The notes below the pieces were generated by a model. It saw only the letters and a program-made list of their open reading frames with translations, was not told where the DNA came from and did no database searches. Made by a program: the position numbers and the translations under genes. Below, in pieces: positions 1-64,000 of a stretch of DNA of 64,000 nt (within the stretch, counting starts at the first letter, position 1; every line of letters begins with the position of its first letter). This stretch comes from an uncultured virus (IMG/VR IMGVR_UViG_3300021431_000114) (Duplodnaviria > Heunggongvirae > Uroviricota > Caudoviricetes): the IMG/VR virus record IMGVR_UViG_3300021431_000114, positions 1 through 64,000 of that record. One strand, 5' to 3'.

Positions 1-36
1 GACTATCGCGCTCCCTACCCACACACCACAGACAGG

Positions 37-603
37 GTGGCAATAACGGAAAAACCGAAGATGTTGCTGTGGCTGCTCAATCAGGACTTCGACCTGCTGA
101 GTATGCTTCCAGAGGGACACGTCAGACCACATTTCAGTCTGTCGCACGACTCCATCGGCTTCGTGGCGGCGCAAGGTCATTGCAACTATCTAAAGACCGA
201 CACGCTGAAATTCTTCGGATGTGAGAAAGATGCCCGCGAGAATGCCGAGGAATACATCAAAGAGCAGAAAGCCAATGGCAACTACTTCCGGCTGTATCAC
301 CTTGTGGACGCGCAAGACCCCGACCGTGAGTTCTCGTTGAAGGATATACACTATCAGCGCATGGAACACTGCATCGGGCTTGACGGTGGCGAGGTTAAGA
401 ACGACCTCTACAAAGCCTACCGCAACAGCGTCACCTATACCGAGTGCGTACCCGAATGGGAAGACCTTGTGCGCAATGGCTATGCTAAGCGCAGCGGCGA
501 GATAGGGCAATCCATCTTCTACAGCGTCACCCGTAAGGGACTCAAAGCCGTAGCCTGTCGCAACGGCATCAGAATACGCTACGAGATAGAGATAAATCCA
601 TAA
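37..603 (+). CDS. hypothetical phage protein
   Basis: 188-aa ORF, same orientation as the downstream gene run; start uncertain (GTG). Confidence 0.55.
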   Translation: MAITEKPKMLLWLLNQDFDLLSMLPEGHVRPHFSLSHDSIGFVAAQGHCNYLKTDTLKFFGCEKDARENAEEYIKEQKANGNYFRLYHLVDAQDPDREFSLKDIHYQRMEHCIGLDGGEVKNDLYKAYRNSVTYTECVPEWEDLVRNGYAKRSGEIGQSIFYSVTRKGLKAVACRNGIRIRYEIEINP

Positions 604-640
604 AGAGAGGGAGGTTTGGTTTTGGAAAGCGAACTGTGAT

Positions 641-901
641 ATGGAAATAACACCGAAATTCAAATTTGTCGAGGGCAGCTTTGATACAAAGACGAACAAG
701 ATGCTTTGTATTGCCAGCGACAATCACGGCACTGTAGAGCTGTGCTTTAAGGAAGAAGGCTGCGGGTGGAATATCCCGTTTGCGGAAATAAAGCTGTACG
801 ACAGCGAACTTTACAAGGATTTCAAAGCTACAATGAGTGATGCAAAAGCGTTGGGCGACGAGATTGCAAGACGCTGGAACGAGTGTAACGATAAAAAGTA
901 A
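641..901 (+). CDS. hypothetical phage protein
   Basis: 86-aa ORF tightly packed with neighbours. Confidence 0.7.
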   Translation: MEITPKFKFVEGSFDTKTNKMLCIASDNHGTVELCFKEEGCGWNIPFAEIKLYDSELYKDFKATMSDAKALGDEIARRWNECNDKK

Positions 902-905
902 CGAC

Positions 906-1157
906 ATGGAAGCAATAACTATTACGCAGGAACAAAGCGGCTGGAAAGTGCAGCAGGGCGACAAGTATGCGGACGGATTGTGCTACGATGAAATGATGGG
1001 CGTTGTTTCTGCGCTGACAATGCCGAAGCAGCGACCTTGCTTGTCGTGGATGCGCACAAAGGAGCAGCACGAAGCATGGGAACGCACAATGAAAGAAGCG
1101 ATAGATAAGACACAGAAAGAGGCGAAGTGTGCCTTGCCAGTAATCAAAGTGAAGTAG
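906..1157 (+). CDS. hypothetical phage protein
   Basis: start moved to ATG 906 (ACGACATG context, directly after the previous stop). Confidence 0.7.
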   Translation: MEAITITQEQSGWKVQQGDKYADGLCYDEMMGVVSALTMPKQRPCLSWMRTKEQHEAWERTMKEAIDKTQKEAKCALPVIKVK

Positions 1158-1159
1158 CT

Positions 1160-1789
1160 ATGCAGAAGATAATGTATGATGACAATTACGGGCTGACAGA
1201 AGCAACGTTGCATGAGCTTAAGGACATGACGCGACGTATTGCCTATAACAAGGAGCTTAAGAATGAGCTTCACACGGGCTGGGACGAAAGCGGACACCTT
1301 ATCATGTGCGACGGCTGGATGCAAGTTGCACGCAGCAAATACGCAGTCGGCGAGGAAGTGGCTATTGCACAGTCGTACAAGACGCTGCTTGAAAGCGAGT
1401 ATATGCCTGCGGACATAGAGGATGCCGTCTGCGAGCTTGTACGCCAAGGGCATGCTGGCTGTACGAACAAAATGTTTGTCAAAGCGGAGCTTATGCCAAA
1501 GCGCATACGCATAAAGGCAATCAAGCTGGAGCGTTTGCAGGACATCACTCACGAGGACTGCCTGCGCGAGGGCATTTACAAGCACAACGCCCTGCCCGAC
1601 GCTTTGGGCGAGGATAGGTACAAGTTCATTTCCTACGCCTACGACGCAACGCAGGACAAGCACCGCAAGCGCAAATGGTTTCCAACACCACGCGAAGCAT
1701 TTGCTGCACTCATTGACAAAGTATCGGGCAAAGGCACATGGCAGCGTAACCCATACGTGTTTGTGTACACTTACGAACTAATTAAGTAA
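1160..1789 (+). CDS. conserved phage protein, ASCH/PUA-like
   Basis: MTRR near the N-terminus, ERLQDITHEDCLREG and C-terminal NPYVFVYTYEL are typical of this family; start at ATG 1160. Confidence 0.65.
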   Translation: MQKIMYDDNYGLTEATLHELKDMTRRIAYNKELKNELHTGWDESGHLIMCDGWMQVARSKYAVGEEVAIAQSYKTLLESEYMPADIEDAVCELVRQGHAGCTNKMFVKAELMPKRIRIKAIKLERLQDITHEDCLREGIYKHNALPDALGEDRYKFISYAYDATQDKHRKRKWFPTPREAFAALIDKVSGKGTWQRNPYVFVYTYELIK

Positions 1790-1795
1790 TCAGCT

Positions 1796-2137
1796 ATGGA
1801 CGGAAAGTTTAGAGAAAGTCAGTCGCAGTGGTGGGCACGCGAGTATATGGAACGCAGCGACGGGAAAGTAGGCGAAACAGACCTTGCAATAGCATTCAAA
1901 GCAGGACGCAAGGCAGCACGCTTAAGCCTTTGGCACTGGTGCAGTGAAAGCAGCCCAAAGATAACGACGAACAGACGCGTTGCAGTCGTGGAGTTCATCA
2001 CACGCGACGATTACGAAATCAACACAGTGTTGACATCGGAATATGCGAACTACACAAGAAAGCACGCTTGCGCCTTGTGGGCATACGTAGATGCACTGAT
2101 AGGAGTAAAACTGCAAAAAGACGAGAATCTGTTATGA
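1796..2137 (+). CDS. hypothetical phage protein
   Basis: 113-aa ORF in operon. Confidence 0.65.
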   Translation: MDGKFRESQSQWWAREYMERSDGKVGETDLAIAFKAGRKAARLSLWHWCSESSPKITTNRRVAVVEFITRDDYEINTVLTSEYANYTRKHACALWAYVDALIGVKLQKDENLL

Positions 2138-2195
2138 AGATATAGTAGAGTGTAACAAAGAACAATAGTAACAACTTCAAAGCAAAGCAGTAACT

Positions 2196-2414
2196 ATGAT
2201 AATAAAAGGAAGCAAGCAGCAGCGCAACGTAGCAAAGCGCACGAAGCAGCTGCAAAATGACATTAAAAGGCTCGTGCTTGACTACGAGCAAGAAGTGGGT
2301 TTGGAAGTGACAAAGATTGTCTGCTACAAGGACAATTCCTTTGACATTCCAACGTATGAAGTAAGCGTAGATGTAACACTACCAAAGTTCAAGGACGATG
2401 AAGATAACGACTAA
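2196..2414 (+). CDS. hypothetical protein
   Basis: 72-aa ORF with AACTATG start context. Confidence 0.6.
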   Translation: MIIKGSKQQRNVAKRTKQLQNDIKRLVLDYEQEVGLEVTKIVCYKDNSFDIPTYEVSVDVTLPKFKDDEDND

Positions 2415-2565
2415 GTACAAAGGAATTGACACGGCACTGCACTTTGTCAACGGCAAGCTGTATGTGACGGAAACGCAGGTGCAAGACGGCAAGATCGTCG
2501 CGCCCAAAAAATTAGACGTTACGGAACAAGTGGCGCAAGCAATAAACGCGTACATAAAGAAATAG
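2398..2565 (+). CDS. small hypothetical protein (55 aa)
   Basis: read by hand: MKITTKYKGIDTALHFVNGKLYV...AINAYIKK*; fills the operon gap. Confidence 0.55.
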   Translation: MKITTKYKGIDTALHFVNGKLYVTETQVQDGKIVAPKKLDVTEQVAQAINAYIKK

Positions 2566-2569
2566 CACT

Positions 2570-2743
2570 ATGACACGGAAAGAACTTGCTGAAAAGCTTT
2601 TCGGCGACGAAGCACTTTGCGAGTGCTGCCCTTGGACGAGGGACGAGGTAAGCAAGCCACGCATTGGAATGTGCGAGGGTAGCTACTGCGAACAAGCTTT
2701 AGACACGTATATAGACGAAAACAACATCATTACGAACAATTAA
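2570..2743 (+). CDS. small Cys-rich hypothetical protein (57 aa)
   Basis: read by hand: MTRKELAEKLFGDEALCECCPW...CEGSYCEQ. Confidence 0.55.
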   Translation: MTRKELAEKLFGDEALCECCPWTRDEVSKPRIGMCEGSYCEQALDTYIDENNIITNN

Positions 2744-2756
2744 AAGTAACACCATT

Positions 2757-2900
2757 ATGAAACAGAAAGAGATTGACAAAGCGATTGTACGCTGTTGGAA
2801 AAACGGCTGGTATGTTGACAACATTGCACGCATTGTAGGATGCACTGCGGACTATGCAAAGGAAGTGTTGGAGCGTAAAGGCTACACGGACATACAATGA
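2757..2900 (+). CDS. small protein, possibly HTH-like (47 aa)
   Basis: read by hand: GWYVDNIARIVGCTADYAKEVL resembles a helix-turn-helix. Confidence 0.5.
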   Translation: MKQKEIDKAIVRCWKNGWYVDNIARIVGCTADYAKEVLERKGYTDIQ

Positions 2901-3031
2901 GTAAGCACAGCAACGACTATTCAGCTATACTGTTTGCCATTTGGACGCTGCTGTTCCTTTGTTGGATGCAGCAGTGCTCCAATGGCGAAAAGCTGGACGA
3001 TATAAAACGAGAAATAATATGGCACAAGTAA
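2897..3031 (+). CDS. small membrane protein (44 aa)
   Basis: ATGA overlap with previous gene; hydrophobic stretch AILFAIWTLLFLCW. Confidence 0.45.
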   Translation: MSKHSNDYSAILFAIWTLLFLCWMQQCSNGEKLDDIKREIIWHK

Positions 3032-3061
3032 CGGAGTAACAATAAAACTGGAAACAATACT

Positions 3062-3472
3062 ATGCGAGAAATAGAATTTAGGGGCAAGCCAACACTTGAC
3101 GATGGCTTTGTGTACGGCGACCTTGAAGTAAGGCGCAAGGACGGCAGCTGTTTCATACACTGCTATGCGGAAGATGGAGCGTATTCGCATCAGGTGCAAG
3201 TAATGCCCGAAACTGTAGGGCAGTACACAGGCTGGAAACCAAAGAAATGTAATAAGCTATACGAGGGAGACATTGTAGGCTTTGACGATTGGGCTTTCAC
3301 AGAACGGCAGCGCAAAAAGATGAAGCACCACGTAGGCGTAATCAAATGGAGTACAGACGACGGGCGTTGGCAAGTGCATTGCGAGGACGGAATATATTTA
3401 GGAAATGACGTTGCAGACCCGCAGCTGTTAGGAAACATATATGATAACCCAGAACTTGTAAAAGACGTATGA
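3062..3472 (+). CDS. YopX family protein
   Basis: MREIEFRGK...TVGQYTG...YEGDIV...GNIYDNPEL signature. Confidence 0.9.
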   Translation: MREIEFRGKPTLDDGFVYGDLEVRRKDGSCFIHCYAEDGAYSHQVQVMPETVGQYTGWKPKKCNKLYEGDIVGFDDWAFTERQRKKMKHHVGVIKWSTDDGRWQVHCEDGIYLGNDVADPQLLGNIYDNPELVKDV

Positions 3473-3948
3473 CTATAGCAATCATCTACATTACATTGGG
3501 CGTGCTGTACACTGTTGCGTGCGTAATGGACGGGCAGGACGTAAAGCCGCTATGGAAACGTTGGCTGGGCAAGAAGCTTGCAACAGTTGCCAACTACTAC
3601 TACCCGATAAACTACTGCAATATGCAAAATTGCAGCTTCTATCACATTGCCACACGACCTCGAAGCCGCATGGATAGTGGAGCTGTGGAAATGACAGCCA
3701 GTCGTGGTTTGTATGATACTGTCAAACTGTCCGAAGGTATATGTATAACAGAGGGTGATGAGCTTGACGCAAGTCATCGCTACGGAGATAAGACAAGGAA
3801 TATTCTTGCTTATGAAGCACGCAGACACATTACCAACAGCATAATGAAAGCCGTAGAACAAAGTAACCTTGTCCGTTTCAATGTGCATCACGACGAGTAC
3901 AGCATGAGGACTTATGTAAAAGGTGAAATTGAAGTAGTAGTAAAATAA
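3469..3948 (+). CDS. hypothetical protein with N-terminal TM helix
   Basis: 159-aa ORF, ATGA overlap. Confidence 0.6.
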   Translation: MTIAIIYITLGVLYTVACVMDGQDVKPLWKRWLGKKLATVANYYYPINYCNMQNCSFYHIATRPRSRMDSGAVEMTASRGLYDTVKLSEGICITEGDELDASHRYGDKTRNILAYEARRHITNSIMKAVEQSNLVRFNVHHDEYSMRTYVKGEIEVVVK

Positions 3949-3960
3949 AACAAAGCAGAT

Positions 3961-4386
3961 ATGGAACAAACAGAAACTAAGAAATGCGTCCACTGCGGGC
4001 AGGAAAAGCCCGTAACGGAGTTTTACAAGGACAGTCACACGCGTGACGGGCTGCAAAGCTGGTGCAAGCAGTGCAGCAACAGCAGGAACAAGAAAACTGT
4101 TGAAAAGAAAGAAAAGGAACTGCTGGAAGCAGCACAGGAGCACTTGGAGCGTATGCAGCAGCAAGAAACCGAAGCAAGGAAGCCCCTCACGGCACAGCAG
4201 ATGTCTTTGGGCGTGATTGATTGGGAACAGCGCACGTTTGATACAGCTGCGCTGATCTTCGCGCAGATGTGCGCCGTAGTCAATCCTACAGAGCAGACGA
4301 GCAAGCTGTGCATCGAGTACGCCTTGCAGTTCGTCAGCAGCTATCGTGAACAATTAACGGAGGGAAATAACAATGAGACAGCCTAA
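3961..4386 (+). CDS. zinc-ribbon phage protein
   Basis: KKCVHCGQEKPVTEFYKD...DGLQSWCKQC motif. Confidence 0.7.
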   Translation: MEQTETKKCVHCGQEKPVTEFYKDSHTRDGLQSWCKQCSNSRNKKTVEKKEKELLEAAQEHLERMQQQETEARKPLTAQQMSLGVIDWEQRTFDTAALIFAQMCAVVNPTEQTSKLCIEYALQFVSSYREQLTEGNNNETA

Positions 4387-4594
4387 GTACAGCAAAGGGC
4401 AGCGTGTGCGCATCGTTGTCAACAACGTGCAGCCCGAATATGTGGGCAGCATTGGGCGCGTGTCACAAGTACGCTATCTGGACGTAGAGGAACCCGTGTA
4501 CAAAGTGCGCGTCAAAGGCGTAACACTGCGCCTTTGGGCTACGGAGGACTGTTTGGAAGCAGCAGACAGCAATGAAAAGGGAACTACCGCGTGA
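4373..4594 (+). CDS. small SH3/KOW-like protein
   Basis: KYSKGQRVRIV...GSIGRV pattern. Confidence 0.55.
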   Translation: MRQPKYSKGQRVRIVVNNVQPEYVGSIGRVSQVRYLDVEEPVYKVRVKGVTLRLWATEDCLEAADSNEKGTTA

Positions 4595-4790
4595 GCACTG
4601 GAACAAGGAGCGAGGGCGCAGACGTAAGGCAAAGCGCGGCTTTGACACTATACGCGACGCTTTCGCGTACTTGCAAAAGAACGGCTTGCAGGACACGTAC
4701 AGAGCCTATAAATGCAGCGTGTGCGGCAAGTACCACATAGGACACAGAAAGAAACCTATCAAAAAATATGTAGTATATGAAGAAATCTAA
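4572..4790 (+). CDS. small zinc-ribbon protein
   Basis: AYKCSVCGKYHIGH motif. Confidence 0.6.
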   Translation: MKRELPREHWNKERGRRRKAKRGFDTIRDAFAYLQKNGLQDTYRAYKCSVCGKYHIGHRKKPIKKYVVYEEI

Positions 4791-5001
4791 TCTAAAGCGA
4801 GCTGTTGAACTGGAAGCACAGCTCATGTCAATGGAAGCGGCAGAAAAGGTACTGCGTAAAGACCGGGACTGCCAAGTAGTGTTACATGACAGCAAGGGCA
4901 CACTGTCTGATGTCGTGCTGCCGCACAGCTTCGTTTATGACCTGCTGGGCAAGGTCAGAGCGTCAATCAATGTCATCAACAACGAAATAGAAACCCTGTA
5001 G
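4777..5001 (+). CDS. hypothetical protein
   Basis: 74-aa ORF in operon. Confidence 0.6.
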   Translation: MKKSNLKRAVELEAQLMSMEAAEKVLRKDRDCQVVLHDSKGTLSDVVLPHSFVYDLLGKVRASINVINNEIETL

Positions 5002-5004
5002 CGT

Positions 5005-5604
5005 ATGAAAGCGATAGGCATAAATTACAGCTTGGAGCAGGACAGTGACAACGTCAACGTTTGGCTCGTCAAAGACGACAAGAACGTTGAGCTGCTGTAT
5101 AGCGAGGACTGCTGTAAGCTGCGAGCAAACTTTGCTGATTACTACCAGCAGGCAGGATTGACGCTGGAGCAGTTTTTAACGGATGCAGTCATGTACGGAC
5201 AGCTTGCCGTTATGATGCAAGACTGCTTCATGCTTCAATGCCAGCGCCCGTTGGACGAACAAGAAGCACTGCACTTGAAGCACTATGGCGTGCAGCCGTT
5301 TTCGGGCATTGACTTCTGCGCAGACAGAGAGCTTTCGGACAGTGAAAAGTTCATCTGTGCGCTGATAACGTGCGATAATTCCGACTATGGGCTTACGAGC
5401 AAAACGCTCAACAAGCTTTTCGGTTGGACTACCTACAAAGCTCGCAAAGTAGCTCGCAGCGTGCAGCATAAAGTCGTCGTATCACTTGTAAGCGATAGCA
5501 GCGAAGGGTATTTCGGCAAAGGCTGGATGCTGACAGGCGCAATGCGCAGATTTGTCGGCAGCTACAAGCGCAAGGTAAGCGAAAGCAGAAAAAGCGGCGT
5601 GTAG
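5005..5604 (+). CDS. hypothetical protein, possible C-terminal winged helix
   Basis: 199-aa ORF in operon. Confidence 0.6.
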   Translation: MKAIGINYSLEQDSDNVNVWLVKDDKNVELLYSEDCCKLRANFADYYQQAGLTLEQFLTDAVMYGQLAVMMQDCFMLQCQRPLDEQEALHLKHYGVQPFSGIDFCADRELSDSEKFICALITCDNSDYGLTSKTLNKLFGWTTYKARKVARSVQHKVVVSLVSDSSEGYFGKGWMLTGAMRRFVGSYKRKVSESRKSGV

Positions 5605-5709
5605 CGGGTTAAAAGCAGCGCGGGCGATAAGTTGTAGGCTCGCGCTGCAAAACGCCCGCAAAACGAACAAAACCAAGCAAATTTCAAATTTTACATAACA
5701 TTACACAGT

Positions 5710-6117
5710 ATGACACAAAAAGAATTACTAAAGTCGGACGAGTTCCGCAAGCAGTTGGAAAGCAACATTGCACAGTTTGAAAACCGTCCTGCACTGCCAG
5801 CAGGGCAGAAGTACAAGCGCACACCCTACGACGAGCTTAAGGACAAAGGGATGCTGACGTTCCGCGAGCTTCGCAAGGAGTACGTGCGCATATTGGCAAA
5901 GGACAGCACGCTTTCCAGCAGCCAGCGCAAGGCAGTCAAGGACATCGTAAACGGTGCGCTGTTTGCTGCATACAGCGAAATAGTAAAACGCGAAAGGCAG
6001 ACGGAAGCCCAGAAGCAGGCAGAGCAGAAGCACGACGCACAGCAGCTTGCAGCGGGCATTGCTCCGCAGACCAACGCTGTTGTTCCTAAGCGGAAGCGAA
6101 AGAAAAAGGAAGCGTAA
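5710..6117 (+). CDS. hypothetical protein
   Basis: 135-aa ORF ending just before a terminator. Confidence 0.7.
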   Translation: MTQKELLKSDEFRKQLESNIAQFENRPALPAGQKYKRTPYDELKDKGMLTFRELRKEYVRILAKDSTLSSSQRKAVKDIVNGALFAAYSEIVKRERQTEAQKQAEQKHDAQQLAAGIAPQTNAVVPKRKRKKKEA

Positions 6118-6125
6118 AAATAAGG

Positions 6126-6174
6126 AGCGGACAGTGCAAATGGCAACACTGTCCGCTTTATTTTGTTCTTTTTT
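6126..6174. terminator. intrinsic terminator between convergent operons
   Basis: AGCGGACAGTG(6126-6136)/CACTGTCCGCT(6147-6157) 11-bp stem followed by a T-rich tract; A-tract on the other side. Confidence 0.75.
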
Positions 6175-6196
6175 ATGGCAAAAATCCTCGTTTAAG

Positions 6197-6721
6197 TTAC
6201 AGTAGCTTGCGACGTTGCAGCCACCAGCGAGCTAAGACAATACACGCAAGCAAAGCAAGTGCTACAAGCACAGCGTTTGCGAAGTAAAGGCGCATCTGCT
6301 GCCACTGCGTCAGCGGCTTGGCAACCTGCACCGTCTTAGTCACCCTTACGGTGTCGCGTTGAGAGATATAGGCAGTGTCACGCACAACCTTGTCCTTCCA
6401 GCGGACGTGCCAGCGGTCTGTGACGATACGCACAGTGTCGTTTGCCGTCCACTCATGCACATAGATACTGTCCTTGACAAAAACGCTGTCACGCTGCATC
6501 TTCTGAATGAAGCATGTGTCAGTCCTTGTCACGACTTTCTCAATGACCTTTGGCGAGCAGCTGCCAAACAGCGCACAGAAGCACAGCAGCACGAAGAATG
6601 CAGCAGCGTACACTATTGCTCCAATACAGCCGTAGCGCATAGCATCCTCGGGCTTCATACTCTTGTCCTGCTTGTACAGCTCATGCAGCCAGTAGTCGTT
6701 AGGGTTTGTATAGTTCATCAT
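6197..6721 (-). CDS. putative spanin-like lipoprotein
   Basis: hydrophobic segment ending in lipobox-like FGSC, DS/DT-rich beta region, C-terminal TM helix; last gene of lysis cassette. Confidence 0.6.
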   Translation of the reverse strand: MMNYTNPNDYWLHELYKQDKSMKPEDAMRYGCIGAIVYAAAFFVLLCFCALFGSCSPKVIEKVVTRTDTCFIQKMQRDSVFVKDSIYVHEWTANDTVRIVTDRWHVRWKDKVVRDTAYISQRDTVRVTKTVQVAKPLTQWQQMRLYFANAVLVALALLACIVLARWWLQRRKLL

Positions 6722-6735
6722 ATTAAGCGTGTTGT

Positions 6736-7350
6736 TTAGATGTGCGAATACTGCCGTGTAGCGTCAAACGATGGGCATGCCTTGTTTGCAAAGTCGCGGT
6801 GTCCGCGTATCTTTGCCGTCGGGTACAGCGTGCGCAACTGCTTAAGGAGCTTGAGCAGCGCGTCCTTTTGTGCAGGCGTGCGCGTGTCCTTTGGCGAAAG
6901 CCCGTCAGCCTTGCAGCCGCCAATATAGCAAACGCCAATGCTGTGCGTGTTGTGACCTACGCAGTGTGCGCCGGACACGTTGATGTCACGTCCGTTATGC
7001 ACGCTGCCGTCGCGGTATATGACGTAATGGTAGCCAATGGTAGTAAAGCCGCGCTGCTTATGCCAGCGCGTGATGTCGGCAACAGTGAAGTCCTTGCCCT
7101 CGGCGGTCGCGCTGCAATGCACGATAATCTCGTTGATAGTACGCTTGCTTTTCAACAGCGTGCTTCCGCTGGCTGTCATTGCTGCCCATGTCTTATCGCC
7201 AACAACACCGTCAGCAGCAAGCCCGTGGGCACGCTGAAACTCCATAACGGCTTCCTCGGTCAACGCCCCAAAGATACCGTCCGGCTGCAAGTGAAGCAGC
7301 TGTTGCAGCGTTACAACGTCCTTTCCTCTATGTCCTTTCTTTAGCAGCAT
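6736..7350 (-). CDS. endolysin: PG-binding domain + N-acetylmuramoyl-L-alanine amidase (T7 lysozyme type)
   Basis: DGIFGALTE/DGVVGDKTW PG_binding_1 motifs; IIVHCSAT, GYHYVI, GHRDF, KACPSF amidase motifs. Confidence 0.93.
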   Translation of the reverse strand: MLLKKGHRGKDVVTLQQLLHLQPDGIFGALTEEAVMEFQRAHGLAADGVVGDKTWAAMTASGSTLLKSKRTINEIIVHCSATAEGKDFTVADITRWHKQRGFTTIGYHYVIYRDGSVHNGRDINVSGAHCVGHNTHSIGVCYIGGCKADGLSPKDTRTPAQKDALLKLLKQLRTLYPTAKIRGHRDFANKACPSFDATRQYSHI

Positions 7351-7360
7351 ATCTTTTTCT

Positions 7361-7723
7361 TTAATATCCGTTCTGTGGCTCACGCTTCAAACACTTTGGC
7401 ACAACGCAGCGGTACTTTTGCAGTTCCAGCTCCAGTGCAGCCTTTTCAAGCATCAGCTTATGCTCGCGGTCTTGCGTCTCACGCAGCCTGGTTGTCTGCT
7501 CCACAAAGCGTTTTTCCTTTGCTGCATCCTGCTCAACCATGTTGTGCAGCTGCTCTTGCAGGAATTGCACAGTGTCGCGCAACACGCCAAACTCCGCGCT
7601 GTCTGCTTCTGCTTCTTCCTTGCGCTTGTTCGTCTTGCGGTTTAGAAAATACTTAACCGCTTCCCAACCGCCCAAGGCAGTCACTACGGTTGCCAATGTT
7701 CCTAAAATCAGTTCCCAGCTCAT
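7361..7723 (-). CDS. putative holin (single TM + coiled coil)
   Basis: N-terminal TM, basic stretch, coiled coil; directly upstream of endolysin. Confidence 0.6.
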   Translation of the reverse strand: MSWELILGTLATVVTALGGWEAVKYFLNRKTNKRKEEAEADSAEFGVLRDTVQFLQEQLHNMVEQDAAKEKRFVEQTTRLRETQDREHKLMLEKAALELELQKYRCVVPKCLKREPQNGY

Positions 7724-7756
7724 AGCCTACTCTTTTGTCGTTTCTTTGTTTCTACT

Positions 7757-7824
7757 GCAAAGATAAGCAGTATGCGCCAATAATAGCGCATACTGTTTAT
7801 TCAACGGCAAAATGCGTGTAAACA
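7757..7824 (-). promoter_or_regulatory. putative lysis promoter (-7 box TATCTTTG) with upstream GCGTGTAAACA box
   Basis: matches Bacteroidota TAnnTTTG consensus; 11-mer shared with the scaffold promoter region. Confidence 0.5.
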
Positions 7825-7828
7825 CGGA

Positions 7829-8215
7829 CTACTCCAAGATAACAAGGCTATCGTCAGCATCCAGCTTTATGTGCGCAAACTGCATCTGCGGAAGCGAGAT
7901 AATGCCTTGTATCTCTATGCCCGTCTGCGCCTTTATGCTGTCGATAATGCTGCTGATGTCGGCAAGCAGGAACTGCGTGAGCACGCGGTCTTGCAAGTAC
8001 GCAAACGTGTTGCAGTAGTACGCCGTGAACTCACCGCCCGCTCCTACAAGCTTGCTGCCAAAAGGCTTGCCCTTGACAAGCCCGTACTTCTTGCGAATGT
8101 CACGTGACAGCAGCCCGACGGTTGCGCCCGTGTCAAGCAGCAGGTTGGCAGGCTTGCCGTTAAGCGTAGCCTGCACAATAAGCCGCTTTTCTGATAGTGA
8201 TTTAATTTCCTTCAT
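7829..8215 (-). CDS. retropepsin-like aspartic protease
   Basis: LLLDTGAT catalytic motif, VGAGG flap, IQGII C-terminal motif; single 128-aa domain. Confidence 0.85.
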   Translation of the reverse strand: MKEIKSLSEKRLIVQATLNGKPANLLLDTGATVGLLSRDIRKKYGLVKGKPFGSKLVGAGGEFTAYYCNTFAYLQDRVLTQFLLADISSIIDSIKAQTGIEIQGIISLPQMQFAHIKLDADDSLVILE

Positions 8216-8218
8216 ATC

Positions 8219-11200
8219 TTATGGTAGCATATACTTGATTTCAAACCAAAAACCAAAATCATCGTTTGGCGACATGTCGTCACCTACGACAAACTGCACA
8301 TACGTAGATGTTATCTGCTGTATAGTGACCGTCGTATTGTGGTTGCTGCTGTCGTAGTAGCCGTTGGCAGACGCGATGATCCCGCTTGAAACAAGACCAA
8401 GGTTAGTCCAGTCGGACGGGAACATGACACGGTGTATGCCCTCTCCTATCCTTCTAACAGTGGGTGTGCCGCTGCTTCCGCGTACACCGTTTGCAAAGGT
8501 TGCAAGTGTGTCGGTGTACGTGCTGCCGTTATGCGAGCAGGTAATGCGGCCAAATCCCAGCGTGACAATAGGACGCAGCAAGCTTCCTGCATGTACGACA
8601 CTCAACCCGTCCGCTGACAGCTCAAATCCGTTTTGCTTCGAGTTAGTTCCGCTCCCGCTTAACGTTACGGCCTTGACGAGCATACGCCCGTTTGTGTTCA
8701 TGGCTGCAAAGAAGTTGTTGAGCGACGAGCCATAGGCAACACCGTTTGCGAACAGACGGGAGAGATAGATGTCACTGACATACGGAACGCTCGTAATATT
8801 CCAGCTTGCAGACACACTACGCACAGCAACGCAGTTACGGAAGACGCAGCCATAGTATTCAATTATGACTGAGTGATAGCCAGCAGGCACGTCAACGCTC
8901 GTACCATTCATCGTTATGCTTTTTGAGCCATATCCAGATTGGCTGTCAAGAGAGCTTACAACAGCAACGAGCTTGTTTGTCTTAGTAATTGTACGTGCGC
9001 TGTCCGAATACGTTCTTAGATACAAACATATTCTTGCATAGTTATCTACTCCAGGCTGCATTTTGTCAGATGAGCCGTTGTGCGTGTATTGCGAACCGAC
9101 AGCCGTAAGAGTGCCGTTGACAGACACGCGGCAAGCATTGCTGGTGTCGAATGTGCCAAGGGTACGCGTGCCGCTCATTGTGTTGTCAATGACTACCGAA
9201 CCGCCGTTGCTTGCAGACGACGAACCCTGCTTGTTACTGTTGAGCGAAACACTACCCGAAGTGTCTCCAAACAACGCAGATAGGCTGCTAATCGTCTGTC
9301 CGTTGATGTTCGTTACAGGTGTGCCGCTTTCGTTGTAGATACGTATCTCCCTCGCGCAAGGGTCAAGCTCAATATGCTGTCCGCAGTCCGTGTCACTCGT
9401 GTACTCGCCAAGCACCTGCCGCCCATCTTCCAGCACTTGCCACGTGTAGCCCTCGTCGTGGAACATCTGGATAATGCCGAGCACGCCGTTGAGGATAAGC
9501 TTCTCGTTGGCAGACTTGAATACGCTGTTGCTGGCAAGGAAGCCGCCAATGTTGCAGTTCGTGCCAATAAACGTGTTCGTCAGCAGCGTGCTTATGTTGC
9601 TGCCCTGCTCCCAATAAAAGTTACCGCCAGCAGACGGAGCATAGCCTTTTGGTACAGTCATACCCTTTTGGCGCACAAAGAAGCGTTTCCACTCACCACT
9701 TACTTCATGAGCCACGTAGTCGCGACGTGAATCGTTCCATTCGTAGGGCGTTTTGGGATCTTCCACAAACACGCCGCAGTCATTCGGGAAACCCGTTTGG
9801 TCTGCTGCCATATCCGCTGCATCGTTGTCGTTGGTGCAGTAAGCCGTAGCCTGCGTGCCTTGCTCCAGCTTGGGCATACATATCCACACGTCGTTTGAAG
9901 CTTCGTGCATGCGGAACAGCACACGTTGTATTGCGGAAAGAACCGTACTTGACAAGCTGTTTGTCTTGAACGTCAGCGTGTGGCGCGTCCATACTTCCGT
10001 AAGCAGCCATTCGGCATTATTGTCCGTAGGCGAGCTGCCTGCTATAAGCTGTCCGTCCTTGATACGCCCAGCCGTAGTGTCTATGCAGGTGTACGTTGAC
10101 TGCGTGCCTGTTGTAGGATAAAGGTACGTCACAAGCCGCATACCTCTGTTTATGCGATACCAGTTTATCGTAACCGTTTGGTCGGACGATGCGCCACTGC
10201 TGTAAGCGTAGGAAGTTATCTTGTACAAGCCTGTTGACGGTGGCGTGAACTTGACGCTGTTTGATGTGGAGCTTGTTGCTGTAATGGCAACACTTGTTGA
10301 CCAGCTCCAATCCTCCAAGTACACGAACACGCGAAGCTCCTTGCCTGCGCTACGTGCAGCAGACGAGCAATAGCCGTTGATAGTCAGCTCACATTCTACC
10401 CCACCTTGCAAGTAGCACGTTTCCGTAGCGAAGCCGTAATTGTGGCTCGTTTGATTTTCCGTAAGCTGAACATACGGAGCTGCCTTTGCCCAGAACGAAA
10501 GCGTGTACCATGTGTTTGCAAGCAGCGGCTTGTTTCCGTTGGGTACTGAAACGTCCTGCGCAAGAAGCTCTTTGAAACTTTGCGAGAGGTCGGGCACACC
10601 TTTGTACGCGCTGCGACCGTCCATTCCGTCCGTCGTAGCACCGTTTTTGATTGCCCACTTATCCATGCGGGATGAAATAAACGCTGTCTGCTGCAAGATA
10701 TTGGCACGTGTCTGTACACTGCTGCCTATTCCCTCGCCCGACACCTTGAAAGGAGTGCTCCATGCAGTAATAGCGCCTGCGCTGTTGTACGTCTTTGCGT
10801 TTGACTGCCAAGTGTACATCTTGCCAATGATAAACTTGGCGTAAAGGTCACTGCTGCTGTTTGTGTAGCCACGCACGTACACAATGCTGATGAAATGCGT
10901 GCCAGCTGTAGGCACGGTTATCTCAATGTCCTGCGTGTCCTGATTGCTGCCGCTGATGCTGCGCAGGTAGTTTGACTTGGGGGCAACAGCGTCCAAGTTG
11001 CCAATGTACAGACGCGCATAGCTGCTTGTGCTGCACTTTGCACGCAGATAGACGCGCTGGTTGGCAGCAGTCGTTACAAACATGCAGATTTCCGTCGTTT
11101 CCTGCGACGCGCCGATAGCGGGTGCATACCAATAATCATCAGCCCCTTTGTAGAAGTCACCTTGCAGCTGTACTTGCACATCGTCCTGCGTGTACGCATC

Positions 11201-14200
11201 GTCGCGCCAATCCATCCTGCCGCTGCCTTGCGGGCTGCTGCCCGTAGGTGTTGCAGGCTGGTCGAAGCTATTCTTGTAGATAGACTTTGAAGCAGGGCCG
11301 GGTGCTCCGCTGCCGTTGCTCGTCTTTGCTATAGGCACTGTTTCGCTGTCGTGCGTCATCGTGCCTTTCTTTAGCAGCACGCTGATACTGTTGTTCACGT
11401 TGGCAATAGTGCCGTTGACTGTGAACGTACAGCCGTAGGACTGTGGTGTAGGCGTTATCGTGCTGCCTGCATTGGCTGTGACGATCAGCGAAAGTCCGAA
11501 CACGTTGCTGCCGTTGTAGTCGCTTATCCTTGTGCGCTCCCCGCTTTGCGAAGTACGCCAAATCTCCACCGTCACTGTTTCCGTTGACTTGCCGTTGACA
11601 AGTCCTGTGCTGCTGTTGTAAGTAAGAGCAGCAGGCGAAATGACTGCATCAAACTTGTCAAGCCCACGCAGCTTCTTAAGCGTGAGTATCTTAGTGTACG
11701 GCTTGCCGTTGTACGTTGCCATGACCTTTACCTGTCCCTGCGACGCGCTTAACCCGTTGACGCGCAAGTAGCCGCCGCTTGTTATCCAAGCTGCTGTCGG
11801 GTAGCTTGAACGCGAGTAGCTGCTGCTTGTAGCGTCGCCGCCGTTCATCACGGTAACGCCCGAACAGTCCGCGCTAACAATGCTCCACGTTATGCCGCTC
11901 GTAACCTTTGTAGGACCACTGTACAGCGAGCCGTAGCTTTCCACAACAGCACTGATGGGCGTATCGTCGCTGTCATACAAAATGCTGTCGTTCTCGTTGT
12001 CAAGGTCAAGGACTACGCTGTCGCTGCCTTTGCCGCCGTCCGTTGTCTTGCTGATAGGCACGGTTTCTGCATCCAGCGTTTGATTGTTGGCATCCAGCAG
12101 CTCAAAGCGATACTGCACGTATGCGCTTGCAGAAAGCGAGCGCGTTGCTCCGCTGTTGTACTGCCCGCTGCCTGTGCCGTCCGTAATGCTGTTAGGCCCA
12201 TATTCCGTACTGCCGTTTGTATAGTAGTAACGCAGCTTCAGCGCGTAGTCGGAAAGCTTCGCAACGAGCGAGCGCGTGCCGTTCTGTGCCGTGCGGTACA
12301 CCTTTACTACGACATTCTGCGAAGCTCCAGTACCCTTTGTCGTGTTGTACGTCAAAGCGTTGGGCGTACAGATGATTTCGTACTTGTCAACGCCTACAAG
12401 CTTTTTCAGCGTCAGCTTTGCGTAATAGTATTCGCCATTGTACTTTGCACGCGCCTTGCAGCTGCCCGATACTGCTGACATAGCAGTGACAGTTATCAAG
12501 CCGCTGCTGCTGATAGACGCAGTACAGCCTACCTTATCCACGCAGTCCCACTCCGTAACGTCATCCGTCTTATCCTCGCCGCCAACGAGCAAGTGGGCTT
12601 GCGAAGTGACGTTGCCCGAAATAAGCGTGCTGCCCGTTCCGTCGTACAGCATACTGTCGTTTTCGTTGTCAAGGTCGAGCACGACACCGCCAGGCCCTAC
12701 GTCGCCGTCCTCTACTTTGTCAAAGGGTACAGTCTCGCGGTCTATCTCCGAATTTGACTTAAGCAGCACGACGGCAAAGTTCGTGTGCTCTTTTGCAAAC
12801 TGTGCTGTAAGGTTGACAGTTGCAACGCCCGTCGTTTGGTTGATTGTCAGCTGCTCTTTGTCAGCAGATACACCGTTAGGGTACATCCATAGCGTCAAGC
12901 CATAGACGGACAACGCTGTTGCTGTGCTCACTCCAAGCTGTGTGCGCGTGCCGTTCTGCCCGGTACGCCATACCTTTATTTTGACGCTTGCCGTTGACAG
13001 TGTTTCCTTTGTCTCGTTAAAGGACACTGCTGTATGGTCAAGCTCCAGCTCGTACTTATCCACGCCGACAAGCTTCTTTACAGTGAAGCGTGCCGTGTAA
13101 GGCACGTTATTGTACGTACACTGAACAATGACGTAGCCCGAATATGTGTTGCCGCTAAAAGCACTCACGGTAAGCGTGCTGCTGCCGCTTGGAATAGCGG
13201 CAGTAAGGAATGAGCTCTTTTCCTTGATAGTGAACGCAGGCAGTCCGCTCGTAACGCGCTGTCCGTTGCTGTAAAGGTAGATGTTCGTAGATGCGCTGCC
13301 GCTGACAAGGTTTCCTGCCCCGTCATACAGCATGCTGTCATTTTCGTTATCAAGGTCAATGTACGTCGCGCCCTTGCCGTCAATGCCCTTTACTGCGCTG
13401 ACATGATAGTGCGTGTCCGAGCTGTTGTCGTTATACGTGATAACTGTCCTGTTCCATTGGTAACGCTTTGCCTCGGTAGGAGCTGCTGCGTGCTGCTCGT
13501 CCGTCCAGTCCGCTGCGGCAATGTCGCTTGGGTAGCTACGGTCGCCATCTGGCTTCCCGTAGGCACTGATAGCATACGATTCAACAATGCTTGCAATGCC
13601 CTTTGCAAAGTTGCCGATACAGATAGCCTGCGTTACATAGCGGTTTCCTCGGCTGTCCGCGCTGATCTCGAAGTTCCACAAATAAGGCTGCTCGTTGGTC
13701 GTTTGCTGTCTCTGCTGCGACCAAGAAGTAGTAATCGTCTGTCCGTTGACATACGTGCCCGGTGTCGGTGCTCCTTCGGGCGGTGTCGTTGCGCTGTCGC
13801 CAATAGACCAGTATTCCTGACAGCCTGCGTAATACGCGCCAACGCCGACCTGTGACACGCTGTAGCTGTCCGTTGCTGCACCGTCGCTGTAAACGATGTG
13901 CGTCTTAGTGTAAAGCCAATAGCCGTCAGTAAGCGTTGAGGGGAACGCTCCCCAATTGGTAATCGTTGCAGGGTCAACAGACGTTGCCTGCTGGCTGTAG
14001 GTAACGGTGCTGCTTTGTATGCCCTTACCGTCAATACCCATGCGGGCGACGGAATACGCATTTGTTTCCGTGCCGTCGCTGTAACGCACATACACCCACG
14101 TCCATAAGTACAAGCCGTTATCGACAGCTGGAACAGTTGACTGCCAGCCGCTGGTAGGATGCGAAGTACCCGACGTGCTCTTTGCGTAGCGCGTTATTGT

Positions 14201-14278
14201 CTGCTGTATAGTTACGCCCGTTCCTGCCTTACCGTCCTGCGGTGCCCAACGAACGGTGAACGCTCCTTTTATCCTCAT
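8219..14278 (-). CDS. large tail fibre / adhesin-like virion protein (2019 aa)
   Basis: S/T/G-rich beta protein; N-terminal YLWT...YSDG fibre repeats; three ~225-aa DLDNENDS repeats; end of tail module. Confidence 0.8.
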   Translation of the reverse strand: MRIKGAFTVRWAPQDGKAGTGVTIQQTITRYAKSTSGTSHPTSGWQSTVPAVDNGLYLWTWVYVRYSDGTETNAYSVARMGIDGKGIQSSTVTYSQQATSVDPATITNWGAFPSTLTDGYWLYTKTHIVYSDGAATDSYSVSQVGVGAYYAGCQEYWSIGDSATTPPEGAPTPGTYVNGQTITTSWSQQRQQTTNEQPYLWNFEISADSRGNRYVTQAICIGNFAKGIASIVESYAISAYGKPDGDRSYPSDIAAADWTDEQHAAAPTEAKRYQWNRTVITYNDNSSDTHYHVSAVKGIDGKGATYIDLDNENDSMLYDGAGNLVSGSASTNIYLYSNGQRVTSGLPAFTIKEKSSFLTAAIPSGSSTLTVSAFSGNTYSGYVIVQCTYNNVPYTARFTVKKLVGVDKYELELDHTAVSFNETKETLSTASVKIKVWRTGQNGTRTQLGVSTATALSVYGLTLWMYPNGVSADKEQLTINQTTGVATVNLTAQFAKEHTNFAVVLLKSNSEIDRETVPFDKVEDGDVGPGGVVLDLDNENDSMLYDGTGSTLISGNVTSQAHLLVGGEDKTDDVTEWDCVDKVGCTASISSSGLITVTAMSAVSGSCKARAKYNGEYYYAKLTLKKLVGVDKYEIICTPNALTYNTTKGTGASQNVVVKVYRTAQNGTRSLVAKLSDYALKLRYYYTNGSTEYGPNSITDGTGSGQYNSGATRSLSASAYVQYRFELLDANNQTLDAETVPISKTTDGGKGSDSVVLDLDNENDSILYDSDDTPISAVVESYGSLYSGPTKVTSGITWSIVSADCSGVTVMNGGDATSSSYSRSSYPTAAWITSGGYLRVNGLSASQGQVKVMATYNGKPYTKILTLKKLRGLDKFDAVISPAALTYNSSTGLVNGKSTETVTVEIWRTSQSGERTRISDYNGSNVFGLSLIVTANAGSTITPTPQSYGCTFTVNGTIANVNNSISVLLKKGTMTHDSETVPIAKTSNGSGAPGPASKSIYKNSFDQPATPTGSSPQGSGRMDWRDDAYTQDDVQVQLQGDFYKGADDYWYAPAIGASQETTEICMFVTTAANQRVYLRAKCSTSSYARLYIGNLDAVAPKSNYLRSISGSNQDTQDIEITVPTAGTHFISIVYVRGYTNSSSDLYAKFIIGKMYTWQSNAKTYNSAGAITAWSTPFKVSGEGIGSSVQTRANILQQTAFISSRMDKWAIKNGATTDGMDGRSAYKGVPDLSQSFKELLAQDVSVPNGNKPLLANTWYTLSFWAKAAPYVQLTENQTSHNYGFATETCYLQGGVECELTINGYCSSAARSAGKELRVFVYLEDWSWSTSVAITATSSTSNSVKFTPPSTGLYKITSYAYSSGASSDQTVTINWYRINRGMRLVTYLYPTTGTQSTYTCIDTTAGRIKDGQLIAGSSPTDNNAEWLLTEVWTRHTLTFKTNSLSSTVLSAIQRVLFRMHEASNDVWICMPKLEQGTQATAYCTNDNDAADMAADQTGFPNDCGVFVEDPKTPYEWNDSRRDYVAHEVSGEWKRFFVRQKGMTVPKGYAPSAGGNFYWEQGSNISTLLTNTFIGTNCNIGGFLASNSVFKSANEKLILNGVLGIIQMFHDEGYTWQVLEDGRQVLGEYTSDTDCGQHIELDPCAREIRIYNESGTPVTNINGQTISSLSALFGDTSGSVSLNSNKQGSSSASNGGSVVIDNTMSGTRTLGTFDTSNACRVSVNGTLTAVGSQYTHNGSSDKMQPGVDNYARICLYLRTYSDSARTITKTNKLVAVVSSLDSQSGYGSKSITMNGTSVDVPAGYHSVIIEYYGCVFRNCVAVRSVSASWNITSVPYVSDIYLSRLFANGVAYGSSLNNFFAAMNTNGRMLVKAVTLSGSGTNSKQNGFELSADGLSVVHAGSLLRPIVTLGFGRITCSHNGSTYTDTLATFANGVRGSSGTPTVRRIGEGIHRVMFPSDWTNLGLVSSGIIASANGYYDSSNHNTTVTIQQITSTYVQFVVGDDMSPNDDFGFWFEIKYMLP
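11330..13360 (-). repeat. three tandem ~225-aa domain repeats in the tail fibre
   Basis: DLDNENDSxLYD coded near 13345, 12665 and 11995, each followed by KKLxGxDK and ETVP; boundaries approximate. Confidence 0.85.
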
Positions 14279-14305
14279 ACGCTTCTGCTTTTATTGCTTA
14301 CTCAT

Positions 14306-14704
14306 TTAGTAATTGTTCATCACCTCGCGGGCTGCTGCTGCACATTCCTCGCGGAACTCGCAGAACTCGCCAAACTCGCGCAGGTGTTCCGTGTCGAGCA
14401 GTTCCTTGAACTTTGCCCAACTTGTGGCTTCCTTTGCTGCTGTGCGCACGTCTTCGACGGCATTCATCAGCAGCCCGAACTCGTCCTTGGACGCAAAGCC
14501 TGCTTCAATGAGCTGCGACTTGATATGCCCATAGTCGATGTTCGTGTCGATTTCCACTTGCAGGTACGAATAGCCGGGAGTGCTGACACCCTCGCCGTCT
14601 GCCTGCGCTTCCTCCTTGATGTCAAGGCACACAATGCGCGATTCCTTGTCATACACTTGCGGACGCTCTGCGCTCCACTTTCTTTGCAAATTACCTGTAA
14701 TCAT
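14306..14704 (-). CDS. hypothetical protein (possible tail-fibre-associated)
   Basis: 132-aa ORF between RT and tail fibre. Confidence 0.7.
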   Translation of the reverse strand: MITGNLQRKWSAERPQVYDKESRIVCLDIKEEAQADGEGVSTPGYSYLQVEIDTNIDYGHIKSQLIEAGFASKDEFGLLMNAVEDVRTAAKEATSWAKFKELLDTEHLREFGEFCEFREECAAAAREVMNNY

Positions 14705-14738
14705 AGCTTGCTTCTCCTATTGTTAATTGTTACACATG

Positions 14739-16181
14739 CTACTTGAAGTCCACTGGCTCTTTCGTGTCCTCAAAGACTGCCTTGCCCTCAAGCTCCACAA
14801 TCTTGCGACCGTCAACTTCCAGTATTTCCGTTCTATTATAGTCAACGCCATAGTGCATGCTGCCGTTGTCGATGAACACAGTACGCAGACGCGTAACATG
14901 ATTGCGCGTCATGTCTTGAAAGAATGTCTTTATCTCAACAGCATTGACGATAAGCTTGTACGTGTCGCCCATGAACTGCACACGCACAGCATAACGCCCT
15001 TCGCCCTGCGACGTTTTTACGTTGGCTACCCACTTGTCCGATTCCACGGGCTTGTTAAGCAGCATTTGCATCCCTATACGCGGCGCTTCAAAGAATGGAG
15101 CACCGTTTGCATCCACGCGCTCCGTGCGCTTGATGCCGCTGTTGCCGTAGCTTACTGCCATTGTCTTTTTGTTGTTCTTGAATTTTGTTATTTTTCTTCC
15201 TGTCTTTTGCATCCACATACGCTTGCAGTGCGAGTTACCCCACTTTAGCATACCCCATGCGGCATCGTCAAGCTCACGCAGACGACGCGCATTTGTCACG
15301 TTTGAGCGACGATGCAGCCAGTGCTTCTTGTCGCTCTTTCGCCAAAACATGTCGTTACGCGTGCCGTAATACACGAAGCCCATCATATCCACGCCCTCAT
15401 GCACACGATGCACCTTTGGCTCATGCAGCACAAAGCCGCGTTGCTGCAAGTATTTTGCAGCACGCTTCATCTTACGCTTTACTTCGCCCTTTGTCGCTCC
15501 CGTAAACATGAAGTCGTCAAGATAGCGCACGTAGTCCGCTGCATGTACGTCCTCCAGCATAAAGTGGTCAAAGGGACACAGTACAAGGTTTCCCGTGCTT
15601 TGACTTGGGCGTATGCCCAGCGGTATGCCCCTGCCGTCGGGCGCAAAACGCTCAAACGGCTCTGCAAAAGCGTCCACAAACTCTGCATCCTTAAACAGTC
15701 GCTCCAGCCCGCCGCGTATCAGCGTGTGCTGTATGTTGTCATAGTATTTGCAGATGTCGCCTTGCCCGTACCAGCGTACCTGTCCGCGATACTTGCGCAG
15801 GTTTCGCTTTATTTGCAAGGCACACGCTATCTGCCCATACCCCTTACGGCTCGCGTATGTGTGCCGTATTAAGCTTCTGTCTATTCTCCTTTCAGCTGCC
15901 ATTGTCAGCAGTTGGTGCTCAATATGCGAGGGGTGGAAAAACAGCTTTGCAATGTCACGCAGCTTGTCTTGACCGCTTACCCGCTGCTCGTGCATGTACT
16001 TGTCAGTGCGCATCCTGCGCTCCAGCACCATTTGCTGAATCTCGCACAGGTTTTTCATGCGCACGGCAATATGCCGACGTACACCGGGATTGCGGCTCTT
16101 GCGCTTCGTGGCAACGTTTTCCGCTTCCACAATGTTATGCCATTGAGCCATCTGCTCATATATGTAGCCTACTCTTTTCAT
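14739..16181 (-). CDS. DGR reverse transcriptase with ~140-aa C-terminal extension
   Basis: GDICKYY, GIPLGIRPSQ (DGR-type SQ motif), YVRYLDDF, VDMMGFV. Confidence 0.95.
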   Translation of the reverse strand: MKRVGYIYEQMAQWHNIVEAENVATKRKSRNPGVRRHIAVRMKNLCEIQQMVLERRMRTDKYMHEQRVSGQDKLRDIAKLFFHPSHIEHQLLTMAAERRIDRSLIRHTYASRKGYGQIACALQIKRNLRKYRGQVRWYGQGDICKYYDNIQHTLIRGGLERLFKDAEFVDAFAEPFERFAPDGRGIPLGIRPSQSTGNLVLCPFDHFMLEDVHAADYVRYLDDFMFTGATKGEVKRKMKRAAKYLQQRGFVLHEPKVHRVHEGVDMMGFVYYGTRNDMFWRKSDKKHWLHRRSNVTNARRLRELDDAAWGMLKWGNSHCKRMWMQKTGRKITKFKNNKKTMAVSYGNSGIKRTERVDANGAPFFEAPRIGMQMLLNKPVESDKWVANVKTSQGEGRYAVRVQFMGDTYKLIVNAVEIKTFFQDMTRNHVTRLRTVFIDNGSMHYGVDYNRTEILEVDGRKIVELEGKAVFEDTKEPVDFK

Positions 16182-16424
16182 TCCAATCTTCGCTTGCTAT
16201 CGTTTCTGTGTGAAGCTTTCAACTTCCGCTTTGCAGCGGATTTACTAACGTCACGGGCGGCAGTGCTGACACTGATTCCGCGCAAGGTGAATGTTGTTCC
16301 GACCAACACGTGCTATACATACGCGCACGCTGCCGTGGCTCGTGGTATTCGGGTGCGTTCCCATGACGCAGTACTGACACCCTTATGTTTTTTGCAGCAG
16401 CTTTGTTACGGCTGCTGTGTAACG

Positions 16425-16538
16425 TAGTTAGGCGAGCCGAGTAGTTCGCGTTCGAGTTCGACCAAGCGTTGTTCGAGTTCGCATAAGCGAGACCGCAATT
16501 CGCACCGTTGTTCGAGTTGCCGCCGAACATCCACAGCT
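16425..16538 (-). repeat. DGR template repeat (TR)
   Basis: aligns without gaps to 16715-16828 (offset 290); rich in AAC codons; all 12 mismatches are at A on the minus strand. Confidence 0.97.
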
Positions 16539-16631
16539 CAAATACCACTATACCAACCATTGGAGATATGGCTTTTGTTTATTTTTCTTTGTTACAAAGT
16601 TTGTTCTTAGGATTTTGCTTTTTAAGCAAGG

Positions 16632-16651
16632 GCAGGGGGCGCACCCCCTGC
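16632..16651. other. GC-rich DNA hairpin/cruciform downstream of VR (DGR target recognition)
   Basis: GCAGGGGG-CGCA-CCCCCTGC: perfect 8-bp stem, 4-nt loop, 7 nt after the target stop codon. Confidence 0.85.
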
Positions 16652-16658
16652 ACCCCGC

Positions 16659-18014
16659 CTACGCGGCAAGTTCTTTCAGACGATTCGCCGAAACTTTATT
16701 CAGACTACCATAGTAAGCAAGGCGAGCCGAGGAGTGCGCGCCCGAGTTCGACCAAGCGTTGCTCGAGTACGCATAAGCGAGACCGCAATTCGCACCGTTG
16801 TACGAGTCGCCGCCGAACAACCACAGCTGTCCTGCTGCATCATACCAAAAGTTATCGCCGTAGCTTACACCCGAAAGCGACTGCTTAGGTATCATGTACA
16901 CGCCCTGTCCTTCCTTGCTTGCGATAATGTTCATGCCCGTTACAGCACTTGTTGGGCGCGTGAGCAGCACATGCTCAATGTTCGCAAACGTTTCAGCCGT
17001 AGGCGTGCCGTTTGGCACAATGTTACTACGCCAGCAGTAAACGTCAAGGCCAACGGAGCAAAGTCCGCCCATCATTTCCCAATACTGGCCATAAGGATTC
17101 TCGAAGCCTGCGACGTTCACACCATGCACAGTATCATCGTTGCTATCCAGCACAGCAGCCTTGCCGTCGTAGTCACCCAAGGACAGTGTGTGTCCCGTCT
17201 TGATGTAACGCTGCACGGCAAACTTGTCGCTACCCGTGCTTTCAGTTCCGTCAAGTCCAACACCCCAAACAAGCGTTCCGTCCGTCGTCTTTGCGTTTTG
17301 GCAGTCGCGATAGGCATACTTGCTCATCATGTGGAACAGCAGGTAGTTACGGAAGTCGAGATTTGCCAATCCGTGGTTCTTACTACGCAGCTGCGCGTTT
17401 TCCCAGAAGCCGCGCACAGTGCGCGTATTGGCAGGCACTAAGCCGGGCAGTGAGCGCATGACAGCACTTGCACCGCTGCCAATAAAAGTTGCCTTGAACT
17501 TACCGACAACCTGTTGCGGGATAATGAAGCCGCCCGGCAGCGGAACGAGAGAGAGCCACAGACGCAGGATAGTGACGTTGTTCACCACAACCGTCTGCAC
17601 GCGTCCGTAGGTAGTAGGGATAATCTTCATGAAGTCGCAGTGCGCAAAGTCGCTTACTACCGTGCCGTCTGCGTTAAGCAGGTAGTCGCCTTCTGCTGTG
17701 TAGCGGCAGTCGTTGCGGTTCAGCTCGCAGAAGTTGCCTTGCGCGTCCATAAGTATGCTGACACCTGCATCTTCCCACAGCTGCCGCATGTTCATGTTTC
17801 CTCCCACATCGACACGGGTACTGCCAAGGCTCGAAGCTTTGTTCACGTCGATGTAGAAAGCCAAGTTGTTCAGCACCTCTTCGTCGTTGTCGTTAAGGTG
17901 CTTGCGAAAGTTAGCCATTGTCATTTGGCCAACAGCCCCGCCGAAGTTACCAAAAATGCTGTTCGTGTCAGCCATTTCGGTAACATACGGCTTGTCAACA
18001 AGTTTTTTACTCAT
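16659..18014 (-). CDS. DGR target protein, C-type-lectin-fold receptor-binding protein
   Basis: GFENPYGQYWE and C-terminal FGG...GANCG...SARL CLec pattern; contains the VR. Confidence 0.9.
   Translation of the reverse strand: MSKKLVDKPYVTEMADTNSIFGNFGGAVGQMTMANFRKHLNDNDEEVLNNLAFYIDVNKASSLGSTRVDVGGNMNMRQLWEDAGVSILMDAQGNFCELNRNDCRYTAEGDYLLNADGTVVSDFAHCDFMKIIPTTYGRVQTVVVNNVTILRLWLSLVPLPGGFIIPQQVVGKFKATFIGSGASAVMRSLPGLVPANTRTVRGFWENAQLRSKNHGLANLDFRNYLLFHMMSKYAYRDCQNAKTTDGTLVWGVGLDGTESTGSDKFAVQRYIKTGHTLSLGDYDGKAAVLDSNDDTVHGVNVAGFENPYGQYWEMMGGLCSVGLDVYCWRSNIVPNGTPTAETFANIEHVLLTRPTSAVTGMNIIASKEGQGVYMIPKQSLSGVSYGDNFWYDAAGQLWLFGGDSYNGANCGLAYAYSSNAWSNSGAHSSARLAYYGSLNKVSANRLKELAA
16715..16828 (-). repeat. 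DGR variable repeat (VR)
   Basis: encodes LWLFGGDSYNGANCGLAYAYSSNAWSNSGAHSSARL versus TR LWMFGGNSNNGANCGLAYANSNNAWSNSNANYSARL. Confidence 0.97.
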
Positions 18015-18049
18015 TTGCTTTCTTGATATTGTTAGACATAAAATTTCCC

Positions 18050-19117
18050 TTAGAAGTCTGCCGTAACCTGCACGTCCGCGTCAGCGTGATATGCACCCTC
18101 GCCGCTGCCTACAACGCAGTCGTCGGGAGTAATAGTTACTGTGCTGCCAGTGCCGCTTGTCTTAATCTCGCCAACAGCGTTGAACACCTGCCACGCGTAG
18201 GACACTGCACCCGTGTATGCTACGCCGTTGCGCGTAACGGACAGCGTATAGACAGCGTTATGCCCGATGCCCACGTAGTTGCTGCCTGCGTTGGTTGGCA
18301 CGTACTGTATCTGGTACTCGTCCGCAATGTCGTTGATGCGCTGGCTGTCCTGCGCAACAGCGTTGCCGTTGAGGAACAGCTTCGCAATGAAGATACTGCC
18401 ACCTTCGACCATTGCACGTGTGACAGTAAGCGTGCTGTTCGTCTGCCCGCTGATTTCCACGCCGTCCTGATACCACTTAAGCGTATATCCGTTGCTGCCC
18501 ACAGCAACAGCTTCCGTGCCGTACATACCCACAGCAGTAAGCGTTGCTGTCGTGTGCGTCTCGTCAAGCTCCACGCGGTTTGTCGTAATCTGCAAGATGT
18601 GGCTGTCTGATCCAGCCGTCTGTACAAGTACGTCAACACTGCCCTGCACCTTGTCCGAACATGCGTTGCTCACGTAGCTCACTTCGTAGGCAATCTGCTT
18701 GTTGGCAATCTCTGTCTTGCTTGCCAAGTTCTTAACCACTTTCAGCTCATAGTAGCTGCCGTTGATGCGTGCTTGGAAAGCGTCATTGTTCGTAGCTGTA
18801 ACCCACGTGCTGCCGTTGTACGTGAAGTTAAGGGTCAAGCCGTTGTAAGCCCACGTTACACCCGTAATCTCCGCAGGATAGCCAGCGGACGAGCGCACGC
18901 CAAGCTGTACGATAGGCTGTGCGTTAAGCACCGCAGTCTGTGCGTCACCGCTCTTGCCCGTCGCGTCCCAATCGGGCGATACTATGCCGCTCGTCGGGTC
19001 AACGACTTGGAATAGGGCTGCACCATCACCGTTGCGGTTGATGATGTTGCGCGTGACAAACACCTGGTCTCCGTTACGTAGGAAGCGGACGGAGAAAGCC
19101 GCGCCTGTTCTACTCAT
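18050..19117 (-). CDS. tail/baseplate protein with Ig-like domains
   Basis: YTLKWYQDGVEISGQTNSTLTV Ig-like motif; position in tail module. Confidence 0.7.
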   Translation of the reverse strand: MSRTGAAFSVRFLRNGDQVFVTRNIINRNGDGAALFQVVDPTSGIVSPDWDATGKSGDAQTAVLNAQPIVQLGVRSSAGYPAEITGVTWAYNGLTLNFTYNGSTWVTATNNDAFQARINGSYYELKVVKNLASKTEIANKQIAYEVSYVSNACSDKVQGSVDVLVQTAGSDSHILQITTNRVELDETHTTATLTAVGMYGTEAVAVGSNGYTLKWYQDGVEISGQTNSTLTVTRAMVEGGSIFIAKLFLNGNAVAQDSQRINDIADEYQIQYVPTNAGSNYVGIGHNAVYTLSVTRNGVAYTGAVSYAWQVFNAVGEIKTSGTGSTVTITPDDCVVGSGEGAYHADADVQVTADF

Positions 19118-19128
19118 GCTTATTGTTA

Positions 19129-19344
19129 TTATACTTTTCTTAGTTTGTTCAACTCATTCTTTAGCTCTGCAAGGGTAAGCAGAACACCGTCGAGGGAAGC
19201 AGCTGCCACTTGTATGTCGCTGTCAACCATACGCAGCTCGTTTTCGTTGACAACCATTTTGCTGCCGTTGAGCGTAGTCTGATGCAAGTGCGGGTTGATG
19301 CCTGCATTCTTGCCTTTCACTGTGTCTATGATACTGTACAGCAT
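19129..19344 (-). CDS. small tail-module protein
   Basis: 71-aa ORF packed between tail genes. Confidence 0.65.
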   Translation of the reverse strand: MLYSIIDTVKGKNAGINPHLHQTTLNGSKMVVNENELRMVDSDIQVAAASLDGVLLTLAELKNELNKLRKV

Positions 19345-19361
19345 GTTCGTTTTGCTTTATG

Positions 19362-20627
19362 TTAGTCAATGAGATACTCGCCGTTTTCGTCCGTCAGCAC
19401 AGCGTTACTCTCGTCAAGGCACAGCTCGCGGGCTGCGTGCGCATTACAGTCAAACCACTGGTCAAAGAAGCTGTCGTTGACAGTCGTGCCAATGTCGAGG
19501 TCGGCAATGGCTGCAAGGATATTCTCGCCGCGCTGCCATATCTTTTCAGCAGCATACTTCCATACTCCGTTGTCGTTGTACTTTGCCTGCGTGTACCACT
19601 GTATGAGGTAGTACAGCTCTGGGTAATCAACAACATTGTCGCCCGTGTTGAGCAGCACTTGGTTTTGGTACACCTTCATTGCAGGCGTGATGTCTGCCCC
19701 GCGTAGCGGCTTGCCGCCCGTGGGCATCGTTGTAGAAGTATGCAGGCCAATGGTACAGCGTGCTACGATGTTGCCGCTCTGTAAGAACTGCACTTCGTAC
19801 TCCCCTTTCGCTATCATGCGCATGTCGAACTTGACAAGCGGATAGGTAGCGGCAAGCAGCTCGGGCGCTGCTTCGCTGTTGGGCGTTAATGCCGTGCTGC
19901 TGCCCAAACGCACGACGCGCATAGTAGTACCGCTTGGCAATGCCGTAAGCTCTGCTGTGCCGCTTGTAAGCAGCACGTTCACGCTTTGCTCGTAGCATTT
20001 GCCGTCCACATAGTCGGCGCGTGTGCCCTGCACGGCTATTCCACGCGCTACCTTGTAGTCGTACAGCAGCAGCAAGTCATAGAATGGGTCATACGTGATG
20101 TTTGGCTTGTCAACGCAGCAGCTCAAAACGTCAGAGCCTCTGTCAGTGCAGGACAACGCTATTTCGTCGCTCTCCACGTTGTACGGAATGCCCGTGCGCC
20201 AATCAAGGAACTTGCCCTTAAAAGTAAGCACAGCCTTTGCGCTTGCAGGCAGGTTTTTCTTCACTCGCAGCATGCCGCGTGTGTCGCTTGCGCTTGTGTC
20301 TATCTCGTAGTCCGTACCAGCAGTCCATACGTCCGCAATAGGCTCGCCGTCCACAAACCACTGCAAGTCGCCTGCATTGATAGACAGAAATTCGTTTGCA
20401 GCGCCGCGATGGAATACGCCGTCAGGATCGTTGGCACGTACTTCGGGCAGTATCATCGTAGGCGTTGCCGTGCGGTCGGGCTCGTATTCGGGTGGGGAAA
20501 CGAGCGAGTTCACCGTCTGTGCTGCTGGCGACATCGGGGTAAGGCATACCAAGTGACAGCTCGTAGTAAGCGGCTGAAACTTCACTCGCGTATGCGTCCT
20601 TTGTGATGTAAATGTATTCTCGTTCAT
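19362..20627 (-). CDS. putative tail/baseplate protein
   Basis: 421-aa ORF in tail module. Confidence 0.7.
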   Translation of the reverse strand: MNENTFTSQRTHTRVKFQPLTTSCHLVCLTPMSPAAQTVNSLVSPPEYEPDRTATPTMILPEVRANDPDGVFHRGAANEFLSINAGDLQWFVDGEPIADVWTAGTDYEIDTSASDTRGMLRVKKNLPASAKAVLTFKGKFLDWRTGIPYNVESDEIALSCTDRGSDVLSCCVDKPNITYDPFYDLLLLYDYKVARGIAVQGTRADYVDGKCYEQSVNVLLTSGTAELTALPSGTTMRVVRLGSSTALTPNSEAAPELLAATYPLVKFDMRMIAKGEYEVQFLQSGNIVARCTIGLHTSTTMPTGGKPLRGADITPAMKVYQNQVLLNTGDNVVDYPELYYLIQWYTQAKYNDNGVWKYAAEKIWQRGENILAAIADLDIGTTVNDSFFDQWFDCNAHAARELCLDESNAVLTDENGEYLID

Positions 20628-20648
20628 ATAGAAATGTTGTTTTGTTCT

Positions 20649-23486
20649 TTAGCTGAAATAATCTGCTGTTGCGCGTGCTGTCGCTCCCGTTGCTTCGTTC
20701 GTTGCCAAGACATAGAAAGTAGCGACGAGCTTGTGGATGCCGTCAATACCAAGGTCGTTGAAGCTTATCTGGAACGGATTGGTAACGCTTGTATGCGAAG
20801 CGTTCCAAACAGCGTCACTTGCAGCGTCGCCGCTGTTGCGCGTGACGGCATAGTGCGTAAACTGCTCCGTCACGTCCTCCCCGTAGCCGTTAAGGATAGT
20901 CACGGCAACGTCCTCTGTCTCGCCCGGTGCAAGCGAGCCGCCAAGCGACTGCTCTGTGAAGCAGCGGAAAGCGATACGCTCAAACTGGTCTATCTGTCCG
21001 AAGATGTAAGCGTTTCCGAACACTTGCCCGTAGCCGTGGAAAACCTTTGTGTATGGTCGTCCGCTGCTGTCTATTGCAGGCATGGAGAAGCCTTCCAAGT
21101 GTCCGTGTATCTCGTAGTAGTTCGACGGCTGGAACTCCCACGTGCTCACGCCCGTAAGCGAAAGCGAGTATTCCGTCGTGGAGTACTTGAAAGCCTGCCG
21201 TTCCGTATTCTCGATGTTGCCGCGCCCTGCAAAGTGCATACCCTCAAACGGGTGGAAGCCGTTACCGCCTTCAAGCTTACTGCGTAGCACATACGTAAAG
21301 TTTTCGTTATGCGCTCCGCTGACACCCGTTATTTGGAAGTACACAGTCTTGAAGCCCGCAAACGTGAAGTTACCTATGTTGTCGTCGCTGTTCTCGCTCG
21401 CGTTGCCACTTTGGTCGTGCCAAATGCCCATGCAAAGGTCGCCCACTGCAATAGCTCCTATCTCGCCATCGTCCAGCTTAAGCGTGCCGCTGCCCGTCTC
21501 TGCACCCGTGCTGTCGGGCGTGACAGTCTCGATAATGCCGCCGCCAAACGTGTCAAAGCGGATGCCGATGTAGATGCTGACCTTGTTCCAACGCAGTTCG
21601 GGCACTTCCAGCCATTCCCACAGCGTGAGCGAGCGTAGTTCTGCGTGTCCTCTGCCGTCCAGCTTACCGCCAATACCAAGTAGTCCAGGCACAAAAGCCT
21701 GTCCCAGCTGCAAGCCCTCGTTGTGCTGCGACTGCTGCTCAAACGTGATGCGTCCGCGTGCTGTGTCCGAAATGTCCTTGCGTAGGAACTGCGCAAGCTG
21801 TCTGCGTGCAGAAAACACGTTGCTGTCGCTTGCTGGCGTGCTGTCGCCAACAGCTATCACGTACACGCTGCTCCCGCCGCCGCTGTTGCCGCCAATGTAG
21901 CTTACTCCGTTGACGGTTAGCTGCTGCACCTGCTTTTCCACGTTGCTAAGACGCGAGTATTCCGCGTTTTCGCCAACGATATACTGTGCGCTGTCATACG
22001 TGTAGTCCAGCTTCAGCTCGTAGCCGATTACACGGCTGCTCCTGCCTTGCGGAAAATACTGCGTGTTGACAAGCTTGATTTTCTTGCCCAAGTCAAACGT
22101 GCGTGCCGTAACATTGTCCGCTACCCAGTCGCTGAAAAGCGTGCAGTTGTACGTGTTTGGGTCTATGCGCGTCTTTTCAAGCCACTGCACAGCTTTGTCG
22201 TACAGCTCCATTTCGGCATTCTGTATGATACCCGTGCTTGCCATTTTGGAAGCGTCCCAGCCGTACAGCACAAACTCGTCGTCGGGTGCAGGGCAAATAA
22301 GGCTGTCGGGCAGCAAGCGTCCGTAATCCTCGTTGGCAACTATCTCGTAGTACTTATCCTTGTCGCTGTACTGACATTCAAAGTCCAAGCCGTTCATGCG
22401 CCCGCTGGTAAACTGTATGTGGAGCGTATGCCCTTCAAGTATCAAGTCCGTGCTGAAATTGAAGCCGCTCTTGTCAGTCACGCGGTAGAACGTCTGCACC
22501 TCGCCCGTTTCCTTGCCGTCCTCGTCAACGACGGGCTTGTCATACATTGTCACGACACCTACAACACATTGCGTCCGTGGGTAAACGTCGTCAAAGACGA
22601 TAACCGTTTCTACCGCCTGTTCCTCGTTCTCCACGTTTGCTGCCTGCACATAGCCATGAGGACAAAGGGGCTGTCCTTGGTTGTTAAGCAGCGGCAGCAT
22701 CAAGCGTTTCTGTATGACACCGTTTCGGGTAATGTCCGCTGACGTGTCCTTACGGTAGTCAGTAGGCAGGTTGCGGTCAGAGCCGAAAGCATACACACGC
22801 GTCGCATACTCCCCGCTGCTTTGCGAGCTTGACATTGTTGCCACGTTGTCGCCCAGCTCAAAAGTCTGTTCATCCGTTCCAAGCTCGCAGCGTCCAAAGT
22901 TTATGCAGTTATCCGTAACCCACCACTCACATTCAAACGCTTCCGCAATGGCTGTAAGTGCGTCGATGATATTTGTGTTGTCATACGTTATCAGCTTTGC
23001 TGCATTCACGTCGCCCGTGAAGTGCGCAAGGCTGTAGACATAGTCCGTCGTGCCGTTGTACTTGTAGCTGCTGCTGACAGTACCAAGTTGGTTGATGCAG
23101 CGCAAAGCGACTTGTATATGCACGCTGATAGCAGCGGTAAGCGAGAAGCTTGTTTCCGTCGCTGCACTTTCGGGTACGTACTTACACTTTTTGTTTTTCC
23201 ACTTCCAGTAGTACGCATCCAAGCGAAGCTCGTAGTCATAGCCGCCCGATTTCGCGTTGAACGTAGGCGAGTATGGGTCAACAAGCTCAAAGCGTCCAAA
23301 GCCCTCGATGTCGCAGTAGTCGCCCACCTTGAAATAGACGGGCTCTGCCGTCGTAAACGCAAGCTGCACGTAATGCTCGCTCATTAGTTCCCGGTGAACT
23401 AACGAGCCAGCATTAAGCACGGAGCTGAAAACGTTGCTTACAACACCGCTGCTGTTCCTGCGTTTTATCGTAAAGTTTTCAATCAT
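20649..23486 (-). CDS. tail tip / baseplate hub (Tal-like) protein
   Basis: follows Dit; ECEWW, YATRVYAFGSDRNL and FDDVYP motifs of Bacteroidota phage hub proteins. Confidence 0.75.
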   Translation of the reverse strand: MIENFTIKRRNSSGVVSNVFSSVLNAGSLVHRELMSEHYVQLAFTTAEPVYFKVGDYCDIEGFGRFELVDPYSPTFNAKSGGYDYELRLDAYYWKWKNKKCKYVPESAATETSFSLTAAISVHIQVALRCINQLGTVSSSYKYNGTTDYVYSLAHFTGDVNAAKLITYDNTNIIDALTAIAEAFECEWWVTDNCINFGRCELGTDEQTFELGDNVATMSSSQSSGEYATRVYAFGSDRNLPTDYRKDTSADITRNGVIQKRLMLPLLNNQGQPLCPHGYVQAANVENEEQAVETVIVFDDVYPRTQCVVGVVTMYDKPVVDEDGKETGEVQTFYRVTDKSGFNFSTDLILEGHTLHIQFTSGRMNGLDFECQYSDKDKYYEIVANEDYGRLLPDSLICPAPDDEFVLYGWDASKMASTGIIQNAEMELYDKAVQWLEKTRIDPNTYNCTLFSDWVADNVTARTFDLGKKIKLVNTQYFPQGRSSRVIGYELKLDYTYDSAQYIVGENAEYSRLSNVEKQVQQLTVNGVSYIGGNSGGGSSVYVIAVGDSTPASDSNVFSARRQLAQFLRKDISDTARGRITFEQQSQHNEGLQLGQAFVPGLLGIGGKLDGRGHAELRSLTLWEWLEVPELRWNKVSIYIGIRFDTFGGGIIETVTPDSTGAETGSGTLKLDDGEIGAIAVGDLCMGIWHDQSGNASENSDDNIGNFTFAGFKTVYFQITGVSGAHNENFTYVLRSKLEGGNGFHPFEGMHFAGRGNIENTERQAFKYSTTEYSLSLTGVSTWEFQPSNYYEIHGHLEGFSMPAIDSSGRPYTKVFHGYGQVFGNAYIFGQIDQFERIAFRCFTEQSLGGSLAPGETEDVAVTILNGYGEDVTEQFTHYAVTRNSGDAASDAVWNASHTSVTNPFQISFNDLGIDGIHKLVATFYVLATNEATGATARATADYFS

Positions 23487-23904
23487 TTACTGCTGCCTTT
23501 GGATTGGGCTCTGTGAATTTGAGCGTAAAGATACCCTTTTTCAATCCGTAATTGCCGTATTTCGTGCAGCTCGTGTAAACAAGTTTATACGTTCTATTGT
23601 TTAGGGCAGGAACACGCAGCGAAAACAGCCCTTTCGTGATAGCATCAAGGAAACTTTCGTAGTGCTGCAAGTATGCAGCCTGCGTCGCTCCCTCAATCAT
23701 TACTTGCAGCTGTACTTCGCGCTTGTCAAGCTTTGTGTTCTGCTCATTGGCTACGACGCGGATGCCGTGCTCCAAGCGCGAGTTGTTGCTGATGTACTGC
23801 TTTGTCGGGGCTGGAGTAAGCAGTGCTTCGTACCAGCCGCGAATGAACGTTGCCCCGTAGTTGGCAACGTCCACGTCGTTGATGTATGCTTGTCCGCTTA
23901 TCAT
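23479..23904 (-). CDS. distal tail protein (Dit-like)
   Basis: directly after tape measure; C-terminal FTLKFTEPNP. Confidence 0.7.
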   Translation of the reverse strand: MISGQAYINDVDVANYGATFIRGWYEALLTPAPTKQYISNNSRLEHGIRVVANEQNTKLDKREVQLQVMIEGATQAAYLQHYESFLDAITKGLFSLRVPALNNRTYKLVYTSCTKYGNYGLKKGIFTLKFTEPNPKAAVND

Positions 23905-23909
23905 ACTTC

Positions 23910-26900
23910 TTACTTTTTGTTTACGTTCTTTACTGCGTTGTAAATCTTTTCAATCACTGTTGCCATGTCGGGCAGCGGTGCAGTGTTGGCAATAATCTCG
24001 TCCAGCTTGTTCAAGTTGTCATACTGCACGTCCAGCAGCTCCGTCATGTTCTGCGAAAGCGTCACCGTTGCAAGGCGCGTCTGCTGAATATCTGCCTGCA
24101 CAAGCACAAGCAGCTCATGCGTCTGCGCGTTGAAGTCAAGTATCTGCAAGCCGCACTCATACAAGGCCGTGAAGCGCCCGTTAAGCTCTTCCGCTGTGTC
24201 CTGCGACATCGTTTGCCATGCCTTGCTGCTCGCTTCCTGCTCAAAAGCGTCACTGCCCGTTATGTCGAAGCCGCGCTCCTTGAATTTCTCGTCGATGTAC
24301 GTCAGCAGGTTTTGGATCGTCGGCAGCTGGCTTTCCGCGTTACTAAGCAGCGCGTCCGTTGCTTTCATAATGCCGTCCGTAAGTGCCTTTTCGTCCATAG
24401 CACCCATGCTGTACGCTTCGTACAAGTTGGCAAGCTTGTCTTGGAAGCCGTCGAACACCCTTTGCAGCAGGGCTTGCTTTATCATTTCCTTGGCAATCTC
24501 CGCAAACGTGTCGCTTGCATACTGCTTGAAGCTATCCAGTACGTCCTTGCCGTCCTTAAGCCAGTCCCACAGCGCGTCCGTCATATCGTCTGTAAGCGGG
24601 CTGAACATGTCGGACACGTATTCCTCCAGCTGTTCGCGGAACTTGTCATATTCCTGCTTAAGCCGCACAAGTTCCTCCAGCGTTGCCTTTGTCTCACCAA
24701 CAAGCTTGTCGCCGTACTTGTCAAGGATTGTGTTTGCAAGCTCCACATTGACAAAGCCGCTGTTGTCGAACAAGTCAGCACCGAGGTTTTTCTTTGCCCA
24801 TTCCGTCAAATCCTCTGTCCGCTGTGAGTGCCCGCCAATACCTGTGCCCAAAAAGCCACTGCTCGCGCTGCGTGTTTCAATTCGCAGGTTTTTGAAAGCT
24901 GCCGTCGTACCCTCTTGGTAGTTCATGCTGTCAAGCAGTGCGCCCACGCCTTTGCCAATAAGCCCTTCTGCACCGCCAAACAAGCCCGTGATACCCCAAT
25001 CCATAATCTTGCCAAGCACAGTGTCCTTGTCAAGTATGCCCACTTTGTCGAGTGCGCCGACAATGAGCTTGCCCGGTATGCTGACAATATCGCTGACAAG
25101 CCCGCCAATCCACGCAAGCGCATTTGTCAGCCAGCCACCGCCACTCTCGTTTTGGTAGATAGCCTGCGCTTCGTACATTTTGTTGATGTAGCTTTCAAGT
25201 GCCTTGTTGCTGTACTCATACATGTCGCGCAAGTCCTGCATGCCAGTACTTGCAAACCAACGCTTTTCCGCGTTCTGTGCTTCAATGACAGCAAGGCGGT
25301 AATCATCAACGGCACTGCGTAGCTCGTTTATCTCCTTCTGCTTCTCGGCAAATTCCTCGTACTGTGCGTGTGCGTCCTTGTACAGCGAGCTTATTTTCTG
25401 GATAAGTTGTATGGCTGCACTGATAATGGCAAGGATAACACTTGCTTTTTCAAGCGTAGAAAGTGCCTGCACGCCCGCAGCTGTCACAGCTTTAATGCCG
25501 TCAATGGTCTGCGTCGTGAACGTCATAACGTCGCCGATAAGCCCAAGTATCTGCCCTGCTTCGCCACCTATAGCGTTGCCCAAGTTGCTGATAGCGTTTG
25601 CAAGCTCGTCAACCTGCGCAATAACAGCTTTCTGTGCCTTGCGGTAGCGGTTCTTTGACTTTTCCACTGCGTCCGTTGCTTCGCGCTCCTTTTCCTCTGC
25701 CTGCGTCAGCTGCTCGTTGGCTTTCGCAAGCTGCTTTGCGTCGCCAGCAGCTTTTGCAAGGCGCACACGCTCCTTTGCAGCAGCCACGTTGGCAGTAGCA
25801 AGGCGCAAGCGGTTTTCTGCGTTTGTCAGCTCCTGTGCGCTTGTCGTAAGGGCTGCAAACGGGTCGCGGCTTTCCAGCTCGTCGTACATCTGCTGCAAGG
25901 TGCTGGTGTACTCGCGTAGCTTTTCGGGGTCAAGCGACTGTGCTGCTGCCTGCTTCGCTTCCTCAAACTGCTGTATGAGTGCTTGCAGCGTCTGCGAGGA
26001 CGTGTTACCCAAGTCCTCAAAGGCACGAACATAGTCGGGCGTTGCCTTTAGCTGCTGCAAGGAAAGTCCTGCTTGCTGCTCGTTGTGCTGCTTGGTAGCC
26101 TGCGCACGGCTGCGCTGCAACGCTTCCACGCGCTCTGTATCGCCACGTTCCTGCGCCTGCGCAATAGCCTTGTCGATGTCCTGCAACGCCTTTTGGTAGT
26201 CTGCATCAATCTTTTTCTTCTTGTCGATGTAGGACTGGTACTGTGCTACAAGCTCGTCCTCTTGCTGCTGTTCAGCTTTTATGCGCGTTGCGGAAAGGTC
26301 TGCCAAGTCCTGCTGCTCCTTTGCCGATATAGCGGCAAGCAGCTGTGATGTCTGCTGTTGCAGCTGTGCGCGTCGCTCGTTGTACTGCTGCTCGTTCAGC
26401 CCGCTTTTGCCGCCCTTGTAGCTTGCATCAAGATTGGCTACAGCTTCGTCGCCAGCCTTTTGTGCCGCACGTCGGTCTATCTCTGCCTGCATGGCAATAC
26501 GCTCGCGCTGCAACTGCTCCCAGCGTTTCGTGCCTTCCTTTTCTGCTTCCAGCTCGCGGTCTATACGCTCCTTTGTCAGCTTCAGCAGCTCGTCGTTAAG
26601 TTCCGCAGCGGACTTGTATTTTGGCTTGTCCTTTGTCGGCTTGTCCGTTGTCGTAGGCTCGTCTTCGTCAACAGTACGCACACCTATACTGTCATAGATG
26701 GATTCTGCCTGCGCCTTTAAGTCCTCTGCCGTTTGCAGCCACATTTCCGCACGCTGCTGTGCTGGCCCCATGGCACGCTCAATGAGCAAGTCAACGCCAC
26801 GCTGGTTAAGGACAAAATCATCTTCTGCCATCCAGTCCATGCCGAGCGTGCTGTCCTTTTTCACCGTGCCGTACATCGTCCAGTTGTTGCCGAACAGCTC

Positions 26901-28865
26901 ACGCGCATCAGACATTGAGATCGTGTCGCCTGCCGTGTAGTTATCCGTTACGCCGCTCAACGCCTTCTCGTACTCTTTCTGCGCCTTTGCAGCGTAGGCA
27001 GCAGCTTGTGCGCGTAGCGACAAAGCTTCAATAACCTTGCTTGTGTTGTTGACAAGAAACCTTTCAGCTTCCGACGTGTTATCTATGCGGACACCCAGCG
27101 TTTTGAACTCCTGTGCGTTCTTTTTTATCCACTTCTGCTTGTCCTGCTCCGAGGACAGCTTGCGCCACTGCGTTTGCAGCCGTTGGTAGCTTGTCAGCGT
27201 CTTGGCAATTTCGCTGTTGAACACACCATAGGCTTCCTGTGCGATTTCCTTTGTACGCTCCAGCTCCTTTTGGTGTTCTTCCTCTGCCTTGCTTGCCTTG
27301 CTGCTGCCAAGCGCAAAGGCAGCAAGTGCGCCCACGACTGTAACGATTGCCATAGCAAGCAGCACATATGGGTTTGCCTTTGCAATGGCGTTGAAGATAC
27401 CTTGTGCAACAGCAGCAGCTTTCGTCACGACAACGTTACGTCCCTTTGCTGCTGTCTCGATGTCCGTAGCCTTTGCAGCTGCAAGTGTCTGTATAGTGCT
27501 GATACCGCGCATAAGTGCGGACTGCCCTTGCAGCGCGTTACCTGCTTCCGTGAGGAAGTTTGTTGCAGCGAGCGAGCCTTGTATGATAGTCTGGGCACGC
27601 GCCAATTCTTCCTCGCTCATACCCAGTGCGGCAGCTGCACCCTCGGCAGCACCAAAGCCCGATATAAGCAAGTTGAGCCCTTGCGTCACGGCTGCAAAGG
27701 CAGCTGTGTCGTTTGCGTCGTTTTTTATCTGCTCCTGCACGTCGCCGAAAGCGTCTTGCAGCTTTGCAGCCTTTGCGGACAGCTCGTCAAGCTTCTGCTT
27801 AAGCTCCTGCCCCTCTGCGCTGGCACGCTCTGCTTCCGTCATTTCACGCCACTGCAAAGTAAGCATGGTTATCTCGTTACGCAGTTCCATGAGCTGCTGA
27901 CGCGGCCCTTTGCTCGTCGCGCTTTCTTCGGGCAACGGTACAGCGTTGCTTGAAATAGCTTCAATCGTCTGCATAAACGACTGTATGCTGTCAGCTGCTT
28001 GCTGCACACGCTGCTCCGCTTGCTTTATTTCGCGCTCTGCCCAGGCAGCTTGTTCTTTGTCGCCTGACTTTAACGCTTTTTCAAGTGTCTTTTTTTGCTT
28101 CTCTATGTATTCAAGATGCGACCTAACGAAAGAAGCGTTCTGCGCTATTGAGCCACTAAGTACTTTTGCCGTGCCGCCAAGCTTTGTGCCCATTTCCGTT
28201 GCACGTGCGGCAATATCTTCAAGACCTTTCACAAACTCCGCGTTGTATTGCGTAGCTTGCTTTGTCGCTTCGTTATCTTCCCTCTTTGCTTCCGTTTGCT
28301 CGCGTGTAGCTTGCGTTTCCGCTGCTGTTGCGTCAACAGCTTCACGCTCCGTCTCGTTTTGCTGCTGCAAAGATGAAAGGAAGTTGATGTAAATGCTGTT
28401 AAGTTGTGAAACGCTGTCTGCCGCGCCCTGTTGAGCTGCACGCATTTCATCAATCTTCTGCACTTGTTGCGAGTAAGCTTCACGCTGGCTATCCAGCTGC
28501 TGCTTAAGCTCGTCAAACTCCTTTGAGCCGACGATGGTCTGTCCCTGCTGCTTTTCCAGCTTGCTGATAGCTTGCTGCAAGCGTGTTGCTTCCTGCTCCG
28601 CGTTCTTAAGCATTTCGGGCGTAGTAGTCAGCTGCTTGTTTGTCTGCGCAATAGCGTCGTTGAGTACCTGCATGGCAGCTTTCGTCTTTGCCGCCAAGTC
28701 CTTTTCGCTGCTGTTTGCAATGTCCGTCAGTGCCTTCGACATGCGAGCACTGATAACGTCCGTTTCCGCGCCAAGCCTGTCAAGGTCGCTTATCAGCGCG
28801 TCAAACGTTTTCTTTATGTCGTCAATATTGACTATACCAGTAATGCCTAATACGTCCTCTGCCAT
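23910..28865 (-). CDS. tail tape measure protein (1651 aa)
   Basis: long A/Q/E/K-rich helical protein with hydrophobic segments; MSQDTAEELNGRFTA C-terminal motif; follows tail chaperones. Confidence 0.92.
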   Translation of the reverse strand: MAEDVLGITGIVNIDDIKKTFDALISDLDRLGAETDVISARMSKALTDIANSSEKDLAAKTKAAMQVLNDAIAQTNKQLTTTPEMLKNAEQEATRLQQAISKLEKQQGQTIVGSKEFDELKQQLDSQREAYSQQVQKIDEMRAAQQGAADSVSQLNSIYINFLSSLQQQNETEREAVDATAAETQATREQTEAKREDNEATKQATQYNAEFVKGLEDIAARATEMGTKLGGTAKVLSGSIAQNASFVRSHLEYIEKQKKTLEKALKSGDKEQAAWAEREIKQAEQRVQQAADSIQSFMQTIEAISSNAVPLPEESATSKGPRQQLMELRNEITMLTLQWREMTEAERASAEGQELKQKLDELSAKAAKLQDAFGDVQEQIKNDANDTAAFAAVTQGLNLLISGFGAAEGAAAALGMSEEELARAQTIIQGSLAATNFLTEAGNALQGQSALMRGISTIQTLAAAKATDIETAAKGRNVVVTKAAAVAQGIFNAIAKANPYVLLAMAIVTVVGALAAFALGSSKASKAEEEHQKELERTKEIAQEAYGVFNSEIAKTLTSYQRLQTQWRKLSSEQDKQKWIKKNAQEFKTLGVRIDNTSEAERFLVNNTSKVIEALSLRAQAAAYAAKAQKEYEKALSGVTDNYTAGDTISMSDARELFGNNWTMYGTVKKDSTLGMDWMAEDDFVLNQRGVDLLIERAMGPAQQRAEMWLQTAEDLKAQAESIYDSIGVRTVDEDEPTTTDKPTKDKPKYKSAAELNDELLKLTKERIDRELEAEKEGTKRWEQLQRERIAMQAEIDRRAAQKAGDEAVANLDASYKGGKSGLNEQQYNERRAQLQQQTSQLLAAISAKEQQDLADLSATRIKAEQQQEDELVAQYQSYIDKKKKIDADYQKALQDIDKAIAQAQERGDTERVEALQRSRAQATKQHNEQQAGLSLQQLKATPDYVRAFEDLGNTSSQTLQALIQQFEEAKQAAAQSLDPEKLREYTSTLQQMYDELESRDPFAALTTSAQELTNAENRLRLATANVAAAKERVRLAKAAGDAKQLAKANEQLTQAEEKEREATDAVEKSKNRYRKAQKAVIAQVDELANAISNLGNAIGGEAGQILGLIGDVMTFTTQTIDGIKAVTAAGVQALSTLEKASVILAIISAAIQLIQKISSLYKDAHAQYEEFAEKQKEINELRSAVDDYRLAVIEAQNAEKRWFASTGMQDLRDMYEYSNKALESYINKMYEAQAIYQNESGGGWLTNALAWIGGLVSDIVSIPGKLIVGALDKVGILDKDTVLGKIMDWGITGLFGGAEGLIGKGVGALLDSMNYQEGTTAAFKNLRIETRSASSGFLGTGIGGHSQRTEDLTEWAKKNLGADLFDNSGFVNVELANTILDKYGDKLVGETKATLEELVRLKQEYDKFREQLEEYVSDMFSPLTDDMTDALWDWLKDGKDVLDSFKQYASDTFAEIAKEMIKQALLQRVFDGFQDKLANLYEAYSMGAMDEKALTDGIMKATDALLSNAESQLPTIQNLLTYIDEKFKERGFDITGSDAFEQEASSKAWQTMSQDTAEELNGRFTALYECGLQILDFNAQTHELLVLVQADIQQTRLATVTLSQNMTELLDVQYDNLNKLDEIIANTAPLPDMATVIEKIYNAVKNVNKK

Positions 28866-28877
28866 AATGCTTCGTTG

Positions 28878-29192
28878 TTACATGAATTGTTGGAAGAAAG
28901 TGTTTGCATGACCGCCTTGCGGCTTGACGTGCTTAACGCCTGCTGATGCACGTTCGCTTCCTTTTTTGCTGCTTGGCGTGCCGTCCTCTGCGTCCTTGCT
29001 GCTGGACTTGAAGTTTGGTATTGCCTTGTTGAGCAGCATAATGTTGATGTATGAGCGTCTAAATACGACCTCCTCGTAACTCATACGGAAGTATTTCATC
29101 ACGCCTCCGACTGTTGCCCATGGGCTGTCGTTTGCTTGGGCTCCGTTATCTTCGTCGTCTGCTTGAGGAAAATTATAGAGGTCAAGAAAAAA
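28878..29192 (-). CDS. tail assembly chaperone, -1 frameshift extension (gpGT-like)
   Basis: the -1 frame is open from the slippery site: FFLDLYNFPQADDEDNGAQANDSPWATVGGVMKYFRMSYEEV... Confidence 0.75.
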   Translation of the reverse strand, partial: FFLDLYNFPQADDEDNGAQANDSPWATVGGVMKYFRMSYEEVVFRRSYINIMLLNKAIPNFKSSSKDAEDGTPSSKKGSERASAGVKHVKPQGGHANTFFQQFM

Positions 29193-29560
29193 TTTATGTT
29201 GAAGCTCCTGCCTACGATTGCCACAAGCTCGTTGAACTTGTCAACTGTCAAGCGGTGCAGGATATAACGCTTCCACACCCAGCGCCACAGCTTGCGACGG
29301 AACAGCAGTATCATGAAAACCTGCTGCATGATGCGAGCGTCGTTGTAGTGCGTGATAGCTTCCGCAATGACGTTGACGCGCTGTGCGCTTTCCATTTTCT
29401 CGCGCAGGTCTGCATCTTGTATGTTGATAGCTACTGCGCCCATATCGTATATCTGCCCAAGCGTAGGCTGCTTGACGAGGAACTTGAACAAGCCCACTTT
29501 GATAGGCGTTGCCGTTTCCTGCAAGGTGTCGCTTACTTGCTGTTTCTTTTCGCTTTCCAT
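29099..29560 (-). CDS. tail assembly chaperone (gpG-like)
   Basis: between major tail and tape measure genes; contains A AAT TTT TTC slippery sequence. Confidence 0.8.
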   Translation of the reverse strand: MESEKKQQVSDTLQETATPIKVGLFKFLVKQPTLGQIYDMGAVAINIQDADLREKMESAQRVNVIAEAITHYNDARIMQQVFMILLFRRKLWRWVWKRYILHRLTVDKFNELVAIVGRSFNINFFLTSIIFLKQTTKITEPKQTTAHGQQSEA

Positions 29561-29592
29561 AAACTTAACTTTTTTCTGTCAGCTTTCCTAAG

Positions 29593-29632
29593 AAAAAGGC
29601 GGTGCGGCTCGCTGTTCACGCTCCACACCGCC
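29593..29632 (-). terminator. intrinsic terminator after major tail gene
   Basis: minus strand GGCGGTGTGG...CCGCACCGCC followed by TTTTT. Confidence 0.7.
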
Positions 29633-29661
29633 CATTTTGTCGCTTCAAGTGTTACGCAGAC

Positions 29662-30210
29662 TTAACCGCCAGGGGTGGTAATGTCTGCGGTCTTAGCCCA
29701 GCGTGCGCCGCCCACGGCGTTGCCGTTTGCGTCAGTGTGTACCAACTGGCGGAACGTTGCGGTAAGGTTGGGAAATCCGCTCTTACCGATAGTGCCAGCC
29801 TTGGTCACGTCAATGCGCATACGCGCCCACTCGAATGTCTTGCTCGGGAAGTCGCCAAAGTCCTTGGTGACAATCTGCACAGCCTTTTCAAGCGTCTGCT
29901 TGGTGGCAGGCTCGACGTTCCACTTCTCGCCCGTAGCCTTGGTGTAGCCAAGCAGTGCAGCGTAGGCAGCTTCGGACAAGTCGTAGATTTGCAGCGTGAA
30001 GCCCTTCTGTGCGGCACTGCTTTCCAGCACTGCATACGGGTCGTCGCTGTCCTCAATCTCGATGTCGGTAGTGCCAGCAGCCTGATCGTTGAACTGCAAG
30101 CTGTCCTTCACGATAGCCTTAAAGGCGAAGCCGCTGAAAGCAGTAGGGAAACCACCTACAACGGGGTCGGCGAGCTTTACGCTCTCAATGCCGTAAACTC
30201 CATCTTTCAT
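29662..30210 (-). CDS. major tail (tube) protein
   Basis: size and position; followed by terminator and chaperone pair. Confidence 0.75.
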   Translation of the reverse strand: MKDGVYGIESVKLADPVVGGFPTAFSGFAFKAIVKDSLQFNDQAAGTTDIEIEDSDDPYAVLESSAAQKGFTLQIYDLSEAAYAALLGYTKATGEKWNVEPATKQTLEKAVQIVTKDFGDFPSKTFEWARMRIDVTKAGTIGKSGFPNLTATFRQLVHTDANGNAVGGARWAKTADITTPGG

Positions 30211-30225
30211 ATTTCAGTCCTTTCT

Positions 30226-30651
30226 TTAAGTTGTTTCTGTTACTCTTTTCAAGTTGTTAAAGGTGCAGTCAAGCTCGACGTTGCAGTAGTAGGTATCGTC
30301 GTTGTCAAGCACGGGACGGGAATCGGAAAAGTACTTGTAGTAAGCACCGTCTATGAAAGCTCCGTCTGCTGTGTCGAACAACGCAACGACTGCCGCTACT
30401 ATCTGCTCCAGCCGCTTAGTATCGGGCTGTTCCGTCTTGGGCTGTTTGGGGACGTGGACGTTGACGTTTACGGTGCATACCTGCACTGCGTCGCGGTGGA
30501 TGAAAGGCAGGTTGTTTACGGCAATATACTCGCCGCTGTAGCCCTTTTCCTTTTCGTACTTGAACACCTTACCCGCTTTGCTGCCAAAGACAGACGGGGT
30601 TGCAGCGTTGATGTACTTTGCGACTGCTGTCACTGCTTGTAGTCCTGTCAT
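30226..30651 (-). CDS. tail terminator / completion protein
   Basis: VNVNVHVP motif; position before major tail gene. Confidence 0.65.
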   Translation of the reverse strand: MTGLQAVTAVAKYINAATPSVFGSKAGKVFKYEKEKGYSGEYIAVNNLPFIHRDAVQVCTVNVNVHVPKQPKTEQPDTKRLEQIVAAVVALFDTADGAFIDGAYYKYFSDSRPVLDNDDTYYCNVELDCTFNNLKRVTETT

Positions 30652-31109
30652 ACGTCACGTGTCTTTAAGTCCTCTATTGTTTCCAGCACAATCTGTTTCA
30701 GCTCGTTTTGCAGGAAATCGCGTGTCAAGTACAGCACATTGTAGCCCTTGTGTTCTACGTGCTGTGCATAAGACATTCCTGCAACGACAATTATCGTGAA
30801 GCCCTTGGGCTGTACGTGCTCGCTCGCATACGCTTCAAAGCGTTCATTGACGCTCTGCTGTGCGTCCGCTTGCACCTTTCCCACTGCCTTGACAATCGGC
30901 TCGCCGTCGAAGTACAGCGCATAGCTGATACTGTTCTTTAGGTTTGCCGTGCGGTCTTTATATCCTTTGTGAAGCTTTGCGTGCGTTGCCGCATCCTCGC
31001 CCAGCTTCTTTAAGATGTCCGTCAGCTCGTCTATCAGCTCGTCACGTGCCTGTTTCAAGCGTTGCTGCAAAGCTGCAAGCCCATTGAGACGTAACTGTAC
31101 TAACGACAT
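30648..31109 (-). CDS. HK97 gp10-like neck/tail completion protein
   Basis: YKDRTANLKNSI and VAGMSYAQHVE motifs. Confidence 0.75.
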   Translation of the reverse strand: MSLVQLRLNGLAALQQRLKQARDELIDELTDILKKLGEDAATHAKLHKGYKDRTANLKNSISYALYFDGEPIVKAVGKVQADAQQSVNERFEAYASEHVQPKGFTIIVVAGMSYAQHVEHKGYNVLYLTRDFLQNELKQIVLETIEDLKTRDV

Positions 31110-31111
31110 AG

Positions 31112-31450
31112 CTATATCCAGATTTTTAAGTACCGCTGCTTAAGCGTGAGAAAGCCCTGCACTGTTGCTTCCTTGTCAATCGTACCGTCCTTTTTCACGA
31201 AGCGCACCTGCTGCCCCTCTTTCGGAATGAGCGCGTCGCGGTAGTGCTGCTTCTTTAATGTGGCTACTATTTCGTACTGATATACATACTCGCTCCCGTC
31301 TGCAAGCGTTGTTTTCACAGCCCGCGTGTTGGGTAGGATAATGCACTTGCCGAACTCAACCCATTCAGTCGTTGGCTCAATAGGGTTTAAGTCCTCGTCA
31401 TAACCGCCCTCTGTCACTTGCTGCACAAACAGCTTGTCGTCAAACTTCAT
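31112..31450 (-). CDS. head closure / stopper protein
   Basis: GGYDEDLNPI motif; position. Confidence 0.6.
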   Translation of the reverse strand: MKFDDKLFVQQVTEGGYDEDLNPIEPTTEWVEFGKCIILPNTRAVKTTLADGSEYVYQYEIVATLKKQHYRDALIPKEGQQVRFVKKDGTIDKEATVQGFLTLKQRYLKIWI

Positions 31451-31474
31451 ACGATATGCTTTACACTGCGAATA

Positions 31475-31822
31475 TTACCACACGGAACAGTACGTAACAA
31501 CGTTGTCACCGTCGCCGTCAAGCACAAGGTCGGGGTTCACGCCAATGTCCTTGGCAATGCCCTTTATCAAGTCCTCCACGTCCTTTTTGTACGTGTTGGA
31601 AATGCCGCCAATGTTTTCTGCTTGCAGCGTGATAACTTGACGAAGCAGCAGCATAGCAGCAAAGCCGCACGGCTTCTTCATCGTCGGCGAATAGTCCGTT
31701 GACGTGTCAACGCTTTCTTCGCCGCCAAAGCGGTAAAAGGCATCCATAGCAGCCTTATCCACTGCCTCGTCGGACAGCGAATAAGGCTCTATGCTTGCTG
31801 CTATTGCTTCACGTATTGTCAT
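31475..31822 (-). CDS. head-tail adaptor protein
   Basis: directly after capsid gene; MTIREAI...ENIGGISNTY. Confidence 0.6.
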   Translation of the reverse strand: MTIREAIAASIEPYSLSDEAVDKAAMDAFYRFGGEESVDTSTDYSPTMKKPCGFAAMLLLRQVITLQAENIGGISNTYKKDVEDLIKGIAKDIGVNPDLVLDGDGDNVVTYCSVW

Positions 31823-31851
31823 ACTGTCTTAGCTTGCTGCATTACGTTCCA

Positions 31852-32949
31852 CTACGCCGAAGTCCTGCTCGTGTCAAGAATAGCGTAGTCCTTCTTGCCC
31901 GTGAATACGGGAGTAGCCCACATTTCGTAGTCAACGAAACGGCCCTCGGAAGTACGGTAGTTACCGACGAGGTTGTCCTCGTAGGTACTGTACTGCTTGT
32001 TGGGCAGGCGGTCGATGGTCTCCACGCCCTCACTGACCTTAAGGACAGCAACCTTGGGCGCGAACATGAAGCACACGCGGTCGGCGGGAATCATGTTCAT
32101 GCTGGTGTTGTTAGGCAGCAGCACAAACTTGGGCTTCTCAATCTCGATAGCGGGCAGCTCGATGCTCTCCAGGTACTCGTTGAGCGTGTTGAGGGGAACG
32201 ATGCTCGGCTGTGCAGGGTTCACGTCAGCCTTTGACAGCTTCAGCACAAACTTCGTCTGGATTTCCGAAGCCTTGCACATCTTCACGTAGGTAGCACGCG
32301 ACATACGGATGCGCAGGATGGGCTTGCCGATAGTCTCGGCATACTCGCAAACCTGCTCTATGTCGGCGATAGGAGTAGCGTTTGCCTGTCCCCATGCGGC
32401 AGTCTTAGCGTAGAAACGCTTGATGCCGAGGTCAAGGGCGTAACGGACACCCGACTTGCTGTTATTATCCAGCGTAACGTCCTGCATGCCGTTGAACAGA
32501 CCCTCGAAGTAGCTGATGTCAATACGCTTCCAAGGAGCAATGACAGCCTTCTCGTAGGGGTCAAAGAGGAACTTCACGATCTTGCGGTACTCGGCTACGC
32601 GCTGCTCGGGCGTGTAGTTAGCCTGCTTGTCGCGGTAGCGGCGTTCCATGAGGAAGTACTGGTCGAGACGCTCGTTGTCCATCTGCCACTCGTCAGCCAT
32701 GCGGACAATCTTACCGTAGAGGTAGCTTGCCTCCGGCATAACGTGCAACGGCTTGTTGGCATTCTTGTCAACAACCGAGCCAGCCATTGCAGCGGCATAC
32801 TCTGCAACGTAAGCTGCATAAGCCTTGCTGGCGCAATACTCCACGTCAAGCTCGGGCTTTGCTACAGACTGGTACGTTGAGGTCTTCATGTTTTCCTGAA
32901 TGAAGGCATCAAATACCTCCTGTTCAGTCAGTTTCTCAATTATTGTCAT
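31852..32949 (-). CDS. major capsid protein
   Basis: 365 aa, strong codon bias, after scaffold and decoration genes; TPIADI motif of gpE-like capsids. Confidence 0.8.
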   Translation of the reverse strand: MTIIEKLTEQEVFDAFIQENMKTSTYQSVAKPELDVEYCASKAYAAYVAEYAAAMAGSVVDKNANKPLHVMPEASYLYGKIVRMADEWQMDNERLDQYFLMERRYRDKQANYTPEQRVAEYRKIVKFLFDPYEKAVIAPWKRIDISYFEGLFNGMQDVTLDNNSKSGVRYALDLGIKRFYAKTAAWGQANATPIADIEQVCEYAETIGKPILRIRMSRATYVKMCKASEIQTKFVLKLSKADVNPAQPSIVPLNTLNEYLESIELPAIEIEKPKFVLLPNNTSMNMIPADRVCFMFAPKVAVLKVSEGVETIDRLPNKQYSTYEDNLVGNYRTSEGRFVDYEMWATPVFTGKKDYAILDTSRTSA

Positions 32950-32986
32950 AACTGTTTTGCGTTTTAGAGTTTAGAACTGCACACTG

Positions 32987-33556
32987 TTAGGAGTGGGTGG
33001 CGTAGTTCAGCGCGAAGTGGTGGCGCGAAGTCAGCTTCTCCTTGATAGTGTCGTTAATCGGGAACGGCAGCGTGCTTTCGTCAATCTCGTATGCCTGCAC
33101 GGTGTACGTAACGCTTGGGTACGCATCCATCTTGGTACGGGCATAGTTGAAGCCGAGAATGTTGTCTACGTTGTCGTCGTTGAGCACAGTGTCCTTTGTC
33201 ACAGCCTTACCGAGAGCCGTGATAGTGAGTACGTCATATTCCGCGTTGGACGTGTCGATAGCGGAAATGGTGCTGCCTGCAATCTTGTCGCCGACCTTAA
33301 GGGCATGACCCTTAGCGACGTTGAGCGTGGTAGCGTCCTTTGCAGCGTTTGCGGCAACAGTGACGGTCTTTACCAGCACGGCAACGTAGCCGGCGGCAGT
33401 CAGCTTGGAAGCAAGCACAACGCCCTTGGGCAGAAACTCCACACCGTCGGGCAGGCAGGTCTTGTCGAAGTTAAGACCTGCAATGCTGCGGACGCAAGAC
33501 TTAACGTCCCACATAGCGCCCTGCTGGCTGTCAAATGTCTTAGTTCCTATTTCCAT
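32987..33556 (-). CDS. head decoration protein
   Basis: between scaffold and capsid genes; LPKGVVLA, VAKGHALKVGD. Confidence 0.65.
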   Translation of the reverse strand: MEIGTKTFDSQQGAMWDVKSCVRSIAGLNFDKTCLPDGVEFLPKGVVLASKLTAAGYVAVLVKTVTVAANAAKDATTLNVAKGHALKVGDKIAGSTISAIDTSNAEYDVLTITALGKAVTKDTVLNDDNVDNILGFNYARTKMDAYPSVTYTVQAYEIDESTLPFPINDTIKEKLTSRHHFALNYATHS

Positions 33557-33586
33557 AGTTGCTTACTTTACTTTGGTTCTACTTTG

Positions 33587-34303
33587 TTACTTTGCGGCAG
33601 GAGCAGCGGGTGCTTCCACCTCGTTCACTTTCTTGAACATATCAATCATAGCCTGGTTCTCGCTTGCAGGCGTTGCAGGCTGTGGAGCTTCCACGATAGT
33701 ACCAGTCTTGAACATTTCCTGCTTAAGGGCAGTGTAGTCCGTCTTGATAGTCTGTACAAGCTGTGCAAGGTTTTCCTCCTTGTCAAGCACGTACTTGTTT
33801 CGGAAGCTCGCGGGTACGTCCTTAAGGTCTGCGCTGTTGGCAAGCAGTCCTGCAAGGCGTTCCGTCTCGCGCTGTTGCGTCAGCGGTGCAAGTCCTTGTG
33901 CGATGCCATCCTTAATCATCTGCGCAATCTGTTCCGCAGTAAGCGGCGCAGGGGCAGGTGTCGGGGTTGGTGCTGGAGTGGGTGCAGGTGTCGGTGAGGG
34001 CGCAGGCGTTGGTGTAGGCGTTGGAGTTGGCGTAGGTGTGGGCGTCGGCGTAGGCGTTGCCTTCGGGTCAATCCATCCCTCGTACTTCTTTTCGATTTCA
34101 CCTTGTTTTCTATTCCCTACTGACTGCATCATTTCAGCGTAAAACTCTGCTGCTTTAACGGCAGCGTTCAGCACATCGTCAGTTGTCTCGTCTGTGAGAC
34201 CGCCAGCAATGTTGTTTGCAATCTTGTCGAGTTCCTCTGCTTTCAAGCCATACTTCGCGTAAGCAGTCTTGACGGCAGCAAGCGCCCGTTCTTTAATTGT
34301 CAT
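33587..34303 (-). CDS. capsid scaffolding protein with Pro-Thr linker
   Basis: first gene of capsid operon; helical protein with a (PT/PA)n tract. Confidence 0.7.
33944..34060 (-). repeat. low-complexity (Pro-Thr/Ala)n coding repeat
   Basis: [39 protein letters not shown] with varied synonymous codons. Confidence 0.9.
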
Positions 34304-34342
34304 AATGCTACGATTTTTTAGTTTGAAAATGAATTTGTCGCA

Positions 34343-34400
34343 GCAAAGTTAAGCAAAAGTAAGATGTATTATTAGTTTTGTATAGGCTCGCGTGTAAACA
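34343..34400 (-). promoter_or_regulatory. putative late promoter of capsid-tail operon
   Basis: minus-strand TAACTTTGC at 34351-34343, 40 nt before the scaffold ATG; GCGTGTAAACA box at 34390. Confidence 0.6.
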
Positions 34401-34510
34401 ATGGCACGCTGTTTGTGTAAACAGCACGAAAAAACAGCGCAAAACGTCGTTTGCCGTCGTTTTGGGAGCGTTTTACGCTGGAAGCAGTAAGTTGTTCGGG
34501 TGAAGTCCTT

Positions 34511-34858
34511 TTAACGCTGTAGGAGCTTTAATTTTGCTTTGATAGCAGTAGCGGAGCGTGCGTCATGGTTGCTTAAGCGCAACACATGCAGCCCCAGCCG
34601 CCACAAGCCCTGACTTCTGTTTGTGTCCTTTCTGTGCTGCTGACGTGTGTTGTGGTAGCCACCGTCTATTTCCACGATGCAGCGACGCGAGGGAATGTAG
34701 AGGTCTGCAAAGTACGTGCGCTTTCCCGTCTGTATGGGGTACTGCCGCACAACGTCATAACCCAGCTTCTGCAACAGTGCGAAAGCTGCCTTTTCCGCGT
34801 CGCTGCTGTTCGCCAGCAGCTCGTTACGCCTTTGTATTATCCACTTTTCCCAGCTCAT
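34511..34858 (-). CDS. DUF559 / Vsr-like endonuclease
   Basis: RQYPI...YFADLY...IVEIDGGYH...DxxR...G..VLRLSN motifs. Confidence 0.85.
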   Translation of the reverse strand: MSWEKWIIQRRNELLANSSDAEKAAFALLQKLGYDVVRQYPIQTGKRTYFADLYIPSRRCIVEIDGGYHNTRQQHRKDTNRSQGLWRLGLHVLRLSNHDARSATAIKAKLKLLQR

Positions 34859-34903
34859 AAGCAGCTGCAAAGTTACGTGTTTGGCAGCAATTTTTAGGCA
34901 TCG

Positions 34904-35130
34904 GCGACTTTTTTGTATTTACAGCTGTAGTTTTGTTTGTGTCTATACGCGCATATACGCACGCATACGCGCACTATCCTAAGTAATTTATTATCAACGT
35001 ATTATAATTAAATAATAATATATTTATATATATCCTTATCCTTAAGACCTTGCATGGGGCTTAATTGTAACTGCCTGTAAATCAACAACTAAAAGAGAAG
35101 TAAACGCGAAATTTAACGTTTCGCAAAACC
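34904..35130. repeat. diverged non-coding direct repeat, copy A (origin-like)
   Basis: same block order as 57081-57294; core 35033-35104 matches 57200-57271 at 54/72 nt without gaps (hand count). Confidence 0.8.
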
Positions 35131-35294
35131 ATTTAACGCAAAACGCCCGATTCTTTAACACTTAGTTCCGCTTACAAAACGCTCTGCTTTTGTGCCGCAT
35201 TTGCAGCTCAAAAGTGGAAACAAATGTAAACAAAATATAGTTTTGCTTAGTATTTGGGTTAAACAAATTAAAAACGCTTACTTTTTTATAGTGA

Positions 35295-35331
35295 TTATTA
35301 GGTTTATTGCAAAAAACTTAATAACTTTGCC
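35295..35331 (+). promoter_or_regulatory. early promoter P1: TTATTAGGTTT-N16-TAACTTTGCC
   Basis: same boxes and spacing at 42815 and 49322; Bacteroidota -7 consensus. Confidence 0.85.
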
Positions 35332-35377
35332 CTTGTAAACGACAAACAACAGTTTAACAACTTAAAAAGAAACGACA

Positions 35378-35797
35378 ATGTTACAGAGCGAATTTACAAC
35401 GAGAACAAAGGTACACGTAAGCGCAGAGGAATACGCGCACATTGAAGCTGTGTACATGGCAAGCGACGTTGACAAGGATGAGTTTTGCCGCTTGTGGGTG
35501 CTGATGAACAAGGAGCGCGTAGCACGCTCAAAGGAAGAAGCGAAGCAGCAGGCAGCGGAGCAGTCAAGGCGCGAGAGCCTTTGGCGCATTGTTGAACGCT
35601 ACGACGGCGCTGATTGGGAAACATGCTGCAAGCGTGCCGACGACGTGCTGACCGACAAGCAGAAGCAGCTTGTACAAAGTGCAGGCATTGAACTTAGCGA
35701 GCTGCATATAGAGCCGTTCTTCGGACACGAAGTAAGAGACTACAAGCAGCTGGGTACGGTAATCTACGAGCTTAAGAAATACTTAAAAGCAGCATAA
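35378..35797 (+). CDS. hypothetical phage protein
   Basis: first gene after P1; ACGACAATG start; YMASDVDKDEFC motif. Confidence 0.8.
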   Translation: MLQSEFTTRTKVHVSAEEYAHIEAVYMASDVDKDEFCRLWVLMNKERVARSKEEAKQQAAEQSRRESLWRIVERYDGADWETCCKRADDVLTDKQKQLVQSAGIELSELHIEPFFGHEVRDYKQLGTVIYELKKYLKAA

Positions 35798-35845
35798 CAC
35801 TAACCCGCAGGGCGGGCACGCCTGCCCTGCACAACAGATACAACT

Positions 35846-35992
35846 ATGTACAAGCAGATTTACAACGACTTCAAGGAAATTATGCGCGACAAGCACGAGC
35901 GCAAGGAGTTCATAGGCGGCTTCGCCAGCGTGATAGCAATGTTTGCAATCATGTACTTTTGGCTTTGGATAGCCTACGCAATACAAGGGTAA
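35846..35992 (+). CDS. small membrane protein (48 aa)
   Basis: read by hand: MYKQIYNDFKE...FIGGFASVIAMFAIMYFWLWIAYAIQG*. Confidence 0.55.
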   Translation: MYKQIYNDFKEIMRDKHERKEFIGGFASVIAMFAIMYFWLWIAYAIQG

Positions 35993-36015
35993 TTACACTA
36001 AAACAGTACGACGAT

Positions 36016-36330
36016 ATGGAAGTAACGACAACGATGGTTTTGTTCCAGCTTGACAAGGCGCAAGTTGAGACACGCACGGACAAGGCAGTGCTGCTTGCAC
36101 TTGTCAGCGACGAGCAGGAAAGCAGCACAGTAAAGGAGTGGGTGCCGCTTTCCAAGATTGAGATTGAGGAAAGCCGTAGCGACAGCAACAAAGTGGACTG
36201 CATCATGCCCAAGTGGCTGTACTACAAAAAGGAAGTGCTGCCGCAGTACACAACGGTAAGACAGGAGTTCATCGTAACAAGCTACGCAGACAAGTACGAG
36301 CTGCTGGCAGAAGCCTACAGACAACAGTAA
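36016..36330 (+). CDS. hypothetical protein
   Basis: TDKAVLL...WVPLSKI...MPKWLY motifs; start moved to ATG 36016. Confidence 0.65.
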   Translation: MEVTTTMVLFQLDKAQVETRTDKAVLLALVSDEQESSTVKEWVPLSKIEIEESRSDSNKVDCIMPKWLYYKKEVLPQYTTVRQEFIVTSYADKYELLAEAYRQQ

Positions 36331-36379
36331 CAACATTTCAGTAACAACTTAGTGTATAACAATTAAAATCGTAACGACA

Positions 36380-37366
36380 ATGAAAATCAGTAACACATTT
36401 GGCGCACAGCCGCAGGTAATGGAAGCTGCACCCGTAGCAGCAGTACAGGAAGTACGCAACGAAAACCAGTTCTTTGACTTCGAGAAAGCAAAGGTGCAGA
36501 CGTTGACGTTGGAACAGCTTAAGCGTACCAACATCGAGAATCGCGGTGACGATCGCAGCAAGCCGCACGGCATCTACCACTTTGAGCTTATCCAGCAGGT
36601 GCTTGACTTAGCAGCACAGCACGGCTACGATGCAGAGGTGTACGACTTGTTTGCAACGAACAACCGGGACAAGCAGGCAAACGGTGTCTCACTGTTCCCC
36701 GAGCTGGAAGCAAAGTACGGCGAGCGTGCTATTGAAGCACACGCGCTTCGCAGGGTGTACGCCAACGTGCGACTTAAGAACTTCGACACGCCCGAGCTGA
36801 CAACAAACCTTGCTATCAGCTACACGCAGAAAGGCATACAAGTGGGCTTCGGCAGCATGGTTAAGGTGTGCCACAATCAGAACATCATGGGCAGCGGACA
36901 GTTCGTCAGCGACTACTCAACGGGTGCTTTCCGCTACGCCAAGGGCAGCAAGGAAAAGACGAATCTTGAAGGCATTATGCAAACGATTGGCGGCTGGCTG
37001 ACAAGCGCGGAGCACATCTTCATCACGGAGCAGGAAACAATCGAGCGCATGAAGCACAGCGTGCTGACGGCAGAGCAGATTTACACAGTGCTGGGCATCC
37101 TTGTTACGCTGCGTGTTACTTACGACACGGAGAACAAGAAAATCCGCAACCAGCAGAACGGTGTCTATCCGCTGAATGGAATGCAGATTAACAAGTTCAC
37201 GGAGCTGCTGCTGTTGAAGCAGAAGGAGCAGGGAATGATTACTGCCTGGGATTTCTACAACAGCGCAACAGAGCTGTACAAGCCTACGATAGTTGACCAG
37301 AACATGATACTGCCGCAGGTGCAGCGCATGAATCAGTTCATGCAGGAATACGAGCTTTACGTGTAA
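36380..37366 (+). CDS. DUF932-like protein
   Basis: GIQVGFGSMVKVCHNQ and TAWDFYNSATELYK motifs. Confidence 0.75.
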   Translation: MKISNTFGAQPQVMEAAPVAAVQEVRNENQFFDFEKAKVQTLTLEQLKRTNIENRGDDRSKPHGIYHFELIQQVLDLAAQHGYDAEVYDLFATNNRDKQANGVSLFPELEAKYGERAIEAHALRRVYANVRLKNFDTPELTTNLAISYTQKGIQVGFGSMVKVCHNQNIMGSGQFVSDYSTGAFRYAKGSKEKTNLEGIMQTIGGWLTSAEHIFITEQETIERMKHSVLTAEQIYTVLGILVTLRVTYDTENKKIRNQQNGVYPLNGMQINKFTELLLLKQKEQGMITAWDFYNSATELYKPTIVDQNMILPQVQRMNQFMQEYELYV

Positions 37367-37430
37367 GACAACAGCAGCGGGCAGCGGGCGTTTTGCGTGC
37401 GCTGTCCGCGTTAAAACATCAGCAAGCGAT

Positions 37431-37727
37431 ATGTATTACAGACAAGGATATAAAACGCGGTACAGCAGCAGGCAGCGCGAAACTACCCCCCCCACCTGCC
37501 ACAAGCCCGCAACGTTGAAGTTCGACGTTATGCTGAAAGAACGTTGGGTATGCACGATGCAAATGCCGCTTGGGCTACCCGTTGCCTACGACGGTGACAA
37601 GCCCGTGTTCCAGCTTCAGAAAGGACAGCTGGAGCAATACGTGGAACAGCAGAAGCCCTCGCTTAAGGGCAAGCCGTGGCACGCAGAGCTTGTAACAAAG
37701 GAAACAAAGGAATTGTGGCGGTATTGA
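37431..37727 (+). CDS. hypothetical protein
   Basis: 98-aa ORF in operon. Confidence 0.6.
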   Translation: MYYRQGYKTRYSSRQRETTPPTCHKPATLKFDVMLKERWVCTMQMPLGLPVAYDGDKPVFQLQKGQLEQYVEQQKPSLKGKPWHAELVTKETKELWRY

Positions 37728-37761
37728 GCCACGTAGTATTAACAATAAAAACAGCAAAAAG

Positions 37762-38151
37762 ATGAGCGACCTACAAGGAAGTGTGGATTTGCTTAAGCTG
37801 CGCAACGCTTGCGTTGTTACGCTGGGCAAGGAAACAAAGAAAAGATGCGTTGTCATTCCTATCGACGACAACGACCTCTATGTGAAATGTGAGGACGGCA
37901 GCACCAAGCCCCGTTCTGTGTACTTCGGTATTAACGTATGGGAACGCCAGCAGGCTTCGCAGTACGGACATACCCATTACGTCAAGCAGTCCTTTAGCAA
38001 GGCTTTCCGCGAGAGCCATTCCAAAGAGGAACTTGACGCTGCACCTTTCTTAGGTGACATGAAGCCTATCATCAGGCAGAACGGAGCAACGCAGTTTGCA
38101 GCTCCAGCAGTTGAAATGCCGCAGGAGCAGCAGGACGATTTACCATTCTAA
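37762..38151 (+). CDS. putative single-stranded DNA-binding protein
   Basis: beta-rich core with SSB-type acidic DDLPF C-terminus. Confidence 0.6.
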   Translation: MSDLQGSVDLLKLRNACVVTLGKETKKRCVVIPIDDNDLYVKCEDGSTKPRSVYFGINVWERQQASQYGHTHYVKQSFSKAFRESHSKEELDAAPFLGDMKPIIRQNGATQFAAPAVEMPQEQQDDLPF

Positions 38152-38166
38152 ACAACAGTAACGACT

Positions 38167-38643
38167 ATGGCAATGAGAACAAGGACAGCGAATTGGTTTG
38201 AAACCAAAATCCGCTACGAAAAGACAATGGAGGACGGCTTGCAAAAAAAGGTGTCCGAAAAGTATGTTGTGAACGCGCTTTCTCACACAGAAGCGGAAGA
38301 GCGTATCATTGAGGAAATGAGCAGCTATATCAGCGGCGAGTTTGATGTCAAGGGTATTGTGCCCGCAAGCTACACGGAAATCTTTTTCAGCGACGATGCA
38401 AATGCTGACCGCTGGTACAAGGCAAAGCTCCAGTTCATCACGATTGACGAGCGCACGGAGAAAGAGAAACGCAGTAATGCGTACTACCTTGTGCAGGCAG
38501 CTACGTTTGACGCTGCTGTCAAGGGCATACACGAAGTAATGGGCGGCACGATGATTGACTACGTGATAGCCAGCGTTGCCGAAACGCCTATCATGGACGT
38601 GTTCGAGTGCGAGCACAGTGACAAGCCGGAAGTGGAACAGTAA
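38167..38643 (+). CDS. DUF4494 family protein
   Basis: WFETKIRYEKTMEDG...ALSHTEAEERII...ETPIMDVF. Confidence 0.85.
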   Translation: MAMRTRTANWFETKIRYEKTMEDGLQKKVSEKYVVNALSHTEAEERIIEEMSSYISGEFDVKGIVPASYTEIFFSDDANADRWYKAKLQFITIDERTEKEKRSNAYYLVQAATFDAAVKGIHEVMGGTMIDYVIASVAETPIMDVFECEHSDKPEVEQ

Positions 38644-38657
38644 ACGCGAATGCGACT

Positions 38658-38855
38658 ATGGGCAATATCAAAGTATTACGCGAGTTGCAGGAACAGTACA
38701 CGACGCTGCGCCAAAGCAATGCTGTTGAAAGCATCCAGCTCAACAGCACTGCTGGCGCGGTGCTTATCAGCAACAGGAACGTTATCAACACGCTGCTTGA
38801 CACGCTTATAGCGGAAACGCAAAAGCAGCTGACAGAACAAATAAAGGAGCAATGA
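38658..38855 (+). CDS. hypothetical protein
   Basis: 65-aa ORF, CGACTATG start. Confidence 0.6.
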   Translation: MGNIKVLRELQEQYTTLRQSNAVESIQLNSTAGAVLISNRNVINTLLDTLIAETQKQLTEQIKEQ

Positions 38856-39058
38856 CAGCAGTAAAAGTGTTATTCAAGCAGTCGGGCAATACGCAGTATT
38901 TCAAAAGCTGTGCTGAAATCTACAAGCAGCACAGCAGCAGCGAACTTGGCATTTGCTTGGCTGCACTTTGGAACGTACTGTCACCAAAGAAAGGTAATGG
39001 CAAGTACGAAAACGGAAAGTGTGTTATAGAGCGCACATCATTCAAAAATTGGCAGTAG
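38852..39058 (+). CDS. hypothetical protein
   Basis: 68-aa ORF, ATGA overlap. Confidence 0.6.
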   Translation: MTAVKVLFKQSGNTQYFKSCAEIYKQHSSSELGICLAALWNVLSPKKGNGKYENGKCVIERTSFKNWQ

Positions 39059-39061
39059 AGT

Positions 39062-39877
39062 ATGACATCAACGACAAAAAAACTGAAAAAATTTGAGCAG
39101 CGTGTGCAGCAGGAAGTCAAGAAGCTGCAACGTACTGTGTATGCAAAGCGGTTAGAACATACACGCCTGCGCGACGCTGCTATGGAGAAGCGCAAGACGG
39201 AAACACCCGAGGAACGGGAGCAGCGCATGACAGCGATTGCAACGTTCTACAGCGTATTCTTCATCAACGACATCGTAGGCAGCTTGGTCGTGGATTTAGT
39301 TGCAGCAGTACGCAATGACACGGACATTTACCGCTTCACGGAGAAGCACGAAATAGAAATGCTGGAAGGCTCGCGCACGCTGTACGAGCAGCGCCTTGAC
39401 AAAGTGGCAAGGAACTACGGATATTATCTGTACGACATGATGGACTACGTTTCGGAAAAGCTGCGTAACGACATCTTCCTGTACCGCAACGCCGTACAGA
39501 TGCAGTTTATGAAGAACAAGCTGCCAAAGTACGAGCTGCTTGCGCTGCTGGAAACAGCACGCTCGCTTGCCTGGTATGCGTGCCAGCTGTGCGACGCACG
39601 CATCAAGTCCATTTCAAAGTACGAGGACTTGGCGTTTGAGTTCCAGCGTTGCCGCATTACGGACATTGAGCACAGGCTGACACGCTTTGCAGACAAGATG
39701 TACAAGCGTTACTGCCCAAAAGGCATTACTATCAAGCTGTACGAGGATGCAAACGCTGCAAACGGAGTGCAGATTATAGCCAACAAGATTGAAAGCGGCA
39801 ATATGATAGCTGCTGCCATACAGTTTGCGGACGGCAATGCAGCAAACAACAAAAACAAGCAGGAGGACGAACAATGA
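39062..39877 (+). CDS. hypothetical protein
   Basis: 271-aa ORF in operon. Confidence 0.7.
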   Translation: MTSTTKKLKKFEQRVQQEVKKLQRTVYAKRLEHTRLRDAAMEKRKTETPEEREQRMTAIATFYSVFFINDIVGSLVVDLVAAVRNDTDIYRFTEKHEIEMLEGSRTLYEQRLDKVARNYGYYLYDMMDYVSEKLRNDIFLYRNAVQMQFMKNKLPKYELLALLETARSLAWYACQLCDARIKSISKYEDLAFEFQRCRITDIEHRLTRFADKMYKRYCPKGITIKLYEDANAANGVQIIANKIESGNMIAAAIQFADGNAANNKNKQEDEQ

Positions 39878-40308
39878 GCAAAGTAAACCACAATGATCTG
39901 CGCGAGCGTGCTGCCATAGCTGCCATGCAAGGGCTGATAACGACAATGAGCAACACGCAGATTCTACAGACAATCTACAGCAAGGCAGCACAGGACGGCA
40001 TAGACACGGAAGCGTGGGTGGCAAAGACGGCTGCTGAATATGCGGACGAGCTTGTGAACGCGCTGTACCCAGAGCAGCAGGAAAAGCAGCAGGAAGAAGA
40101 AATCCGTGAGATAGCCGTCGGCGAGGAACGCGAGATTAACGGCTGCAAGTACCGCTGCGTAGTAGCGGACGGCAGGGATTGCGAATGCTGCGCACTCAAC
40201 GACGGCAGCGGCAATGCCGAATGCCAGCGTCCCGCTGGGTTTGGCTACTGTGCTGCTTGTTACCGCAAGGACGGAACAGATGTAATCTTTGAAAAAGTAA
40301 CCCAATAA
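39874..40308 (+). CDS. hypothetical protein with Cys-rich C-terminus
   Basis: AAIAAMQGL...AAEYADELV motif; CECC...C..C.RKDG..VIF. Confidence 0.7.
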   Translation: MSKVNHNDLRERAAIAAMQGLITTMSNTQILQTIYSKAAQDGIDTEAWVAKTAAEYADELVNALYPEQQEKQQEEEIREIAVGEEREINGCKYRCVVADGRDCECCALNDGSGNAECQRPAGFGYCAACYRKDGTDVIFEKVTQ

Positions 40309-40319
40309 CAAACAACAGT

Positions 40320-40565
40320 ATGGAAAAGAACGAAAAAGCAAGATGCCCGATTTGCGGGAAGTTCGCAAACAAGGCAATGGTTGACAAGTACAATGCGCTT
40401 GTCAATGAGAACAACGAAATGCGTAACAAGCTTATTGTTAAGGAAGGTCTTATCAATTCGCTTAAGAAAGAAAACGCACAGTTAAGCTATGCGAAAAATT
40501 CTGCGCTGGACGAGTTGAAGCGTTTGCGCAATCGCGGCTTTTGGGCAAGGCTGCTAAACAAGTAG
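40320..40565 (+). CDS. zinc-ribbon/coiled-coil protein
   Basis: RCPICGKF; C-terminal RGFWARLLNK. Confidence 0.65.
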   Translation: MEKNEKARCPICGKFANKAMVDKYNALVNENNEMRNKLIVKEGLINSLKKENAQLSYAKNSALDELKRLRNRGFWARLLNK

Positions 40566-40569
40566 GAAT

Positions 40570-41007
40570 ATGAGCAACCTTTGGCACACACTACAGGAGC
40601 AACAGCCGCGACGGAATAGCCGCGTGCTGTTGCAGTATGTTGACGGCTACGGCAACTTCTGTGACTACGACGTTGCAAGCTATACGCGGGTTGGGCATGG
40701 CGTGGACTGCACGCTCAACACGCACGGCACTACGCTGTTCTACGACAAGGTGAAACGCTGGATGCAGATAAGCGACATTGACAAGGAGCTTTGGCATACA
40801 GCGGACGAGAAACCGACAGAGGGCGCGTTTGTGCTTGCGCAGATATACCGCGAGCTGTGCGGCAGTATGGAAACGACGTACATCGTGCTACAGCGCAGAC
40901 AGCTGTCATGCCCCAAGTTCACGGGCATTGGATATGTGCGTTACAACTTGTACCACGAGGACGAGCGCGTTGTGCGCTGGTGCTACATAAAAGACTTGGC
41001 AAAATGA
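40570..41007 (+). CDS. hypothetical protein with duplicated WH..E.P domain
   Basis: two LWHT repeats; RWCYIKDL end. Confidence 0.65.
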   Translation: MSNLWHTLQEQQPRRNSRVLLQYVDGYGNFCDYDVASYTRVGHGVDCTLNTHGTTLFYDKVKRWMQISDIDKELWHTADEKPTEGAFVLAQIYRELCGSMETTYIVLQRRQLSCPKFTGIGYVRYNLYHEDERVVRWCYIKDLAK

Positions 41008-41378
41008 GGGATAGAATCTACATCAGCGGCCCAATTACGGGCTATGACATTGAGGAACGCAGAAAAGCTTTCAAGAAAGCACAGCTGTACCTTGAACAGG
41101 AATGTGGATTCAAGCGCACCTTCAACCCAATGGAAAACGGACTGCCTGCCAATGCGCACAGGTCGGAGCACATAAGGGAAGATTTGAAGCAGTTGCTTAA
41201 GTGTACGTCAATCTATTTGATGCGCGGCTGGGAGAAAAGCGCGGGCTGTCAGCTGGAGTTCCAAACGGCTACGCAGATAGGGTTGGCTGTGCTGCCCGAA
41301 GCGCATGGTAAGTGGATTGTGGACTTTTCAATAGCAAAATTTATGGACTATGAAAAAGATAACAAGAAAACAGTTTGA
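41004..41378 (+). CDS. DUF4406 / nucleoside 2-deoxyribosyltransferase-like protein
   Basis: RIYISGPITG...FNP...IYLMRGWEKSAGCQLE; start moved to ATG 41004. Confidence 0.88.
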   Translation: MRDRIYISGPITGYDIEERRKAFKKAQLYLEQECGFKRTFNPMENGLPANAHRSEHIREDLKQLLKCTSIYLMRGWEKSAGCQLEFQTATQIGLAVLPEAHGKWIVDFSIAKFMDYEKDNKKTV

Positions 41379-41447
41379 GCTTGGCTGCGGATGCATCTGC
41401 TGGGCAGTGCTCGCGGCAGCTGTGTGGGCGTTAATAAAGTTTGTGCT

Positions 41448-41678
41448 ATGAGGTACGCGCTACGCCACCAGCAGAAGATTGAACAGGCATACGGGCAGCA
41501 GTACGTTGAGCAGCTGCTTAAGTGCCTGACGAAGTTCTTTGACGTGTACAGCAGCGAGGAAGTGCTGCAAGCAGTCAAGACTGATTTCCCGTACCCGGTG
41601 CTGCGCGTGTCGCAGTACGACTTCTACGTGACAAAGCAAGTGTACGACGTGCTGCACTTGGCGTTGAAAGTGAAATAA
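41448..41678 (+). CDS. hypothetical protein
   Basis: MRYALRHQQKI...; start moved to ATG 41448. Confidence 0.55.
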   Translation: MRYALRHQQKIEQAYGQQYVEQLLKCLTKFFDVYSSEEVLQAVKTDFPYPVLRVSQYDFYVTKQVYDVLHLALKVK

Positions 41679-41776
41679 GCGGTTTTTAGAGCGTTTTGCA
41701 GCTTCGCCCGATACGTTGCAGGCAAGCAGCGTAAAAGGGCAGCACAGCAAGCGCAAAGGAGCAAAACGAGCAATAA

Positions 41777-42277
41777 ATGGCAACAAGGTTTGACAAGATG
41801 TTAGAAAAGGAGCGTACAGCGGCAAAGCAGTACGACTATGCGATAGGAATAGATACGGGCGTAAACACAGCGATTGCCGTCTGGGATATTAGGCGCAAGC
41901 TGTTCATCCACGTTGAGACGACGATGATCCACCGTGCGCTGCTGTACATTTGGCAGTTCATGCAGAAGTGTGAGCAGCAAAGCGCATCGTTTTACGTGCG
42001 CGTCGAGGACGCAAGGCAGCGCAACTGGTTTGGGCCGCGCTCGCAATACAAGCTGCAAGGTGCTGGAAGCGTCAAGCGCGATAGTAAGATTTGGGAAGAT
42101 TTCTTGCGCGACTACCACATCAGCTTTGAAATGGTAGCACCACAGCGGCAGCAGGGCTTAACAAAAATGTCAGCAGCAGCGTTTAAGCAGCTCACACACT
42201 ACACGGGCAGGACAACGGAGCACTCACGCGACGCTGCAATGCTTGTATTTGGAAGTAACAGAACAATACCATTTTGA
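41777..42277 (+). CDS. RuvC-like Holliday junction resolvase
   Basis: IGIDTG, VED and HSRDAAML acidic motifs of the RNase H/RuvC fold. Confidence 0.75.
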   Translation: MATRFDKMLEKERTAAKQYDYAIGIDTGVNTAIAVWDIRRKLFIHVETTMIHRALLYIWQFMQKCEQQSASFYVRVEDARQRNWFGPRSQYKLQGAGSVKRDSKIWEDFLRDYHISFEMVAPQRQQGLTKMSAAAFKQLTHYTGRTTEHSRDAAMLVFGSNRTIPF

Positions 42278-42744
42278 CTATGATTAGAGAAGTAAGAAGT
42301 AAAACAAACAAGCATTTTCACTTTCCGCAAGGCAAAGTGTTCAAGGCATGGCGACCCAACATCAACAACGTGCTCGTCTTTGACGGGAAGCATGCGCTGC
42401 TGCTGGGTATCTGCCGTTTCTATATGGACTTTGAAGTAGTGCAGCACAAGGAGCTGGCGCTTGACATAGACGGAAGCGGGCAGGCTTGCAAGCAAGTCCT
42501 TATTGAAAACCAAAAGCAGCTGCTTGAAGCTATTGCATTGTACAAAAAACTATATCCGCAGTCATACACACGCTTTGACGAGCTTTACTGTTGGCTGCGC
42601 GACGATGCGGACAGGAACAGCGGCGGTGGACTGTTTGGGCATAGCGTCGCAGGCGAGCTGGATGACGATTGCTACGGGTTTGAATGCCGTCATAACGACG
42701 AGCAGGCAGTAGTGTACAAGTACGTGGGTATTTGCAAGTGCTAA
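42274..42744 (+). CDS. hypothetical protein
   Basis: 156-aa ORF; start uncertain. Confidence 0.55.
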   Translation: MTMIREVRSKTNKHFHFPQGKVFKAWRPNINNVLVFDGKHALLLGICRFYMDFEVVQHKELALDIDGSGQACKQVLIENQKQLLEAIALYKKLYPQSYTRFDELYCWLRDDADRNSGGGLFGHSVAGELDDDCYGFECRHNDEQAVVYKYVGICKC

Positions 42745-42814
42745 CGGTTAAGCAACGGTTAATTCCCAGGCACAAGGGTTAAGTATGGGTAAAAATGCTT
42801 AGTTTTGCTTAGTT

Positions 42815-42851
42815 TTATTAGGTTTTTGCAAATAAAGTCCGTAACTTTGCC
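42815..42851 (+). promoter_or_regulatory. early promoter P2: TTATTAGGTTT-N16-TAACTTTGCC
   Basis: same boxes and spacing as P1 and P3. Confidence 0.85.
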
Positions 42852-42894
42852 CTACGACAAACGACATAAGTTTAACTTTTTAATAGATACGACA

Positions 42895-43620
42895 ATGACA
42901 CAGAAAGAAAAATTGTACTTCGAGTACTTGAAATTCCAAAACAGCATTTACGCTGTAAAGGGCGAGACAGTCAAGCAGATTAACTTGGACGAGTTCAGCA
43001 AGACAGGCCGCTTCATGGTGGAAGCAAGAAACTCCAAGGTTTACGAGTTGCAGGAAAGCATCAAGTACGCAAAACAGCAGCTTGAACGCTACGAGCAGGA
43101 AGCAAAGCGCGACGCATGGTTTGAGACCGCAGAGGGCATGCAGTTCAAGCAGGACATGGAAACGCGCATTGAAGCACTTAAGGAGCGCATGCGGGCTGCA
43201 TACTTTGTAGCATTTGAGCACACACGCGACGAAGTGCGCAAGCTGCTGGGCGCACATGTTGACGTAACCAACTTCGGTGTGGGTTGCATGACGATAGGTA
43301 TTGTTAAGAGCTATGACAAGGACGGCAACGCAGAAGAACTTTTCGGACACACGTTTGAGGTGTGGTTCGGGCGTGACGTATTCAAGCCGTTGCGCTGGGA
43401 ACTTAACTACGGAACGATTGGCGGTTTCGACCTTGACACGGACATCACACGCACACAGCACCTTGTAGCTCTTAGCACATTCGCAGCCAACAAAACGGTT
43501 GTCCCTGCACTGCGTGACTACCTGCACGCTTTTGTACAGCAGCACTACGAAATGCGCGAGCAGCTGGATAAGCTGGAGCGCGAGCTTAACAACCCCACTG
43601 CACTAACCAACAAGGAGTAA
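42895..43620 (+). CDS. hypothetical protein
   Basis: start at ACGACAATG (42895), after P2. Confidence 0.75.
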   Translation: MTQKEKLYFEYLKFQNSIYAVKGETVKQINLDEFSKTGRFMVEARNSKVYELQESIKYAKQQLERYEQEAKRDAWFETAEGMQFKQDMETRIEALKERMRAAYFVAFEHTRDEVRKLLGAHVDVTNFGVGCMTIGIVKSYDKDGNAEELFGHTFEVWFGRDVFKPLRWELNYGTIGGFDLDTDITRTQHLVALSTFAANKTVVPALRDYLHAFVQQHYEMREQLDKLERELNNPTALTNKE

Positions 43621-43625
43621 GGACT

Positions 43626-43973
43626 ATGAAAAGGAACTATGAAGTAGCCTTGATGCAGCACGTAGCAGGCAGTGTTGAGGACGATTACGAAACAGTGACA
43701 TTCGAGTGCGAGGGTGGTTACGGCTACTACGAGTGCAAGCGCAAAGCGAAGGAGTTTTCAAAGCACATTGGCAAGGTAAACGTACCGGGCTGTGGCTACA
43801 CTTTCAACGGAAGGACACCCAATAGCGACTTCCCGCAACAGCGCCTTGACGCTGGGCTTGCTGCTGTCAAAATAGTGTGTTACACGGAAACGGAAGAAAC
43901 GTCCTACGAGCCGTTGTATTACGAGTATTACAAGGACGGCAAAGTTGACTACAAGATTGATTTTACTAAATAG
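43626..43973 (+). CDS. hypothetical protein
   Basis: 115-aa ORF. Confidence 0.65.
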   Translation: MKRNYEVALMQHVAGSVEDDYETVTFECEGGYGYYECKRKAKEFSKHIGKVNVPGCGYTFNGRTPNSDFPQQRLDAGLAAVKIVCYTETEETSYEPLYYEYYKDGKVDYKIDFTK

Positions 43974-44015
43974 CACAGCTATAGCAAGAACGATAACGAA
44001 TAACAGCAAGCAACT

Positions 44016-44387
44016 ATGACAGAGCAAGAATTGAAAAAGTACAAGCTGGAAGTGCCAAAGGAATTCCTGATTAAGGTGCGTGACATACGCAGGGTTGACA
44101 AGTACGGCGTGTACGAGACAGGGCTGTACAAGTACAAGGGCATGGATATTCTGATAACGGTTGACGCGAAGAAGTGGCACTTGTCCGTCAGCGCGAAGTT
44201 CCCGCTGGGCTACCAGCAGCTGAAGGACGTGCGCTACAAGTTCATGCCCAACGATATGAGCGTTGCCCAGATATTCCCACGGCGTGAGGAATTTGTCAAC
44301 GTGCATACGTGCTGCTGGCATCTGTGGGAGATAGACGAGGACGAGGAAGAATTGAACAAGTACAGCGTCGACAGCGAACATGAGTAA
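44016..44387 (+). CDS. conserved phage protein
   Basis: WHLSVS...P....LKDVRYKFMP...QIFP...FVNVH..CWHLWE motifs. Confidence 0.7.
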   Translation: MTEQELKKYKLEVPKEFLIKVRDIRRVDKYGVYETGLYKYKGMDILITVDAKKWHLSVSAKFPLGYQQLKDVRYKFMPNDMSVAQIFPRREEFVNVHTCCWHLWEIDEDEEELNKYSVDSEHE

Positions 44388-44547
44388 CAAGATACTGCAC
44401 TTTGCCCTTTGGCTGCTGTTTGTCTGCTGCCTTGCAGCGTGCATTTACTTCGCGCTGCACGCGCAATACATGGAAGCTGGCATGTTTGTACTGAGCACAG
44501 GGCAAAGTGCGTGTAATCTCATTTTATTTAAGGAAACGGAGCTATGA
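44380..44547 (+). CDS. small membrane protein (55 aa)
   Basis: read by hand; hydrophobic. Confidence 0.45.
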   Translation: MSNKILHFALWLLFVCCLAACIYFALHAQYMEAGMFVLSTGQSACNLILFKETEL

Positions 44548-44705
44548 TAGTAGACATCACTTTTATTGCAGAACAAGGAAAGCTTAAGCTTGAACAGTGC
44601 AACAAATCCCCATTGGTTGAAGCGGTAGAGGAATCGTTAAAGGACTTTGACGACCTTTGCATTGGCAAGCCCAAGAAAATAGTTATTGACATCCTAAAAA
44701 AGTAG
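44544..44705 (+). CDS. small hypothetical protein (53 aa)
   Basis: read by hand; ATGA overlap. Confidence 0.45.
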   Translation: MIVDITFIAEQGKLKLEQCNKSPLVEAVEESLKDFDDLCIGKPKKIVIDILKK

Positions 44706-44712
44706 TACGACT

Positions 44713-45225
44713 ATGGCACAGCAGAAGATGATTGGCTCGGAAGCGTTTGTGGAGCGCATACAAGCGTTTTTGGACGAGCTGGCTGCAACGGACGAAGCGT
44801 TTGCAGCAAAGCTTAAGAAAGACAAGCGCACGGTGCAGGACTGCGCAAACTGGATGATTGAAAAGCTTGCACAGGACTTCCGCGACACGGGCAAAATGGG
44901 CTACGACGACAGCGAGATTTACGGGCTCGCCCTGCATTTCTTCGACGAGCCGGAACTGAAAGCAAAGGGCAACCTTAACTTTCAAGGGCTGATAATGAGC
45001 AACCGCCCTCGCACGCAGGAGTACAAGCCGCGTGAGCTGACGGACGAGGAAAAAGCAGGCTTGGATGCAGCAGCACGCGAGCAGTACAAGCAGGAGCAAG
45101 TGCGCAAGCTGCGCGAAGCGGAGCAGAAAGCACAGGAAGCAGAGCAAAGACGCTTGGAGCGCATCAAGGAGAAGCGACAGAAGCAGGCAGAACAGTATGC
45201 ACAACCCTCATTATTCGACATGTAG
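44713..45225 (+). CDS. PcfK-like (AcrIIA9-related) protein
   Basis: DEAFA..L....RTVQDC...GYDDSEIYGLALHFFDE and QPSLFD end; upstream of PcfJ. Confidence 0.8.
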   Translation: MAQQKMIGSEAFVERIQAFLDELAATDEAFAAKLKKDKRTVQDCANWMIEKLAQDFRDTGKMGYDDSEIYGLALHFFDEPELKAKGNLNFQGLIMSNRPRTQEYKPRELTDEEKAGLDAAAREQYKQEQVRKLREAEQKAQEAEQRRLERIKEKRQKQAEQYAQPSLFDM

Positions 45226-45227
45226 CT

Positions 45228-45755
45228 ATGACACAGATACAAGTTTACCAAGAAATGTATGTTGACGCATTAAAGCGTCGCATCAGCGCATCAGTGGACG
45301 AAGAGAATGCGCTGAAAAACATCTTTGGCTTAAAGATTGATTATGTTGGAAAGCAAGTTGCTGATAAGGTTTACAATCTTGACGGCTGCTTGTACAAAGT
45401 AGTGTGCATGAAATACTGTGACTGCTGGAGCTACGATAACGGTGTCAAATTTGAGTTGAACTTCGCCATTGTACCACAAAGCGTGCGTGAAGCTTTCACC
45501 TTGACAAAAACGGAGCGCAAGCTGCTTGACGCTTACGAGCGTGACGTTTTTGAGAAATTCACGAAAAAGCCTTCAAAAGAAAACAGTGTGCTTTTGGATA
45601 AATTGCACCGGGATTTCTACTGGCCTTTGTACAACTGCAAGAACTGTATAACGCCTGTTAAAGACTTCGCATGGATGTACAAACTTGAAGAAATTACATG
45701 CAGCACGTTTGCAACGAACGGAATGATTTACGAGAACGGAAAAACTCTTTGGTAA
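45228..45755 (+). CDS. hypothetical protein
   Basis: 175-aa ORF between pcfK-like and pcfJ-like genes. Confidence 0.65.
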   Translation: MTQIQVYQEMYVDALKRRISASVDEENALKNIFGLKIDYVGKQVADKVYNLDGCLYKVVCMKYCDCWSYDNGVKFELNFAIVPQSVREAFTLTKTERKLLDAYERDVFEKFTKKPSKENSVLLDKLHRDFYWPLYNCKNCITPVKDFAWMYKLEEITCSTFATNGMIYENGKTLW

Positions 45756-45761
45756 GCAGCT

Positions 45762-47072
45762 ATGAAGCCACATACAAAAGCACATAATGAGGTGATGCAG
45801 CTGCGCGAACAGCTGCGCCCTCTTACAGCAAAGGAAAGATGCTGGGCGTTGAAGCACGTGCCGTACTTTACGGGTCATGCAAGCTACGGCAAGGTAACGT
45901 GCCAGCACTGCGGACACGTCTTTGAGCACAACGGCAAGGACGAGCAGCGTTGCCCACACTGCAAACGGACGCTGCACATCACGCAGACGAAGAAGGAAAG
46001 TGCGGACGATATAGAGTGCTTCGTGCTGATGGACGCAGTGGGGCAGTGGCAGGTGATGCGCTACTTGCACGTCATTACACAAAGCAGGAAGCGCGGCACG
46101 AAAACATCAACGCGCATTTCGGAAATCATGCAGCGTTGGATCGGCGCGGATGGCAAGTACGTTATAGTTGCCAAGCAGCGCAACATCTGCTTCTACAACA
46201 TACGCTGGGTGTATGACAGCGATATGCAGATACACGGCATACCTGACGAGCACTACATCAACCGCATAGACCACGAGGGCTTTTGCACGTACACCGTGCG
46301 CAAGTGGCACGCTGCGCTGCAACACGTGCAGTACGACTTCGACAAGCTGCAAATGCCGCTGTTCAACTTTGTGCGTGCTTTCATGTCAAGCTCCTACGCG
46401 GAAACGCTGTTCAAGCAAGGACGCTTGCAGCTGTTCAAGTACTGTGCGGAAAACAACTTGTTTGGCAGCAAGGAGTTCGTTGCAGCCATGCGTATTGCGC
46501 TGCGTCACAAGTACGACATTGAAAAGGACGTTACACTTTGGTGTGACTACGTGCAAACGCTGCTGAAGCTCAAAAAGGACGTGCATAATGCTGTGTACGT
46601 CTGCCCGAAGGACTTGCACGCTGCGCATGACTTGTACTTACAGCGTTGGCGCAAGATTGAAGCGGAAAAGCAGCGCAAGCTTGACGAAAAGCGCAAGCTT
46701 GAAAAGGTGCTGCGTGCAAAGATGGATAACGAAGCGTACATCAAGCGCATGCAGCCGTTCCTTGGGCTGCTGTTTACGGACGGCAAGGGCATTTCGCTTC
46801 ATGTCCTGCGCGACGTTTCGGAGTTCGCAGAAGAAGCCGCCGTTATGCAGCACTGCGTTTTTGATAACGCGTATTACAAAAAGCCGCAGTCGCTTATTAT
46901 GAGTGCGCAGGTAAACGGGACACGCACGGAAACGGTGGAAGTGTCGCTGACTGATTTTACTATACAGCAGTCACGCGGGCACAGGAACTACCCGAGCAAG
47001 TACCACAAGCGCATTGTACAGCTTGTAAGGAATAGCTTGCCAATGATTAAGCAGGCTGCGTGTGCAGGGTGA
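45762..47072 (+). CDS. PcfJ-like protein
   Basis: CQHCG/CPHC zinc ribbon, WCDY, CPKDLHAAHD, MQHCVF, TETVEV, QSRG motifs. Confidence 0.88.
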   Translation: MKPHTKAHNEVMQLREQLRPLTAKERCWALKHVPYFTGHASYGKVTCQHCGHVFEHNGKDEQRCPHCKRTLHITQTKKESADDIECFVLMDAVGQWQVMRYLHVITQSRKRGTKTSTRISEIMQRWIGADGKYVIVAKQRNICFYNIRWVYDSDMQIHGIPDEHYINRIDHEGFCTYTVRKWHAALQHVQYDFDKLQMPLFNFVRAFMSSSYAETLFKQGRLQLFKYCAENNLFGSKEFVAAMRIALRHKYDIEKDVTLWCDYVQTLLKLKKDVHNAVYVCPKDLHAAHDLYLQRWRKIEAEKQRKLDEKRKLEKVLRAKMDNEAYIKRMQPFLGLLFTDGKGISLHVLRDVSEFAEEAAVMQHCVFDNAYYKKPQSLIMSAQVNGTRTETVEVSLTDFTIQQSRGHRNYPSKYHKRIVQLVRNSLPMIKQAACAG

Positions 47073-47112
47073 AAAAGTTTGATAAAATGTTTGCTGTTCA
47101 AACAAAAAATAC

Positions 47113-47121
47113 TACCTTTGC
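47113..47121 (+). promoter_or_regulatory. putative antirepressor promoter (-7 box TACCTTTGC)
   Basis: Bacteroidota consensus in an intergenic region. Confidence 0.6.
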
Positions 47122-47281
47122 AGCGCGAACGACATAGGCGAACAAAGGTTCAAAAAGATTAAAGTGGGTTACGAAATTTGCATACTCCAAGTCTTACGGG
47201 TAATTTTGCCCTTGCTAATATGTTTGTCGTGTTGGGCCAACAACGTTAAAAATGGCACGTTGAACTGTAAAACTTTTGAGG

Positions 47282-47380
47282 GTAAGACATAAGGCGATTG
47301 CCTTTTTGCGTATTGAAATGCATCAGCACGACAATGATTAGCGGCGCAAAAATGGGCAGTCGCCTTTTCCTATGCCTTAC
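47282..47380 (+). ncRNA. long stem-loop leader of the antirepressor gene
   Basis: GTAAGACATA/TATGCCTTAC, AAGGCGATTGCC/GGCAGTCGCCTT and TTTTTGCG/CGCAAAAA pairings; loop holds an in-frame ACGACAATG. Confidence 0.6.
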
Positions 47381-48278
47381 AACCGTACTAACGCTAATCA
47401 GTATGGAACAAAAACGAAATGTAACGCAGGACGCAAGCCTGCAAGTAGTAAACGCGCTGGAAGATGAAATAAAGCTTGCACGCAAAGACGGGTTGGTACT
47501 TGTACCCGTCGAAGAAAAGCAAGGAGTGCAGACAGTTAATGCACGTGACTTGCATAAGTATCTGGGAAGCCGTCAAGACTTCTCTACTTGGATAAAGTCG
47601 CGCATTGAACATTGCGACTTGGTGGAAAATGTGGACTACACAACGTTTGCTCCACAAAATTATGGAGCAAAGCAAAGGGGTGGCCACAATCGCATTGACT
47701 ACGTGCTAACAATCACCGCTGCCAAGGAGCTTGCAATGGTAGAGGGAACGCAACGCGGAAAGCTCGCACGCAGATACTTTATTGTATGTGAGGAAAAGCT
47801 TAAGCAGCTCATGCGTCAGCCCTCTTACAAGATTGACGACCCGATAGCACGCGCTCGTCGCTGGGCAAATGAACAGGAGCAGCATTTGCGCCAGCTGCAA
47901 GGTGTACGTGTCGAGCTGGACGAGCAAAAACTTCTTGTATCGCAGCAGAAAGAGCAGTTAAAGGAACAGCAGCCCAAAGTGCAGTTTCTTGACAACGTGC
48001 TTGCATCCAGCACTTGCTACACCAGCACGCAGATAGCTAAGGAGCTTGGCATATCCGGCGGCAAAACGCTTCACAAGCTGCTGCACAAGGCAAAAGTGAT
48101 GTTCAAGGAAAGTAATACTTGGATGCTCTATGCCAAATACGACGGCAAGGGTTACACGCAGACACGTACTCACATGCACATTACGGAGGGAAACAACCCC
48201 ATCACTAAGACTTACACAGTATGGACGGAGAAAGGGCGTATGTTCCTCCACGAGTTAAAGAATCAAGGTAAAATCTAA
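47334..48278 (+). CDS. phage antirepressor (AntA/AntB N-terminal + KilAC C-terminal)
   Basis: VNARDLHKYL...DFSTWIK...AKELAMVE...ARRYFI; QPKVQF...TQIAKELG...WTEKGRMF; start 47334 or 47403. Confidence 0.92.
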   Translation: MISGAKMGSRLFLCLTTVLTLISMEQKRNVTQDASLQVVNALEDEIKLARKDGLVLVPVEEKQGVQTVNARDLHKYLGSRQDFSTWIKSRIEHCDLVENVDYTTFAPQNYGAKQRGGHNRIDYVLTITAAKELAMVEGTQRGKLARRYFIVCEEKLKQLMRQPSYKIDDPIARARRWANEQEQHLRQLQGVRVELDEQKLLVSQQKEQLKEQQPKVQFLDNVLASSTCYTSTQIAKELGISGGKTLHKLLHKAKVMFKESNTWMLYAKYDGKGYTQTRTHMHITEGNNPITKTYTVWTEKGRMFLHELKNQGKI

Positions 48279-48291
48279 AGCAGAAACGACA

Positions 48292-48546
48292 ATGACAACG
48301 AATGAAGTAAAGAACGCCACTATTGGCAAGCAGACAAGAGGATGGTTAAGCTGCATAGCACAGCTGGACGAGTTATATAACAGCATCTACGCACAGTTAG
48401 AAGCACAGTACATTGACGGCAAGAGCATAGACGAGCAGTCACGAAAACTGTGCGAGCCGTACAATGCTTTCCGCAGTGCCTTACTTGGGTACATGACGGA
48501 AAACATCAACGACAACTTGAACAGCGTCGAAGGAACAGAGATTTAA
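48292..48546 (+). CDS. hypothetical protein
   Basis: 84 aa, ACGACAATG start. Confidence 0.7.
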   Translation: MTTNEVKNATIGKQTRGWLSCIAQLDELYNSIYAQLEAQYIDGKSIDEQSRKLCEPYNAFRSALLGYMTENINDNLNSVEGTEI

Positions 48547-48563
48547 GTCAGCATACAAAGTAG

Positions 48564-48595
48564 GCAGGTACAGAAGATTACTGTACCTGCTTTTT
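48564..48595 (+). terminator. intrinsic terminator
   Basis: GCAGGTACAG/CTGTACCTGC 10-bp stem + TTTTT. Confidence 0.8.
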
Positions 48596-48814
48596 CTCTA
48601 AATACTTAATAGCCGCTTCTACTATGTAGCGGAAGCCCATTGTAAACGGAAAGCTGATAACGCATATTGCGCCGATAGCAAGAAACGGTGCTGGGTCGGG
48701 ATGATGCGTGTACGTTGAGTACAGTTCGTGCAAGCCCTTTATCAGGCTTGCAACGCCTGCCACGAGCATAACGTAGGCAAGCACTGTTAGAATTGTAATT
48801 GTTCCTTTCTTCAT
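48578..48814 (-). CDS. small two-TM membrane protein (moron-like)
   Basis: MKKGTITILTVLAYVMLVAGV... with two hydrophobic helices; opposite strand to neighbours. Confidence 0.65.
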   Translation of the reverse strand: MKKGTITILTVLAYVMLVAGVASLIKGLHELYSTYTHHPDPAPFLAIGAICVISFPFTMGFRYIVEAAIKYLEKKQVQ

Positions 48815-49155
48815 ACTGCTATTTTGTTTTTGGGGTTGAATAATTCCAGCATTTCGGACAGCTGTGCTTGACAAGGCACGCAGTCCTCACTTGTGATGTC
48901 ATACGCTGCTGCAAAAGCTTCATCAGCAGCAAGCAGTGCTGCAACGTTGCTGCGAATGGAAACAAGCAGACGCAGTGTTTGGTAGCTGTGACACACGCGC
49001 ACAGCGTCAGGGAACGCGCTGCTGTCAGTACATACTTTGGGCTGTGACATACGCAGTACGTGTGCTGCTGCCTGGCAATAGTCCGCGAGCTGCCTGCTGA
49101 CTTCTTTGTGCAACAGCATAGCTTCGCGCAAGTTTTGTTGTTCGTATTTGTGCAT
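48811..49155 (-). CDS. hypothetical protein
   Basis: ATG 49155 preceded by minus-strand TATCTTTGC (49187-49179); ATGA overlap with the next gene. Confidence 0.6.
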   Translation of the reverse strand: MHKYEQQNLREAMLLHKEVSRQLADYCQAAAHVLRMSQPKVCTDSSAFPDAVRVCHSYQTLRLLVSIRSNVAALLAADEAFAAAYDITSEDCVPCQAQLSEMLELFNPKNKIAV

Positions 49156-49321
49156 ATCCAAAAGCTTAAAATCCGCTTGCAAAGATAGTAAAAACCTGCC
49201 GAAATTGGTAGGTTTTACGCATTGTTTAACAAATAAAAACACGCTATATATTGCAGCTTTGCAGGTTCACGTTGGTTAATACTAAGCGTTTTGGGTTAAT
49301 CATTCATAAATTGTATAGTAA

Positions 49322-49358
49322 TTATTAGGTTTGTATAGTTTTTCTTAATAACTTTGCC
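49322..49358 (+). promoter_or_regulatory. early promoter P3: TTATTAGGTTT-N16-TAACTTTGCC
   Basis: same boxes and spacing as P1 and P2. Confidence 0.85.
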
Positions 49359-49386
49359 GTACAGTTTAACAAAAAGCGATACGACA

Positions 49387-49743
49387 ATGAAACAAGTATT
49401 TAAGAACATCGACGAAGAATTGGACGCTTACAGCGCATTTCTTGACAGCAGCGAGTATGGAAAAACAGTGAAGCAGATACGTGAAGCCTGCAAGGATATG
49501 TTTTACACGTACAAAGGCGAGTTTGGGCTGGAGAGCAGCGAGCTTACTGACTACGGCACGATGTACAGCTGGGGCTTTAACGGCAATGAAAAGTGCTTTG
49601 CAGAAAACTTAACGGGCTTCCTTGCAGAGTATGACATTGTACTGCGCAAGAAGGACGGCACGGCTGACGAGCGCAACAGCAACCACAACGATGTAGCAAA
49701 GCTGCTTAACAAGCTGTACCAGCTGGCAGAACAGACAAAGTAA
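49387..49743 (+). CDS. hypothetical protein
   Basis: ACGACAATG start after P3. Confidence 0.75.
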   Translation: MKQVFKNIDEELDAYSAFLDSSEYGKTVKQIREACKDMFYTYKGEFGLESSELTDYGTMYSWGFNGNEKCFAENLTGFLAEYDIVLRKKDGTADERNSNHNDVAKLLNKLYQLAEQTK

Positions 49744-49765
49744 CAAACCATAAATAGACACGACA

Positions 49766-50143
49766 ATGAAGTACGACATGGAAGTTTGGCAGCAAGCCGT
49801 AACACAGATGCAGGACGCAAACAAGGTAATGCGCGAGCGCATCAACAGCAAGCCCAAGGGCTACGTAATCGTAAGCAACACGTTTGACCACTGCGTAGGC
49901 TGCGACGATAAAAGGTACGCAACAGCGGAAGTAATCGCTTTCAGCACACAGCCAGTAGTGTTGCAGCGTAACAACGCAGAACGTCTTGCACGCACATTCA
50001 AAGCATACTGCGGACGCGACGAGAAGCGCATCTATTGGCAGGTGATGAACGTGCTGGAGTATTACAAACGGCTTATCAACCGCAACGAGCAGACGATCCA
50101 GCTGATGCAGGACGTGCTGGCAGGAAAGGGAATAGGACAATAA
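49766..50143 (+). CDS. hypothetical protein
   Basis: ACGACAATG start. Confidence 0.7.
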   Translation: MKYDMEVWQQAVTQMQDANKVMRERINSKPKGYVIVSNTFDHCVGCDDKRYATAEVIAFSTQPVVLQRNNAERLARTFKAYCGRDEKRIYWQVMNVLEYYKRLINRNEQTIQLMQDVLAGKGIGQ

Positions 50144-50197
50144 CAGTATAACACGGGCAGCGTACACGTTGCGCTGCCCACAATAGAAGCAACGACA

Positions 50198-50581
50198 ATG
50201 AAACAGACACTTTGGGTAGAGTTTAAGTCACAGCGCAAGCGTGCTGCTGACTGCACAGTAAGGGCGCTCATGAAGCTGCTGGGCGTTACCTGGGAAGAAG
50301 CTTACGACGAGCTTTGCAAGCAAGGGCGCAGGCTTAAGCGAATGACAAACGAGACGGAATGCGTGTATGCTGCACTTGCAGGCTACGGCTACGTCAAGCG
50401 TTCAATCAGCGTAGAAAAGGGCAGCAAGCGCCCGACAGTACAGAGCTTTGCAGCAGCACACCCGAAAGGGCACTACTTGCTGAAAGTTGCCAACCATGTT
50501 GTAGCTGTAGTGGACGGACACTATTACGACAGCTGGGATTGCGGCGACAAGTGCTTGTACGGATATATGGAGCTGCCATAA
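50198..50581 (+). CDS. conserved phage protein (Cys/His/Asp motifs, possible papain-like fold)
   Basis: DCTVRAL...HVVAVVDG..YDSWD. Confidence 0.7.
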   Translation: MKQTLWVEFKSQRKRAADCTVRALMKLLGVTWEEAYDELCKQGRRLKRMTNETECVYAALAGYGYVKRSISVEKGSKRPTVQSFAAAHPKGHYLLKVANHVVAVVDGHYYDSWDCGDKCLYGYMELP

Positions 50582-50645
50582 TTTTATATATAAGTTTGAC
50601 GCAGGGAGCAGCAACACGGCTGCTCCCACAAAAAGGAAAAGCAGA

Positions 50646-50819
50646 ATGGCAAGACTAAAGTACGTTCCAGTAGAACAGCGCGACGCATACTTGCAGGGCA
50701 AGCAGTACGCAAGCATCAGCTGTACGGGCAGCTTGCACGGCATGAAAAAGCGTTACGGTTGGGACAAGGCAAAGGAGATTTTCAAAAGTGGTAACTATTA
50801 CTACGCAGTATGGAACTAA
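50646..50819 (+). CDS. small hypothetical protein (57 aa)
   Basis: read by hand: MARLKYVPVEQRDAYL...GNYYYAVWN*. Confidence 0.55.
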   Translation: MARLKYVPVEQRDAYLQGKQYASISCTGSLHGMKKRYGWDKAKEIFKSGNYYYAVWN

Positions 50820-50838
50820 CAAAAAAAACAGTACGACG

Positions 50839-51195
50839 ATGAAAAGAATAGACGAATTAAAGAAAGGCGACGTTGTTAGCTGCATCAGCAGAGACCCAAG
50901 GAACGGCAACGTTGAAGCAACGGTAAAGAGCATTGGCAGCAAGTACATCACTGTGGATGGTGTGAATAAGTCTTACTCCAAGTACGAGCGCGAAACGCTG
51001 GTGTGCGCTGATTGGTCAAGCTGGGAACTGTTTCCCGGTACGCTGGACGAATATGCACAGCACCTTAAAGACGAGCATGAGCGCGAAGAAACTATCAGGC
51101 GCATAAACCGACAGCTGCAAAAGCTGGAATTGAGCCAGCTGAAAAGCTTGACAGAAGCATTACAGAACATCTTAACACCACAAAGCAAAGGATGA
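50839..51195 (+). CDS. hypothetical protein (beta-barrel N-terminus)
   Basis: LKKGDVV...ATVKSIGSKYITV; start moved to 50839. Confidence 0.65.
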   Translation: MKRIDELKKGDVVSCISRDPRNGNVEATVKSIGSKYITVDGVNKSYSKYERETLVCADWSSWELFPGTLDEYAQHLKDEHEREETIRRINRQLQKLELSQLKSLTEALQNILTPQSKG

Positions 51196-51413
51196 TGAAA
51201 CAGAGCAGTACAACGTACCCTGCACGCATAGCAGCTATGGTGCAGCAGTTTGAGGCAATCGAAACACAGCCCGCAATCAGCACACAGCTGATGTCTATAC
51301 GCATGGAGCAGCCCTGCGGCTGTAACCTTACGGAACACTTCAACTGCCACAAGGAGGACTTGCAGCAGCGTTACTACGTAGAACTTTGCGACGAACATAA
51401 ATTAAAGCTATAA
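51192..51413 (+). CDS. hypothetical protein
   Basis: 73-aa ORF. Confidence 0.55.
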   Translation: MMKQSSTTYPARIAAMVQQFEAIETQPAISTQLMSIRMEQPCGCNLTEHFNCHKEDLQQRYYVELCDEHKLKL

Positions 51414-51417
51414 GATT

Positions 51418-51756
51418 ATGCAAGCAGTATCAAACATCAAGCAGTCACAACGCCTGCTGAAGCTTTTAGGCAACGACAGCACAGCGGACTTTTGGCGCAC
51501 GCCCAAGGTTGGCGGGTACACAGTAAGCACGGAGAAAGCTGCAAACAGCATGCCGTGCTGGAGCGTGCAGGCTCTTATGGATATGCTGGACGAGTATTGG
51601 GACGATGAAAACGGAACTGCACTTCCGTTTATCAACTGCGAGGAAAACAGCGTGTACTTTGAAGCAAACGGCTTTCTTGTCGAGGACTTTTCACAAAGCA
51701 CGCTGCTGATAGACAATATCATCGACGCGCTGGAATGGCAGTCTAAACAAGAATAA
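51418..51756 (+). CDS. hypothetical protein
   Basis: 112-aa ORF; PCWSVQALMDML motif. Confidence 0.65.
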   Translation: MQAVSNIKQSQRLLKLLGNDSTADFWRTPKVGGYTVSTEKAANSMPCWSVQALMDMLDEYWDDENGTALPFINCEENSVYFEANGFLVEDFSQSTLLIDNIIDALEWQSKQE

Positions 51757-51763
51757 AAGCATT

Positions 51764-52021
51764 ATGGTAAAAACCAAACTAAACATTGAGCTTGCAGATA
51801 ACGGTGTTATCCTGCGAGACCCCGAAAACAGCGACATAGTAACTGTTGCTAAAGTAGATGACTACGGGCACAGCAAGGACAAAAACGATGTGTACAATGC
51901 TGTAGGCAAACAACTCATGCTTGCGCTTGAAGCAATCGTTCCGCCACAGGGAATGAAGCTGTACGGCTATAAGCTCGACATCAGCGTGCAGCTTGTAACA
52001 AAACCATTGGGCGAGTTTTAG
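51764..52021 (+). CDS. hypothetical protein
   Basis: 85-aa ORF. Confidence 0.6.
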   Translation: MVKTKLNIELADNGVILRDPENSDIVTVAKVDDYGHSKDKNDVYNAVGKQLMLALEAIVPPQGMKLYGYKLDISVQLVTKPLGEF

Positions 52022-52046
52022 CGGAAATACAAAACATTTTAGGACA

Positions 52047-52241
52047 ATGAAAGAATACGAAATTGAAGTAAAGCTGTCATTCACGGGCTGTGTAACGGTG
52101 AACGCTGACAGCAAGATTGAAGCCCTGCAAATCGTGCGAGACAACTTCCGCGCTATGCTTGGGCAGTGCGAGGACAATGGGTGTGACGCGATTGTTGATT
52201 GGGATATAGACCCGCACAACAGCGCGATAGTTGCGAAATAA
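52047..52241 (+). CDS. small hypothetical protein
   Basis: MKEYEIEV...VTVNADSKIEA. Confidence 0.6.
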   Translation: MKEYEIEVKLSFTGCVTVNADSKIEALQIVRDNFRAMLGQCEDNGCDAIVDWDIDPHNSAIVAK

Positions 52242-52325
52242 CGTGGTTTGCCGCGCTGCTGCTCGCTTTTAATTCCGTTTCCGCGTAGTTATTCGGGCAG
52301 CAGCGTGTGCGTGCCTTACAGCGAC

Positions 52326-52431
52326 AAAAAAAGCCGCTGTGCAAGTACGACAAACACACAGCGGCCACGACATTTCAGTTTAACTTTGTGTAAAAAACTG
52401 CACGAGCAAGCACAGTCGATACAACAATGTC
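52326..52431 (-). ncRNA. predicted ~105-nt small RNA antisense to early-gene leaders
   Basis: minus-strand TACCTTTG box (52443-52436); perfect 9-bp terminator stem 52333-52341/52357-52365 with U7; no ORF. Confidence 0.55.
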
Positions 52432-52540
52432 AGTGCAAAGGTAGCATTTTTAACCCAATAAATAGCTCAAAAGTGCAGAATTTTGGGTAATTTTGCAGAA
52501 AAATAAGTAAACAAAGGATATTTTAAGACGTTTCAGTATT

Positions 52541-53293
52541 ATGTTAGGAGCAATTATAGGCGACATTGTAGGGTCGCGCTTTGAGTTCAACAACACGAAC
52601 AAGTACGACTTCGGGGAGCTGTTTACGCACGAATGCAGCTTCACGGATGATACAATCTGCACCGTAGCAATAGCGGATGCACTGCTTAACGGCAGCAAGG
52701 ACTATAAAGGAAGCCTGCTTAAGTGGTGCAGGAAGTACAATGGTCTTTGCTATGGTCGTGCTTTTAAGGCATGGATAGACAATCCAGTACCTTACAACAG
52801 CTTTGGCAATGGTGCTGCAATGCGCGTCAGCCCGGTAGCATGGGCGTACAGTACAGCAGCGGAAGTCACCAGCGAATCTATTGCTACAGCAAACGTGTCT
52901 CATAACCACCCAGAGGGCATAAAGGGAGCAATGGCAGCTGCGCTTGCTGTGTACTACCTACGCACGACAAAAAAGCGGGAGTGCCTGGACGTTATAGAGG
53001 GTATGTTCTATGACCGTAAGGCAAAGTATAAGCGTGGCGTGTTTGACACGACTTGTCAAGGAACAGTACCTATCGCACTGCGCATCGTGCATGACAGCAA
53101 GGACTTTGAGGACGCAATAAGGCTGTCAATGGCTTGGGGCGGCGACAGCGACACCTTGGGCGCAATAGTCGGCTCAATGGCAGAAGCGTTGTACGGCATA
53201 CCCGTTGGCATACAGCGTTACGCAAAAAGCTATCTGCCCGACGATATGCTGCAAGTTGTGAACATGTTCTATAAGAAATTCATACTGCTGTAG
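52541..53293 (+). CDS. ADP-ribosylglycohydrolase (DraG/ARH family)
   Basis: GAIIGDIVG, FTDDT, SFGNGAAMR, SHNHP, GGDSDTLGAIVG motifs; TAATTTTGC promoter box at 52488. Confidence 0.95.
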   Translation: MLGAIIGDIVGSRFEFNNTNKYDFGELFTHECSFTDDTICTVAIADALLNGSKDYKGSLLKWCRKYNGLCYGRAFKAWIDNPVPYNSFGNGAAMRVSPVAWAYSTAAEVTSESIATANVSHNHPEGIKGAMAAALAVYYLRTTKKRECLDVIEGMFYDRKAKYKRGVFDTTCQGTVPIALRIVHDSKDFEDAIRLSMAWGGDSDTLGAIVGSMAEALYGIPVGIQRYAKSYLPDDMLQVVNMFYKKFILL

Positions 53294-53297
53294 GTTT

Positions 53298-53552
53298 ATG
53301 AAAAAGACTATAACGATAGAGATTGAGGACGGCGTAGGCGTAAACGTGTACTACGAAAAAGAGGGCGAGCAGCGCAAGCACTGGAGCAAGTGCGAGCCAA
53401 TGGAAAGCGTGGAAATCTACGCTGCTTCGCGTGTCCTTGCAGCAGGCACGGAAATGACTGCTGCCTACATTGCTTCGGGCATGCACAGGACTGTAGAGGA
53501 ACTTGCAGGCACTATCAAGGAGTTCAACAAGGTTATGGGTAAAGTAAAATGA
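53298..53552 (+). CDS. hypothetical protein
   Basis: 84-aa ORF. Confidence 0.6.
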   Translation: MKKTITIEIEDGVGVNVYYEKEGEQRKHWSKCEPMESVEIYAASRVLAAGTEMTAAYIASGMHRTVEELAGTIKEFNKVMGKVK

Positions 53553-53884
53553 TTACAGCAAAGACATACAAAGCGTTGAAGCTGCTGGAGCACACACAGC
53601 GTTTCAGCAAGGTAATGACTGCGCACGACTTCGCGCTTGCTTTTTGGGGCAACGACGCGGACAAGCAGTATTTGTTTACGGCTGTGTCTAACAGCGGTAA
53701 CGGGGCGTGCAGCGGAAAGAAAGCTTGGCTGTGTGCTGGTTCTTATCTCTCTGCACTATACAAGCGTGGTCTTACACGCTGGCAACCTCGCTGCGACTAT
53801 CACCCGACGGGGTACAAAATAACGGAGGCAGGAATGCAAGCAATAAAGGAGTACGAACTTCAAAACAACATACACAATGGCTAA
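53549..53884 (+). CDS. hypothetical protein, winged-helix-like
   Basis: LSALYKRGL...YKITEAG. Confidence 0.6.
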   Translation: MITAKTYKALKLLEHTQRFSKVMTAHDFALAFWGNDADKQYLFTAVSNSGNGACSGKKAWLCAGSYLSALYKRGLTRWQPRCDYHPTGYKITEAGMQAIKEYELQNNIHNG

Positions 53885-54107
53885 GAAAAAAAAGTTTTCG
53901 ATGTTTAACGATCCGTCCTTCTCTAATTTTACGGACAAGGATTGGAAAAAATGGAAAAGGAACGAGCACAAGACACCTGACGGCACGCCGCCTTTTATCT
54001 GTGAGAAGTGCATGCTTTGCACAGAAGATGATACTTGTGAAATTCTCACGCAGGCACAGCAGCAAGCCCGCATAAACTTGGGCGAGTGCGAAGATAAAAT
54101 AGAGTAG
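53877..54107 (+). CDS. small Cys-containing protein
   Basis: 76 aa, CEKC..C....C; convergent with the MuF-ART gene. Confidence 0.6.
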   Translation: MAKKKKFSMFNDPSFSNFTDKDWKKWKRNEHKTPDGTPPFICEKCMLCTEDDTCEILTQAQQQARINLGECEDKIE

Positions 54108-54135
54108 GTACTTGTATGTACCTGCTCTATTTATT
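54099..54135. terminator. bidirectional terminator hairpin
   Basis: ATAGAGTAGGTAC/GTACCTGCTCTAT stem between convergent stop codons. Confidence 0.65.
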
Positions 54136-57076
54136 TCACACGACATTTTATCTCTACGATTTTACGCGTGCTGTTGTACTCCACTTCCAGAAGCTCTAAG
54201 TGTGTGTTGCGTCCTAAAACGCATTCACTCTCGTAATCGTTTCTTGTTACATATACAGGTGTTCCTTGCGGTATTTCAATTTGCAACTGAAATTTTCTGC
54301 TTGTGAATACGTTCATGCGTGCATCTGTTGATACAGACATGAAACCTGCATCTGCTTCCAGCTCCTTCAGCGGAAGTGCTTTAAGCTTTGTTGCAATTTC
54401 ATTGACGCTGAGCTTGGTTTCGGAATCGACTGGAAGTGTACCACCAAACAAAGGATTTACGCCGTCAAAAGTAAGGTTACGTACTATTTTTATCGGGAAC
54501 GGCAAACTGTTTCTTGCGATAACAGCGTCCAGTGTCTCAATGGTTTTTATATCATCATCATTTAGCATGCCGCCGTACAAATCCATTGCAAACTGCACGT
54601 TCTTATTGCCTTTAAGCGTACCGACAATCTTGTTTTTTCCTTTGCCATGCACGTCGCGCAAAGCTCCATTTATTTTGAAGCTGTTGCTCGTGCCAATGTA
54701 GCCGCCGGGAGAGTGTGCCCACGTCTGCGTCTTCTCTGTATTTGTGATGTCACAAATTTTTGCCAATACCATATGCTGCTTAGACGTAAGATACACACAG
54801 CCGTCCACAATGTTGATGTCGGCAGCGGAAAGACTTTCTCCATGCTGCGTGAACAGTCGTACCATTGCATCTTTAATCTCCGTGTCAGTCATTTTTTGCG
54901 TGGGCATGGCTGCTGCACTTGCCTTTGGCGTCGCACTTGCCGAACTTTTAGCAGCCCTTAAGCGTGCTTCTGCTTCCAGCCGCTTAACGCGTTGCTTTAA
55001 GTCTGCGGCTTTTGCACGTACTTCCACAAGGCTTGCGTCGTTGTCCTTAAGCATGCCCTGCAATTCAACACCGAGATTAGAAACTATCTTACTTCGCGTT
55101 GTAGCTGCAAACTGCAATTCATGCTGTATGCTTGCACTTATTGCATTGAACTCTATTCGCTTGTTCACGATGTCAAGCCTATGCTGTAATGCGGCTTTTG
55201 AAATCTCTTTCGTTTTGTACTTCGTGCCGTTGACAACGTTAATTTCACGCTCCAAGCGACCTTTGAGGAACTGCAATGAAGCGTCTGTATCAAAGTCCCA
55301 CGTCCAGCGGTTGAATGTACGCTGTATGGCTGCTTGTGCGCCTTGCACTTCTGCTGACGTAAACTGCTTAAACCACGCAAGGGCGTTTGGTGTAAACTGT
55401 TCCAGCTGTGCTGCCTGCTTCTTGACTTCCGCAATCTGCTTTGCAAGCGTCTTGGTAAGGTTGGCAGCTTCCTTGAGCTTGTACTGCAACAGCAGGTCAC
55501 GCAACAGCCCTGCGCTGGCTGACGTTTCAACGAAAGCAAGCTTGTCGGCAACAGCAAGCACGTTGCGCCCGGTGTTGAAGATAAGCGCGTTCTGCTTCCT
55601 GCGCTCGTTCCATGTGCTTTGCACAGCTGCGTCGTTACGCTTGGCGTGACGTGCATCTGCAAGCTGCTGTATGCGTATGCCGTTCCAAATGTCCGCGTAT
55701 GCAGTCTTGATTGCGTCCTTGTTTCCGCTGCTAATCGCGTTTTGCAACGCGGTAAGGCGTTTTTGCAGCACGGGCGAGCTACTATTCAGGCCAGCATTAC
55801 TTATTGCCTTGTGCGCCCTTTTTAGCTGGTATTCGTTCCAACGCTTCTGCGCTGCTGCATCATCACGCTGCGCGTGCCGCCACACCTTTGCTTCTTCGGG
55901 AGTACGCCCGCGTGTCTGCAAGCCCATGTCCTGCAACTTCTCCTTGTCGAAGATAGTACGCAGGTACTTCGGGTTATCACGGAACACGTAGGCAAGCGTG
56001 CCGCGCTCACCTGCACGCTGGATCTGCTCGCGGTGCTGCTGCAAGTAGTCCTTGTACTGCTGCGGAACGTCCTTAACAGTACCCTTGCACTCAAAGTTTG
56101 ACACGTCCTCGCCTGCACGTTTCCGACGGTGGTACTCGCGTATTTCCTCACGGCTGGCAGTAATCGCGCTTGCAGCACACATGCACTGCGGATGGAAGCC
56201 GCTAAACTTGAAGTCCTTCGGGTAGTCGCCCCATAACTCGTCGCAAATATCGGGTTCGGGATGCTGAGGACTGCCCCAAATGCGTATGCCAATGACAAAC
56301 GGCTCGTTTTTCCAACGCTCGCAGTTCGCGTAATGGTACGACATGTTGATTTCCGTGCGCATCAAGCGGAACGTGTTGCGGTAACTGCTGCGGTACACAC
56401 CCTGCCCTACTTCTTCCAGCGGTGCTTCAATAAAGCGTACTTTGCCTTCCTCGTCAATAATGCGCTTGTGCCACTTCACAACGTCCTTGGCTGCGCCGCC
56501 TTTGGTAATGACCTTGTGATGATAGCGTCTGTACATCATGTCCGGCTCTTGCAGCTGCCCGTACACCTTACGGGAAAGCTCCACTGCACTTGTGCCCTTT
56601 GCAAGCCCGTCCGTAATGACGTTGCTCATAGCCATTTCAAACTCGCTTTTCGTCTGCTCCGCATAGTTCCACACACGCTGCGACAAGTTCAAGCCCTGCG
56701 GCGTATTCATGCGCTGCGCAAGGAAAGCACTTGCAGCAAGGTTGCGTACCTGCATGATTGCTTCATCGTTGAGCACCGTGTAGCCTTTCAGTGTGCGTGC
56801 ATCCTGCCCGAAAGCAAGCCCTACGCCCGACTGTATGCCGCTTTGCGCGAGCAACAGCTGTTCGCGGACGTACTGACGGAAGATGTCGTTAAGACGCGTC
56901 TTAAGCTCTGGGAAGTTGTCAAACAGAAACAGCGCGTCCTCACTAAGCTTCTGTTCAACGTTGATGCCCAGTGCTGACAGCTGCTTGATAAACTTGCCGT
57001 ACAGCATGCCTATCCGTATGTTGTACTTGGCAAACAGTGCCGTGAGTTCTTTTTGCTGCGCTATGTTTTGAGCCAT
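54131..57076 (-). CDS. MuF/SPP1 gp7-like minor head protein fused to a C-terminal ADP-ribosyltransferase (VIP2-like)
   Basis: RLMRTEINMSY, ICDEL.G.YPKDF.F.GFHPQCMC (MuF); INGALR, IVR, GFMSVS, YESECVL (R-S-E ART); follows portal. Confidence 0.88.
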   Translation of the reverse strand: MAQNIAQQKELTALFAKYNIRIGMLYGKFIKQLSALGINVEQKLSEDALFLFDNFPELKTRLNDIFRQYVREQLLLAQSGIQSGVGLAFGQDARTLKGYTVLNDEAIMQVRNLAASAFLAQRMNTPQGLNLSQRVWNYAEQTKSEFEMAMSNVITDGLAKGTSAVELSRKVYGQLQEPDMMYRRYHHKVITKGGAAKDVVKWHKRIIDEEGKVRFIEAPLEEVGQGVYRSSYRNTFRLMRTEINMSYHYANCERWKNEPFVIGIRIWGSPQHPEPDICDELWGDYPKDFKFSGFHPQCMCAASAITASREEIREYHRRKRAGEDVSNFECKGTVKDVPQQYKDYLQQHREQIQRAGERGTLAYVFRDNPKYLRTIFDKEKLQDMGLQTRGRTPEEAKVWRHAQRDDAAAQKRWNEYQLKRAHKAISNAGLNSSSPVLQKRLTALQNAISSGNKDAIKTAYADIWNGIRIQQLADARHAKRNDAAVQSTWNERRKQNALIFNTGRNVLAVADKLAFVETSASAGLLRDLLLQYKLKEAANLTKTLAKQIAEVKKQAAQLEQFTPNALAWFKQFTSAEVQGAQAAIQRTFNRWTWDFDTDASLQFLKGRLEREINVVNGTKYKTKEISKAALQHRLDIVNKRIEFNAISASIQHELQFAATTRSKIVSNLGVELQGMLKDNDASLVEVRAKAADLKQRVKRLEAEARLRAAKSSASATPKASAAAMPTQKMTDTEIKDAMVRLFTQHGESLSAADINIVDGCVYLTSKQHMVLAKICDITNTEKTQTWAHSPGGYIGTSNSFKINGALRDVHGKGKNKIVGTLKGNKNVQFAMDLYGGMLNDDDIKTIETLDAVIARNSLPFPIKIVRNLTFDGVNPLFGGTLPVDSETKLSVNEIATKLKALPLKELEADAGFMSVSTDARMNVFTSRKFQLQIEIPQGTPVYVTRNDYESECVLGRNTHLELLEVEYNSTRKIVEIKCRVK

Positions 57077-57080
57077 TTGT

Positions 57081-57294
57081 GCGACTTTTTTTATTTTCTA
57101 CACATTGTTTTTTCTTGTCTTACGCGCACGCATACGCACGCACGTTAATTACCATTGCTTTACTGTTTATTATTTATTAAATATTATATTATATATATGT
57201 CCTTATCTTTAGGGGCTTCGATGGGGCTTAAACGTAACTTGCTGATATTCAACGCATAAAAGACGAGTAAAACCGCTGTTTTGCATTTCGTAAC
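57081..57294. repeat. diverged non-coding direct repeat, copy B (origin-like)
   Basis: matches 34904-35130 block for block. Confidence 0.8.
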
Positions 57295-57539
57295 ATTTTT
57301 GCAAGGTATTTTTGCAGTTAGCGATTAGGTTTTAACAAAACCTTAACACATTTCAGCCGTTTTTGCCCTGCTTTGCTTCATCGTTTAGATTCGTTTGCTG
57401 TTTTAACACGCCCTTAACTAAAAAAGTGCGCCTGCGCTGCTGTTTTCCTTAATTCCCGTTAATTACAACGGTTAATATCAGTTAATCAGCTTTACAGACG
57501 CACCGCTGTGGGCGAAATCGAACAACAGCCTACATATTA

Positions 57540-59012
57540 CTATTCATCACCAGCACTGAAGCTGTCGCCAGCCCCAAACAAGTCACGCTGCTGCTTTGCC
57601 GTTTCCGCTGCTTCTGCCTTTAGCTGCTTCAGCGTTTCCTCGGGATTGTCAACAATCGGATTCTTGCGCACACCTTCCTCTTGTGACATGGTAGCTTTGC
57701 CGCCCGTCGAAAGGTTGATGATTTCTATTTCTTCCTTCTTGTTCTTGGGCAGGTACAGCTCAAAGTGCGGCTCAACAAACGTCTGCTCTACCGTTTCCGT
57801 ACCCACGCCGTCACGCTGCGCACAGCCGCCCTTTACGACGTTGAAGCGACGTTCAAAGTTCTCGCCAAAAAGCTCCTGCTTGTCGTCTGCCTTCATAAAC
57901 GCATCCGTGAACATAAGGCTTATGGCAACGCCGCTTGTGTTGCTGCCTATCTCCTTCATGGACTTGAAGCTGATGTCGGGTGTCTGCGTATAGCTGAATA
58001 TGACGTTGAACAGCTCCGCAAGCTCGCCCTTGATGCTTTCGGGGCTGCTGTCCCATGACAGCACCTTCATGTCCGTCTCGTTGCCCTCGCCTTGGTACAC
58101 CTTGCCCTGCTCGCCCTTTTCTGCAAAGCCCTTAAGCTTGCCCTTGAAGAAGTACGAGGGAGAGCCGAAGTAGTCGTTGGTGTCGCCCCAATTCGACAGC
58201 AGCGTGTCTACGCGGTCACAAGCTGGCTGCACATCGTCCCACTCCGTTTTCTCCTGCCTGTAGTACACAATGGGCAGGCGGTCGAAGCCGTGCGGTACGG
58301 GTGCTGTATCTACTGCGTACAGCTGTGCGCCGTTTGCTTCCGTTGCGAAGCGGTAAACAAAGCGGTCGGTGTAGATGTCGAAGTGCATGATGTACTGACC
58401 CAGCAAGTCCATCGTGCGGTAGCCGCGCCCGAAGCCGTCCATGCGTCCGTAGTCGTCAAAGTGCGGCAGCAGCAAGTCACCACGTGACGGGCTTAACAGC
58501 TGCACGCGCATTTCACCGCTTGTCGGCTTGCCGTTCGCGTCCGGCACAAAGTACCAAAGCTCCGCTGCTTCACGCTCGCGGAACACTGTGCGGGCAAGCT
58601 TCTTGTCAAAGTACGGCATCTTGTTCTGCTCAAAGACAGTCATAACGCTGTCAAAGAGCTGCTGCGAAGCGTCGCTTGTAGCGCCTTTGCCCTTAAGCTG
58701 GTACGTGACGGGCTTGCCAAGCAAGAAGCCTGCCGTGCGCTCAACAAGCAGCTTCTGAACGGGAACAGCAACACGGCACACCTCCACGTACTTAACCTTG
58801 TAGATGGGATTGCCGTCTGCGTCGAACTTGTCCGTCTTGACTTTCACTTGCTTGCGCTTGCGCTTCGTGCGGTCAAAGACTGCGTGACGGTACACGTCAT
58901 ACTCCGCTTCCGTCTCGGAAAAAGACTTGCTGAACTTGGGCTTGCAGCGTTGCAGCGAATCACGCATCTGCTCGCCGCTGCTAAGTGCCAATACTTCTTC
59001 TATCTTGCTCAT
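57540..59012 (-). CDS. portal protein, SPP1 gp6-like
   Basis: FLLGKPV, HGFDRLPIVYY, TPDISF, SGVAI; directly after terminase. Confidence 0.92.
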   Translation of the reverse strand: MSKIEEVLALSSGEQMRDSLQRCKPKFSKSFSETEAEYDVYRHAVFDRTKRKRKQVKVKTDKFDADGNPIYKVKYVEVCRVAVPVQKLLVERTAGFLLGKPVTYQLKGKGATSDASQQLFDSVMTVFEQNKMPYFDKKLARTVFREREAAELWYFVPDANGKPTSGEMRVQLLSPSRGDLLLPHFDDYGRMDGFGRGYRTMDLLGQYIMHFDIYTDRFVYRFATEANGAQLYAVDTAPVPHGFDRLPIVYYRQEKTEWDDVQPACDRVDTLLSNWGDTNDYFGSPSYFFKGKLKGFAEKGEQGKVYQGEGNETDMKVLSWDSSPESIKGELAELFNVIFSYTQTPDISFKSMKEIGSNTSGVAISLMFTDAFMKADDKQELFGENFERRFNVVKGGCAQRDGVGTETVEQTFVEPHFELYLPKNKKEEIEIINLSTGGKATMSQEEGVRKNPIVDNPEETLKQLKAEAAETAKQQRDLFGAGDSFSAGDE

Positions 59013-59015
59013 AAA

Positions 59016-60605
59016 TTACAGTATATCCAATAGTCCTTCTGCATCCAATCCCTCGCCGTTCTGTCCGAGCACTTCTTCAAGTATGACGTAGCGGATTGCG
59101 TCGATGCAGTTGTGTACAAGCAGGCCGTTGGCGTAGTACTCATGCTGTTGCGCTACTTCCAAGTCAAAGACTTGGGCCTCGCCTGCGTCCTCTGCAAAGA
59201 TAGCTTTAATTTCCCGTGCTGTTTGCTCGTTGCGCTTTGTTTGTGTAAACACAACGTCGCCTGCGTGCAAACACGCGATTTTTTGCCACTTTGCAGCCGT
59301 TCTTACAAGGTGATTGGGCGTTGCCCGAACAACTATCTGCGCATCGTCAAAAACAAGCGTGTAACGCTGAATTTTGCGCTTTCCGTTCTTCCACAGCTTT
59401 GTTACGCGCTTGTAGCCTGCGCTCGTCAGCACCAAATCGTCCGTCGTGATGTTGGCAATACGCTTTGCGCCCATCGATGTTGTTACAAGCGTGTCTGCTG
59501 TGAAGCAGTGGTTGAAGGCATCTACTGGCTCGTTGAGCCACTTGCCGTTTTTGTCTCGTCTGTACACGTAGCTTTTCAGTTCTTTTATTAGGTTGACACT
59601 GCGACGCGTCACGACAAGCTTGAACTGCTGCATCTTCTGCAAGCCAGCCTTTACGCTGCCGGGGTACTTCTTCACGCCGTGAATGTCAATGCCTGTGTTG
59701 TAAATTTCGTCTATTTCTCGCGGCTCTGCGCTGTCAGCCCACACCTTGGGCATCCATACTTGCTGCTGCTTAAGCTCCTTGATGATGTCCTCCGTACCCA
59801 TCTGCGTGCGGTAGCAAAGCTCGTCCAAGTAGATTGTCTTGCCCACAATGCTGACAAGCACAATGGCCGTCGGGTCGTTGGTGTAGCCAAAGTCCAGTCC
59901 AAGAAAGCGGTGTCGGCGTGCCTGGGGCGGCAGCTCGTCCACGATTTCAAACGACTTGAAGATACGCCCCTCAATGATTGCACGCTGCCCAAGCCCGTAC
60001 ACTTGCCACAGCGAGGGCGATGTGTCCTTAAGTTCCTCAATGCTGTCAATGACGCTTTGCTCAAGAAACGGATTGTCCTTGTATGTGCTGATGAAGAACT
60101 TCGTGCGGGAGCTGTTGTTTACTTTGGTAACTATCCAGTGGTCTTCGTCAAAGCTCGGGTTGTAGTCTATCAGTGTGAACAGCGTGGTACGGAGCTTAAG
60201 CTGCGTCCACTCGTCAAAGGACAGCTCGTTTGCTTCGTTTACGTACAGTATCATGCGCTTACGACCACGCAAACGCTGATCATCCGTCGCAGGGAAGAAC
60301 TCTATCCAGCTGCCGTTAGGAAACGTGTAAATGAAATCCGTCAGGTTCATGCACTTGTCGCTCCACTGACCCATGCGCTGCATGATGTCCTTGAAGTCGC
60401 GGAACACAGTACCTTTTAACGCAGGGCGCGTGCCACGAACAACTGCAACAGTAGTACCGGGAAACGACAGACAGCGCACGATAAGCCAAATGACGATGGT
60501 GTACGTCTTGCTGCTTCGTGCGCTACCTTGTGCCGACACTGTGCTGTAGCCCGCGTCAAAGGCACTCTGTATAACGTTGTAAACCCTGCTGACTTGTATC
60601 TTCAC
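59016..60605 (-). CDS. terL: terminase large subunit (PBSX type), intein-containing
   Basis: GSARSSKT Walker A, YVNEANE Walker B, DYNP, GLDFGYTNDPT, DSAEP, NH/CIDAIRY; probable GTG start at 60605. Confidence 0.95.
   Translation of the reverse strand: MKIQVSRVYNVIQSAFDAGYSTVSAQGSARSSKTYTIVIWLIVRCLSFPGTTVAVVRGTRPALKGTVFRDFKDIMQRMGQWSDKCMNLTDFIYTFPNGSWIEFFPATDDQRLRGRKRMILYVNEANELSFDEWTQLKLRTTLFTLIDYNPSFDEDHWIVTKVNNSSRTKFFISTYKDNPFLEQSVIDSIEELKDTSPSLWQVYGLGQRAIIEGRIFKSFEIVDELPPQARRHRFLGLDFGYTNDPTAIVLVSIVGKTIYLDELCYRTQMGTEDIIKELKQQQVWMPKVWADSAEPREIDEIYNTGIDIHGVKKYPGSVKAGLQKMQQFKLVVTRRSVNLIKELKSYVYRRDKNGKWLNEPVDAFNHCFTADTLVTTSMGAKRIANITTDDLVLTSAGYKRVTKLWKNGKRKIQRYTLVFDDAQIVVRATPNHLVRTAAKWQKIACLHAGDVVFTQTKRNEQTAREIKAIFAEDAGEAQVFDLEVAQQHEYYANGLLVHNCIDAIRYVILEEVLGQNGEGLDAEGLLDIL
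59109..59507 (-). mobile_element. mini-intein (133 aa, no homing endonuclease)
   Basis: block A CFTADTLV, block B ATPNHLV, block F VFDLEV...HEYYANG, terminal VHN followed by +1 Cys. Confidence 0.95.
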
Positions 60606-60687
60606 GTTCCTATTCCTATATACGTGCGTATGTGCGTGCAAGCGTGCGCATCATTTTCGTGCAGTCACGAAAATGGTAGGCTGCACG

Positions 60688-61170
60688 TTACTCGTCTATG
60701 CGCTCGTCCACTTGCTCGCGCTTGTCAATGACCTCTATCGTCAACGGCTCATGCTTAAGCTTCTCGCCGCCGCTGGTAATATCCAGCTTGTCGCCGACCT
60801 TGCCAAGTGAGCGGTCAAGCATCTTTTCAGCATACTCAAAGCCTTTCTTGCTCAACAGCGACTTGATGCACAGACGCACGATAAAGGGCGTTTCCTTGTC
60901 GTTGACAAGCTGCTTCATGCGTTCCTCGCCCATGCTCATGCAGTACAAGTACACCTTGGAAACGTCCGACTTGCCAAACTCCTTGTAACCCTCTTTCTTT
61001 AGCTGCTTGCAGATACTTTGCACTGTAAGGGGCGGGCGACCTTTTGCGTTACCCGACTGCCCTTTCTTGAACTGGAACGGCTCTATAGCTTTGTTGCTCT
61101 TTTCCCGTCCCGTCAACTCGCGCTGCCCGTCCTGCTGCTGCTCGCCTTGCATTTCTACTTCCTGTTCCAT
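60688..61170 (-). CDS. terS: terminase small subunit
   Basis: FKKGQSGNAKGRP (DUF5681-type) and LDITSGGEKL; upstream of terL. Confidence 0.85.
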   Translation of the reverse strand: MEQEVEMQGEQQQDGQRELTGREKSNKAIEPFQFKKGQSGNAKGRPPLTVQSICKQLKKEGYKEFGKSDVSKVYLYCMSMGEERMKQLVNDKETPFIVRLCIKSLLSKKGFEYAEKMLDRSLGKVGDKLDITSGGEKLKHEPLTIEVIDKREQVDERIDE

Positions 61171-61230
61171 AGTTTCGCTGTTCCTCGCTGTTATTTCAGC
61201 TTGTTTCGCTTACTTTCCTCTACTTTTGGC

Positions 61231-61548
61231 TTATTTGCCGTTAATGTAGCTCACGTTGCACACCTGCGCCTTTGCAGCCGTCAAGCGTCCGCATGCCTCG
61301 TCTTGGAACTGCGCATACACTTCCATGAAGTTGTTCAGCTGGCACTCAACAAGTAACCTTGCGCTCAATGCTATGAACGCAGGGTACTTGCTTTGTGTCA
61401 GTTCCTTTAGCTTCTCGTGCGGCTGCTCCAAGAGGTACTGCATAATGAGCACTTTGTCCTTGGCGGGGAGCATTTCGCGGAACTTTACGCCCAGCTCCCT
61501 TTCAAGCTCTGTACGCACTAAATGCGTCCTTTCCCGTCGCTCTGCCAT
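61231..61548 (-). CDS. hypothetical protein resembling the TerS core
   Basis: 105 aa; weak similarity to the central region of the adjacent TerS. Confidence 0.6.
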   Translation of the reverse strand: MAERRERTHLVRTELERELGVKFREMLPAKDKVLIMQYLLEQPHEKLKELTQSKYPAFIALSARLLVECQLNNFMEVYAQFQDEACGRLTAAKAQVCNVSYINGK

Positions 61549-62160
61549 CTACTCAATCTTAGTGTTGTTGACTAAGTTCATGAACTCGCTGCGTACAGCT
61601 GCGTCCGTGAGGAACAGCCCTTTAAGGCAGGAGTTTGACATAATGCCCTTCTTGCGTGCTCCGCGTATTTCCTTGCACGTGTGATGGGCTTTCATTACGC
61701 AGGCAATGCCCAGCGGAGCGCACTCTGCTGGCACGTCGCTTGTCAGTGCTTCCTCAATCATATTCACTACGTCATGCACCAAACGCTCCTGTATCTGCAT
61801 GCGTGCAGCACAGTAGTCCACGACGCGGGCAATCTTGCTCAAACCGAGTATCTTGCCGTTGGGGTGTGGAATGTAGGCAAAGAAGTACTGCCCCATGAAA
61901 GGCAGCACGTGGTGCTCGCACATTGAAGCAAAGTCGCCCGTGTCCGTAACCATTTGGTCGCACACAAGGTTGTCCTTGCCATTGTCAAACACTGTAATCT
62001 TGGGCTTCTGCGCCGGGTCGTAGCCGCGAAACAGCTCTTTCCACATACGCACGACACGCTCAGGCGTGCCTTGCAGCCCAGCACGGTTCGGGTCTTCACC
62101 CACATACTCCAGCAGCTCGCGCACATGCTGCTCTGCTTGTTCCTTTGTCAGCTTTGCCAT
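61549..62160 (-). CDS. folE: GTP cyclohydrolase I
   Basis: GEDPNRAGLQGTPERV, SMCEHH, GLSKIAR, IQERL, HTC; start moved to ATG 62160. Confidence 0.95.
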   Translation of the reverse strand: MAKLTKEQAEQHVRELLEYVGEDPNRAGLQGTPERVVRMWKELFRGYDPAQKPKITVFDNGKDNLVCDQMVTDTGDFASMCEHHVLPFMGQYFFAYIPHPNGKILGLSKIARVVDYCAARMQIQERLVHDVVNMIEEALTSDVPAECAPLGIACVMKAHHTCKEIRGARKKGIMSNSCLKGLFLTDAAVRSEFMNLVNNTKIE

Positions 62161-62164
62161 AGTG

Positions 62165-62503
62165 CTATTCCTCGTCAAGTTTGTAAGTAGCAACGTTGCT
62201 CTCGCTTTCCTGCACGTCAGCGCGGTAGCACTGCGGAATGGTGTCAACAATCCACTTTGCAATGTTCTCGGCTGTCGGGTTGAAAGGCAGCAGCTCGTTA
62301 AGGTTGCCGTGGTCGAGCTTTCCGTGTATGGCACGCTTGATAAGCGCGAAGTCTGCAACCATGCCGTCCTTGTTCAGCTCCTTTGCCTTGCAATAGACGG
62401 TGACAATCCAGTTGTGGCCGTGCAAGTTTGCGCACTTGCTTTCGTAGGACAGCTGCAAGTGATGGCATGCAGCTATTTCCATTCTTTTCTTTACGTAGTA
62501 CAT
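62165..62503 (-). CDS. queD: 6-carboxy-5,6,7,8-tetrahydropterin synthase
   Basis: CANLHGHNW, DF..IK, LDH..LN, PTAENIA. Confidence 0.95.
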   Translation of the reverse strand: MYYVKKRMEIAACHHLQLSYESKCANLHGHNWIVTVYCKAKELNKDGMVADFALIKRAIHGKLDHGNLNELLPFNPTAENIAKWIVDTIPQCYRADVQESESNVATYKLDEE

Positions 62504-62553
62504 AGTCTTTATACTTTTACAGTTCTTTCCAATTCTTCTAACACTTGAAAGTT

Positions 62554-63228
62554 TTACACGCCGCGCTTGTCCGCGTCCCAGATGAACTTGTGGATTTGCA
62601 GCTGCATTTTAACCCCGTTAAGGCGATTTTGAATAAGGAACGATGCAATGTCTTGAAGCTCTATCGTTCCGAAGCATGCGCTCACTAAAACGTTGGTACG
62701 TGCAAGCAAGTTGTTTTGCTCGACAACGTACTTCATAATCTGCAAGTCGTGCAAGCTGCCCACAACAAACTTAACGCAGTCCGTCTTGTTGAGGTAGGCA
62801 TAATTGCTTTGCTTCATCAGCTTTTGGTATGCGTTGCCTGCGCACTCCGTCTTGTAGTCCAGCGTTAGGCAAGGGCGATAAGACAAAGGCAGCTCCGCAA
62901 GCTCTGCAACGGACATACTGCCGTTTGTCTCTATCTCTACCCGGTAGCCGTTGATTGCAAGCTGCAAAACAAGTTCCTTGATGTTCGCCTGCATAAGCGG
63001 CTCGCCACCTGTCAGCGTGACGTTCTTTACGTTCTGCTGCTGCACGTACTCCAGTAGCTCCTTTGCAGTCAGTTCCTCGTACTGTTCCGCTTTGTCGTAA
63101 GAATACTTGCTGTCGCAGTAGTCGCAGCGCAAGTTACAACCGAAGAAGCGGATGAACACGGCAAGCTCGCCACTGTGCAAGCCCTCACCGTTAATGCTTA
63201 CGAATTTCTCTACTACTTTGTACCGCAT
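62554..63228 (-). CDS. queE: 7-carboxy-7-deazaguanine synthase (radical SAM)
   Basis: FVSINGEG, CNLRCDYCD, TGGEP, IETNG, QLQIHK. Confidence 0.95.
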   Translation of the reverse strand: MRYKVVEKFVSINGEGLHSGELAVFIRFFGCNLRCDYCDSKYSYDKAEQYEELTAKELLEYVQQQNVKNVTLTGGEPLMQANIKELVLQLAINGYRVEIETNGSMSVAELAELPLSYRPCLTLDYKTECAGNAYQKLMKQSNYAYLNKTDCVKFVVGSLHDLQIMKYVVEQNNLLARTNVLVSACFGTIELQDIASFLIQNRLNGVKMQLQIHKFIWDADKRGV

Positions 63229-63233
63229 ACAGA

Positions 63234-63902
63234 TTACTCCTTGTAAACAGTCATGTCTTCAACGCCTGCTGCGGCAAATGCAGCCTTACGGTTGCGGCAG
63301 CTGTCACACACACCACACTGGCACTCTCCGTTCTCGTAGCACGACCACGTCTCTGCCAAGATGTCCTTGTCTTTCTCGTAGGCATACTTGATAAGGTCTG
63401 TTTTGTGCAGCCCAAGCAGCGAAGCGGTTTCAATCTTTACGTGCTTCTCGCCACGGAACGTGCCCATATCCATTGCAAGCTCAAAGGCTTTGAAGAACGC
63501 GGGCGAGCAGTCGGGGAAAGCATACTCACCGTTGACAAGCACGCAATCGTCCATGTGGCTTCCCAGCACGATCTTGTCAAAGCCGTTGGAATACGCGTAC
63601 ACCATAGCGATTTGCAGGAACATAGCATTACGCAAAGGCACGACTACGCTTTTTTTGTAGCCCTGCTCTACTGCAACATCGTTTGTCAGCTGGTTTTCCT
63701 TGCCAAAGATGTGCTTAAGCGAGGAAATATCCATGCGCTCAAAGCCGAGGTTGTACTTGCTTGCAAGCTTCTCTACCACCTCGCTTTCCCGTTTTGCTTT
63801 CTGACCGTAGTAAAAGGTCATAAGCGTGGTGTCCTCGTTTACGTAACGGAGTGCCATAGACACCGAATCAAGCCCTCCCGAACAAATAACTAATACTTTC
63901 AT
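63234..63902 (-). CDS. queC: 7-cyano-7-deazaguanine (preQ0) synthase
   Basis: SGGLDS, YGQ, VPLRN, FPDC, TWSCY, CGVCDSC. Confidence 0.96.
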   Translation of the reverse strand: MKVLVICSGGLDSVSMALRYVNEDTTLMTFYYGQKAKRESEVVEKLASKYNLGFERMDISSLKHIFGKENQLTNDVAVEQGYKKSVVVPLRNAMFLQIAMVYAYSNGFDKIVLGSHMDDCVLVNGEYAFPDCSPAFFKAFELAMDMGTFRGEKHVKIETASLLGLHKTDLIKYAYEKDKDILAETWSCYENGECQCGVCDSCRNRKAAFAAAGVEDMTVYKE

Positions 63903-63914
63903 ATTCGTTGTTTT

Positions 63915-64000
63915 CTAAAAGTTTACGTCTGCATACTTTTGGAACTTTACCCATTCAAGGAAGTTATGCGTCATAACCTCTTTGTAATTGCGTATCTTTG
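63915..64000 (-). CDS. 3' end of upstream gene, possibly a DpdA/TGT-like DNA transglycosylase (partial)
   Basis: read by hand: ...KIRNYKEVMTHNFLEWVKFQKYADVNF*; identity guessed from context and recalled resemblance of the C-terminus. Confidence 0.4.
   Translation of the reverse strand, partial: KIRNYKEVMTHNFLEWVKFQKYADVNF

Follow-up and report, generated by a model that had tools for sequence, protein, structure and literature searches.

An intergenic stretch in the early region of an uncultured phage, positions 52326-52443, can be read in two directions. On the plus strand it resembles the leaders of the phage's own early operons, and on the minus strand it carries a promoter box, predicted hairpins and a run of U. 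The question that it raises is whether one of these readings is the functional one and, if an RNA is made from the locus, what that RNA might act on. Here we analyse the locus in its genome, compare it with the copies found in related phages, and weigh the alternatives to a small RNA that would act on the early operons.

The phage, the unit and the early leaders

The phage is known from a 76,140-bp IMG/VR virus record (G000), estimated to be 96% complete, the first 64 kb of which form the window, i.e. the whole 64,000-nt stretch of DNA analysed. Its gene content is that of a tailed phage, with terminase, portal, head and tape-measure genes on the minus strand and a block of small plus-strand genes, the early region, from about 35 to 54 kb of the window. 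By a gene neighbouring the locus, the nearest named phages are Porphyromonas and Bacteroides phages. A lysogeny module lies outside the window, and its features, in coordinates of the full record, are these:

66082-67254, minus strand: tyrosine integrase (Arm-DNA-bind_5, Phage_int_SAM_5 and Phage_integrase domains).
67526-68152, minus strand: Peptidase_S24 LexA/CI-like protein.
68486-68683, plus strand: HTH_17 protein.
68227 (plus strand) and 68265 (minus strand): face-to-face TAACTTTGC boxes between the genes of the module (66082-68683).

Since it carries an integrase and an S24 CI-like gene, the phage is temperate and has a candidate for a conventional protein repressor; it is a phage of the Bacteroidota. 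This bears on an earlier note on the same DNA, which had read the locus as a predicted antisense RNA that could act as an RNA-based lysis/lysogeny or early-to-late switch, adding that no protein repressor was visible in the window. The integrase, CI-like and HTH_17 genes lie just beyond the 64-kb window, and the CI-like gene in the same genome leaves a switch in place of a protein repressor unsupported, so that this part of the proposal was rejected. The other part, a minus-strand small RNA gene with unpaired parts complementary to the early leaders and to the ACGACAATG start context, stood up to the comparisons below.

The features of the unit, in the 5' to 3' direction of the minus strand, and those of its downstream neighbour are the following:

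52443-52436 (52443-52435 with the following C), minus strand: -7 promoter box TACCTTTG of the predicted small RNA.
52430-52419, minus strand: ACAUUGUUGUAU, the predicted 5' end, which is complementary, save for a single G-U pair, to the (GAU)ACGACAAUG start regions.
52416-52397, minus strand: hairpin 1, a 7-bp stem ACUGUGC/GUGCAGU with the loop UUGCUC, followed by a U-rich stretch at 52396-52391.
52387-52366, minus strand: 22-nt linker AAAGUUAAACUGAAAUGUCGUG, predicted to be single-stranded, complementary to the leader motifs CAGUUUAAC(UUU) and ACGACAU.
52365-52357 and 52341-52333, minus strand: GC-rich 9-bp terminator stem GCCGCUGUG/CACAGCGGC around a 15-nt loop.
52332-52326, minus strand: U7 run directly 3' of the terminator stem.
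52541-53293, plus strand: ADP-ribosylglycohydrolase gene, the downstream neighbour of the unit.
52488-52496, plus strand: divergent -7 box TAATTTTGC of the glycohydrolase gene, 44 nt from the box of the small RNA.

The box, the stem and the U7 run are thus where the earlier note had placed them. The unit is intergenic, between the genes 52047-52241 and 52541-53293, and overlaps no annotated ORF; the mechanical ORFs across it are not conserved, and no reading frame is kept because the variants in related phages differ by indels of 1, 2 and 3 nt, in agreement with the earlier view that the unit is non-coding. From the position of the box we infer that the small RNA starts near 52430, and no clear -33 TTTG was seen in the sequence at the usual distance from that box. 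The linker and the terminator loop are predicted to be unpaired in all variants, the unpaired probability of the linker being mostly 0.6-0.99 in the three variants, and in the predicted fold part of the 5' block pairs with the stretch that follows hairpin 1. A further helix that had been proposed to close the structure, GACATT/AATGTC, is possible, but it is absent from the minimum-energy folds and shows no covariation. A search of RNA libraries gave two runs that matched small shares of a 6-kb stretch, and the contigs of four runs were of low depth, patchy and without strand or end information.

Both ends of the unit can be placed among the signals of the genome as a whole. The motif TAnnTTTGC occurs in 32 copies, against 9.35 +/- 3.1 in shuffled sequence (about 3.4-fold), and many of the copies stand ahead of genes; the motif marks the predicted promoters of this phage, which belong to the Bacteroidota type. 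When strong terminators were sought with a custom scan, 11 matches at about nine sites in the genome came up. Those in the early region (35-54 kb) are at the plus-strand operon ends 48564 and 54100, together with the one in the unit, which is the sole strong early-region terminator to face against the flanking genes. The late minus-strand operon has a terminator of its own at 54100-54136. Strong hairpin terminators stand at the convergent gene junctions 6116-6167, 48564-48595 and 54100-54136, and the first and the last of these look bidirectional.

When the unit is read on the plus strand, it contains TACGACAAAC (52346-52355), ACGACAT (52367-52373), AGTTTAACTTT (52377-52387) and GATACAACAATG (52418-52429), as had been noted earlier. 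These are blocks of the early leaders, the features of which are as follows:

35297-35380, plus strand: P1 promoter-leader unit (ACGACAAAC, CAGTTTAAC, ACGACAATG), with -7 box and leader at 35322-35380; predicted target, rank 2 of 108.
42817-42897, plus strand: P2 promoter-leader unit, with -7 box and leader at 42842-42897; the closest copy of the locus and a predicted target, rank 1 of 108.
49324-49389, plus strand: P3 promoter-leader unit (CAGTTTAAC, GATACGACAATG), with -7 box and leader at 49349-49389; predicted target, rank 3 of 108.
36332-36382, plus strand: leader-like intergenic stretch ACAACATTTCAGTAAC ... ACGACAATG ahead of the gene 36380-37366; possible further target, rank 4 of 108.

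P1, P2 and P3 are nearly identical, each precedes a plus-strand operon, and each has the order TTATTAGGTTT, TAACTTTGCC, (ACGACAAAC), C/AAGTTTAAC, (GAT)ACGACAATG. The same blocks as in the unit occur in the same order in the P2 leader (42853-42897), a correspondence that the earlier note had described and that we could reproduce. Also, five plus-strand copies of TATAGT[AG]A were observed, four of which (35287, 49314 and, in the full record, 68192 and 68222) lie just upstream of P1, P3 and the immunity-region promoters; the element may be an operator or upstream element common to these promoters.

Conservation and strand of the unit

The relatives available for comparison are G001, a complete genome of 86,989 bp with terminal repeats; G002, an 86-kb twin; L305, a 54-kb metagenome contig; and L306, a 1.2-kb contig. 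The unit is 100% identical over 161 nt in G002, and L306 is nearly identical to the window, so the four further copies reduce to three distinct variants overall. BLAST homology between G000 and G001 at the locus is confined to 52323-52443 of the window, at 85%. Among the three variants the unit is 84-87% identical, compared with 68-78% for the coding sequence of the adjacent gene, in which 145 of 290 third codon positions (50%) are identical, and 33-71% for the spacer. The upstream flank in G000 has no similarity to the relatives, and the upstream gene differs between G000 and G001/L305. Conservation therefore starts at the U-run and stops at the -7 box. In all variants the unit and the glycohydrolase gene's TAATTTTGC promoter stand back to back, and the TAATTTTGC box is conserved in G001 and L305.

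Within this island the conservation is uneven. The columns invariant across the three variants comprise 12 of 12 in the 5' end, 20 of 22 in the linker and 13 of 13 in the core of the terminator loop, and the variable positions fall in the stem arms (7 of 9 and 6 of 9 invariant), in the stretch after hairpin 1 (3 of 9) and in the junctions. Thirteen invariant nucleotides inside an unusually large terminator loop are hard to explain by termination alone.

Scans of viral contigs with an 18-mer and a 20-mer pattern each returned two stretches, both from the two known phages. Looser patterns gave mostly chance matches, with two homologues among 52 stretches in one scan and, in another, family members as the only homologues among at least 108 stretches. 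A metagenome scan returned six stretches, three of them homologues (one being the G001 sequence itself) and three chance matches, and a scan of species genomes with one pattern gave two chance matches and no prophage copy. Furthermore, of 11 loci with relatives of the glycohydrolase, ten (41-55% identity) lack the unit upstream, and the remaining one belongs to the same phage, the G002 twin. When a covariance model of the unit was used to look for a second copy, it retrieved the four known copies and weak matches of 21.2, 17.7 and 15.9 bits; these weak matches are leader-like sense sequences and not genes, the 21.2-bit match being the stretch 36286-36408.

Several observations point to the minus strand. 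Over the four sequences, the 16 minus-strand pairs give 63 cells, every one of them a standard pair. In the G001 terminator, two stem pairs carry compensatory changes, from G-C to C-G and from U-A to C-G, and a further U-A has become U-G; hairpin 1 contains two G-U pairs, one U-G of which becomes U-A in G001. Covariation in related phages had been put forward as a check on the antisense reading, and it is found in the two compensatory pairs of the terminator stem; with three distinct variants only, it rests on these 2 pairs, and 28 of 500 column shuffles equalled the covariation measures. A U-run follows the terminator in every variant (U7, U6 and U5), equivalent on the plus strand to an A-run that precedes it. 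The box reads TACCTTTG, TACCTTTG and TATCTTTG in the three variants, such that the TAnnTTTG consensus is kept and the sole change falls at an unconstrained n position. The conservation island, the strand-specific pairs and the kept box together give good support to the prediction that the minus strand encodes a small RNA, with a -7 box and a terminator of its own.

These same features have to be set against the possibility that there is no functional minus-strand RNA, and that the locus is a plus-strand paralogue of an early leader: a decayed promoter-leader copy, or a set of DNA sites for a leader-binding protein, with a hairpin that merely ends or pauses plus-strand transcription. The order and orientation of the blocks are as in the leaders, and plus-strand folding is as far from shuffled sequence as minus-strand folding (z-scores of -2.39 and -2.33, respectively). 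There is a short ATG frame after GATACAACAATG in which the two differences among the variants are synonymous; they lie at an n of TAnnTTTG and immediately ahead of the predicted start site, positions at which an RNA gene would be unaffected too. Upstream of the unit, G000 has TAGTTATTCGG, which faintly recalls the TTATTAGG element of P1-P3, but this element is absent in G001 and L305, where the space is coding. The plus-strand box TAACTTTG at 52381, on which the earlier note had founded a similar alternative of its own, becomes TAACTTGT in L305 and is thereby lost. Moreover, reading the plus strand turns the G-U pairs into C-A mismatches, two among the seven pairs of hairpin 1 and one in the G001 terminator; both hairpins need G-U pairs that exist on the minus strand only. 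The A-runs are on the wrong side for a plus-strand terminator, and conservation stops exactly at the minus-strand -7 box and U-run. We consider this plus-strand alternative, as a leader relic or as a set of protein sites, distinctly unlikely.

The short frame itself (52418-52446, plus strand) has five codons, ATG TCA GTG CAA AGG TAG, stands after a leader-like start context, and runs on to 19 codons in G001. The promoter box on the opposite strand probably gives rise to it as a by-product.

A second alternative accepts the minus-strand RNA and restricts it to cis action. The RNA would be perfectly complementary to read-through transcripts heading toward the glycohydrolase gene and would insulate the two modules, through convergent transcription or cleavage of the duplex, the leader-like blocks being relics of the duplication that created the locus. 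The unit does lie between two plus-strand units, always back to back with the glycohydrolase promoter. The upstream gene on the plus strand stops 4-5 nt short of the unit in G001 and L305, where the stop codon abuts the A-run and a canonical plus-strand terminator is lacking, so that any read-through would match the RNA with perfect complementarity; what follows the hairpin on the plus strand is just CACGACAUUUCAG, a poor U-tract. However, a purely cis-acting antisense RNA needs no particular sequence, yet three blocks, including the loop core, are invariant while the stems and spacers drift. G000, moreover, has a different upstream gene and an extra 85 nt. Insulation in cis as the only role of the RNA is, in our estimation, unlikely.

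The 85-nt stretch specific to G000 (52242-52325) separates its upstream gene from the unit. It holds a 9-bp stem, CGCTGCTGC/GCAGCAGCG, around a 34-nt loop, in addition to the TAGTTATTCGG element.

Complementarity to the early leaders

If the small RNA acts in trans, its most evident partners would be the early leaders. Three blocks of the unit are complements of three leader motifs: ACGACAAAC, CAGUUUAAC and (GAU)ACGACAAUG. The terminator loop contains UGUUUGUCGUACU, the complement of AGUACGACAAACA, and ACGACAAACA at 35339-35348 in the P1 leader is an exact complement of the loop; the predicted target of the 5' part, CGATACGACAATG, is present at 49377-49389, where the duplex would contain one G-U pair. 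Both of these matches had been reported in the earlier note. Predicted duplex energies range from -11.7 to -15.4 kcal/mol for the 5' block on the start regions of P1-P3, and from -11.1 to -18.9 kcal/mol for the linker on the leaders. When the start regions of all called ORFs were ranked by predicted pairing with the RNA, the P2, P1 and P3 genes came 1, 2 and 3 of 108 in G000. G001 has four promoter-leader units, and G002 also has a fourth; in G001 the four leader genes came 1, 3, 4 and 6 of 119. Rank 2 of 119 in G001 was taken by the start region (81104-81144, locus L246) of the gene 81115-82317, which has no P1-type promoter and carries TCAGTACGACAATG and ACATTTCAGTTTA.

The evidence that the similarity between unit and leaders exceeds chance is mixed. 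Added together, the duplex energies of the three blocks with the leaders came to -42.5 and -43.7 kcal/mol in the two phages, values that none of 300 shuffled segment sets matched in either phage. The ordered pair ACGACAAAC..AGTTTAAC, defined from the leaders alone, occurs in just 116 stretches in all of IMG/VR, among which are six promoter-leaders and two small-RNA loci of this phage family. Single blocks of 9-11 nt are at chance level in a 76-kb genome (E 0.4-25). Loose chaining of blocks was not significant, with a P2 match of 27 compared with a shuffle mean of 26 and a maximum of 32, and local alignment with cheap gaps was meaningless (81, the mean of the shuffles being 80.7). Since neither the RNA nor the leaders vary in these blocks, co-variation between the RNA and its targets is not seen.

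The motif matched by the 5' block is itself confined almost entirely to one strand. In G000 the plus strand has nine copies of the 9-mer ACGACAATG and the minus strand none; the corresponding counts in G001 are 11 and 1. Those in G000 are at 35372, 36374, 39940, 42889, 47328, 48286, 49381, 49760 and 50192, and eight of the nine are at early-region gene starts. Given this use of plus-strand starts, the 5' block could reach further early start codons, with one conserved G-U pair. ACGACAATG can also be described as a phage-specific start-region signature with A at -3 and -6.

The predicted pairing also bears on a third alternative, in which the RNA is real but acts mainly on host transcripts or on a protein partner, in the manner of a sponge or decoy, and in which its match to the leaders of its own phage is an accident of its origin. 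Phage small RNAs that act on host mRNAs or host small RNAs are described (PMC12197685), and a candidate protein partner is encoded 1.2 kb upstream of the unit in both phages:

50788-51195 (probable start 50839), plus strand: small protein of 118 aa with a 37.3-bit match to Pfam PF24203 ('Phage ProQ C-terminal-like domain').

On the other side, the phage's own leaders rank extremely high in two phages, and the species-genome scan mentioned above, made with one pattern, found no prophage copy. We regard host or protein partners as the principal targets to be very improbable.

The homologue of the ProQ-C-terminal-like protein in G001 is 32% identical and occupies the same relative place. The AlphaFold model of the protein in the window (pLDDT 76) is a five-stranded barrel with helices; comparison by VIA-align gave just middling Tudor-type matches (Z 4.7-5.4), Foldseek returned nothing at E <= 0.001, and a sequence search of the PDB found no match of note. 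A FinO domain is absent among the 63 ORFs, of about 108 called, that were scanned with Pfam. The protein is a possible RNA-annealing helper.

A possible trans-acting RNA and its relation to known systems

The reading that we prefer is that 52443-52326 on the minus strand is a gene for a small RNA of about 105 nt that acts in trans on the leaders and start regions of the early operons, and to this we give an even chance. Host RNA polymerase would start a few bases after the TAnnTTTG box and stop at the stem-loop and U7. The product would in effect be an early-operon leader read backwards, with two hairpins inserted, whose 5' end, linker and large terminator loop would stay single-stranded. These exposed parts would pair in trans with the P1, P2 and P3 leaders, with the fourth leader in the fuller genomes, and also with other plus-strand start regions that use ACGACAAUG. 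Because the pairing would cover the region of the start codon, it would be expected to lower the translation of the early genes, the stability of their mRNAs, or both, and the RNA would form a second regulatory layer beside the CI-like protein repressor of the phage. What the sequences show is the anatomy of the unit, its conservation, its strand-specific structure and its complementarity to the leaders; that it is transcribed, where its transcript starts, that it pairs in vivo, and in which direction and when it would act are points that we infer.

A more specific form of this proposal would make the RNA a master anti-leader. It would be a copy of an early leader, now read from the opposite strand, in which three exposed modules (the 5' end, the linker and the oversized terminator loop) clamp the three-motif leader of all early operons as well as the plus-strand-only ACGACAAUG start context. 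The Tudor/ProQ-C-terminal-like protein may help the annealing, and the outcome would be early-gene shut-off or prophage silencing beside the CI-like repressor. No regulatory RNA would have been described before it for phages of the phylum. We offer this fuller version tentatively, and lean against its holding in every part.

Antisense control of early genes by phages is an already known kind of regulation, and the unit can be compared with several such systems. Rfam gave no match at the gathering score in the window, and at E up to 10 just three unrelated sub-threshold matches (PyrC leader, mir-460 and IRES_Bip). The closest systems in logic are the CI RNA of the satellite phage P4 and the c4 RNA of phages P1 and P7 (the Rfam C4 family), which control early genes of their own phage by pairing with short sites repeated in early leaders, the c4 RNA with repeated target sites in the early leaders of its phages, and in which RNA and targets are related by repetition within the phage. 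The targets of the unit are likewise repeated leader sites; in silico, its three blocks match three leaders in G000 and four in G001. The unit has, however, no homology to CI or c4 in sequence or structure. Those RNAs are cut from a sense leader transcript, whereas the unit is on the other strand from all early genes and carries a -7 box of its own, as judged from sequence only. It is predicted to act on three or four operons that lie dispersed, and on internal start regions as well, and the phage that carries it also encodes a CI-like protein. In P4, an antisense-RNA-based decision system has been described (PMC3632133).

The sar RNA of P22 and the OOP RNA of lambda, two short antisense RNAs of phages, each have a promoter and a terminator to themselves and lower the expression of a regulatory early gene (PMC12197685). 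The unit is like them in having its own predicted promoter and terminator. They overlap their target gene with perfect complementarity in cis, whereas the unit overlaps no annotated gene and matches distant leaders through blocks of 9-13 nt; an overlap would exist for it only with read-through plus-strand transcripts.

In its architecture the unit is close to small RNAs of the host phylum. Intergenic small RNAs of Bacteroides have a start site behind a -7 TAnnTTTG box and an intrinsic terminator, and one of them, GibS, pairs via a single-stranded seed with translation initiation regions, in a phylum without Hfq (PMC7366714). Like the GibS-type small RNAs of Bacteroides thetaiotaomicron, the unit has a -7 TAnnTTTG box and an intrinsic terminator, is intergenic and non-coding, and has a conserved seed that is predicted to be single-stranded. 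It differs from GibS in being phage-encoded and unrelated in sequence, in having three complementary regions, one of them in the terminator loop, and in that its predicted targets are the phage's own genes. Additionally, a parallel can be drawn with FinP of F-like plasmids, which, with a chaperone belonging to the FinO/ProQ family, is antisense to a 5' leader including the start region (PMC9977716). As with FinP and FinO, the unit is antisense to leaders on a mobile element and has a candidate RNA-binding helper encoded nearby. FinP, by contrast, is a cis antisense RNA to traJ, and the neighbour of the unit has a ProQ C-terminal (Tudor-like) domain only and no FinO domain.

In searches of openly accessible full texts, no regulatory RNA of a Bacteroidota phage came up, and a 2025 review of phage small RNAs (PMC12197685) holds no word starting with 'Bacteroid'. 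The Bacteroidota carry out riboregulation without Hfq, in ways of which little is understood. Should the RNA be produced and behave as proposed, it would be a compact and testable case of one RNA governing several operons via a shared modular leader; it would show how a regulator can arise from its own target, and the anti-leader/leader pair could become a portable regulatory part for gut Bacteroidota. Were it to act in cis only, the unit would be an ordinary antisense insulator.

Two minor observations concern the genes around the unit. The early region (44713-47072 and 52047-52241) encodes proteins resembling PcfK, PcfJ and, weakly, DpnD/PcfM, which elsewhere are known as a gene set of conjugative elements. 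Near the glycohydrolase gene, the minus strand encodes a 981-aa head-morphogenesis protein (54131-57076), the N-terminal part of which matches the PHROG 'Bxa ADP-ribosyl transferase'; the glycohydrolase and this Bxa-like protein may form a transferase/glycohydrolase pairing.
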